Part shown: positions 1 to 64,000 of the stretch, piece after piece
Position numbering within the stretch: the first letter of the stretch is position 1
Layout of the letters: each line of letters opens with the position of its first letter
Origin: Eledone cirrhosa
Lineage: Eukaryota
Direction of reading: 5' to 3'
Assembly (NCBI GenBank): GCA_964016885.1
Contig: OZ024740.1
Coordinates: 343,666,001-343,730,000, forward strand
DNA: 64,000 nucleotides
Notes under the pieces: generated by a model
The model's input: only the letters and a program-made list of their open reading frames with translations
What the model was told of the DNA's origin: nothing
Databases searched by the model: none
Program-made: the position numbers and the translations under genes

Positions 1-130
1 CACCACCACCACCACTACCATCACCACCACCACTACCAACACCACAACAACAACCACCACGACGACCACCACCACCACCACAATCACCACCACCACAACC
101 ACCACCACCAACACCACCTGTCCGCCACCA
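1..130. repeat. (CAC)n/(ACC)n trinucleotide repeat
   Basis: Imperfect CAC/ACC run visible directly. Confidence 0.9.
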
Positions 131-1402
131 TATATATGTATACATATATGATTTTATTTCGGTGTAGCTTCAATGCTAAAAACTTTCATCTTGTCTGTCT
201 TTGTTTCAGCTATTCTGCCTGTGTTCATATGCTTTATACATATTCTGCATCTGTTAACTGGAAGATGTGCATTCCCTGACTTCATCAGACAGAGAAGTAC
301 TTTACTGAAACTGGAGTCGACATTGCTTTCTTCTGGTTGTTTAGTTTTGTGACTCGTTCAATTATTTTATGCAGAAATGAAAAAAATAATTTCTCACTTA
401 CTTACTCTCCTATACAAAAATAAATGAACGAACATATAATACTTATCCCAAGAACAAATTAATTTAAACAACACTCCGAATAATATTCTTATAATTGTGT
501 CAAACTTATGACGTACACATAGTTTCTGTGCCATTCACTTACATACAGAGAATCCCTGGAACTGAGATAAAGACAAGGTGAAAATGTTCTGCAAGGAACC
601 TAGTCAGTAATCGAATTACTAGTCAGCTCTTCCGAGCATTTAACTTTCTGAGGCTCTGAACTCTATTTTTCTCTCTCTCTTTTATTCCCGTACACAGTAT
701 AGATATAGCTCCGTAATTCTTTGGACGGAAAGAAAAAACAACACTTTAAGTCTAAACTGTCTCTTTTCCATATATAGTTTTACCTGTGCGTACTAATTTG
801 ATGAAAATTATAACATTTCCCTAGTCACTCTTCTACACAAAGTGAAAGAACCACCTATCGGTAGTTTAGTTGATGGGACAACTGAAATATTAATTACCAA
901 AATAGACAGAGAATCTATTATTAATTAATTACTCTTGAGTAGACTCATGAATAAAATGTTGCAGACTAGAAAAATTCCACTCTGAAGCAAACAATCGAAT
1001 TTAGTCGAAGGTTGACTGAATATTTGATGCTCTGCTTCTTACAACAGCAATATATAAGTCATCTTTTCCTCGCCAATTTCAAAGACACTGTAAAACATCA
1101 TAGGCGCTGCTGTCCACTTTTGATTAAGCTATAAAAAATGATTTTAAGTGGATACAAGTGGGAATGGAATGGAGTCAAATAAAGAATCATAGCCGAAACT
1201 CAGGTAAAATATAAACCGAAATATTAATCATAGCCTTGTCATATATGAACCTTCTCTAACAGCTTTGTGAGAATGACGCAGTTATAGGGCGGAAGAGGCC
1301 ATTAGAGCAGAAACATTTCATATATTTAATTCTAACTTCAATTTCAGCTGGTTTGTATATACATTCTCCCTTTTTAGATTAGTTATGTACAGACATTATA
1401 AT

Positions 1403-1625
1403 GGTTTCTTATATAGGCACAAGGCCAGCAACTTTGGGAGAGGGGAAAGTCGATTATATCGACCCCAGTGCGTGACTGGTACTTTATTTTATCGACCCCG
1501 TAAGGATGAAAGACAAAGTTAACCTCGGCGGGATTTGAACGCAGATCATAAAGCGTCGTAACTCTGTGCAGCAAAGCATGGTGTCCGACTCGACTCTCTA
1601 CCGATACTGCCAATCAACCGCCCCT
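1403..1625 (-). mobile_element. Full-length tRNA-derived SINE (family S1) with 17-bp TSD
   Basis: Minus strand has A box TGGCAGTATCGG, B box GTTCAAATCC and central motif CTTTCATCCTTACGGGGTCGATAAAATAAAGTACCAG. TSD TGTACAGACATTATAAT at 1386-1402 and 1626-1642. Confidence 0.92.
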
Positions 1626-2982
1626 TGTACAGACATTATAATATTTTAAAGATAGTTATATCATTCAGCTATGAAAGTTTGTATTTGTAGTTTGTGAATA
1701 AAATCTATAATATAAAGTGATTTTAATGAAAATGATACAAGAAAATCAAAAAAGGAAAATAATAGACGGATAGAGAAATAGAGAAAGAATGAAAGTGAGC
1801 TTGGAAAAGACAAATAAAGAGATATAGAGAAGGATTGAGTACATGAAAGGGGAAAATGCCTCATGCTTTCTGAAGAAAATATACATTGTTTCAAAAAGAC
1901 AATTTAAGAAATAAGAATATAACAATGTAGAATTTCGTTAAATGTTAATGTATTTTATAATACTACTTCAAGAAAACAATAACGAAAAGAACATAAAAAA
2001 AAACAAAAAAAAACAGTCAATAAAATCAAAAACAAAAACAATGTCTTTTTAAACAAAAAACAAAACAAAACAAAAGATTAAGAAAAGCTGGAATGAAAGT
2101 AATAAAAGTAAATGAATAGATATCAAACCACGCAAAGTTTATAAGATGAAGTGTACACGGACATGTTAATGCTTAAAACAGGTGCATTTGAATATTTTCA
2201 GATTATATATTGTCCTGAAGCAAAATACGTATATTAAAACAATGCCTAATGAAATTGCTGGATAATTTAGCACTTTTTATAAATATAGATTAAAATATTT
2301 TTGTCGATATTTTCCTCTCAGTATTTCCAGATTTTGACAGTAAAATGTTAAAAGTTTTAAAGTACGAAATACACAACAGACAAAAAGAGATATATAGGTA
2401 GTAAAACATAAAGAAACAAATAGACACATCATCAGAAAGTCATAAACAGACAGAAAATAAAACAGAAAAAGATGGGGAGACAGATAGGTAGATAGACAGT
2501 AAATCAGAATGAGATATGCATACAAATAGGCAAGCTATATAACAGAAGGAAACAGACGAATAGATAGATTATATAATTCAGAGACAGTTTAACGGAGGAA
2601 AACAGAACGAAACAGAAAAGGCTATAATGAAACAGTTAAGAAAAGGGAAAAGTACAAGAGAAGCAGAGATTGACCGATAGACAGACAGCAAAACAGAAAA
2701 AAAGATAAAGCGACAGACAGACAAATGAAGAAGAGATAGGGAAATATACAGACGGTAAAAATATTGACGTAACATAATATTGGGGGAAAATATTGTTAGG
2801 CAACGATAAAACAAGTAAACCAAGATGATATACCCGTTGTTCTCTTACTATTTCTATTTTATTTATTCAGAGACGGTTGGTGTAAGATACGATGTAAGCT
2901 TTGAGGTATATAGATTTCATTACTTCAGGGAGGCAGCTGATATAAGAAGTATGAGGCATGAAGTACTCGGGGCAGTTGAGAA

Positions 2983-3290
2983 GGCGTGTCGCTTAGTTGT
3001 TAGGGTATTCGACTCAAGATCATATGGCTGTAAGTTAGATTCCCGGTGGAAACGTTATATCTTTGGGCAAGAGATTTTACTTTACGTTGTTCCAGTCAGC
3101 TCAGCTTGAAAAGATGTGTTGCATTTGTGAATTAAAGGGCCAAAGTGTCACGTTGAATCTCTCTAATGACTACTTTAAGGGTATGTCTGTCTGTAAAATG
3201 CTCATTCACTTGCATCTTAATCTCAAAAGTAGTTTGTGCTGTTGATGAATCAATTGGAACATCGTTGAAGGTCCAACACTTGAGAAAGGA
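2983..3290 (+). mobile_element. Decayed tRNA-derived CORE-type SINE (octopus OR-like)
   Basis: tRNA-like head GGCGTGTCGCTTAGTTGTTAGGG...GTTAGATTCCCGG, then CORE-like CTTTGGGCAAGA...TTTACGTTGTTCCAGTCAGCTCAGCT. Confidence 0.7.
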
Positions 3291-4592
3291 GTAATCGTTG
3301 GTAAGATGAAGCATTGGTATTGTTTCGGTTATATAGATATACTTATATAATATTCATTATAATAAGAATTCATAGGTTCCTCGTTTTTAGCGTCAGACCT
3401 AGCAAGCCGGCGATGGATAATAACGCTGCTAATAAAACAAACAGAAGCCCTCATTCTGTAGGAACCTCTGGACTGACGGGCCATATACCCACTTGGTGTT
3501 GGATGAAGATGAAGTATTCCTTTTAAAAGTATATTTTATGATTCTATGCGCAATACACACTAAATTATTTTATATGCAGTAACGTGCGCCTTGAGTAAAC
3601 AGCTTTTGGTAATCATTGACATAAAGAAAATTATATTCTGCCTATTTGCTTTAATATCGATTCACAAAACTGGTACAGCACTCCAAATATTTAATGGAAA
3701 AGAGCACAGCCTTTAAATTAAACTCTAGTGCTTCAAAAGTCCAAAAGGACCCAGTGAAATTTGAATTTAGAACATAAATAGACATAAATGAATTCTGACG
3801 TGAATTAGTTCCAGTGTTCTGCTAATTTTGCATGACCATTTGTCGCAAGTCTTAATTAATGGAGAAGAATGTAATGAGATTCTGTAACAATTAAACTTTC
3901 CCCAAAGTCAAGGGTTGCTAAACTTATTTTGCCGCTGAACTCTTATGAAATAAAATTAAAACAACTCTTATTCCCACCACACTAATTTTAATAAGGCATT
4001 AGATAAAACAAAAGTTGCTTTAAAGAGACAATTTATTCGTATATAACAATATAATTCATGTTCATTAAATCTTATTGAAAAACACCTTACTTTGCGAAAT
4101 CCCGAATTCTTTCGCAGAACCATAGACCTCCCCGTAACCTACTTTGGGAAACAAGTTAATAGCTCTATATAAGCAGTTTAAACGAGTAATAAATTGATTT
4201 TTAGTGACTAAGAAGAACCGCAAAACATTTTAGCCAGTGCCACTCATTTGAAAGATGTGTTTAGATCCTTAGTAAACGTTTTCAGATTAAGTGTAATGGC
4301 AGTACGGAACCAAAGAAATTTGAATTGATAAAACTACTATAGTTAAACTGAAAAAAAAACATCACTAACTCTAAATGTCAATCGCCGCAGAAGTTTACAA
4401 TTTGTTATATTTGTGACATGTTTATACACAGTACGAACCAACGGAGACCACCAATACATCCGTTGGATCTTAGTAGTATTTAGTTCAAATTATTCATCAC
4501 TATTTCACTGCTGAGTAAATACATTCCCCCATCTCTCCATAACTTTCAGGCTTGGGTGTCCGAGCTTCAGTCTTTTTAGAAGTTGTTTTAAT

Positions 4593-5885
<1,293 letters not shown>

Positions 5886-5887
<2 letters not shown>

Positions 5888-6234
5888 TGTGTTGGTTCAC
5901 CACTGGATAGAACTGGTCATTCCGTATGGTCTATCTCGATGCAATATTATGGAGAGCACTCAACGTAATGCAACTCACCCGTCTTTGTTTGTGTAGTTGG
6001 TGGTGCGAGTACGGAGTTAATTATTATAAAATAACAGGAGGCTGGACTGGTGTAAATCCTTGAAACGTTTATTATACTATGATCATTTCAATGACCGGGT
6101 TCAGTATGAATCCGGTGACATCATCGGGTATTCAAAATATAACAAAGGAATATAACAGATAAAATCCATGGGGCTGAAAGTCAGAGACAAGAGGACGACC
6201 GACTACTTAGCAGCTTCTACCTCAGTCGGCCGCC

Positions 6235-6238
<4 letters not shown>
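5886..6238 (-). mobile_element. 353-bp non-coding island in (TA)n with a variant hammerhead
   Basis: Flanked by (TA)n. HHR-like motif at 6074-6131 is followed by AATAAA on the minus strand. Confidence 0.55.
6074..6131 (-). ncRNA. Variant minimal type I hammerhead (core CCGATGA)
   Basis: ATAC-CCGATGA-[helix II ACCGG.TTCA/TGAA.CCGGT]-GAAA-TGATCA-TA-GTAT. Deviations are U4C and a U.U mismatch at the base of helix II. Confidence 0.55.
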
Positions 6239-6277
<39 letters not shown>

Positions 6278-6560
6278 GAAAAGTATAAAAATTATTGTAG
6301 CAAGAAGCCAACAGTATTCCATAATATATAAGTGACTATAGCATATATATATATACATACAGATATGTTTAGAAATGTAGAAAACCTTGAACGCAAATGT
6401 GAACACAGCTTAGACAATAGAATAAAACGCTTCTATATACAGAAGTGGCTTCTGGCCACTTTTTCCACCTACAGGAGCATTTCCCCAGATTTTCTAAGGT
6501 GTGTTAGCTACATTTTTAAACATTTCACCTCACTTGACACTCCAATGTTTATTTACAAAT

Positions 6561-6592
<32 letters not shown>

Positions 6593-7314
6593 ACACACAC
6601 ACACGAACACACACACATACACAAAGACAAAACACAAACACCAACACAAACATATGTATATATATATTCTTTTTTTATCGCTCACATGAATCACACCAAC
6701 AGACCGGGCTCGAATTTGTTGCGTAAGCTGTCATTACTATTACAGTATAGCCTTCATACGCGAAACCGTACGGTTACCAAGGTAACAATGCACTTGTCTG
6801 TTCATGTTATGTAAGTATGTGCATTTTGCACTAATACTATATTCACGCCAACACGCATTTATTTTGATTAACTAAATGCTTTCACTTTTTTTACTTGGTA
6901 CTGTCCTAATTTTTCTTTGTTCTTTCTCTTATTCTTGCTCTCTCTAAGTTTCTCTCACTTCATGCCTCACTGTCTCTTGCTTGTTTTTTCCTGCTACCTC
7001 CCACTGTCAATCCATTGATTTGGCCTTTGAACTGGCAGCGAGCATAATTTCTTCGCTACGTATTTCATTGACGAAAGTCAATTTTTCCAGCTTCTGGCGT
7101 CTTCTACATATTTCTGAGTTAGGTTCCGAATCACAATATATATAACGTAGTCAATGCGACTGAGGATCTGGGGCCTAATTCAATAATACAATAATATCGG
7201 AAAGTGGCAGTCAATGAAACATCTGTACCACAGATGAATAACTCTCTCTTTATGTCTCTCTCTCTCGCTCTCGTTCTCTCTCTCTCCCTGTCTGCCTCTC
7301 TCTCCTCCTCTCTC

Positions 7315-8388
<1,074 letters not shown>

Positions 8389-8768
8389 ATTTACATCTAT
8401 ATGCCTTCACCTACGCACGCATTTATATACAACTTATGCATACATAAAGCAGCATGAAGAAGCAACCCTGTAATTGCCTGAACTCCATTTCTGATCAAGT
8501 TCCGTGTAAATTGACCAAATTGACCATATTCTTGCACGGCTGTTTCCCGTATGGTTTGACTTATGAAGTTACAAGAGGGTTTCGTCATAACCTTTAAACC
8601 TCAATGTTAATTAGCAACAAGCCATACAAATATACAACGCTGCTGACATCGATATTGATATTAAGGGTGCTCGTCAATGTACACATATACACCATATATA
8701 TATCTATGCATACACATATATATGTATTACACACATAAACACACACACTCATGCACACAAACACACGC

Positions 8769-8801
<33 letters not shown>

Positions 8802-8920
8802 ATGTGAATATTCATGTATGAATATACATTCATACATACATGTATATATATAAATGCATTCATACATACATACATACATACATACATACATACATACATA
8901 CATACATACATACACACACT

Positions 8921-8998
<78 letters not shown>

Positions 8999-9084
8999 CA
9001 TACATACATACATACATATATATACATACATACATTTATACATACATATATATATATATATACATTCATACATACATGTATATA

Positions 9085-9202
9085 TGGTGGCTGCCAACTC
9101 GTTTTCGAGTACGGCCACTACTTTATATCCATGTTGGAGAACCCCTACAGATGTGCTGAACGAGTATGACTTTTTAGTCCTGCCAGCGACTTGAAAACTC
9201 TG
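9085..9202 (-). mobile_element. 3' fragment of non-coding retroposon family R (TGTA-tailed)
   Basis: Matches the 3' ends of the copies at 9922-10283, 24154-24610 and 45154-45714. Confidence 0.8.
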
Positions 9203-9366
9203 TATATATACATACATGTATATATACATACATTCATACATACATATATATATATATATATACATACATTCATACATGTATATAAACATATATTTATACA
9301 TACATGTATATATATATACATTCATACATACATGTATATATACATACATGTATATATACATACATT

Positions 9367-9404
<38 letters not shown>

Positions 9405-9408
9405 CATT

Positions 9409-9440
<32 letters not shown>

Positions 9441-9646
9441 CATACATTCATACATGTATATAAACATATATTTATACATACATGTATATATATATACATT
9501 CATACATACATGTATATATACATACATGTATATATACATACATTTATATATATATATATATATATATATACATTTATATATACATATATACACACACACA
9601 CATATATATATACATAATACACACATATATATGTTTTATATATATT

Positions 9647-9704
<58 letters not shown>

Positions 9705-9921
9705 CTGAGAAAGATAAAGGAAATTCAAGATAAATGTATGAAAAATATATCATATAAACATATATAAAACAAGGCAGACTAGGAATGAATAAATAAAGAA
9801 AAATGATTTCAAATATTCGAAAAGAGAACAACATAAATGGAAAGCTGTTGTAGAGAAAGAAACACAGCCGAACACACCCATATGAATATGTATGTATGTT
9901 TGTATGTATGTATGTATATAT

Positions 9922-10283
9922 GAAAACTCTGATATAACACCTGCAACCCTGATGGTATCCAATGATGTTGACTTGTTCTTCTTTTTGGTAAATATCATCT
10001 TGGTTAAGAGAGTGGGACTGGCTTTGTGCAGTGCCTTTGCTCACTATAAAAGCTTCACGGCACAGGCATTGCTTTATATCTGGAGATCTCTCTGCACTTG
10101 TTGTCACATGGTACCATGGGCCCAGCACTATGTGTCAATAATTTTCACAAGTGCCGTGTTTGTACCAGAGTTTTCAAGTCGCTGGCTGGACTAAAAAGTC
10201 ACACTTGTTCAGCGTATCGGTAGGGGTTCTCCTACATGGATATAAAGTAGTGGCCGTACTCGAAAACGAGTTGGCAGCCACCA
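9922..10283 (+). mobile_element. 5'-truncated non-coding retroposon family R
   Basis: Ends GGCCGTACTCGAAAACGAGTTGGCAGCCACCA followed by (TGTA)n; near-identical to 45154-45515. Confidence 0.85.
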
Positions 10284-10657
10284 TGTATGTATGTATGTAT
10301 GTATGTATGTATGTATGTATGTATGTATGTATGTATGTATGTATGTATGTATGGATGGATGGATGGATGTATGTATGTATGGATGTATGTATGTGTGAAT
10401 GTATGTATTATGTTGTATGTATGTATGTTTGTATGTATGTATGTAAAAATGTATATATGTTTGTACGTTTGTATGTATGAATATATGTATGTACGTACGT
10501 ATGTACGTACGTATGCATGTATGTATGTATGTATGTATGTATGTATGTATGTATGTATGTATGTATGTATACATGGATGGATGGATGCATGTATGTAGGA
10601 AGTATGTATGTATACATGCATTTGCGTATTTAGGTACGTTTATGTATCTGTGTATAC

Positions 10658-10826
10658 AGGCGTATCGGACGCCAATCTTTAAAGCAAAGAGTTACCTCCC
10701 TTTATGATCTGAGTTCAAATCCCGCCGAGGTTAACTTTGCCTCTCATCCTTACGGGGTCGATAAAATAAAGTACCAGTAATGCACTGGTTATTTGCTGGC
10801 CTTGTGCCTAACGTAGAAACAATTAT
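10658..10826 (+). mobile_element. SINE S1 copy
   Basis: B box GAGTTCAAATCC, central motif and tail GGCCTTGTGCCTAACGTAGAAACAATTA. Confidence 0.88.
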
Positions 10827-11215
10827 GAATCTGTGTATGTATGTATATGTTTTTCCATGTGAGTGTGACTATGGACGTGTGTGCAGTTTCACAGTCAATC
10901 ACTCTTACGTTTATTACTCAGAGTTCTACATCTTGCAGACGACCAGCTGTTAAGCTACATGACGTATAGAGTTCTATTCTCAGTGTACCTACACCTGTTC
11001 ACACACACATACTCATATATACTCACACATACTCACACATACATTAGCACGCGCTAACAAACGTACACACACATATATGTGTTTACATATGTGTGTGTGT
11101 CTTTCTGTGTGTACATGCATATATTCACACACATATATACACACATATATACATATATATACACATATACACACACACATATATATATACGCACACATAT
11201 ACGCATATACGTATG

Positions 11216-11247
<32 letters not shown>

Positions 11248-11503
11248 TATATTTGTGTGTGTGCATATATGTGTATATACGTGTGTGTACACACAGAAAC
11301 ATACTCACACATACACGCGAACCAACTTACACACAAATGTGTTTACACATTTGTATATACATGTATGTATATGCGTATATGTGTATATGTGTGTGTGTAT
11401 ATATGTATGTACACACAGAACCGCACACACACACATGCGAACCGACTTACACACCCATGTGTTAACATATTTGTATATATATATATGTATATATATGTGT
11501 CTA

Positions 11504-11543
<40 letters not shown>

Positions 11544-11673
11544 GATAAATCTACCAAAAGTTTACGGTAGTGTCCAATATATATGTGTATAAATATATAT
11601 ATGTGTATATATATGTGTGTGTATATATGTATATATATATATGTGTGTATATATGTGTGTGTGCGTGTGTGTA

Positions 11674-11744
<71 letters not shown>

Positions 11745-12146
11745 ATATAAGTATGTGCACACACATCTATATATATATATATATATATACATGTTATTGT
11801 ATCTTCATACATGTACGCAGCCCTTTTTACATTGTTTTAATTGTTAACGCATGCGCGGATCGTGCTTTGTATATATTATTTATTTCATATTTTTCAATCT
11901 AAATTCATCTCGTTTAATGTGCGAAAATAATTCCCTATATAATTCTCTGAGTGCTGACCTTCATGCAAGTTAGTGGCACCATTTAAAGAATTCTATTTAC
12001 AGTATATTTCACAATCCATGAGCTCCACAATGGAGTTAAATATATTATTAGATACTCTGAAATTGAATAGTGAATTCAGGTTTACAATGATTAATAGAGC
12101 ACAGTGTACTAATGCAAAGAATACATAAATGAGGGAGGATAAATAT

Positions 12147-12204
<58 letters not shown>

Positions 12205-12310
12205 CGTGTGTGCGTGTGTGTGTGTGCGTGTGTGTGTGTGCGCGTGTGTGTATAAAAACATGCCCACACACACATATATATATGTATATACAAATATATA
12301 TATGTATGTA

Positions 12311-12341
<31 letters not shown>

Positions 12342-12432
12342 GCAAAAGTTCTATTTAATATCGTATATATATATATATATATATATAGCAATATATATAT
12401 ATAGCAATATGTGTGTATATATATATATGTAT

Positions 12433-12510
<78 letters not shown>

Positions 12511-12639
12511 ATACTGAGGGGGAGAGAGGGGGTGGGTGGGTGAAAATAGTATTTATTTAGTTGAATATAAAAATGAACAAATGTTTTTTTCTCCGCTTAA
12601 AAATAATTGACAATTCGTCTATCATTTATCTACATTCTT

Positions 12640-13000
12640 TACTTCAATTTCAAACAAAATCACCTTTGACTTTCATCTTTCTGTGGTCGACAAAATAAAC
12701 TACCATCAACCCAACCCCAGACACAAGATTCTGGTATTGTAACACCTCATGCTTGAACCAATTATTGCTTTGATATAATATTGACTGATTAATAGAATTG
12801 TGAGAGTTTCGGATAACATTCCACGCGGCTTTGATCTCGTTCTTTACTTCCCGAATTCAAATGCCACGTAGATCAACTTTGCTTTTGATACTTCCCAGTT
12901 CAATGAATTAAAATACCAGTCAAGTATTGGGTCTCACCTAATCGACTCCCCATAATGTCCTCCCCCCAAACAAAATGTGCTAATGTGAGAAATTATTAAG
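12640..13000 (+). mobile_element. Two decayed S1-related SINE copies
   Basis: Degenerate CTTTCATCTTTCTGTGGTCGACAAAATAAACTACCA and GAATTCAAATGCC...AAAATACCAGTCAAGTATTGGG. Confidence 0.55.
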
Positions 13001-13443
13001 TTAATAATTCATGAACTTTTCGTACGTGTTCACGGGTAAGGATTAAGGAAACTGTGATATATAGAATAACATGTATTGTTTTTTTTACCAGTGTTCCGTC
13101 ATTCGATAGCAGTTATACTAGGACAGAAATGTCCTGGGTTTTCGTCGATTATTATCGACCACAGCATTTGTATCAGTTTGATAAGTATTTTGTTGATCTG
13201 TATTTATTGAAGAGAAATGTTATAGTTTGATATAAAGGAACACGATATAGGTCTATATGTATAATACACATCGGCTGCTGGCTCACTTCATCGCATGCAC
13301 CCACATGCATGCACGCACGCACGCACACACACACACACAAACACAAACACACACAAACACACACACGCATCTCCCCATGCATTGAGTACTCCCATAATTA
13401 GTGGTCTCCTCGTTCTCAGCCTTGCAAACTCTTTCTCTCTCTA

Positions 13444-13474
<31 letters not shown>

Positions 13475-13527
13475 TTTTCTCTCTCTCTCTCTCTCCCTCT
13501 CCAAATATATATATATATATATATATG

Positions 13528-13976
13528 TGGAAAATTATATTTAAATTGTTGGGTTACAACTAGTAAATATTTATAACTGATATAAAAGCACTCAACAAGT
13601 ATTTGGAGTATATTTACGATATTAAATAAATGGAAACTATATTTATAAAACCATATTTATTTCATTATATATATTTCAGGGATATCATATTAACAATATG
13701 TTATGCCTTCTTCAGACAAAATACAATATAGACAGTTTTATAGATAAATAGATTTGACATACCGTTCAACATCGACTTGTATTTGAGATTTGCCAAATCA
13801 ACTTTTTCAAATACAAGTCGATGTTGAACGGTATGTCAAATCTATTTATTTATAAAACTGTCTATATTGTATTTTGTCTGAAGAAGGCATAACATATTGT
13901 TAATATGATATCCCTGAAATATATATAATGAAATAAATATGGTTTTATAAATATAGTTTCCATTTATTTAATATCG
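13528..13976. mobile_element. HHR element family A fold-back with two divergent hammerheads (13652-13730 -, 13863-13941 +; core CTGAAGA)
   Basis: Inverted arms around a spacer of about 30 bp, (TA)n on both sides. Confidence 0.85.
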
Positions 13977-14228
13977 TATATATATATATGTATATTTATA
14001 TATACACATCCTTTTTTAAAATGAAATGAACCTTTTGAAAGCCGTCTAGCAGATTCTAGCAGAAGCAGCGAGGGATAACTGCCTATACGTATTTCGAGCT
14101 GATAGCCATCGGCCTTTCAGTATTCATAGCTGGGCTTTCAAAATGTTTATTTATTAAACATAGCGTATATATTTATATTTACGAAATTCACATACATGTA
14201 TGTATACAGCTATGTTGAAGCTAAATAT

Positions 14229-14368
<140 letters not shown>

Positions 14369-14599
14369 GCTTGCGAGCATGTTCAAGTGTATAGAGTTGG
14401 TGCTGTTGTGTGTACTTAGTATATGTAACATGAATACGCGTGTCTCTGTGTGTGTGTCTGTGTATGTGTTTGCAAATCTATCTGTGTGTATCTGTGTATG
14501 TAGTATGGTATGTATCATACATATTGGTCGTTTAGCATTGTCATGTGTGATATATGCATATATGTGTATGTGTGTATGTGTGTATGTGTACGTGTGTGT

Positions 14600-14653
<54 letters not shown>

Positions 14654-14963
14654 GTGCGTGTGTGTGTATGTGTGTGTGTGTGTGTGAAGGAGCCTTTTGA
14701 AGTTCTTTCCACCATTTCCCTTACATCTTCCCAACCTTATTACCCCAATATTTCTTCACTTAACTGTTCACCATCACTCCTTTGCCTTCTCTCTTTTGCC
14801 TTCTTGAATTAAATGTTTGTGCAAGTATATGTGTCAGTGTGTGAGGAAGTGAGAGAGATGGAGAGTAGAGAGAGATGGAGAGAGAGAGAGAGAGATGGAG
14901 AGAGACGGAGAGAGATAGACAGAGAGACGGGGAGAAAGCGATGGAGAGAGAAAGAGAGAGAGA

Positions 14964-15033
<70 letters not shown>

Positions 15034-15056
15034 CGGAGAGAAAGCGATGGAGAGAG

Positions 15057-15142
<86 letters not shown>

Positions 15143-15715
15143 AAAGAGAGTGAAAGAGAGATTTCTCCCTCTTATATTTTTTTTATTTTTATTTTGGTTG
15201 GTTAAGTCTTTCAAGCCTTGTTTACTGAGCATCTGAGTCCCTTCCGTCTTAACCGCCGAATCACCGCTTTCACGTGCCTTATATGGATTCCGAAGACTTC
15301 CTGTTCTCTCTATAGTTCCACTTAAAGAAGGACTCGTGTTGTGTTTAGAACATCTGCTTGCTTATCTGCCAAAATCTTCAGCTTCCTGGAGCAGTTATCA
15401 CTCATACTGAGTGAAATGTGGATAGCATTTCTTGTGGAAATTAGAGAGGAAGTGTCAGGATATAGGCAAGAAAAGGAATAAAGAGAAAGAGAAAGAGAAA
15501 GAGGAAGCGAAAGAGAAAGAGGTAGAGACTGCGAGATACAGGCAGGCTGAGGGAGAGCTAAGCAAACGAAGAATAAGAGAGAGAAGATAGAGATTGACAG
15601 AGTTTCATAGAGTGACAAAAGGAAAGGTTGTTTAAATGAGTTTTTATACATACATATATACCATATACCTATATGCATACAAACCTGCACTTACACACAT
15701 GTACACTCACATATT

Positions 15716-15804
<89 letters not shown>

Positions 15805-15928
15805 GTATATATATATACATGTCTATGTAAATACGTATATTTATATACAATATATACATGCAAACTTACATATAAGTACGCACACACCTATATATATCAT
15901 GTATATGTATAATACACTTCATCGCATG

Positions 15929-15964
<36 letters not shown>

Positions 15965-16231
15965 CACCCCCCCACACACACACGTATATGTGTGGTGTGT
16001 GTATAAGCAAGTAGAATTGTAGCAAAGGAAGTAGAAGAACAATGTGAAATGTTAGGAAATTTATCAGAAAAGATAGAATGAGAATGTTAAGAATGGGAAA
16101 TGGAGATTTAGAGTGAGGTGTAATAGGAGCTATATATATATATGTGTGTGTGTGTATGTGTGTATAAGTATATAAGTATGTATATATGTATACATGTATA
16201 CATGTATACATGCATTTATATATATATATAC

Positions 16232-16270
16232 TCTTTTACTCTTTTACCTGTTCCAGCCATCCGGCTGAGG
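16232..16270 (-). mobile_element. Short 3' remnant of an octopus-type SINE
   Basis: CTCTTTTACTCTTTTACCTGTTCCAGCCAT...GGCCATGCTGGGGCACCGCC resembles a common octopus SINE tail (recalled, not searched). Confidence 0.45.
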
Positions 16271-16509
16271 CCATGCTGGGGCACCGCCCTTGAGGACTAT
16301 ATATATATATATATATAAATACATACATATATACATATAACATGTATACATACTTACACACACAAACACACACACACGCACACATATATATATAAACTAA
16401 ACGTGATGTGCATGTACCTCTCTATAACATATCCTTCTCTATAATTTTGTTCCCGGTTCCTCAGATTTTATATAATTTCATATAATTTTACGTAATGTTT
16501 TAACTGTTC

Positions 16510-16612
<103 letters not shown>

Positions 16613-18015
16613 CTCTCTCTGTATATTTATGTGTGTTTGTGTACGTGTGTGTGCACGTGTGCGCGTGAGCTTCAATGTATGTATATCTTACATCCTCTAT
16701 CTCTCGATACATACATAATGTGTATATAGATATATAGAGAGAGAGCGAGAGACAAATAGAGAGAAAGCAGTGTATGTATGCTTATATATATGTGTGTATG
16801 TGTAAGTATGTGGGTGCGGGTGTGTATGTTTGTATAAATTTAATACGTTATAATTTTAAGATATTTCCTAACGGACGAATGTCGTACCTAGAGGGAAAAA
16901 AACAGTACTTTTAGAATTATCAAAGCAATTCTTATGATGCAATGAAAGCCTAACTGTAATAACAGAATAGCGTTCCACGGCATAAATTGACTAAATAACA
17001 CTTTTTATACCAAACTGAAGATATTTTTGGTTATCTGTCACAACCGAATATCATATGTTTTTATTTGTCTAAAAATCTTCATCTTAATTCTAACATAACG
17101 TTTGTTATGTTCTATACACCAGTTTATTAATGAGAAAGCCAGTTATATTATTAAATCCCTATGAATTTTCATAATTTTCAAAATAATTTGAAAATTATAA
17201 GCAGTGTGTTTGATGAGCAATATAGTGACGAAATGTTTAAATGCTGCGAATCTGCGCAGTAAACTAGATAAAAGCTATGTACAATAAATGTACAGATAAA
17301 AGCTATGTACAATCTCCATTTTTCTCGATAATGTCTTTTAAATCGAAATATCAAATTCACTGAGTATATCTAATTTTGTGCAAATTTCAATTCAAATACC
17401 TCAATATTCTATTTGAAACCAAAGCGATAATATACACTCATAACATAATTGCAAACGGAATGGAGTGTATTTTATTCCTGTATGTAAAATTTCATTTGTT
17501 TTACCTAAGTTCTTTTGATAAATATATATTCTGTCTATATATATATTATTCTGGTCTCAAAGGTTGATCTTACAAAGTAATACATTTTTCCGAAGCTGTT
17601 ATTGAAATTTTACAAGTTATTTCCATTATCAGTAGAGCATTTTTGATGTAGATAATTTACCTCTAAAGACTATTCCCCAGAAGCATACAGACATTCGGCT
17701 CTGCTTATAATTGTTTCTACTTTAGGCAATACTATGAACTTTGCTTTAAGACAACTCTGAAGATATAAAACTAGATTATAGGAATACATATTTCTTAGCG
17801 GTTCCAGCTGATAAAGCGAATAAAAGTATGTCTAGTTACGCATTCGTTTATCGCACAGAGCATACTTTTGACCTGGGTGAAAACACTGGATATAATTCAT
17901 ACTAATATGAATGACATGGATTCTGTTCACTTTCTTCGGGTTACAATAAAAAAAAAAACCCAATGATATGTATTATCGTAGATTTAAACACAAATCCATA
18001 TTCTTGATCTATTCG

Positions 18016-18050
<35 letters not shown>

Positions 18051-18421
18051 CTACGCCATTTAAGTGGAGAGTTTGAGGGTTTAAAGTCGAGGGACAAAAG
18101 GACGAGATGGAACACGGCCTATTAGGTAATGGGGTCGTAGCTGCTGCAGACAATAATAACTTTGGCTTTATTATATAGAAACTACGAAATATGACAGCTG
18201 TAGTGTGATAATATCTATTTTCTTCATTAGGTGGCTATTGCGGTCCATAAGCCGAGTTTGGGAGAATGAGCTGTCTGCGTCTGATTAATCGAATTCGGAG
18301 GGTGATACGGATTCTTTAGTAGGATTCATGGGTACAAGTTGGTGTTTGGTTTCGGGAGTTTGCTGAACTAATATAATATCACTGTGTAAAAATTGCCTCG
18401 TGTTTTGTTTGTTCATTTTTC

Positions 18422-18490
<69 letters not shown>

Positions 18491-18491
<1 letters not shown>

Positions 18492-20356
18492 ATACATTTC
18501 TTAAAACTGGATTCTAGTATATTTTATATTCATGAGATGAAAGAATGGTATTTAACTAATGTAATGGTACGTGATGGGACCCACCCACCGCCCCAGCGGA
18601 CAGAATGGAGAAGGCGTTTTCCCGGAGGACGGCAAGGGAGACGCGCTGGAAAAGCCACTCCAACTCGCGGGGCTCACATCTACGGCTGGCCAGCTCAGCG
18701 CCTATGGTGGTGAGTAAGGAGGTAGCCCTGGGGCCGAGAACACCAGAAGCTTCCACTGCCAGGGGAACGACCACAAACCTGTCGGAGAGCGACCGGTATT
18801 TGAGGAGTTTGCCCCCCCCCCCCAGCCCGACGTACAGCAGAACCTGGGTCAGTCGCAGACTGCACCAGCTGCGGCTGCAGAAAGTGTCGGTGCAAGTGGC
18901 ATCCCAGACGAGGGGTTTGCCACTGCGGATCGGGAAGATGGTCATGCCATCTGGCCTTTTGCCGTCCCCTCGATCCAGCCCCACCGGCTCGAGCTGGGAA
19001 GGGAAGCCTGCAGCGTCCAAGCCATGCTTAATGACCTCGTTGAGGGCAGTATGGTGTGGAATGCGGCCGGCACTGTGGCGACAGGAAAGCGGGGGGAGGC
19101 CGAAAGAGTCCACGGTGGAACCGCAGCGACATTGGTGTGGCTGGCAGATCCGGAGGCCGAGCCTCAGGGAAACGCGGATTCGCAGGCTATGGTTGTCTAG
19201 CTGCGGACCAGTGGAGGAGAGCAGAGCATGGAGCCAGGCACCACTGTGGGGTTTGGAGGCCGCACGAAAACAAGCAAGGTCGAGCTGGCGCTTGAGCCTG
19301 TCTGAGGCCAGGCTGCACTGGATGGCATCCCATGTGCGTTGGGGCGACTTTACGTCAACAGGGGGAGAAGGAGGAGGGACGTCTACTGGGCTAAGTCGCA
19401 GCCGGTCCCACGTCTCACAGGCGGCCTCACGTTCTCTGAACACAGAGGGTTCTGTTGTGTTTTGAAGAACCCTGCTGACGAGGACGCGGTACGAGGTTAC
19501 CGACGAAAGATACGCCGGCAAAGCTAGTGAGATCGGGGACCGGAGGCGTAGGCCACCATACCTGACCGGTAAAGTGGCCTGTTGCCACCCTATATCGTCA
19601 AACTTGACGTTGCATATCCCCTCGGCTGCTTCTCGGATACAAGTATCGAGGTCAGCGAGGAGAGATGTCTGGGTGTAGCATGGAGCGCTGCGGAGTGTAT
19701 AGAGGAGCTTCGGCATGGAGAAGCAGTTCCTCAGCAGAAAGAGAGCTGAGTGGGGCCGTCAATCAAGCCCAGTCGGCTCGTGAGAGTCTGGAGCTGTTGA
19801 AGCCTGGACCTGATGGTGGAGCGGATGGCCGGCGGCTGGATCGGTGACCCGAGGATGAGGAATCCTCTTTGGGGGTCACCTGAACGTGGCGTTTAATGGA
19901 CCGCACGTCCAAGACGGAGGCTGCAAAGCTCACAGCATCGAGACTGACGTTCACCACCCCTGACTTGGCCGAGACGACCTGTACGCCGATTTCCGCCAGG
20001 GCAGGAATCACCGATTGAAGGTCTTGGCAGACCGTCCGTACGGGCCCGCCCAACGTAGCATCATACAGATACCAAACGTTTCGAGGGGCCGTGATACTCC
20101 GGGCGATGTGGTCAATACCAAGGGCGAACAGGAGGGGTCCCAAAGGGTCACCCTGTTGGACCCCAGTTTCCGAGGGTATGACCGTATCAGCAGCTAGGAG
20201 CATGCACGGGACTCCATATGACAGGTAGGCCAGCAGGTAGGCAGAGGGGGCTCGGCTGAGGCAGGCCTCGAGCAGATGATCCCGGCGTAAATAGTTAAAG
20301 GCATTCCTCATGTCAAACTTGACAATGAGGTGCCTGGAGTCCCTGGATGCCGGTAC
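18491..20356 (-). mobile_element. 5'-truncated CRE-clade non-LTR retrotransposon (RT plus restriction-like endonuclease), frameshifted
   Basis: ORF 19763-20311 has DMRNAFN, GVQQGDPLGPLLF and WYLYD (degenerate YLDD). ORF 18556-19716 has a CRCG..LSC zinc finger, EP..DGKRPDG and WDAT RLE motifs. GC-rich island within (TA)n. Confidence 0.88.
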
Positions 20357-20544
20357 CGATGGGCAGCTGCTGAAGATATCGAGCTGCTGTTTTGATATCG
20401 ATCAGGTCGGGTTTGATAAGGCTCTTGATAAGATCCCTGCTCTTAATCGACACCTCCTCAGATATGCAAGTTTACATGGGTGGTCCCATCCATGTATATA
20501 TATATATATATATTTTGTTTTTCCTTTACCTTTACCTAAATATA

Positions 20545-20650
<106 letters not shown>

Positions 20651-21037
20651 AGTTTTATACCAAATGTTAGTGTTAATATTCCATTCGTTTACAAGCAAAC
20701 AGCCTCAATACGATATGCATTTTAGAGGACCATCGTCATCCGTTGGTTCAAGCAGTGGAAGCGATAAACAGCCAATATGTTTCTGGGTTACTGCCCTTTG
20801 TCAAGACTGTCTATTTCTCTGTCACCGGCTTGATCTGGTGAAAATATATAATATTTAGTAAAGTATACGTCGGCTGATTAGCCGCGCATGCAAAGCTAGC
20901 CGTAAAATCGGTCGGTATGTAAATGAGGTTAATCCATCGAAGTTAACAAAGAAATTATTAGATCTACATAGCAAAGTTTTAAAATTGTAAAATTATGAAA
21001 TTAAATTGTTATAAAACACCAACTACAAGTGAAGTCA

Positions 21038-21076
<39 letters not shown>

Positions 21077-21109
21077 CCCCACCCTCTCTCTCTCTCTCTC
21101 TCTCGCCCC

Positions 21110-22275
<1,166 letters not shown>

Positions 22276-22276
<1 letters not shown>

Positions 22277-22535
22277 AAAGAATAGAGGTGTAACACACGA
22301 GTTATGATATATTGGTAAACGGAAAAGAAAATGCTGACAAATTGTTCACAGTGAAAAATAGTTTAATTAGGAATTAGTGAACATTAGTAATAGTATTGGT
22401 TAGTATTCAGTTTTGGTTTTAAGTTTTACCAAAACTGAATACTAACCAATACTATTACTAATTTTCACTAATTCCTAATTAAACTATTTTTGACTGTGAA
22501 CAATTTGTCAGCATTTTCTTTTCCGTTTACCAATA
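22276..22535. mobile_element. Fold-back element family D (short copy)
   Basis: Palindrome with a one-sided extension; homologous to 31651-32054; TA flanks. Confidence 0.75.
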
Positions 22536-22665
22536 TATATATATATAATATAGTAATGGCTTCTACAGGACGAGAACTGATTAATTGGAAGGAAATCATC
22601 TACTAATGCATTGAATAACTTACAATGCTTGCCCGCGAACCCGGGACTTTCTCTTTCTCCCTCCC

Positions 22666-22718
<53 letters not shown>

Positions 22719-22828
22719 CACACACACACACATATATGTATGTATATATATATATATACATACATTTATGAATTCACCCCACCACCCGCCCCAACACACA
22801 CACAGTGACACACACACACACACACATA

Positions 22829-22889
<61 letters not shown>

Positions 22890-23340
22890 CATAGATGCAT
22901 TCGATATTGATAGTGAGCAGTGATCTTGTTAACGGATCATGTTCATCAAGATTTCATATAACGGAGGGAAGAGAGGCTCCAGCACTGATACATACATGCA
23001 GGGAAGAATTTCGTGGAAGATGGTGACAAAGGGAGAAATAATAAAAGCGGGAGAAAATAACAAGGGAGAAGGGACAGTGGAAGATGGAGATAGGAGAGAG
23101 ATTGAAGGAGATAGAGTGAGAGGCAGAGAGAGAGTAAGTGCAAGAGAGAAAGATATAACGGAAGTGTATGTCAACGGGTGTATCTTGTTAGAACTGATTC
23201 GGGCGATATTCCGAGTTTATTTACTCAGAACTGTGGGTGGCAAGCATATGTATACATCTCACACACTCTCTTTCTTTTTCTCTCTCTTTTTCTATCGTAT
23301 ACACACATATATATAGACATATATACACATATTAAAAGTG

Positions 23341-23379
<39 letters not shown>

Positions 23380-23459
23380 CATACACACACACACTCACAC
23401 GCTTGCACACACACTCACATACACACACACACATATATAGATCTACATATGCATATATA

Positions 23460-23789
23460 CAGTGGAATCTTGGTTAACGAACGCTGCTCACCACGAACAA
23501 GTCGGTTCACTAACAACTATTCCGGACATAAAACGTCTCGGTTGACCAATGGTGTCTCCAGTAACGAACAGCGAGCCGGTAACAACGGTTGCCAACTAGA
23601 TTGGAGTGTCGGTGGGAAAGTGCCACTTGTTGTGTAGTTAGTTACTATGGTGATATTTATCTGTCTTTCATACACAGTCTCTCTCTTACTGTATTTCTCT
23701 CTCAACATTTCATATAGTTTCGGTTTACGAACATTTCAGATGACAACAGGCCTCTGGAACGAATTAAGTCGTGAACCGAGGTTCAACTC
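23460..23789. mobile_element. Tc1/pogo (Tigger-like) MITE
   Basis: Imperfect TIR CAGTGGAATCTTGGTTAACGA vs TCGTGAACCGAGGTTCAACTC, with TA on both sides. Confidence 0.7.
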
Positions 23790-23899
23790 TATATAAATAT
23801 TCATATTTATATTTACATATATACAATGCTTATCAACTTGTGACCTTATACCAGAGAGGGAATGAAAGTGAGAGAAAGGAAGTAAGAAAGAGATATAGA

Positions 23900-24060
23900 G
23901 GAAGAATCGACCACAGAACTGGACTGGTACTTTTTTAATCGACCTCGAAAGGATGAAAGGCAAAGTTGACCTTTGGGGTTTGAACTGAGCGAGCAGAAAG
24001 CCAGAACGAATGCCACAAAGCACTCGATCGGACGTTCTAACGACTCTGCCAAATCGCCGC
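23900..24060 (-). mobile_element. Older S1-related SINE
   Basis: CTGGTACTT..ATCGACCTCGAAAGGATGAAAGGCAAAGTTGACC, a B box and head CTGCCAAATCGCCGC on the plus strand. Confidence 0.75.
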
Positions 24061-24153
24061 TGCATGGATGTATGTATGCATGTATGTATGTATGTATGTA
24101 TGTATGTATGTATGTATGTATGTATGTATGTATGTATGTATGTATGTATGTAT

Positions 24154-24610
24154 GGTGGTGCTACTGGTAACATGTATCCCAGTACAACCTGTCTCATGGT
24201 CGGGTTCGTTGGCGACTAAACTGGCAACCCCACCAAGGTTTCTTGGTGAGGAGGGTGACTTTGGACATCCTGCAGGACTAAAAACAAAAACTGTCAAAGG
24301 GCAAAGGAGCTCTTAAGAGTCAATGGCCATCCAAAATCACCGAGAGAGATGACCTCTTAGCCTTTGTCAAGGCAGAATTCTAGGAGAAGGAAAACTCTGA
24401 TATAACACCTGCAACCCTGATGGTATCCAATGATGTTGACTTGTTCTTATTTTTGGTAAATATCAATAATTTTCACAAGTGTAGTGTTTGTACCAGATTT
24501 TTCAAGTCGCTGGCTGGACTAAAAAGTCACACTCGTTCAGCGCATCGGTAGGGTTCTTCTACATGGATATAAAGTAGTGGCCGTACTCGAAAACGAGTTG
24601 GCAGCCGCCA
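24154..24610 (+). mobile_element. Retroposon family R copy with intact 5' region and an internal deletion
   Basis: Starts GGTGGTGCTACTGGTAAC, contains CTAGGAGAAGGAAAACTCTGA, lacks about 150 bp present in 45154-45714, (TGTA)n on both sides. Confidence 0.85.
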
Positions 24611-25082
24611 TGTATGTATGTATGTATGTATGTATGTATGTATGTATGTATGTATGTATGTATGTATGTATGTGTGTATGTGTGTATGTATGCAGTGGCG
24701 GACTGGCCAGGTTGCCAGGTTGCCCAATAGCATGTGGGCCCCAGTGGCTTAAGGTAGCATTGCAAGAACCCACAGTAACATTGCAGGGCCCACTGTAGTA
24801 TTTTAGGGGCCAATGCTTTGCTTTAAAAAATACTTGAAATCTAAGAGAAAGAATAACATTTTTAAAACAATAAAGAAAACAATTAAGCACAGTATTTGGT
24901 CAACCAATTCTCCAGGGAATTACTAGAAAGCAAATTATACGATAGTGCAAATAGCTGGAATCAGTGATTGTACATTCTACTGAATCTAAAGCTTAGTGTA
25001 TTCATTCATGCATGGAGACATACATATATAGATACAGACACACAAGCATATATACTTACACATGAACTACTGACCAAATAAT

Positions 25083-25177
25083 TGTTTCTACTTCAGGCAC
25101 AATGCCAGCAATTAACCAGTGTATTACTGGTACTTTATTTTATCGACCCCGTAAGGATGAAAGGCAAAGTCAACCTC
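25083..25177 (-). mobile_element. 5'-truncated SINE S1 with 14-bp TSD
   Basis: TSD ACTGACCAAATAAT at 25069-25082 and 25178-25191. Confidence 0.85.
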
Positions 25178-25247
25178 ACTGACCAAATAATATTTGGTAT
25201 CAGTGGGGTAAAGACATCTGTCAAATCAATCAGTGGTGAAGGTGGTG

Positions 25248-25560
<313 letters not shown>

Positions 25561-25646
25561 GTTGTGCAAGATAGATAGATACACACACACACACACACAC
25601 ATATATATATTGAGTGAGTATGAAAGACCAAAGGTCATTATTGAAA

Positions 25647-25835
25647 TTGGCAGTATCGGTGAGCGGTGAATTGGCAGTATCGGTCGTACGCCATGCTTTC
25701 CAGCATAGTTACGTCCCTTTACGGTCAAATCCCGTCGAGGTTAACTTTGCCTTTCATCCTTACGGAGTGGATACAATAAAGTACCAGTAATGCACTAGGT
25801 AATTGCTGGCCTTGTGCCAAAAGTAGAAACAATTA
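25647..25835 (+). mobile_element. SINE S1 with duplicated head
   Basis: TTGGCAGTATCGGT occurs twice; flanked by ATTATTGAAA (probable TSD). Confidence 0.85.
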
Positions 25836-26141
25836 TTGAAAGTCTCTGGATTTCACAAAATATATAATATTTTAGTAGATTCAAATATCACAGAGAGAAA
25901 GATGGAGAGAGAGAGAGAGGGCGGAGAGAAATGTGGTACGACAGAAATGAAACAAGTTAAATTTTAGTCTAGATAGATGAGAAACAAAACGAGGATGTAG
26001 TTTATGGAACAACCAAATGATTTAGAAGTCGACCTTAAGTAGGAGCAATAACATTAAGACATGAACGACACCACATCAATTTGTTTTGAAAATTTTGAAA
26101 GTAGGTATATAAGTATGAATTTTCATAAAATTTTCGTAGTT

Positions 26142-26214
26142 GTCTCTGTGGTCTAGCGGTAGGTACTAGAGACGGTAGAGATCCTATCATTGGATTCAAT
26201 CCTGGTCAAGAGAT
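26142..26214 (+). other. Degenerate tRNA-like / Pol III unit
   Basis: A box TGGTCTAGCGG, B-box-like GGATTCAATCC, downstream oligo-T. Confidence 0.5.
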
Positions 26215-26283
26215 ACAAATAAGCTTTTTCAGTTTTTATTTTACAACCAATAGAAAAAAACGGAAAAGGTTTACCGGGAACCC

Positions 26284-26356
26284 TACTCCCGACAAGGATC
26301 GAACCAGAGACCAGGATCGCAACCGTCTATAATTCCTCCAACTAGGCCACCGAGGC
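26284..26356 (-). other. Degenerate tRNA-like / Pol III unit convergent with 26142-26214
   Basis: A box TGGCCTAGTTGG, B box GGTTCGATCC, downstream oligo-T on the minus strand. Confidence 0.5.
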
Positions 26357-26772
26357 AGCTATAACAGTATAATGAAAATTGATAATTATAAACCTACTTT
26401 CCAAATCAAATTTAAAAAGATGGCGTTGCTAGAGCTATTAGTAATATTAGGGTCGACTTCTGGTCATTATTGAAACTGGATTTCGCAAAATACATAATAT
26501 TTTTTATTGGAGAAGGTAAGATATTTTTCCGCAAAAATTTGATTGCACTGTTTTGTTTCCACTTATGCATTTTTCGAAAATGTTATTTATTCATTATAAA
26601 AATTAAATGATAGCATTCTATATATAGGTGGGCCCCCTTCATCTCCTGGCAACCAATAATTTTAGACCCAGTCCGCCACTGTATGTATGTATGTATGTAT
26701 GTATGTATGTATGTATGTATGTATGTATGTAGATATGCTTATGTGTGTGCGTGTGTGTGTATATGTGTGTGA

Positions 26773-26814
<42 letters not shown>

Positions 26815-26831
26815 GTGTGTATATGTGTATG

Positions 26832-26876
<45 letters not shown>

Positions 26877-26890
26877 CTTTTTTTTTTTTC

Positions 26891-26921
<31 letters not shown>

Positions 26922-26930
26922 TTTCTTCTC

Positions 26931-27941
26931 GTGTAATGGCCATACTCGATAACGAGGGGGCAGCCATCATCATGTATGTATGTATGTATGTATGTATGTA
27001 TGTATGTATGTTAAACCACTGGGAGTGAAGGACCCCTAGTCCTTATCAGGGCATTCTTCTAGGAGAAGGCAACTCAGGAAACTGGGATAACTCCGATATA
27101 AAACCTCCGGCTCAGTAGTTACCGATGATGTTGATCTTTTCTTCTTTTCGGGTTATAGCTACTGTCGCTCAGAGAGTGGGATTGGCTCAGTGCACAGTTT
27201 CTCCTCACTTTAATAAAAATCTTCACGCACAACCATTGTATGATAGAATTTATTAATAATGGTACATCGTGCAATGGCCATACTCGATCACGAGGGGGCA
27301 GCCATCATGTATGTTTGTATGTCAGTCGGGTCACTCTTGAGTGCTACTGGTAACATGTAACCCAGTACAACCTGTCGCATGGTCGGTTCGTCGGCGACTA
27401 AACCGGCAACCCCACCAAGTTTACTTGGTGAGGAGGGTGATTTTGGACACCCTGCAGGACAAAAAACAAAACCTGACAAAGGGCGGAAGAGTCAACGGCC
27501 ATACAAAAGTGTGTAAATATGTATATACACATGTACATGTGTATGTATAATGTATATGTGTATATACATGGGTGTATGTGTGTGTATATGTGCGGGGACA
27601 TAGAAATAGTCGGGCCGGACACCCGATCGCGCGGTTAAACCACTGGGAGTGAAGGACCCCTAGCCTTTGTCAGGACATTCTTCGATGAGAAGGCAACTCA
27701 GGAAACTGGGATAACTCCTATATAAAACCTGCGACCCAGTAGTTACCGATGATGTTGATCTTTTCTTCTTTTCGGGTTATAGCAACTGTTGCTCAGAGAG
27801 TGGGATTGGCTCAGTGCACAGTCTTTCCTCACTTTAAAAAAATCTTCACGCACAGGCATTGCATGATAGAATTAATTAATAATTATTAATAATGGTATAT
27901 CGTGCAATGACCATACTCGATAACGAGGGGGGAAGTCATCA
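26931..27941 (+). mobile_element. Three head-to-tail copies of retroposon family R2 (26931-26972, 27011-27307, 27321-27941)
   Basis: Each ends GGCCATACTCGAT.ACGAGGGGG..G.CATCA followed by (TGTA)n. The 5' region is homologous to family R. Confidence 0.85.
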
Positions 27942-28433
27942 TGTATGTATGTATGTATGTATGTATAAACACATACATGTGTGTGTGTTTGTATATACGT
28001 ATGTATGTATGTATAAATCCATGTGCGTTTTTATATAAATATGTATATACTCAAATATCTACTTACATACACGTACACACACGTACACACACGTACACAC
28101 ACGTACACACACACAAACACACACGCATACATATCTCTCTCTCACATGATGAGCCAGTCTAAGGCTCATGAAACCACTTAGGTACCTTCTAAGATTGGTG
28201 GGAAGGTTGAAAACATCCTGAAACCGGAGAATTGGCATTTGTGCTTACAACAGAATAGATACAAGTATCCAAGGGTGATATAGCAGCGTTAAACTCGACT
28301 ATCTATTTAGCTGACAATCCGAATAGTCGACATCGCGATTTGAACTCTGAGCATAAGGTACTGCAAACAACTCCTTAAGGCATTTGTGTGTGTGTAAGTT
28401 TGTGTGTGTGTGTGAGTGTGTGTGTGTGTGTGC

Positions 28434-28524
<91 letters not shown>

Positions 28525-29140
28525 TGTGTGTGTCTGTCTGTGTCTGTGTGTGTGTGTTTGTAGACGCATAATTCTATATAAAGTAACCTCCGATGAACTT
28601 ACGAGAACTACACCCAGAAATATATACATTATATAGAAAACGCCGCGCACTCTAACACATACAAACACACGAATGTTTGTATATATGCGTGCCTGTTTAT
28701 GTATATGTATGTATGTGTATATATGTGTGTCTGTGTTTAAAGTGCCAAAGAATAATTTGAGAAGGAAGTGATCTAAAGATAGAAAAAATATGAATTTACT
28801 TAGATAACAATAGAAAGAAAGAAGTGTAAACGAGAGATTCAGATAAAAAATAAGCATAGGGAAAGAGAACGTGATAGTGTGAGAGAGGATAAGGAAAAGA
28901 AAGAAAGAAAGATAGATAGAAAAAGAAAGAGAGGAAAAAGAAAGAAAGAAAGAAAGAGAGAAGGAGATAACAAAATGTAATTCCAGTAAAATTGAGAGTA
29001 AGGCAACTACATCATCCTTGAGAGTAATTGAGAGTTAGAGAAACCAAGAGAGAATGAGTGAGAGAGATTAAGTGAAAAACAGTTATGATAGATCTTATAT
29101 AATAAGCACGTGTTAAGAAGAATTTTAGTGCAATGCTGAG

Positions 29141-29175
<35 letters not shown>

Positions 29176-29183
29176 ATGAATGC

Positions 29184-29267
<84 letters not shown>

Positions 29268-29275
29268 ATGAATGC

Positions 29276-29335
<60 letters not shown>

Positions 29336-29376
29336 GTGTGTGTGTGTATATATATATATACATATATATATATATG

Positions 29377-29451
<75 letters not shown>

Positions 29452-29457
29452 ATATAC

Positions 29458-29491
<34 letters not shown>

Positions 29492-29929
29492 GTATATATA
29501 TATGTGTGTCTGATTATATATATATATATATACATATATATATACATATATATATATGTATATATATATATATATGCCACACATACATACAGATATATAC
29601 CAGTCTAGATATAGACAGTGGGAGACAGACTGAAAGGAAAAGAGATAGTGAGCGAGAAACTTATTGTCTAATGCTCTTTAGGAAGTTGAAATCCTCCCAA
29701 ATGTTTCCGTGCTTTGTTTTTTGTAGGTGTTTTCTTTTCTCGTCCCATATAGAATATCTACAGATATAGTGTGTCTTTCTTTTCAGAAATCTGAAGTTGA
29801 TTCCGGGTGGGGCATTTAACATTTTATCAGTAGCAAAATGTCACTTAATCTTAATTAAAAGTACGTAGCCAACGTCTTTGTGCGCACCCACAGACATATA
29901 TATATGCATAGTGTATATATATATATATA

Positions 29930-29985
<56 letters not shown>

Positions 29986-30058
29986 TATAAATGAATGAAG
30001 AATGGCGTGCTGCGTTGTTGCGAACATAAACATATGAATAAAAATAGACAAGGGGTAA

Positions 30059-30121
30059 AATGTCCTCATCAGTAGTCTGGTGTTTATCGTTGGTATTTCG
30101 ACGCATTAAAGACTAGATACC
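30059..30121 (-). ncRNA. Candidate non-circularly permuted hammerhead ribozyme
   Basis: Minus strand: GGTA-TC-TAGTCT-tt-AATGCGTC-GAAA-TACC-13 nt-AGACTA-CTGATGA-GGACATT. Confidence 0.55.
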
Positions 30122-30321
30122 TAAAATCAGTGCGAGCGATAACTCAATTAAGTTATCGGGACAGTGGGAAAACAGAGGGAAGGAAACAAACACATGGTGG
30201 TATGCAACGTAAAGAGAGGAACACAGAGACAAGTCAATGAATCCTGTGGGCTTAAGTCCGACAAATCAAATTGATGAGGAGAAATAGACACGTCCGAGCC
30301 GCGAGAAGATTGAGAGAGGAA

Positions 30322-30372
<51 letters not shown>

Positions 30373-30413
30373 CGAAACATAAATCAATTACATGAACTCA
30401 TAATCCTTTATTT

Positions 30414-30469
30414 ACTGCTATATATATTTCGATGATAGCCATTGAATGGCTATGACCTCATCAGGCAGT
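30414..30469 (-). ncRNA. Canonical minimal type I hammerhead ribozyme
   Basis: ACTGC-CTGATGA-GGTCATAGCCAT-TCA-ATGGCTATCATC-GAAA-TATATA-TA-GCAGT followed by AATAAA, in a 164-bp island (30369-30532) between (TA)n runs. Confidence 0.85.
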
Positions 30470-30528
30470 TAGTCAGTTCTTAGATATGCCAGCTCTGTAT
30501 TTATAGTGTTGATGGCATCAGAGCCTTG

Positions 30529-30586
<58 letters not shown>

Positions 30587-30592
<6 letters not shown>

Positions 30593-30978
30593 ATACTTTG
30601 GGAGGGTCCTGTTGCCAATAAGAAACACACGCACCAGTTGCTTTCACTTCAATTTATTATAAAACAAAATGGCGTAGGACAGAACAAAGGAGAGGCACAG
30701 AAACAAAGAAAGGAATCCCCAGTCACTGAAGAGGTCACAGAGTGTGTGACGAAAGAACTATGACAATATATAAACAACTATCTGGTTGTGGAACCAACCA
30801 ACCAGTCAGAAATTTATAAATTTATAAATTTATTATAAATTTATTATAATAAATTGAAGTGAAAGCAACTGGTGCGTGTGTTTCTTATTGGCAACATGAC
30901 CCTCCCAAAGTATAACAATATCGGTTTCAACACACGATTTCAGATAAAGAATCTTGCTAAACAAATTCAGAAACGAAA
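30587..30978 (+). mobile_element. HHR element family C fold-back
   Basis: Arms 30587-30660 and 30846-30919 plus a one-sided extension of about 60 bp; relatives at 42165-42338 and 50905-51200. Confidence 0.8.
30722..30764 (+). ncRNA. Minimal type I hammerhead (family C)
   Basis: GTCA-CTGAAGA-G-GTCACA-GAGTG-TGTGAC-GAAA-GAAC-TA-TGAC, with one extra G before helix II. Confidence 0.72.
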
Positions 30979-31314
30979 TATATATATATATTTATATATA
31001 TATTATACATGTTTGTGTGCGGCGTGTGTTTGTACATGTGAAAGAAACTATGACTTAAGTTCTTGATCAGCAAGTATTGTAAGTTTGTATAAAACAATTT
31101 ATTTATAGTGTGTTTTGCGGGGCTGCTTTTGTCCATCGAATATCCTAATTTATTGTACGTGATTATCAAAGTTGTTAATGACGACATCAGTAGATTAGTG
31201 GAGTACACATTCTTTACCTTTTTCATCTGTAAATTTCACCTGTATTATCATTACAGAAAGTGAAATCCGGGCTACTTGTCTTAGCTCACGTCGTTTTAGC
31301 AGCGTGTGGATACC

Positions 31315-31345
<31 letters not shown>

Positions 31346-31414
31346 CTGTGTGTGTGTGTTTGTGTATATGTATATTATCTATATGTATATACATATATAT
31401 ATATATATATTTAT

Positions 31415-31590
31415 TTATTAAAATAACAGATTAAAGTTTAAGCAAAGAATCGCTGATTTCACCATTAACGGGATTTTCATATTTATTATTATAACTATAT
31501 AAATATATATTTATTAAAATAACAGATTAAATTTTAAGCAAAGAATCGCTGCTTTCACCCGTAACGGGATCTTCATATTTATTATTATAA

Positions 31591-31592
<2 letters not shown>
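31415..31592 (-). repeat. Two tandem copies of a unit of about 96 bp with a degenerate HHR-like motif
   Basis: Direct repeats start at 31415 and 31511. Minus strand reads ATGAAGA-T-CCCG-TTA-CGGG-T-GAAA. Confidence 0.6.
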
Positions 31593-31650
<58 letters not shown>

Positions 31651-31656
<6 letters not shown>

Positions 31657-32048
31657 AAAAGGAAAAGAAAATGCTGACAAATTGTTCCCAGTGAAAAATA
31701 GTTTAATTAGGAATAAGTAAAAATTAGTAATAAGTATTGGTTAGTGTTCAGTTTTGGTTTTAAGTTTTTACCGGTTGCGCATTTATAATGCTTTTCAAAA
31801 ATAATTTTGAGATAGAGCGCCCGTGATGTTTGCTCTAATCATTAGAGCAAACATCACGGGCGCAATTATATTTGAAAAGCATTAGAAATGCGCAACCGGT
31901 AAAAACTTAAAACCAAAACCGAATACTAACCAATACTTATTACTAATTTTTATTTATTCCTAATTAAACTATTTTTCACTGGGAACAATTTGTCAGCATT
32001 TTCTTTTCCTTTTACCAATATGTCATAACTCGTGTGTTACACCTCTAT

Positions 32049-32054
<6 letters not shown>
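31651..32054. mobile_element. Fold-back element family D (long copy) with degenerate hammerheads
   Basis: Palindrome of about 370 bp plus extension. TTGAAAA-GCATT-AGA-AATGC-GCAA-CCGG-TA at 31872-31901 and its mirror. Confidence 0.75.
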
Positions 32055-32099
<45 letters not shown>

Positions 32100-32122
32100 T
32101 GGGGAGAGAGAGAAAGAGAGAG

Positions 32123-32169
<47 letters not shown>

Positions 32170-33889
32170 TTCAGTCCTGAATTGGGCTGGGTTATGCCTG
32201 TTTTTAAATGTCCAAGGTACAATGTGTCTCGATGGTGCCACTAACACAAGATCAGGCCCAAAGAACTTTCTTTTTTTTCCGTTTCTTTTCCTCACATCCT
32301 TACCGCTAATTGCAGCGTTAAGCCTAAAACATCTCTCCCAAACTATGCGTCGTCTTATTGAGCGGAAATAAAATATGAATCCTTATCATCGAGTATTAAA
32401 TAAATGGAGTAGGACTCCTAATAATTACTATATACCACAAATCTATTTAATTAAATATCGAATTTACCGAGCTCATTTGATATATGTAATAAACAGAATA
32501 TTGGTGATAATAACAACAAAGCAAGCCAACGACGGTCATGAATTAGTATAGTTTACTTAGGGATTTTGTAGATAGTGTACTATTGTGACATACTATTATT
32601 ATCACAAGCTAGAACATTACCAGTTCAGCCTTCAATAAGAATAATCCAGTAAACCGTGTCGTATGCTAGAGATTGCCTTATAATGTAGCTATAGGACTAA
32701 CACAAAAGATCGATTTGTATTGCGTTATTTACAGTATGTGCTCCTTTTCCTATTCTAGAAATATGCAAATGGTGCACTGTACTTGAAAGTTAAATTTTGA
32801 TGAAGGTGCCTCTTTCCCTAACTTAAAGCGAGCCAATAAAAGTAACCTCTACGCGTCGTTTGATCTGCTAGACATAACAACCAAATTTTCCTCAAATCAC
32901 ATCAAACTGTGTAACATATATAAGGCATTGAACAATATAATCCCTGATGTACTAAAAGGTAGCTTTGTAACGACTTTGACAGTGCTGACAATGATGACAG
33001 TGCTGCCCAAGGGCTAAAGAACTTGGGCGAAATTTATTTATAAAACCGTGAAAAAGGGAACGAAAATATTCATGAACAGTTAGATGGTGATTAATTTTCA
33101 ATTTAAACCCAATCAAAACTACAGTCTTTATTCAAATCCTGGAATACTTATCTCTAAAACCAAAACTCATAAAAAGCTGTTTAGCTGTTTTGCAATCACC
33201 ACCCAATTTCACATGGAAATGTGTTACATCGCCCACCTGTATAATAAATATACCAAAAACGTTGTTAACTCTTACGAAACATAATTCTTTAATGGAAGTA
33301 AATTGAAGTAGTAACATCAAATATTTCGCACATACATTCTCTTAATAAAAATCATTAGTGTGAACCATAGCGACTTCGTGGCAAACAAGGTTGTTGGCAT
33401 CATTAAAGAAAGAAATAATCAATCTAAGCACTTAAACTTGAATTTTGCTATGTGGTGAAATCGCCCATTAGTAAGCGATATAGTCCATATTATGAAACGC
33501 TTCTATAAAGAGTAAAAAAAGTAGTTTTTAAAGGTTTCTTTTTCTCCTAGTATGGTTATGCCTAATTTGGTTTTTGCGTGTCACCGTTTTAAATATATTG
33601 ACACCAACTTAACTAATGTTTTGGTTTTTATAGGGACAGCGTCTCTGGGAAACTAACCTCAAAGATCTATTATTTTAAATACACTGATTTTTCACGCATA
33701 ATTTTCTACAATATAAGACATACACTTAACGATTTTCTGATAACAACAAATACTGTGACGTTTATGTTTAGCTAAAATAGTCTCATACAATTGGAATATG
33801 TTAAGAAATGTCTGCCTTACTCATGGAAATGTTTACAATATAATTAGTCATTGTTTTAATGCAATCTTTTCGTCACTGCATTCCGTACA

Positions 33890-34281
33890 TACTCTCAGGT
33901 CTTGAATAATGCCCTCCTCCCCCGCTTATTAAATTTTCAGATCTTTTGACACCTCCACCACCCGCACGCTTTTATTCCAACCCCACACCGCTTATTAATT
34001 TTTCTAATCTATCTCCGGCAGAAATTTATTGCAGGATTGTAAGTGATTCATATCAATACAGCAGCTGGAGAATCTAATATTAATTCTATTTTACATTAAA
34101 AAAACATTATATATGACAAAAAAAGAACATTACAAGAAATCTTATATTTACGAACGTACACTATACAATTAGCTATCCCTCCACCGTGTATTCCCTACCA
34201 CTTCGCTTATAGGAATTTAAGCAAATGTCCAACCGCCCCTCACAAATTCCACCCATTCCTATTATTTGAGACCCGAGAGTA
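33890..34281. mobile_element. MITE with 21-bp imperfect TIR
   Basis: TACTCTCAGGTCTTGAATAAT vs reverse complement of the right end TACTCTCGGGTCTCAAATAAT (3 mismatches). Confidence 0.75.
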
Positions 34282-34641
34282 CGTATATAAAAGGGGATAT
34301 TGCATACATATATATAATATATATGAAATTCCATGCGGGTGTCCTCGTGGATTCTGGTTTCGGCAAATATATTGTAGAAAGCACGGGTATTTAGAAAACT
34401 ACGAACATCTTTCTCTCATTCAGTAGGTATATACGCCATGTTACTATTAAACTAAATCTTGTAATACACTAAATATTGTACTTATCAATTAAGTAAATGA
34501 AATGCAAGTTCTTCTGGTTCTTCTGTCACGAAAGCAATTTTGCGTTTTACTTATGAACTATTCGATATAGTGCACGACCTGTTGGAAGAGAGGGTCGATA
34601 AAAAACCTGTTGTTTTTGCACACTCACATATATATATATAT

Positions 34642-34737
34642 ATGTATAACCCCGACGGCAGAGCTCAAGTCGTTTCGACGGGTATTTCCAGATATAGCCG
34701 TCGAAACGCCTTGAGCTCTGCTGTCGGGGTTATACAT
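34642..34737. repeat. GC-rich near-perfect hairpin between TA runs
   Basis: Arms of about 45 bp: ATGTATAACCCCGACGGCAGAGCTCAAG...CTTGAGCTCTGCTGTCGGGGTTATACAT. Confidence 0.85.
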
Positions 34738-34753
34738 TTTCCTATATATATAT

Positions 34754-34834
<81 letters not shown>

Positions 34835-34947
34835 TAAACATATGAAATTCGAAATATGTATACCTCAGGTCTCTTTTTTCTGTCTCCAGAGGCACTTTAC
34901 CTGATAGTCACAACTAGTATTTATAGTGATCGACTATTATTATCGTC

Positions 34948-35140
34948 AATTGCTTGTTTCTACTTTAGGCACAAGGCCAGCAATTACCCAGTGCATTACT
35001 GCTACTTTTATTTTATCGACCCCGTAAGGATGAAAGGCAAAGTCAACCTCGGCGGGATTTGAACTCAGATCGTAAAGGGACGTAACTATGCTGGAAAGCA
35101 TGGCGTACGACCCTCTACAGATACTGCCAATCCACCGCCC
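34948..35140 (-). mobile_element. Full-length SINE S1
   Basis: Same head, B box, core and tail as 1403-1625. Confidence 0.9.
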
Positions 35141-35199
35141 AAATTGCGTTTGGACGGACGCATTTCCGATTTCAGATTTCCCAATACTTCTTAAGTCTT

Positions 35200-35263
<64 letters not shown>

Positions 35264-35411
35264 TAGGTTTTTTTACAAAATGAAAAAAAAACGAAATGTC
35301 CTACAGGAGTGAAAGTATAAGGAAAAAAGATAAAATCGAAAATGCAACTAGAGTCTTTTTAAAAATATTTATTTGGTTCCTGTACCGGTTTCGCAGTTCT
35401 TGTGCTTTTAG

Positions 35412-35455
<44 letters not shown>

Positions 35456-35589
35456 CGAAGGAAGTGTGGTAAGGAACAGATCTAGCTGTCGAAACGGCCA
35501 AGCTCAGCCGTCGGTGTCCTGACTCTTTTCCTCTCTCTTTATATATATATAAACATATATATGCATGTATATGTCTGTGTGTGCCTATG

Positions 35590-35684
<95 letters not shown>

Positions 35685-36125
35685 CGAGAGAGAGAGAGTC
35701 ACATACATGCGTTCATACATTCTAACACATACATTCTAACAAAGAGACATATATACGTAGATTACATTTGTGTCTAAGTGTATGTGTTATGAGTTACATC
35801 TACATATGGAATCATATATCACTGCAGCCAGTGTGAGACGTTTGCCTGTATAAATGTGTCGTTGATATGAAGATTTAGTTCTGATCAATGACGTAATATG
35901 TCACATGCTAGACCTCACACATAGCAGACACAAGCCGATTCAGTCTGTCGAGAATGCATCATTTCATCACATATAATGTTAATTGATACACACACTAAAA
36001 GACTAAAACATATATATAAGCATACAACTTGAAAATCTACGTTGTGTAAAGAAAATATCAGAAAGACAAAAGTGCTTTATTTCTCTCTCTGTCTCAATCT
36101 CAATCTCTCCCTCTATCCATTTATA

Positions 36126-36301
<176 letters not shown>

Positions 36302-36306
36302 ATATA

Positions 36307-36425
<119 letters not shown>

Positions 36426-37159
36426 ATATGTATGTATATATATATGTATGTATGTATGAATGCGTGTGTATGAATGTACATATCTATGTACACACGCACA
36501 TATACATATATATATCTAAGTATATATACGAATATGTATGAGTGCATGTGTTTATATACACATAGAGATAAGACATTCTTGTTAACTGCATTACAGCCAT
36601 AGTTGTCGTTACTAGTGCTGGTAGCGGCAATACGGTAACGAATAGAATAATACTAAAGATGATGATGACGATGATGATGATGAGGAGGGGGGAACACGAG
36701 GAGTGTAAGCATAATCATGATAATAAATGTTATGATGATGGTGACGATGATTGTGGTTTTGTTTTACATATTCCCGAGTAAAATACTAGCTATGTATTGG
36801 TATCGACTATGTCGGTTGTTCCAAAGCTATTATGTTAGTGTACTAAAAAGACGATTCTATTCCTGCAGATCAGAATGATAGATTAAAAGATTAAAATTTC
36901 GTTGAATAATTTGGATTAAGGTATTTTGATAAGGTCAGTCTATCTATTGTTTTCTATATGTGTCACGGACTACTTTATTCGATATGTCCAGTTTAAAGAT
37001 TGAGTTAGCTTTAGTTACTATTTCGACCGCACACCTTGAGCTAGCTTATTAGTGCCATATGGTATATGCAAAGCTTATAAATAGATATCCTATTCTTCAT
37101 TCATAGAAAAGACACCAGAATAATTGGCATAGAGACACTTATAGAAACACTCAAGACGT

Positions 37160-39400
37160 TGGCCTACAGCCAAGTCGTCTCCTCACTCTGTCTTTTCTAC
37201 TACTACAACTATACTACAACTATAATGGCCGCTCTTCTGCGGAATCGGCTGAGTTTGTGCCACTTCTACCCATTCAGTCCTGACTTACATACCTCTCCTC
37301 CTTTAGTCAACACTTCTATGTACAAAACCAAAACACTCAGACTGAATTATACACCCGGAACAAGCTCATCATAATGGAAGATTTCAATACTTGAGTTGGA
37401 AATGACTATAAAACATGGTATGACGCTGTTGGATTTTATGGAGGCGAAGCTATGAATTCAAATGAACTTAGGCTGCTTTCACTCTGCAAGGAATTTGATC
37501 TTAGTATCATTAATAGCTTTCTCTATAACCTGCAAACACGGATCCATCTCAGATTTAGGTTTGGCACATGATTGACTATGTCATCACACACACAGGCTAC
37601 CTAGAAAGTGTACAAAGATACCACCTATGCAGCTTCCGTAGAAATGTTAGGATTTCCTCTGACAAAACACCAGAGCTGGTTTCATGAAAGCAACGCAGAT
37701 CTCCAGAACCTTACCAGCGAGAGGCATAACCTGCACAACCTTTGGATTGTAGATAAAAAAAACAACTCAAGAGAAAGCGTCTAAAATTGTAAGCTGCAGG
37801 CATATCCCTCACTTAAAAAGATGAGGGATGCCTGGTGGGCAGCTAAAGCAGCTGAACTACGAGAAGCCGCGGGTAAAAAGACCTGAAGGGTCCGTGGAAG
37901 AGCAAACCAAATACAGTTCTATATACAGATAAAGCTGAGATACTCACTCGATGAACGAAACTCTTTGATAATATCCTAAATGTTGAATCAAACATAGATG
38001 AAGATGTGATATCATCTATTCTATAAAGGTCAGAAATACCCGAGCTTGAAGGAAGAACAAACCGCTATGAAGCAGCAGTCATCCGATAGAGCTCCTGAAA
38101 TTTTCAAATTTACAAATATGATGGTAAAAAACTGGTTCATAGGCTTTCTCGGCTATTTCTGGAAATCTGGAAGGGGGAACATGTTCCTCAAGACTTCCGA
38201 GGCGCATCTATAATCCATCTCCTTGAGAACAAAGGTACAAAATCTATCAGTGGTAACGTTAGCGACATCTTCCTTCTCAGTATTCATGCTCAACAGAAAT
38301 ACATCCATACTTGTTGATGATATCTACCCTAAAACCAATTTTATTTTCACATTAAGTCGGGGTACTATTGACATGATCTCCCTTTGCCAAGCTGCAGAGA
38401 TGGTTCGTGAAAAGTACTAAGTATTGTTTATGGTCTTTGTCGACTAAGCCAAAGCCTCTGATAGGGTCAACCAGAAAGCTCGCTGGAAAATCCTCAAAAG
38501 ACTTAACATACCTGAGAATATGCTGAATATCATCATGTATATTCATGAGAGTATGAAATCATCAATTATGTCAAATGGCGAATAACCCTTTGGTGTCATA
38601 AACGGTTCGAAGCAGGGTTGAGACGTTACTTCTGTTCTCATTGCTCTTTTCTTCTCTATAATTCTCCAGTATGTATTTGGCCACTTAGACACTGGTCACA
38701 TATTTTAATTCAGTAAATCAGGTGGGCTATTCAACCACCAACGCTTTAAAGCTGTATAAATGAGTCTGCAACGTTACTGGTGCCAAACTGTATCGGCCTT
38801 TGCAACTCCCTTGGACAACATCGGTAGCGCGGAGAAGCGTGATTGGTATGCATGGGCGACTGCTGGTCTTCAATAAACAACCGTGCTCGGACTTGTGTCT
38901 CCCAGGTAAACTTTCTAGGTACAAATCTCTTTTACCCTTTTACAGAAAAAAAATGTATATCAGTTTGGAGAGACTAAATTTAATAGAAGCTCGCCATTAG
39001 AGCGCTCTGTGGCGTCGAATTCTCTTCTTTGTCTTAGAAAAAGGTATATTTATGATTGTAATATATGGACAAAGTCGAGAAGATACCACAAGACTGCAGA
39101 TGTTTTCTATACAGGTTGAGTTGGGAGCATACTTAGGATTTCTTGGCGTGACCACATCACGAATGAAGAGTTCATGGACAGGGTCCAACTGAGTAATCTA
39201 TTGAATACCATCACCGTACGACGGCGTAAGATGCTTCACCATATTTAACACACGTGTAAGAAAAGACCAGTGACGGTCTAACTCGAATGGAATGAAAAGA
39301 GTCCCCGTGGGATGAAAGCATACCCGTCAAAATCTGGCTGAGGTTTTTGGAGGACCATTTGGGACCAGAATGCAAGATAATGATGATAAGAATTGCAACC
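37160..39400 (+). mobile_element. Heavily decayed RTE-clade LINE (APE and RT remnants)
   Basis: Fragmentary motifs IMEDFNT.VG, NELRLLSLCKEF, WHMIDYVIT, FRGASII, NGSKQG and ILRISWRDHITNEE, with many stops and frameshifts. Confidence 0.75.
38750..38925 (+). mobile_element. 3' part of a CORE-type SINE nested in the RTE remnant
   Basis: Homologous to 41100-41270 (ACGTTACTGGTGCCA..CTGTATCGGCCTT). Confidence 0.7.
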
Positions 39401-39859
39401 ATGCAAAATGGAGATCTCCCGTCACCTATGGTGCACACACGGGCATGTGGGTATATGTTTGGGTGGATGGATGTGTGTGGCTTTCGGTTTCTTCGTCGTC
39501 GAAATCCTATATTTATTTACTGAAAAATAAGGAGAGAATAACTAAAACCAAAATTAATTCATTAAAAATAATTTATTTATTTATTTAGAGATTTATCAAA
39601 AACGAAAATATACGATTGCTAAAAAGTGAAATTGAACACTTTGAGATCTTATCCCTTTTGATATCAAACGGCCTACAACCGTTCCTGATTCTATGATACC
39701 AAGCCGATTATTTGAAGTGTTTACATTTATCTAAAAATCTTCCATCATAATTGTATGTTAGTTCATTTGTTAAATCGCACACACACACATACACACACAC
39801 AAACACGCGCGCGCGCACACTCACACACACACACACACATATATATATACATACACACA

Positions 39860-40000
39860 CACAAGTACACGCACCCATACACACATATATATACACACAC
39901 ACAAGTACACGCACACACACACAAGTACACGCACACACACACAAGTACACGCACACACACACAAGTACACGCACACACACACAAGTACACGCACACACAC
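39860..40000. repeat. 20-bp minisatellite ACAAGTACACGCACACACAC (5-6 copies)
   Basis: Seen directly. Confidence 0.85.
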
Positions 40001-40339
40001 ACACACACACACAGCACAGACATGGATACATGCAGATATATGTGTGTGTGTGTGTCCGCGTGTAGGTGTGCGTATGTGTGTGTTTGTGTATGCGTGCGTG
40101 TGTCCTTCGTCTGCATATTATTTTTCTGTCTCTTTACTCTCCTACAAAGACCCACTTCCCTATTGATAGAAGCAGACTTAGCCAGAAGACCCAAACCGTT
40201 ACATATAATGGACAATAAGACAAAAAAACAAAAACAAAAACAAATGAAAGCGAAAAATAAACAGAGAAGGCGTTTCGTCCGCAAACAAAAGCTGCGTGAA
40301 TTAACGTACCTAGCAATTATATTCACACACGTATATATA

Positions 40340-40396
<57 letters not shown>

Positions 40397-40411
40397 TCCG
40401 TTAATGTATCG

Positions 40412-40446
<35 letters not shown>

Positions 40447-40514
40447 ATAATAATAAATTTGAAGACTAAAATCCAAAGAGGGCTCGATAAGGATAAATAT
40501 ATGTATACATATTG

Positions 40515-40548
<34 letters not shown>

Positions 40549-40982
40549 CGCATGCTTGTGAGTGTACACGTGCGGTGTGTGTATACACACACCGCACGTG
40601 TACACTCACACGCATGCGCACACACACCACACCCACCGACACACAAACACACACACAAGCACACACACACACACACACATATATATATAAAGTAATTGAT
40701 ACGTTATAAAGCTCAGACACGTGGAGTTATATCGACAAATTACGGGCGTTGTAATTGCCGTTTGGCGTCCAAGCCATCATGATAATTGCGTTGAATGTGT
40801 TGTTATTGTTGCTGTTGTAGTGGAAGTGGTGATGGTGGTGGCAGTAGTTTTTTTAGGTTTTTGTCGTGATAGACACAGCAGACTCCTGATCAAATGCGCT
40901 CCAGCCATAACTATTTCATTTTTATATATTTTCAAAGTATCTATTTTCTTTCCAATTTTTTTTTTGTACGAATATAAGTTAC

Positions 40983-41290
40983 ATGACTTACTAGTTAAGG
41001 TGTTGGGCTTGCAATCCTGAGATTGTGAGTTGGATTCCCGGACCCGATGATGCTTTGCGATCTTGAGCAAACACATTATTTCACGTTGCTACATTTCATT
41101 TAACTGTAGAAATGAGTTGCGACGTTACTGGTGCCACGCTGTATCGGCCTTAGCCTTTCCCTTAGTTAACATCGGTTGCGTGGAGTAAAGAGACTGGTAT
41201 GCATGGTTCATGGTTGACTGCTGGTCTTTTGTAAACAAAATTAGCCGGACTTGTGCATAGGAGGGAATCTTTATCCATTACCCTATGGCG
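40983..41290 (+). mobile_element. Decayed CORE-type tRNA SINE
   Basis: Head with GAGTTGGATTCCCGG and CORE-like CTTGAGCAAACAC...TTTCACGTTGCT. Confidence 0.72.
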
Positions 41291-41883
41291 TGATTTGATA
41301 TGATGATTATTTGGCTACTGGTTTTCTCATAGTTGCTGGTTTTCTTATAGTTGCTTTCGATTTTCTAAATGTACTTGATATTGTTATTGTTGGTGTTGGA
41401 GTGGTAGCTTGAAATTTTGAAGCTGTGGTTCTTGTGAAGCCCAAGTTTCAACAGACAAATGATCACAGTCATCCTGCTAGGAATATTCCATGTTTTTTTT
41501 TTGGGGGGGGGGGGGGGTATATCCAAAATTATATCTATTCTCTTTTCGTGTTTTTTATAAAATGGTATGGAGTGTTTTGACCCGAGGAAGATTTAACTAC
41601 TATATCTATCACGTCTCTTTATACACTGTTATTGTTGTTTTTGTAACTATAAAAAAGAATAGCTTACTTTTTTATTAATATTGATTTTAATTTGTGGGTA
41701 TTGATTTTATTGTTTCTTCACACATTTGCTGTTTATAACTATTGTTGATTCTATGATTCTATTGCGGCTTCTCTTAAAATGATTATTATCTTTATAATTG
41801 TTTTAATAAATAAATATATATATATATGTATTAACCCCCCCCCCCCCCCCCCCCTCATCGCCCTCACCCCCCTCACACACAGA

Positions 41884-41954
<71 letters not shown>

Positions 41955-42050
41955 CGACACAGGACCTCGACGGCTGAACTCCACCCGTTTTGACGACAGC
42001 TAGATCCGAACTCATATATATATATAAGTGTGTGTGTACATATATGTGCG

Positions 42051-42081
<31 letters not shown>

Positions 42082-42164
42082 GTTGCGTTTCGCTTCGTTT
42101 TTGACCACAGCCAAAATGCGATCTCGCTGAAATTATATTTGTATATATATATATATATATATAT

Positions 42165-42335
42165 ATTGTTATACTTTGGGAGGGTCATGTTGCCAATAAG
42201 AAACACATGCACCATTGCTTTCACTTCAATTTATTATAAATTTCTTATTGGCAACATGACCCTCCCAAAGTATAACAATATCGGTTTCAACACACGTTTT
42301 CAGATAAAGAATCTTGCTAAACAAACTCAGAAACG

Positions 42336-42338
<3 letters not shown>
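42165..42338. mobile_element. Family C fold-back, deleted form without HHR
   Basis: Same two termini as 30587-30978. Confidence 0.8.
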
Positions 42339-42405
<67 letters not shown>

Positions 42406-42929
42406 ATATATATAATATATATAACCAAAAGTAACGTGGACCCACAAAAACCCGGCCGACACAAACTTAAGCATAGACCCAGATACGGGCAAAATCCAAA
42501 CGTAGAAATCTAGAAATCTAGAAATCTAGAATGAAATGTAAATTAGGTCAGATTTTACCGATGGGGATTTTCTTTTAACAGCGGCAGCACCCAACTCCCT
42601 CTGACATTGACGCTACACCCCTCATTTTTCCTTATGCACGTGTAGGAAATTGTTGTTTTGACTGCACCTGCATCACGTGCATTGTTAATGCACATGTCTA
42701 CCAATGTTTGTTTCTGTTGTTGTAATGTTTGCGGTTTTATATGCAGTCTTATTTGGTGATAGAGTTGTCATTACTCTAGTTTTTGTTGTTCGATGTTTGT
42801 TTAGATTTTCTCTGTTTGCCTTTTTTGCTTTTTTTTTAAAACGAAATAAAATAATGTCCCACCTATGTGCGTGTTATTGTCATCGTTTAACTTCATCTTC
42901 ATCAACCTTGATATTCTTTTTCGTATACC

Positions 42930-43112
42930 CCCCCTCCTACTACTACTACTACTCCCCCTCCCCCTCCTCCTCCTATCCACCTCCTCCTATTTTCTTCCTT
43001 CCCTCTTCCCGTACCTCCTCCATCTTCTCATTAGCCTCATAACGATCATCAAGATCATTATGATAATCCTCCTCCTCCTCCTCATCATCATCATCATCAT
43101 CATCGACGTCGC

Positions 43113-43144
<32 letters not shown>

Positions 43145-43750
43145 TTGGAGTCGCCAATTAGATTCTTCGTTGACGCCGTTGTGGTGCTTATTAGCCTCGT
43201 CGATCGTTGCTTATCAATGTATTTATATTCGCATCACTTTCATGAACGTGGTTGGCGTTTACTCATCACAACATCGTCTACGACGACGACGACGACGTCC
43301 ACCACCACTGCTATCATCACCACCACTACCACCACCAGCACCACCACCACCAACCCACCAGCACCACCAGCACCAACCCACCAGCACCACCACCACCAAC
43401 CCACAACCACCATCAAAACCCGCACCACCACCGCCACCACCAACACCACCACCAACACCACCACCAACACCACCACCACCACCATCACCAACACCACCAC
43501 CACCACCACCATCAAAACCCGCACCACCACCACCACCATCACCCCCACCACCATCATCACCCCCACCATCAACACCACCAACACCACCGCCACCACCACC
43601 ACTACCACCACCACGACCAACCCACCACAGACCAACACCATCACAAACACCACCACTACTACCAGACCACCATCACCACCATCACCACCATCACCACCAC
43701 CAACACCACCAACACCATCACCAACATCAACATTATCATTAACATCATTA
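42930..43750. repeat. Compound trinucleotide repeats (CCT/CAT/CGT/CAC)
   Basis: Seen directly; source of the poly-T/P/H ORFs. Confidence 0.9.
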
Positions 43751-43885
43751 TAATGAGCATCAGTAATGTGACTTCAGCAGAGACTTATCTTTTTCTTCGA
43801 AACGTTCATTGCAGTTGCCATTCGTTTCTTGGTTCTTTTATTCGTCACCGAGATCATCGATCGTCATCATTCGTCATCAGTGATA

Positions 43886-44003
43886 TAATTGTTTCTACTT
43901 TTGGCACAAGGCCAGCAAATATCCAGTATATTACTGGTACTTTATTTTATCGACCCCGTAAGGATGAAAGGCAAAGTTAACCTCGGCGGGATTTGAACTC
44001 AGA
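43886..44003 (-). mobile_element. 5'-truncated SINE S1
   Basis: Tail, core and B box are present. Confidence 0.88.
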
Positions 44004-44339
44004 ATGGGCCGTATATAGTATATGGCGAAAACACCGTTACGTGGACATTTTGAAGAGCGAAAGTGAAAATAGAATTTTGATATTTATTCGAATAGAAGAT
44101 AAAATTGGTTCCAGAAATGACCATGGAAAGAGTATTGCTGTATATCTTGCAAAACAAACCATTATTCAAACAGTATATCTACCTATCTCATCAGACATAT
44201 AAATCATCAGACAAAACGTCAAGAATTATCTCTGGACACAGAGAGAAATATCTAATCTATCTTATCAGATAACTACACAAGATGTATATCTATATATCAT
44301 GCATTCATGAATATCAAAACTCTTCGTGTGTACATGTGG

Positions 44340-44930
44340 GTGTTTCTAAAAGGAACTCCGATGGTGTTTATGTGCACGAAGCAATCGGTTATCCATTCTA
44401 TCTCTTGCTACTGGCGCAAAACACCAGAGACATTATAAGCTGAAACTTTATAAATTGTTATTCCGAGGCTTAACGTATGCTTTATAGATAACGTCCTTGA
44501 CATTACAGAATCCGTTTAGAGGGCAGGTGTTGGTAGTTCTAAAAGAACATCTTTCTTCAGATTTACTTGTTGCTCGGCGGGATATAGTATTTTATATATT
44601 TCAGGTGCAACTGTAACTTAACTTAAATAAGGAAATGCTCTTAGCTATATTGTGTGTTACATTGATTGAGATGAACGAGGACTAAATAACATTCTGATTT
44701 CTCTTCTTATTGTGGGGTTTAGAACGTGTAAATTTATAATAGGAAATATAATGTCTGATAACCACTGGCGTTCATTAAATGATTCTAATAAGGATTTGAC
44801 TCATCACAAATATTTATTAGCGGATAGGTTAGATATTCTTCTACTTATTTTATGAACTGGAGCATATTCTTGATGTAGGTGACTTTCTACAAGTGGTATG
44901 CGACATTTTAAGTTGATACCAACATAATGT
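44340..44930 (-). pseudogene. Decayed Penelope-like element coding remnant (RT thumb, linker, GIY-YIG start)
   Basis: Manual minus-strand translation gives SRRISNLSAN (about 44815-44846), INVTHNIAK, KLSYSCT (about 44603-44625), CSFRTTNTCPLNGFCNVKDVIYKAYV (about 44471-44549) and HKHHRSSF, in the order known for PLEs. Confidence 0.72.
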
Positions 44931-45153
44931 GTTCAATATTACTGGAATATTTTCACATCATACAAATGATGTCGCACTTGCGGCGACATTTGAGAGAATA
45001 GAGTTGGGCGTTTCGAGCCGATTCCAGTAACCATGACGTTTCATTGTCATATATAGATATACATACATAAATACATGTATCCATGCATCCATACATATAT
45101 ACACGTACATACATCCATCCATCCATACATACATAAATATAAACACGTTTACA

Positions 45154-45714
45154 TGGTGGCTGCCAACTCGTTTTCGAGTACGGCCACTGCTTTATATCCA
45201 TGTAGGAGAACCCCTACCGATGCGCTGAACGAGTGTGACTTTTTAGTCCAGCCAGCGACTTGAAAACTCTGGTACAAACACTACACTTGCGACAATTATT
45301 GACACATAGTGCTGGGCCCATGGTACCATGTGACGACAAGTGCAGAGAGATCTCCAGATATAAAGCAATGCCTGTGCCGTGAAGCTTTTATAGTGAGCAA
45401 AGGCACTGCACCAAGCCAGTCCCACTCTCTTAACCAAGATGATATTTACCAAAAAGAAGAACAAGTCAACATCATTGGATACCATCAGGGTTGCAGGTGT
45501 TATATCAGAGTTTTCCTTCTCCTAGAATTCTGCCTTGACAAAGTCTAATGGGTCACCTCTCCCGGTGATTTTGGATGGCCATTGACTCTTAGGAGCTCCT
45601 TTGCCCTTTGACAGGTTTTGTTTTTAGTCCTGCAGGATGTCCAAAGTCACCCTCCTCACCAAGAAACCTTGGTGGGGTTGCCAGTTTAGTCGCCAACGAC
45701 CCGACCATGAGACA
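45154..45714 (-). mobile_element. Near full-length retroposon family R with 12-bp TSD
   Basis: TSD ACACGTTTACAT at 45143-45154 and 45712-45723; no coding capacity. Confidence 0.88.
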
Positions 45715-45808
45715 CGTTTACATACATTCATACATACATACATACATACATACATACATACATACATACATACATACATACATACATACATACATACATA
45801 CATACATA

Positions 45809-48800
45809 ACACAGCCTTAATGTGAGTGACAGACCATACAACACCAGAATCAGTAAAGAACCCACTAAATTGGAATTGGAAGCGGTGAACGAAATAGCTG
45901 GCAATTATCTGAAGGCTATACGATCTAAATTATCTGAAGGCTATACGACATTTGAAACGCTTAATGTTTTGTTATATGTTTCAGCTGTCACATTGCTATC
46001 ATATAACACACATCTAAAACTACGCAATCAAGATACAAACAGAAAGCCTGAACCAGCGTGGATGCGAAATTTAAAAACCAAAATGTTGTCCCTGAGACGA
46101 AGTATCTCACACATCGCAGTCATTATGAAATGCAACATAGAGAGCAACTTCAAACGACACCAGGAAGACCTAAAGAAAAAGTTAGAGAGACGATTTGGAG
46201 ATACAAAATTTAAAACTTTGAACTCCAAATTACACCAGTTGAAACAACAACTCACAGCTACAACAGAAAGACTAAAATATAAGTCAACAGCACATAAACG
46301 ACAAGTGCTAAATAGATTGTTTGCCAGAGATCCTAAATCAGTTTATCGCAGCTTCGGTGGCAAAAGCTCAATCCCTGTAAACGACACCCCTTCAAAAGAA
46401 CAGGTTGAGAGCTACTGGAGATCTGTATGGGAAACGGATGACGGATTCAACAGACAAGCTAATTGGTAAAAGAACTGGAACAGGACTACTGCCAACATGT
46501 CCAGATAAAACAATATGACATAGATGGGTCAATACTGGAAACAGCCCTACAGAAAATGTCGAATAGGAAATCGCCAGGCCCAGACCTCATTACAGGATAC
46601 TGGTTGAAGAATTTCACTTTCTATCGGCAAGATCTCATACGGCTGTTTACAGAAACCATTAAAGGCACACAAGAACTTTTCAGATGGTTATCAACTGCCA
46701 CTACTCTCCCCATTCCCCAAAATAGCCAAACCACCCTTGCTAAAAATTACCGCCCAATAGCCTGCCAAAACATCATGTATAAATTATATACTGAGTGCCT
46801 TAACCTGTTCTTACAGGATCACTGTGCTACCAACAACATCATAACACCTGAGCAAGCTGGTGGAAAGAGGGAGGTGTGGGGTTGCATAGATCACCTACTA
46901 ACTAACAAAATGATTCAGGAAAAAACAACAAAGAATCTCAGAAACATGACTGTGGTGTGGCTGGACTATCAAAAAGCATTTGATAGTGTACCTCATGGGT
47001 GGATTATTAAGGCTTTACAGTTAGCTAAAGTCCCACAACCATTGGTAGCTGCTGTTGAACGCCTGACCAAGAACTGGTACACCAATTTGATCCTTAGAGG
47101 TGAGAAGGAGCAAGTTAAGACTGATAAGATACATTACCAGAAGGGCATCTTTCAGGGTGATAGCTTGTCACTGCTACTCTTCGTTCTCGCACTGAATCCA
47201 CTATCTTACCTACTCAGGAAAAAAGGTGGACAAAGAAGTGGGCCCAGAAGTATCTCCCATCTTTTCTTTGTTGATGACCTGAAGTTGTATGGGCCAAATA
47301 TCAATGACATCAAGAAACAATTGGACCTCATTACACAATTTTCAACCGACATCAAAAGGAAATTTGGTGAGTCCAAGTGTGCATATTTGGCAGTAAAACG
47401 TAGAAGAGCTGTGCCCTCCTCTAGAAATCTAGATATGAACGGCCTGACAATACAACCTCTGCAGTCAGGTGACAACTACAGATATCTTGGACAGGATGAG
47501 AATGTCAAATATGATGGACCCATAAATAAGGAGAGAACCAGAACTGAATACCTCAGAAGAGTAAAGAAAATATGGTCATCAGAACTGTCAGCATACAACA
47601 AATACATTGCCCACAATACTTATGCTGTGTCAATTCTAACGCCAACATTTGGCCTGCTGAACTGGTCATTGCAAGAACTAAGTGAGATGGATGTTAGAAC
47701 TCGAAAACTTCTCAGTGTTACTGGAAACTTTAACATCAATGGTGATGTGGATAGGCTATACTTCTCACGCAAGGAAGGTGGCCGGGGTCTAAAATCAATA
47801 TTAACAACATATGAGACCCGGATAGTAACACTGAAGCAACACCTTCAACAGAGGAAAAAGGTTGGCAACCATCTTGCCCAGGTTTATGAGCATGAACAAA
47901 AAATATCATTAGAATAGCGACTGATCTGGGGGAGAGATATGGAATAAAGCCTGATATAAATCTCTCACCCAGAGAAATCGGAAGATTCTATTCAATGTTC
48001 AAACAAGATAAAAAAATTGACCAATTTACAGAAAAAGTTGTGCATGGATACTTGAGGCGTAAAACACAGACCATAGAGGGGATAAACCACTCAAAAAGCC
48101 TGGCATGGAGTTCCGACAAGTTTATGACATCACACCTTGAGGGATATCTCTATGCAATACAGGAACAAGAACTCTCTACCAAATATCTGCTGCACAAAAG
48201 AGGAGGGCCAGCAGCTGACAATAAATGTAGGCTATGTAAAACAAAGATCGAGGATGTAAGCCACATTGTTGCCAGCTGCGAAAGAATGTCATCTCGCTAC
48301 TACCTCCCCATGAGACACGATGGGATAGCTAGAACCATCTGGAACGCACTTCGGAAAACAAAATTAACAACAAACGAGGAGGAATATATTGAGACAGATG
48401 GCACTAAGGAATACTGGTGGAACCTGAAAATAAAAACTGCCACCAAATTAAAGCACAACCGGCCTGATATTGTTGTTTGGGACCACACATTGAAAACGTG
48501 TTCTGTTGTGGAGATCAGCTGCCCACTTGGTGTAAACGTTGTCAGAAAAATACAAGAGAAGGAGGACATCTACGGACCATTGATGAGGAGTTTGCAAATC
48601 CAGTATCCAAGATACACCTTTAGCTTCATACCCATCATTATTGGAGCTACTGGTATATACCAACCAGCTTGGACCAAAGTATGACTGAACTTGGATTTGC
48701 GGACAAAAAGCGCAGCTCCCTAATTCATAGTCTACAAATGGCTGCGATAGCTGGCACCTTCAAAATTTGCAAAACATTCTTGCGATTCAAGGGATGACAA

Positions 48801-48877
48801 TTTCTTTTCTTTTACAACCTTGCCACCAGGAAGGTGGCCGGTAAAAAAAAATATACTCGAAATTAAGAGAAAGAGAC
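45809..48877 (+). mobile_element. 5'-truncated R4/Dong-clade non-LTR retrotransposon in (TACA)n
   Basis: Frameshifted ORFs 45822-46469, 46463-47917 (KSPGPD, YRPIAC, DYQKAFDSVPH, GIFQGDSLS, FVDD, YRYLG, GGRGL) and 47995-48684 (CRLC..HIVASC, RHD, RPDI..E RLE). Confidence 0.92.
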
Positions 48878-48938
48878 ATATACATACATACATACATACA
48901 TACATACATACATACATACATACATACATACATACATA

Positions 48939-49321
48939 AATCACGCCTGCAACTCGATTTCGAATAATGCTATCGGTTGCTTCTTAAGATGTCACATATC
49001 AAGCGTTACCTGTGCTTGAAGCTTTTTTAAGTGTGGAAAGACTTTGCACGGAGCCAATCCCACAGGATTTACATCAGAGTGATCTTCTCCTAGAGAGATG
49101 TCGTAATGAAAACTAAAGGGTTTCAGTCTCCAGATCCTCACTAAAAAAATGTATTGGATGGCTGTTGACACTCTTGAGTTACTTTAGGTTTTGCTTTTCA
49201 TCCCTCAGAGCGTCCAAAATTCACCCTTCACACCAAGCAACCTTAGCGGGGTTGCCGGGCTTCGTCGCCGATGACCCGACCATGCACAGGTTGTGCTGGG
49301 TAGCATGTTACCAGTAGCACC
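48939..49321 (-). mobile_element. Older diverged copy of retroposon family R
   Basis: Minus strand starts GGTGCTACTGGTAACATG, contains CTAGGAGAAGA and ends in (TGTA)n. Confidence 0.75.
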
Positions 49322-49391
<70 letters not shown>

Positions 49392-49793
49392 CGAAAGATG
49401 AACGGCTTTTTTCAAATACTGCGTCATATATTTTGAAAGCAGACATTGTTATATGTAAATTCAGTATGCATCTCTTACTGTATTACCGTGTATATGTTTT
49501 TGTGTGTACGTACTTGTTTCGAAACGTAGAGGGAGAGGAAGAAAGTGTGAGGAACAGATGAGAGTAGAAGAGGGCATATCATTTGACCATCAGACAAGAG
49601 AAGAAAGCACATTATTATTCTATTTGTCATGTTTTTATAGGATGTCGCAGTTGTGATTTCATTATGATGTTTGTTATATTTCAAAGAAATTTAAGACAAA
49701 TATTAGTAAAGGAAAAGAAAATAGTGTTTCATTCTTGTTGACAGGAGCTTTATGGTGCCTCCATAAATTTAGTTCAGTTACTGTATATATATG

Positions 49794-49864
<71 letters not shown>

Positions 49865-50149
49865 GTATGTGTGTATGCATGTATGTAGGTAGGTAGGTAT
49901 GTGCGTGCAAGTTTGTGTGTGTGTGTGTGTATAGTGTGGGTGTATAATCTATCTATCTAGCTATATGTTGATTATTATGTATGATCAAACATTGCACACC
50001 TCCACCTCTTGAAAGATGCTATGTCTCTCCGCCATACGGCTCTTAATATATAAACCAACATAGTAGACAAAAGACAAAGAGCACAAAGTACAAGTTGTAG
50101 AGTTTATGTATTTTGAAAATCTGTTGATGATTCACTCTATATTTATGCA

Positions 50150-50430
50150 AAGCAGTTCCAAGAATAATCAGAAAAGCTTGTGGTCGAAATCTGAAGAGAT
50201 GCCGTCATATTCTCCGACAGCAACCTCTTCAACGGGATGTAACATTATGTTAGTTGAAAGTAGCTTCGACGAGACTAGGCAGAGAAAAGCAATTGGGTTG
50301 GTTCAAGCCACTACGAACATAGCTAAAAACTGTTTTAGCTCTAGTAAGACAACTATGCCATCGACATAAAAACACAAGGAACTTGTTAACATTGATGACG
50401 TTAAAAACAGCAACTCTAACCTCGACCACA
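50150..50430 (-). pseudogene. Possible decayed LINE AP-endonuclease remnant
   Basis: Weak motifs VRVAVFNV, DGIVVLLELK and VGEYDG in APE order. Confidence 0.3.
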
Positions 50431-50904
50431 TACATTTCCCGAACAAATACCCGAAAACACCTACACCATTCCCAACTCAATAGACAACTTATATTTGCTG
50501 AAATCTCCCTACGGGTCCACTTTTAACAAAGCAGGCAGATATCTAGAATATATAATATTGCTGTACGATATCAAATGAAATTACAAAGGTCTCCTCGCGA
50601 ACACCTTCAAAAGCCTAATCATGTATGTGATGGAACGGGGAAAACTGCAGATCACTCTACCAATTCGTCTGAAAACTGAAACACAAAGAAAAAGTTCAAA
50701 TTGTGAATGCAAACATCGGTATAACTTAACCAAGCTTCATAGGCATTATCTATCTTCTTGAATATTGTATAAAAAAAAATAGTGTATATTTTCGAGGAGT
50801 CATTTCTTTATGAAGTGAAATTGTTGGGCTATTATCGTTTTTCTTATACAACAAAATATGGTTCTTTTCAGCGTATTGCTAGCTTGGCAAAGGCGTACGT
50901 TGTT

Positions 50905-51200
50905 ACGTTTAAGTATTTGTTAGGCAAAATTCTTGATGTGAAATCATGTGATGAAACTGACATTGTTATTTTGGGAGATGGCCATGTTGCCAGTATTGCC
51001 AATAGAAAATAGAACTCACGCACCATAGGATTTTCACTTGCTCACTTTATCTATATGACCAGTTATTGGTTAGTTCGTCAAAGTTCTTTCGTTGCACATT
51101 CTATGACCTCATCACTGACTATATGTTGTCTTTTGTTCCTCCCCTTCTTTATGGTCTTAATCTGTTACTCCATCTTGTCAAGATGTATTAAATGAATTAT
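50905..51200 (-). mobile_element. Old family C copy with decayed hammerhead (51077-51119)
   Basis: GTCA-GTGATGA-GGTCATA..GAAA-GAAC-TT-TGAC; flank homologous to 30850-30970. Confidence 0.65.
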
Positions 51201-51315
51201 GAATTTTAAATACAGCTTTATAACAATTTGAAACGGTAAAGCAAGGAAACACATCAATATATGTACCTAGTGATTTACATATTTTAATAACTATCTCTCT
51301 CACTACCTATCCCCT

Positions 51316-51413
<98 letters not shown>

Positions 51414-51460
51414 ATTTCAGTACACTGGGCAGTGACCACCGATAGATAGATATCCATCAT

Positions 51461-51517
<57 letters not shown>

Positions 51518-51920
51518 TTATATATCCATTTATCTATCTATCCATACATCCATCTATCTAATTATCATAGCCAGCATCCAAGCTTCATCTATTTATCTCT
51601 GTCTCTGAATGAAAATCAATCGATCATTTCTTTCTAGTAGTTTCTTTCTTCTTTCCTTTTCTTTCCTTTCCGAACCTTCTCTAGTGCGCATCTTTCTGTT
51701 CTCTGAATCCAACTCATTTATTCTTCCCCACTATTTATCACTTCTCCATCGCTACACCTCATCACCTCCCCCTTCTATTGCCAGATGATAGATGAACACT
51801 AATCGGTTTTGGCCATTCTCTATTCTCAAGCAAACAACTGAACTATGTGGTCATCTCCGGTATATTTTCGTTCAAAACATTGGTGGAGGTTATGGTGATG
51901 TTACTGATACTATTGTTGCT

Positions 51921-51923
51921 TAC

Positions 51924-51957
<34 letters not shown>

Positions 51958-52025
51958 GGCTGCTGCTGCTACTACTGCTACCACTACTACTAGTACTACT
52001 ACTATGGCTGCTGCTGCTGCTGCCT

Positions 52026-52091
<66 letters not shown>

Positions 52092-52172
52092 TTACTACTA
52101 CTATTACGGCTGCTGCTGCTACTACTGCTACCATTACTACTAGTACTACTACTATGGCTGCTGCTGCTGCTT

Positions 52173-52219
<47 letters not shown>

Positions 52220-52226
52220 GCTACTG

Positions 52227-52261
<35 letters not shown>

Positions 52262-52348
52262 GCTGCTGCTACTACTAGTACTACTACTTGTGATGGTGTT
52301 GCTTTTGTTATTAGTGGTGGTGGTAGTAGTAGTAATAGTAGTAGTGGT

Positions 52349-52385
<37 letters not shown>
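51921..52385. repeat. (CTA)n/(CTG)n/(GTA)n compound repeat with an internal duplication of about 130 bp
   Basis: Seen directly. Confidence 0.9.
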
Positions 52386-52556
52386 TTTGGAAGCATTCAA
52401 GTCAGGTCTTCTGATTGCAGAGAACGTCCTTTAGTCCCCCTACCAGTCTCGTAGACCCTAGGAAAAGGGTCTGCCTTTTCCTTTCCTGATTACGCAGTTA
52501 AACAGAAAACGACGTCGTCAGCACAAATTCGACCCCCAAAATTTAGCTTAAATCTA

Positions 52557-52662
52557 TTGGTCAACCTGAAGCTATAGAAGAAGATACTTCTCCAAGATAC
52601 TGCGCAGTGGAATGAAACGGGAAAACACACGGTTGCAAAATGAACTTCTTAACCACACGCCC
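52557..52662 (-). mobile_element. 5' half of a decayed CORE-type SINE
   Basis: GCTATAGAAGAAGATACTTCTCCAAG...GCAGTGGAATGAAAC...CTTCTTAACCACAC. Confidence 0.55.
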
Positions 52663-53867
52663 TCGTAAGATTGTATTTATTTAGAAGCATTGCATAACGT
52701 TTCGCGATGTTTTGAAGAGAAACGTTAAAAACGGAATCGTTAAACTTAATGATATAGCTCTTTACAATGATAATGTCGGCAAGGACATAATGTATCAGTG
52801 TCACAGGGAGACAAACAGAAGAAAACAAGTGACAAACGATGAGATTAATTAGTTCCTGTTACTCGTTACATTACTATTCAGTAGACCATTTGTTTTCAAA
52901 TCAGTTCGCGTTACGGATGTTTACTCTTGGTTTTGAGCGGAAACTCTTTAGCATATGTGTGCATCGGTGTTTTATACTACATATTCTAAGTACGTACCCA
53001 TGTTCGCCCGTTCGCCTACCCTCCTTTCCCTAGCATACGCAGTGATACACAGCCTTATGTACGCATTTATATAACTGTATGTACGTACGTACGTACATTT
53101 TGTATGGATAACGAAAATGATGGGTTATAGAAGTACATGGCAGCGATAATGAGGGACAGAGACCACTGGAGAAAACTCGTCCATGGATCTCGGGAATTTT
53201 ACCCGCCTTAGATAGATATATATATGTGTGTGTGTGTGTGTGTGTATGTATATATACATATATATGTGTCTGTGTGTGAGTGCATGTGTATGTGTATGTC
53301 AATGTGTATAAGTTTGTATACATCATCAATTAATTATGTTGCAATACTGTGTAAACATACACACACACACACTAACACACATACACTGTCGAATATAATG
53401 TCGAATTCATGTTAACATTATTATTGCTATTTGCTCTTGCATATCTATTTTTCTCTTCGCTAATTCTGATTATTAAGTAGTTTTAAATGTGGAAATGTTT
53501 CTACTTTATATTTGTATCATTTCAGAAGGAAGGTATATATTAATTATTTACATTTTTTTTTACCCTTAGGGCAAAAGTTATTTTATTAGGACTCTATTTA
53601 TTCCGTCTTTTTCTGATTATATTCGTATTTTAAAATCATGGGGGTGGCACAGTCATTCGCCCCCTCAAAACAAAATCAAAATATCTCTGCAAATATGATA
53701 CAAAACGAAAAAAATCTAAACAGAAATATTTTGCACACATACACAGACCTTTCTAATGAAAAAAATAATGACTTGTTGAGCCGTGGGAAGGAGCTTAATA
53801 TGACGCTTTGCAATAGCAACAACAACAAAAACAGTTGTACCGCCACATATACAAATGAAAACAAAAT

Positions 53868-54218
53868 AATTGTTTCTATTTTGGGGACAAGGCCAGCAAT
53901 TATCCCAATGCATTACTGGTACTTTGTTTTATCGACCCCGTAAGGATGAAAGGCAAGGCTGACTCCGGCAGGATTTGAACTGAGACGTAACTCTATGTTG
54001 CAAAGCATAGCGTCCGAACCTCTACCGATACTGCCAATCCACCGCCATTGAAAACCGCCAAATGAAAACAAAATAATTGTTTCTACTTTAGGCACAAGGC
54101 CAGCAATTACCCAGTGCATTACTGGTACTTTATTTTATCGACCCCGTAAGGATGAAAGGCAAAGTCAACCTCGGCGGGATTTGAACTCAGATCGTAAAGG
54201 GACGTAACTATGCTGGAA
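53868..54218 (-). mobile_element. Two tandem SINE S1 copies (53868-54047, 54075-54218)
   Basis: CAAATGAAAACAAAATAATT is duplicated at 53852 and 54059 (TSD). Confidence 0.88.
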
Positions 54219-54299
54219 AACAATAAAGAACAGTTATGATCATACTATTTTACGTGAGGATTTATTACATATGGACAAAGCGTAATCCTTGCATGATCA

Positions 54300-55430
54300 A
54301 TAACGAGATTACGTCAGCAAACCTTATATATCCTCGCTCGAAGAATTTATTTGGGACCGAAGAAAGTAAACGTTGACGCGCCTGTGCATCACTAAAAACG
54401 GAGCAGATTTTAAAATATATTTAAGGGAGAAAGAGGGAAACGCTGGGTAATGTTTGTGGCAATATTTCCTCCTTTGATAGAACTATGGTCTACAAAGCTA
54501 CCAATCAGCTCTTCAGAAGCAAAGCTGATGCAGAATATCAAGCAAAGATAATTCGTTAAACGCACGTTCGATGACTTCATCCTAAGCGTAACACAAATCG
54601 ACAATCAGAGGAATGGGTGGGATATCAATACTAGGCTTATCATTACTTTTGTAGATTAATATGGGAGCATGATAATCATAGTGATCACGAAAACTGACGT
54701 ATGTCCTGAGAAGCTACTATAAGCATGCTAGTCCTTACGAATTCTCAAGAATACAGAGCTGATTAAGAGTTATACTCCGTATTGGACCGTGGTACGGGAA
54801 AGAAGGTCCATTTATTATATCGGTAGCAAATAAAGGCACTTAAACCTCTCTGGCTTCGAGCAATTGAAAAAAGTAAAGACAAAATCAACAACTTAAAGAT
54901 TTGGAGGCTGTTATCAACGGAAGATGTCATCTCACCATTAGTCGCAGAAGCTGGCCGGAAATCTGACGGATCCCACTTCCGGTCTTAACCAGCAATAACG
55001 GTGGAGAGGAAATTGAAAATAGTGATTGTTAGTACAACAGCAACTACAAGTAGCCCGATTGCGATTTCACAAAGGGCTAGATTGCCTGCATTGTCTTCAG
55101 TCCCAAATATCCGTCTTTTCCCACAACCAAAAATACTATCCCATTGTCTAGTGAGAGTGGTGAAACAACAGAGGCCGGAGAGGAAAAGAAAATTAGAAGA
55201 ATATTAAAAATATTACTGAAAACAAACCAACGGAGGAGGAAAGGCGAACTGAAGCTAAAGGTCTATAAAATCAAACCAGCTGACGAGAACAAAAACAAAT
55301 ACGATATGAAATTCCCAAACCATCGATATACGACCACCGCCACCCCCATAACCAAACGAAATGTAATGATGTTGTGCAGGGGATATTGTAGCAACACTCT
55401 GTCAACCGAGGACCAAATAATCTCATAATA
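54300..55430 (+). pseudogene. Possible decayed ORF1 of a Tx1-like LINE
   Basis: Weak similarity by eye to the ORF1 at 58055-59603 (SVLD..G..ISV, KFPN). Confidence 0.3.
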
Positions 55431-55758
55431 TCGGAAGGTTTCAATTGACAGCCGTTTGTGAAAAACAATCAGTGCCTGGTAATTATCACGAGATAAAGGA
55501 ATAATAATGTGCATGTCAAAAGACCAGTTTGGGTCTTCTTTGACGACTTAAGCAGTAGGTTCTTAACCGTGTATATATTTCATTTTATTTATTAACATTT
55601 TATACAATTTAATTTACAACAAATTAAAAAGTCTTTGACTGACCTCTTTCAGGTTTGTATAAATTTGTCTTATTCGTGTCTCCGCCTTTCATGTAATTGT
55701 ATATATGAGCGATACCATATGTAATTGATCTCTCTAGCTAAATATAATAAATCATTAT

Positions 55759-56240
55759 TGCCGAGTTAACTTTGCCTATCATCCTTACGGGGTCGATAAA
55801 ATAAAGTACCAGTAATGCACTGGGATAATTGCTGGCATTGTGCCAAAAGTAGAAACAATTATTATTTGGCAGTATCGGTAGAGGGTCGGACACCATGCTT
55901 TGCAGTATTGAATTACAGCTCTTTATGATCTGAGTTCAAATCCCGTCGAGGTTAAATTTACCTTTCATCTTTACGTGGTCGATAAAATAAAGTACCAGTA
56001 ACGCACTGGAGTCGATTTAATCGAATTTCCCCTCCCTCAAAATTGCTGGCCTTGTGCCTGGTGAATTGGCAGTATCAGTAGAGGGTCGGACGCCATGCTT
56101 TCCAACATAGTTACGTCTCTTTACGGTATGAGTTCAAATCCCGTCGAGGTTAACTTTGCCTGTCATCCTTACGGAGTCGATAAAATAAAGTACCAGTAAT
56201 GCACTGGGGATTTGCTGACCTCATGGCAAAAGTAGAAACA

Positions 56241-56245
<5 letters not shown>
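55759..56245 (+). mobile_element. Three head-to-tail SINE S1 copies ending in (TTA)n
   Basis: Units about 55759-55865, 55866-56059 and 56060-56245, each with the core motif. Confidence 0.9.
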
Positions 56246-56310
<65 letters not shown>

Positions 56311-56312
<2 letters not shown>

Positions 56313-57167
56313 TCTCTTTCGCCATGGCCACCAGACAGATGAAAACGGCCTGCTCTTCCTACGCGAAGGAAGACGGCGAAATCATCTGCACAATGGACTC
56401 AGTCGATAACCGGATCAGTCCTACACGCGACTGCAACTGTTCGACATAGCTCCACAAGTCAGCATTGCTCGGGCACTGAACGAGTGCGGGCACAACGGTT
56501 TCGTCGCTCTGTGCGCATCTCGGACAGGCTCGGCTGACGGCACTTTCGCGTCTGTAGAGTTTATTTCGAACCGGCAACGCTCCCCGGTAACACTGCCAGG
56601 CCAGAGATTTTTGGAAGTTATCCATAGGCCCTGGGTTGAAAGTTCACCGGAAGAGTTTGTGTGGTGGACAAGGTTGAAAGGGTTAAAGACAGACACTTTC
56701 CTCTTCGGCGAATCCCTAATTAACTTTTTCAAGTTTCACTTGAAGAGGAAAATCAGGGTGGAGAGGCAAGTGTTGCCTTCTAGCAAGTTTGTTGAAAGGT
56801 GGGTGAATATAGCGAGAATGGTTCGAGTGAACTGGACCGCTCTGAATATACGCCTATAGTTTGAGAAATGGAAAAATTGAGAGAGGGCGCTTGCCCTGGT
56901 GGTCAGGGTGGCTGTGGTCTTTTGTGTGGTTTTCGCCACGAGTAACCCCAGAGGTTTCCCCCCTATTGGGGAATTTTTCATTGTTTCAATTTTCATTTTT
57001 ATTGTTTATATATATATGTTTCTATATATATATATGTCTTTTTTTTCTTTTCTTATATAAATAATAAAAATCTTTACACGCACAAAACCCACATCGTACG
57101 GTCCTGTATCGTCCTGTGCCGTCTGTAATGTTTTTCTTGATGTCACCCCTTGTGGCCAATAAAGAAA

Positions 57168-57170
<3 letters not shown>
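56311..57170 (+). mobile_element. Tx1-like LINE 3' fragment with 5' inversion
   Basis: 56311-56655 is the reverse complement of about 62510-62855. 56651-57170 continues collinearly from about 62850 to the 3' end. (TTA)n on both sides. Confidence 0.9.
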
Positions 57171-57232
<62 letters not shown>

Positions 57233-57447
57233 GAATGCTATGGTTGACGGAGGCTCGGCTCTGTAAGGTATTGTAAATTTTGACCGCTATAACAATTGTA
57301 AATTGTTTAAAACTTTAACCAACTTGTAGACAAAAACACCCTCCTCCTCGTGAGAGGGGTCTTTCTGCCCGTTATTTGGCCCATCGGGTTTAAATAACTG
57401 CTTATTGGGGTTTTGTGCCCAATATTTATTTTAAACAAAAAAACAAC

Positions 57448-59603
57448 ATGGCTACGAAAAAGAATTTTCATAGGTCACTCCCACTCATTCCGTCTTCTTC
57501 TTCCTCAATCATTACTACAGCAGAGAGAAGATTGTCTCTCTCCCTCCCTTCTTTAAATGTGACTCTCTCCCTCCCTTCTCTTTCGCAAGCGACGACAGAA
57601 AAGAAAAATCTCGTGCAAAGCGTGCAAGATTTCTCCACGACGACGACGACAACGACGAAACAGGTGTGCGGGAAATACGAAAACCAATTTCATTCGTCTG
57701 ACGTCAGGAATAATAGCAGTAGCAGCCGTAATAACAACAGCAACAGTAACAAGGAAAACAACAGTAGCAGTCGCAACAGCATCAGCAGCAGCATAAACAA
57801 CAACATCATTAGCAGCAATAACAACAGCATTAGTAGCAACAACAACAGCAGCAGCAGCAACAACAACAACAACCACAGCAACTGCGGCGCCAGCAGTAGT
57901 TGTAGTACCTGCAGCAACAACAAAAGTAACAGCAGCTCTGACGACAACAACAACAACAACAACAGCAGCAAAGAAAAACCAATCTCGTTTGCAGGTATCG
58001 CAAAGAACCTGGAAACCATCCTCATAACAAATGAGGAATTAGAGGACGAAGAAGATGGTGACAAAAACTGGACACCGAGCAATCTGCAAGGCAACCGAAA
58101 CACATTTCGAAACCCAACAGCACTGTACGGTCACGTACCGTACAGTAAGTACAAAATCCCGTAGGGTTGAAAGAGCCACAGAGGCTCAAATACAAAAAGC
58201 CTTGGGGTCTGTGTGGCAGCGGAAAACGCACATCACCCGAGGCAAGAAATATGCCACCGTAGACGTACTTTTTGCCACACCCCAGGAGGCAAAGGATCAA
58301 TCCTTAGTGACCCTAAGGAGCGAGGAAATGGTGTTGGTGCCCTCCTATTGCGGGCAAAAAATTGTGAGGGTCAAACTGACCCACGTCCCCCCCCCCGGCA
58401 TGGCCCCTTCTTGGCTGGCCACGTCTGTCCTCGTCGGAATCGAGGACAAAACAACTGTACTGCAAGTACAGAAAAAAGTAAGAGAAGATTGGGTCGGCAC
58501 CTCCATTGAGATGTTAATCCAAACCAACCAGGAGTGCATCGAAGCTATCCCGGATGTGATAGACTTCGATAACGGCACTCAATTGCCCATAAGTGTTGAG
58601 GGCAAACGCCCGAAATGCTTTCGCTGTGGATCGAAGACTCAACTCAGGGCCTTCTGCAACGAGAAGAACCTGAGAAATGGAGAAAACCCCCCTCCTTCCG
58701 AAACCGGCTCCACGGCTACCAGCAACAGGACAAGTGTCAACCAGGACCGATAGGTCCGTGGCACCCATACCCACGCCACGGAAATCAAAAACAGCAGCAG
58801 CAGTGGAAGTATTAACAACAACAACAGCAATACCAAATGCAGCTGCAACAGAGACTCCAGTGAAAACATCACCAACAACAACAAGTGAAAGAGTGGAGCT
58901 GGTACCCCTCCCCGACCTCACAGAATCAGACATGGAGTGTGAGGTGGGAGAGGGATGGCAAAAGGTCGTAAGAAGGCACAAACGCAGAAGCAGCGCATCG
59001 TCGCCTTCGAAAAGGGAGGAAAGAAATGAAAAAAGGGTAAAGGCTACTGCAAAGAGACTCACAGCAGCAACACCACCAACACCATCACCACCCACACTAG
59101 CACCACCATCACCATCGGCGACAACCCCACCACCAACAACAACAACACCTTCAACACCACCACCACAAGCACCAACATCGCAAACACAACAACAAAACAC
59201 ACACACCCAGCAACAACGACAAGAAAATAGCAGAACCACACCCCACCCCCAGAAAAACAAATGCACAGCAATAAATACAGACAACAAGAAACTAATGACT
59301 TACATAATTGAACACACAGACATTTCACAACACGACTACATAATACCAGCACCAATCAAAACGCCAACTAACATAAGACTGCTAAAAATAGCACAGAAAC
59401 AATACACAAACATTAAAACGAAATTCCCCAACGCAGTTGGTGATTTCAGAGACCTAGGAGGGACTCTCAATCGAAGAGTATATTCGGACATACTCATAGA
59501 AGAGCCGACGACCAGCCGAAGGGACGATTCAACGGTTCCTTCACCAGACGATCAAGTGAAAAGGGATGGAAAAAACATCCCTCCTCTACGAAAAGTACGG
59601 TAA
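57448..59603 (+). pseudogene. Tx1 ORF1 (frameshifted; zinc knuckle CFRCGSKTQLRAFC)
   Basis: Three overlapping ORFs (57415-58164, 58055-58753, 58677-59603); EGKRPKCFRCG knuckle with H to Q; GWQKV motif. Confidence 0.78.
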
Positions 59604-59638
59604 GTGGTCTTTCCCATCTTTTCCACTCTATTTTAAAC

Positions 59639-62600
59639 ATGACCTCACTCAGAATAGGCAGCATAAATGCGCGTGGCTTGGGGTCGTCATGGAAGCAGGG
59701 TTACTTGCTCAACGACCTCAGGTCACTAAACATAGATGTAGTGGCCATCAGCGAGACCAGAATCTCCGAAGCACGGGCCTTCGCACCGATCTTCGGCGGC
59801 TACGATATGTACGCCTCTCCCAGCCGTCCTGGATCGGGGGGAGAAGTTGCTGTGCTTTTTCGGAGAGGTTTGGATCTCGCCATACGGGCCATCTTCCTGG
59901 ACCCAGAGGGTAAGTTGGTGGTGCTGGACGTGACCAGCGGAGACGGGCAAGCTTTCAGGCTAGTGGCCGTCTATGCCCCGACAGGAGCAGGGCGGCTTGA
60001 TTTCTTCCGGCGTCTGGAGACCTTTCTTGGAACGTCCCGCTCTTTAGTGTTAGTGGGCGACTGGAACGGGATCTTAGATGCACGCTGGGACTGTGTGGGA
60101 TTAGCGGATAGGGGTGGAGGGTGCAAGAGCCTCACCAACCTGCTCAGGCGTTTTGAACTGTCTGACAGGTACCGATTGGATTTCCCGAATGTGCCAAATC
60201 GCATAGGACAAATCGCTTAGGTTCATCCAGATCATATCTAGATAGAGTATTTTGTAGGGAAATAGATAGGTCTAGCATAGGCTGTCCACAATTAGAGATA
60301 GTCAACTACACGGACCACAAATTCATGATCTGTGTGCTTGACTTAGATAGGCTTCATAGACGAGGACCCGGCTACTGGAAGCTAAACGCGTCATTACCAG
60401 CGCGCAAGGGTTACAGAGACCGGATTAGCGAATTAGTTAAGCGGGCGTTGACGGGGGCCATCGTCAACAACAAGTGGTGGTTTGCTCTGAAAAGAGCGAT
60501 TAGAATAGAATCCATTAGGTTTAGTAAGGCTTTAGCAATAGACAAAAATAGAGCAGAGGGAGAACTAGTTAGAAAATTAGACGAGGCGCTTAGCAAAGGC
60601 ATTGCGACCGACGTGCTTGCGGCGAAATTGGCCCTTGACCAATTCTTCAATGCAAAGCACGAAGGCTGCGTTGTCAGAGCTAGGGTGCGTGCTCTCAGAC
60701 ACGAGGGGACGAAAGCCGTTCAATGGGCCCGAGTGGCGGAGGCGCGTCGTGGAAACAAAGCCACGATCCGGTCTTTGGTGGACCACGACGGGCGCATGCT
60801 ACTCGATCCCGGGCAAACGTGTGAAGCTTTTCAGCGACACTTGGCTCAACTGTTCGGGGGCAGTGGCGGGCCGGATCGAGGGATGGACTTTAGTGTCTAC
60901 CTCGACGGACTGCCGCGGCTTTCGGCCACTGAGGCGGAGTGTTGCGAAAAGCCGATAACAACCGCTGAAGTACGGGATGCAATGACTAGTTGCACAAGGG
61001 GTAAATCGCTTGGTTTGGATGGTCTGCCCTATGAACTTTACGTACAAATGCCAAACTTGTTCGGAGGCCTCTTGGCGGACGTCTACTGCAACTGGCAACA
61101 GAACGGGAGAATTCCCAGCTCTGTGAGCCGAGGAGCGGTGGCGCTGCTGAGAAAGGATCCGAACAAGGGGGATAACATAGATAATTTTAGGCCCATAACT
61201 CTGCTAAACACAGAGTTCAAGATTTTGGCCAAGGTGCTAGCAAAGAGGTTTGCGCTTGTCGTTGGTGGTCTGGTGGAAGAGGCACAGACATGCGCCATTC
61301 CCGACAGATCCATCCACGACAACCTCCACCTCATGCGATACATCGTAGAGAGGGTAGCTAAGGAACCTGGCACGGGTGGGTCTTTGATCAATTTAGATCA
61401 GTCGAAAGCCTTCGATAGGGTCGACCATCGTTACCTAGCGGCAGTCCTGAGGGCGGCTGGCTTTGGGCCCGTCTTCAGAGGCTGGATCGCTGCCATGCAC
61501 AGCGACATCTGCTCTGTAGTGCGAGTGAACGGTCACCTTTCGGAACCGTTCAACATCATGAGCTCGGTCCGCCAAGGATGTCCCCTCTCGTCCCTATTGT
61601 ACGTATTGACTCTCGAGCCATTACTGCACAAACTGGAGACGTTGAGGGGGGTCCCGCGCGAACTAGGATGCGGAAGATCCGTGTCAGCATATGCCGACAA
61701 TGTCACCGTAGTGGTGTCGAACGCCAAACACATCGAGGCGATCGGCACTACACTAAGAGAATACGAAGCGGTGACAGGAGCAATGATCAACCAGGAAAAG
61801 TCAGTGGGCCTGCAGCTAGGCACCTGGAGAGGCAGGTCCATGCCGTCCAACAGCGTCGTCGGGCGCTGGACGGACGGACCGGTTAAATTGCTAGGGGTCT
61901 GGTTCGGTCCAGACCTCCAGACGGACAAAAACTGGGACGAGGTGACGAGCAGGGTGGCTTCTCTCACCCAGAAATGGGCCGAGAGGAAGCTATCCCTGAA
62001 AGGTCGAGCGGAGGTGGCGAATGCGTACATCGCATCCGTCATCTACTACCGCCTGACCGTCGTACCTTGTCCTAAGCCCCGCCTGACTGCGCTGGAGCGT
62101 TTGCTCTTTCGCTTCTTGTGGAAGGGACGCGCTCCGATGGTCAGGCGGTCCATCTGCTGTCAACACCCGCTACGTGGAGAGCTGGGCATGCCGTGGCTGA
62201 TGATGCGCAGACACGCGCTCAGGCTACGACATCTCCACCTCTTCCTCGACGGTGATCAGGTGTGGTCGCCGTTTGCAAGACACGTTTTTCCCCAGCTCGT
62301 CTCCTTGACGGAGCTGCAGTCCTGGGTCAAGCGAAGACCGAGAGGGAGCGCTTGGAGACTGGAATGTCTTCAGGCGCTCACAGCCCTCGACCAATCGGGC
62401 AATGTGATCGGTGGAAACTCCACCTTGGCGTTCTATAGGGGATTAGTGGAGGGGAAGAGCGACGACGTACTTGGAGAAACTCTAGGCGTCGACGAAAATC
62501 AACTAGCCAATCTCTTCGGAGGGACTTTCGGGCCGGGACCTATGGACAACTTCCAGAAATCCCTGGCCTGGCAGTGCTACCGAGGAGCTTTGCCAGTTCG

Positions 62601-63057
62601 GGATAAACTCTACAGGCATGGAGGTGCCGTCAGCCGGGCATGTCCGAGATGCGCGCAGGGCGACGAAACCGTCCTGCACGCACTCGTCTAGTGTCCGAGC
62701 ATTGCTGACTTGTGGGTTTATGTCGAACACCTGCTGTCACGTGTAGGACGGATCCAGCTATCAGCTGAGTCCATCGTGAGGATTGCCCCGCCCCCTTCCT
62801 TTAGCCTGGAAGGGCAGGCAGTTTTTATCTGTCTGGTGGCCATGGCGAAAGAGATAGTATGGTGGACACGTTTGAAAGGGCTGAAGACGAGCACTTACCT
62901 CTTCGGTGATGCCCTGATTAACTTTTTCAAATTTCATTTGAAAAGGAAAATCAGGGTAGAGAGGGAAGTGCTCTCTTCCCAGCATTTTGTTGAAAGATGG
63001 GTGAGAGAAGCAAGTATGGCCCGAATGAATGGGCCTTCTCTGAGTATGTGTCTGTAA
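59639..63057 (+). pseudogene. Tx1 ORF2: AP endonuclease, reverse transcriptase, C-terminal zinc finger; disrupted
   Basis: SINARGL, SET, VYAP, GDWN; GPGYWKLN, FRPITLLN, DQSKAFDRVDH, VRQGCPLS, YADN (catalytic D to N), CPRC..H. Frameshift near 60200 and TAG at 62689. Confidence 0.92.
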
Positions 63058-63311
63058 ATTAAAGGTGGAAAACTGGGAGAGGGCACTTGCCCTGGTGGTC
63101 AGGGCCACTGTGGTCTTTTAATGGGCTTTCTCCACAAATGTCCCTTGGAAGTCTCCCCCCTATTGGGGAATTTTTCTTTGTTATTTTATTTCAACCTCTG
63201 TTTTTTTTACACGCAGAAATGCCCATTTGTACCGTCCTGTATTGTCCTGTACTGTCCTTAATGTCTACTTTATGTGAACCCTTGTGGTTAATAAAGAAAA
63301 CATTATCATTA

Positions 63312-63390
<79 letters not shown>

Positions 63391-63391
<1 letters not shown>

Positions 63392-63470
63392 CATCCTTAC
63401 GGGGCCGATAAAATAAAGTACCAGTAATGCACTGGGTATTGCTGGCCTTGTGCCAAAAGTAGAAACAATT
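63391..63470 (+). mobile_element. 5'-truncated SINE S1 in (TTA)n
   Basis: Core plus tail. Confidence 0.88.
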
Positions 63471-63483
63471 ATTATTATTATTA

Positions 63484-64000
63484 CTCTTCTTTGAGTCTCA
63501 GTCATTGATGTTATTTAACTGGAAAGTTTGTTGAAATGAATATCAAGCCACTACCTGCAGCCTCAGATATTCAGGACGTATCGGAGGGTTCTTGATGTTC
63601 CCAGCAAGCATGCCTTTTGAAGTGTTCCAAAAAGCGGCGCTGGACTAATTTTCTTTAACCATCCTTGGAAACTCTTTGAGATAGTACCTAGTGCGCCTAT
63701 GACAATCGGGACGACCTTGATTTAATGGCAGTTCCAAATCCTTTTTAACTCCCACTTTAATTCCTGGTATCGGTTAATTTTTGCCCTCTCCTTTTCTTGC
63801 ACTCTCGTCTCAAATGGGCAGGCTGCATCTACAATCAGGCACGATCTTTTTTCCTTGTCCAAAACCACCAGGTCAGAGCTATTGTGTTCTAATTTCTTGT
63901 CCGTCTGTATCCTAAAATCCCATAGCACCTTCACCTGATCGTTTTCTATCACCGACTCTGGCTTATGCTCATACCACTTCTCAGAATGTGGTAAATTCTT
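63484..64000 (-). mobile_element. 3' end of a Dong/R4-clade LINE (RLE domain) ending in (TAA)n
   Basis: KVLWDFRIQTD..DLVVLDK..IVDAACP..KINRYQEL, VVPIVIGALG, LQKACLLGT; runs off the window. Confidence 0.88.

Follow-up and report, generated by a model that had tools for sequence, protein, structure and literature searches.

A predicted type SGC hammerhead ribozyme in a tandem repeat of Eledone cirrhosa and its likely relation to Naiad Penelope-like elements

The motif and the repeat that carries it

The window, a 64-kb stretch of the Eledone cirrhosa genome, holds a 5'-truncated repeat copy between two (TA)n runs. Within this copy, on the minus strand at 30135-30065, lies a hammerhead motif with an exact core in the order cut site, GAAA, CUGANGA, which is that of the non-circularly permuted type SGC hammerhead. 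Core positions are given in Hertel numbering, with their established functional roles. The features of the locus are as follows.

29940..29986, no strand: (TA)n target at the 3' end of the copy
29987..30327, minus: repeat copy, 5'-truncated, nucleotides 200-540 of the 540-nt family A monomer; 96% to natural copy L002
29987..30064, minus: 3' tail, from copy alignments and 3' end clustering
30065..30078, minus: block C, helix I partner AGACUA, CUGAUGA and G10.1; covariation
30079..30085, minus: outer helix 3' strand and 1-nt link; AAACAC in place of the AAUCAG of intact family A copies
30086..30091, minus: predicted kink-turn bulged strand, 3-nt bulge AAC, then G1b A2b U3b; consensus counts
30092..30095, minus: helix III partner UACC; covariation
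30096..30105, minus: block G, helix II strand UGCGU, C11.1 and GAAA; position 11.1 differs between subfamilies (C, U or A)
30106..30109, minus: linker UUAA from helix I tip to helix II tip; columns kept in 153-158 of 167 copies (the last A was frequently inside the search pattern)
30110..30115, minus: helix I strand past the cut site, UAGUCU; 96.9% paired, double changes in 5 of 6 pairs
30116..30121, minus: helix III strand GGUA, U16.1 and C17; helix III 98.8% paired
30122..30124, minus: predicted kink-turn non-bulged strand, 3n 2n 1n = U U A; letter counts in 124 matches
30125..30130, minus: outer (extension) helix 5' strand CUGAUU; double changes in 5 of 6 pairs
30131..30135, minus: helix II upstream strand UCGCA, partner 30101-30105; 90.7% of cells paired
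30328..30368, no strand: (TA)n at the truncated 5' end of the copy

Cleavage is predicted 3' of 30116, between 30116 and 30115, after the triplet AUC. Re-reading the minus strand confirmed what the initial annotation had reported of the letters and coordinates, namely helix III (GGUAU/AUACC), helix I (UAGUCU/AGACUA), the triplet, the cut position, the exact GAAA and CUGAUGA, and their order. That order had been described as none of types I-III, and it is the type SGC of Eckert et al. 2023 (PMC10085705); the Xenopus precedent suggested for rearranged hammerheads is absent from the accessible part of that paper. The copy does form an island between (TA)n runs, with its bounds corrected from 29981-30322 to 29987-30327.

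A generic SGC descriptor (4-bp helix III, 5-bp helix I) had this motif as its single match in the window and matched 1 of 300 dinucleotide shuffles of the window. An Rfam scan of the window gave no matches. Nested minimum free energy folding of the motif did not show the hammerhead (z = -0.42), as is expected of crossing helices. Two of the six outer helix pairs are broken in the window copy, which is most likely a dead insertion with a damaged outer helix.

The host of the motif is a non-coding tandem repeat of about 535 nt inserted into (TA)n (family A). A first look for the 333-nt island in its own 3.0-Gb genome gave 1,886 candidates, and among the 40 of these that were scored the full-length matches were 92-97% identical. 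Other family A copies are longer than the one in the window, lie head-to-tail and often carry inverted 5' pieces, and the tandem copies traverse the cut site without a scar. In the wider set the units are likewise non-coding and head-to-tail with one hammerhead each, mostly one or two units per site, and all tandem pairs but two (445 and 227 nt) have periods of 505-633 nt. The 227-nt pair (L300:1500-1730) has a unit shortened by deletion. Three contig-only runs of one sample contained related variants and unit-to-unit joints. The loci examined yielded neither an open reading frame joined to family A-F units nor an autonomous element bearing the family A ribozyme.

The two ends of the copies behave differently. 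Judged by eye, the same 3' end joins (TA)n directly in 22 of the 30 top copies, and the end of the element, about 125 nt past the cut site, is an internal CAUAU-like site fused to (TA)n. Among pattern-found copies, (TA)5 lay downstream in 34 of 42 from family A, 32 of these 73-129 nt past the cut site, and in 22 of 26 from family B, 65-131 nt past it. At the 5' side, 16 of 24 distinct junctions fell at an AU-rich spot before UGCG, following AU microhomology. No pile-up of 5' junctions was seen at the cut site, where just one of the 24 distinct junctions lay; thus, we found no genomic trace of cleaved linear templates. Perfect palindromes formed by 5' inversion inside the ribozyme were found at four loci (L047, L032, L044 and L073) and are common in the superfamily.

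Covariation and the predicted kink-turn

Patterns relaxed stepwise gave 164, 1,653, 39, 74, 379 and 6,391 matches in the octopus genome, against 1, 0, 0, 1, 17 and 2 for the reversed-pattern controls in the same order. The SGC superfamily therefore comprises more than 8,000 sites, with some overlap between patterns, in at least 15 clusters; the monomers of families A, B and C are approximately 68-78% alike over the longer aligned patches. For alignment, 263 GAAA..CUGANGA matches were reduced to 167 by dropping 36 whose spacing was not 23 nt, 52 without shared upstream sequence and eight at inversion junctions. The medoids of the 15 clusters with at least two members, together with the window copy, made up the 16 rows of the alignment used below; 34 singletons were excluded, and the first 11 columns are missing from the window row. 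The 5' strands of helices I, II and III and of the outer helix lay outside the search patterns.

A five-helix model was paired in 94.7% of 361 cells, with double changes in 17 of its 23 pairs; none of 500 shuffles scored as high and slid controls reached 29-49%, relatedness among rows not being corrected for. Helix III changed doubly in 4 of 5 pairs, so that covariation backs both helices I and III and the earlier call of a real hammerhead core. The genome-wide covariation check proposed with that call held for helix II only once a different strand was used. An NCGCR strand that precedes all other blocks forms helix II, whose fifth pair is U-A, A-U or G-C by subfamily and U.U in family A; the sole helix II pair from 3' of CUGANGA is 10.1-11.1 (canonical in 13 of 16 rows, non-canonical in 3). 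The distal helix II first proposed downstream (AAUG/CAUU) was ruled out: it was paired in 44.8% of cells, no better than the 34-47% of slid controls. Two links also had to be redrawn, since the supposed 2-nt link between helices I and II is the 4-nt UUAA, and the 13 nt taken as a plain link from helix III to helix I contain a predicted kink-turn and a 6-bp helix. The upstream helix II strand, the kink-turn arm, the tandem unit of about 535 nt and the Naiad link are additions of the present analysis.

This 6-bp outer helix extends helix III and is 94.7% paired, and the 3-by-6 loop between them matches the kink-turn consensus. In 124 matches whose pattern did not ask for these letters, G1b was present in 120, A2b in 124, A1n in 116, and G or U at 2n in 119, the 3-nt bulge being variable. 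From these letters the arm loop is predicted to be a kink-turn with a 3-nt bulge and the pairs G1b.A1n and A2b.G2n (or U). As in the simple kink-turns described by Huang and Lilley 2016 (PMC5061560, as far as the accessible text goes), the bulge is followed by G.A and A.G pairs, and the U variant at 2n occurs in Kt-23; the likeness here is by sequence match alone. U16.1 was kept in 119 of the same 124 matches, position 17 was G in none, and core position 7 was U, A, C or G among copies.

APC-corrected mutual information over the 167 copies placed 2 of the 23 predicted pairs among the top 30, probably because misregistered old singletons carried full weight. In a metagenome scan, 6 of 120 loci reached a loose score, which we treated as chance, and none had all helices and the kink-turn.

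The motif resembles type SGC (in the accessible part of PMC10085705) in its block order, exact core, short link between the helix I and II tips, and fourth helix, which connects the remaining strands of helices I and II. Type SGC and type CSG hammerheads were described there from metatranscriptome contigs. Unlike those, the present motif is chromosomal, with thousands of copies in an animal retroelement; its helix II strand lies upstream of the cut site, block C keeping at most one helix II pair, and the strands of its fourth helix run into helix III through the kink-turn. As the helix II strand is not directly 3' of CUGANGA, we class the motif as a variant of type SGC. We infer that the outer helix is the equivalent of the fourth helix of Eckert et al.

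Some further features recur in the superfamily. Most subfamilies (e.g. L129, L137 and L359) have GGA-N2-4-UCC (or UUU) 0-4 nt past CUGANGA, which could be a tiny hairpin or a near-palindrome that might aid two-copy pairing. In predicted folds (L061:1451-1537, L137:1489-1575 and window 30105-30135) the upstream helix II closes a hairpin whose loop contains the cut site, which may be an off state in the folding model. An old family (L362, L364, L367 and L373) has SGC order with 22-nt spacing and a different arm that lacks the standard kink-turn letters.

Likely relation to Naiad Penelope-like elements

Naiad Penelope-like elements (PLEs) target (TA)n and were reported to be without canonical hammerheads, some being flagged with an unexplained 'core' or 'half-core' (Craig et al. 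2021, PMC8557442; accessible part). A text search of the Naiad consensus file returned 62 CUGANGA matches, matches split across line ends being missed, and their pairings were read by eye. On this reading, 14 of 54 autonomous Naiad entries, representing fewer independent lineages, carry SGC or CSG hammerheads near the 3' end, and two further entries match more loosely. Eight of the 54 have SGC order with an upstream helix II strand, which differs in sequence from that of the octopus repeat and forms 6 bp. These are Naiad_Ovul and, named by file position and File S1 order, Obim, three Acropora entries, Movir-2, Plae and Dst-4. The other six, from the nematode region of the file, are type CSG, which is the SGC ring opened elsewhere.

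Naiad_Ovul is the closest comparison. Its motif has the kink-turn arm, a GUA triplet and a helix II of 6 bp that is unrelated in sequence. The motif lies approximately 1 kb past the stop codon and 120 nt before the terminal TA, a position matching that in families A-F. The kink-turn consensus and all helix lengths are fixed across the 15 subfamily representatives and Naiad_Ovul, and family F closely resembles Naiad_Ovul around helix III and the kink-turn.

The octopus genome also holds old Naiad-like remnants (107 candidates, of which the 40 scored were mostly 68-81% identical). Nine aligned remnant 3' UTRs carry a motif in SGC order whose U3-A8 core is a known natural hammerhead variant; no such core was seen at the 15 of 90 places viewed in File S5 of Craig et al. 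2021. The remnant motif was paired in 84.8% of cells against 27-48% for slid controls, and in these nine 3' UTRs showed no covariation beyond shuffles (169/500). Its sub-architecture differs from that of family A. The remnant Naiad is not the direct parent of family A, and no direct Naiad parent was found in the loci examined in this genome.

Family A and Naiads agree in ribozyme architecture, 3' position and (TA)n target, homology being read by eye over the ribozyme only. Like Naiads (PMC8557442, accessible part), the families show partial tandems and inverted 5' pieces at (TA)n targets, with the ribozyme architecture and distance of Naiad_Ovul; unlike Naiads, their units of 0.5-0.63 kb have no open reading frame bearing an N-terminal GIY-YIG and a C-terminal reverse transcriptase. 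They also resemble animal non-LTR retrozymes (Cervera and de la Pena 2020, PMC7229834; Li et al. 2026, 10.64898/2026.07.22.740005; accessible parts), which are non-coding tandem units with one hammerhead each, low in GC, non-autonomous and PLE-related. Those retrozymes, however, have type I hammerheads and make RNAs of 170-400 nt, with expression as linear and circular monomers characteristic of the class, whereas here the hammerhead is SGC, the unit is larger and family A is known from genomic copies. Judging from these sequence comparisons, the repeat is likely a non-autonomous derivative of a Naiad 3' end, and the SGC-order hammerhead is likely the ribozyme that Naiads were thought to lack. 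We are highly confident of this identity, an SGC hammerhead within a retroelement related to Naiads.

Candidate modes of action and their reach

Our preferred reading is an SGC hammerhead in a Naiad-derived non-coding repeat, with cleavage predicted after C17 in intact copies and two copies likely acting together as a strand-swapped pair; taken as a whole, we regard this as evenly poised between right and wrong. Each copy would form a rod of helix III, kink-turn and outer helix. The cut site and GAAA would lie in a 21-nt loop at one of its ends, and the opposite end would carry two free tails, one being the helix II strand and the second the helix I strand with CUGANGA. The tails of each copy would dock reciprocally into the loop of the other and build two cores, each with the cut site and GAAA of one copy and the CUGANGA and helix II strand of its partner. 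A tandem transcript, within which the core orders would still be non-circular (CSG and SGC), would thus be cut to unit-length RNA and a lone monomer or circle would be spared, pairing limiting cleavage to multimers by the same logic as was proposed for dimeric type I motifs. Priming by the Naiad enzyme would occur on nicked (TA)n, starting from an internal AU-rich site approximately 65-125 nt past the cut site, by analogy with internal initiation shown for another PLE, and the template would be a circle or an uncut multimer.

Other PLE and retrozyme hammerheads act as dimers. The dimeric PLE hammerheads likewise place the ribozyme in PLE terminal repeats and were proposed to need two copies; they swap via a short palindromic helix III, whereas here helix III is stable and the strands proposed to swap are those of CUGANGA and helix II. 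A little over half of our confidence in the identity goes to this paired mode, a narrow commitment.

The main rival, close behind through the conserved kink-turn, is cleavage within one chain, a serious possibility that we rate below even. The kink-turn would fold the helix III arm back so that the outer helix caps the helix I and II tips and takes the place of the loop I-loop II contact; a host L7Ae-family protein might assist. Such a cage, like the cis model of the initial annotation, poses a geometric problem: with links of 0-1 nt, the outer helix has to bridge the distance between the distal end of helix III and the helix I and II tips, a form of the SGC distance puzzle raised by Eckert et al. 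2023 (PMC10085705, accessible part). A rough axis calculation, with assumed angles and no atomic model, put the one-chain gap at 30 angstroms in the kink-turn families, near the reach of short links, and at 67 for a nearly straight ostracod arm with a bulge of only 1 nt. Fold-back would require a kink-turn, which suits the fixed kink-turn consensus and helix lengths described above, and published SGC examples cleaved during transcription. However, Naiads of the same strand layout have near-straight arms or a bulge on the opposite strand. The distance of their hinge from the core varies between 4 and 10 bp, while the arm in total measures 13-15 bp in four lineages and 22 in Acropora. The shared feature is total arm length rather than the difference between the halves; therefore, a rod bridging two cores, as in the paired mode, is favoured over fold-back.

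We think it unlikely that the fold persists because the Naiad reverse transcriptase uses it for recognition or priming, with cutting slow, protein-dependent or dispensable for copying. Anolis PLE cleavage is protein-assisted and unneeded for insertion in vitro, and such a signal would fit the copies that cross the cut site, the lack of a 5' end pile-up there and the loose 10.1-11.1 pair. Against it, U16.1 and the avoidance of G at 17 are maintained although the search patterns did not select on them, and free variation is seen at core position 7 only, as in a catalytic core. A chance arrangement in one passively amplified repeat has a negligible probability and is refuted by the covariation counts: the helices are AT-rich and the outer helix of the window copy is broken, but 1 of 300 shuffles matched, double changes span the subfamilies, and the same layout with unrelated helix sequences recurs in Naiads of several phyla.

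The scrambled SGC order was previously known almost only from environmental sequence, in one paper and with almost no named organism. In the literature searched, which largely excluded subscription journals and for which supplements may bear on the point, the term 'type-SGC' appeared only in Eckert et al. 2023 (PMC10085705, accessible part). Within the same limits on subscription journals, we found no paper tying Naiads to permuted hammerheads, and none uniting hammerhead, kink-turn and retrotransposon apart from a single review. With this repeat, non-circular permutation in RNA gains a host and a mobile-element context, along with thousands of copies and deep covariation. The motif offers a possible answer to the stated puzzle of how Naiads proliferated without hammerheads and, as a kink-turn-containing hammerhead, is a structural target. 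A further implication is that a large share of animal ribozymes escapes descriptor searches designed around types I-III.

A broader proposal, which we advance tentatively and would sooner expect to fail than to hold, is that SGC/CSG is a clade-wide overlooked Naiad ribozyme of cnidarians, nematodes, arthropods, acanthocephalans and molluscs, cutting only as head-to-tail strand-swapped pairs. These would form a two-core RNA ring, its geometry here set by the kink-turn and with a host L7Ae-family clamp possible. If true, SGC/CSG would be among the commonest ribozymes of invertebrate genomes, and dimerisation would explain the 'impossible' link of the published SGC ribozymes.

The window contains other candidate ribozymes and retroelement remains. 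Two type I hammerheads with a very short helix III, at 30718-30772 on the plus strand and 30415-30472 on the minus strand, lie in other (TA)n-flanked repeats near the SGC copy. The former recurs downstream of a GIY-YIG open reading frame remnant in L092, and therefore belongs to a canonical PLE. At 19465-19520, 7358, 8208, 13878 and 22057 (plus strand) and at 13715 and 21321 (minus strand), additional CUGANGA motifs lie in repeated contexts and are probably other hammerhead families. Broken open reading frames at 59444-63057 and 45810-48684 (plus strand) and at 18556-20401 (minus strand) resemble, by eye, the endonuclease and reverse transcriptase genes of non-LTR retrotransposons.
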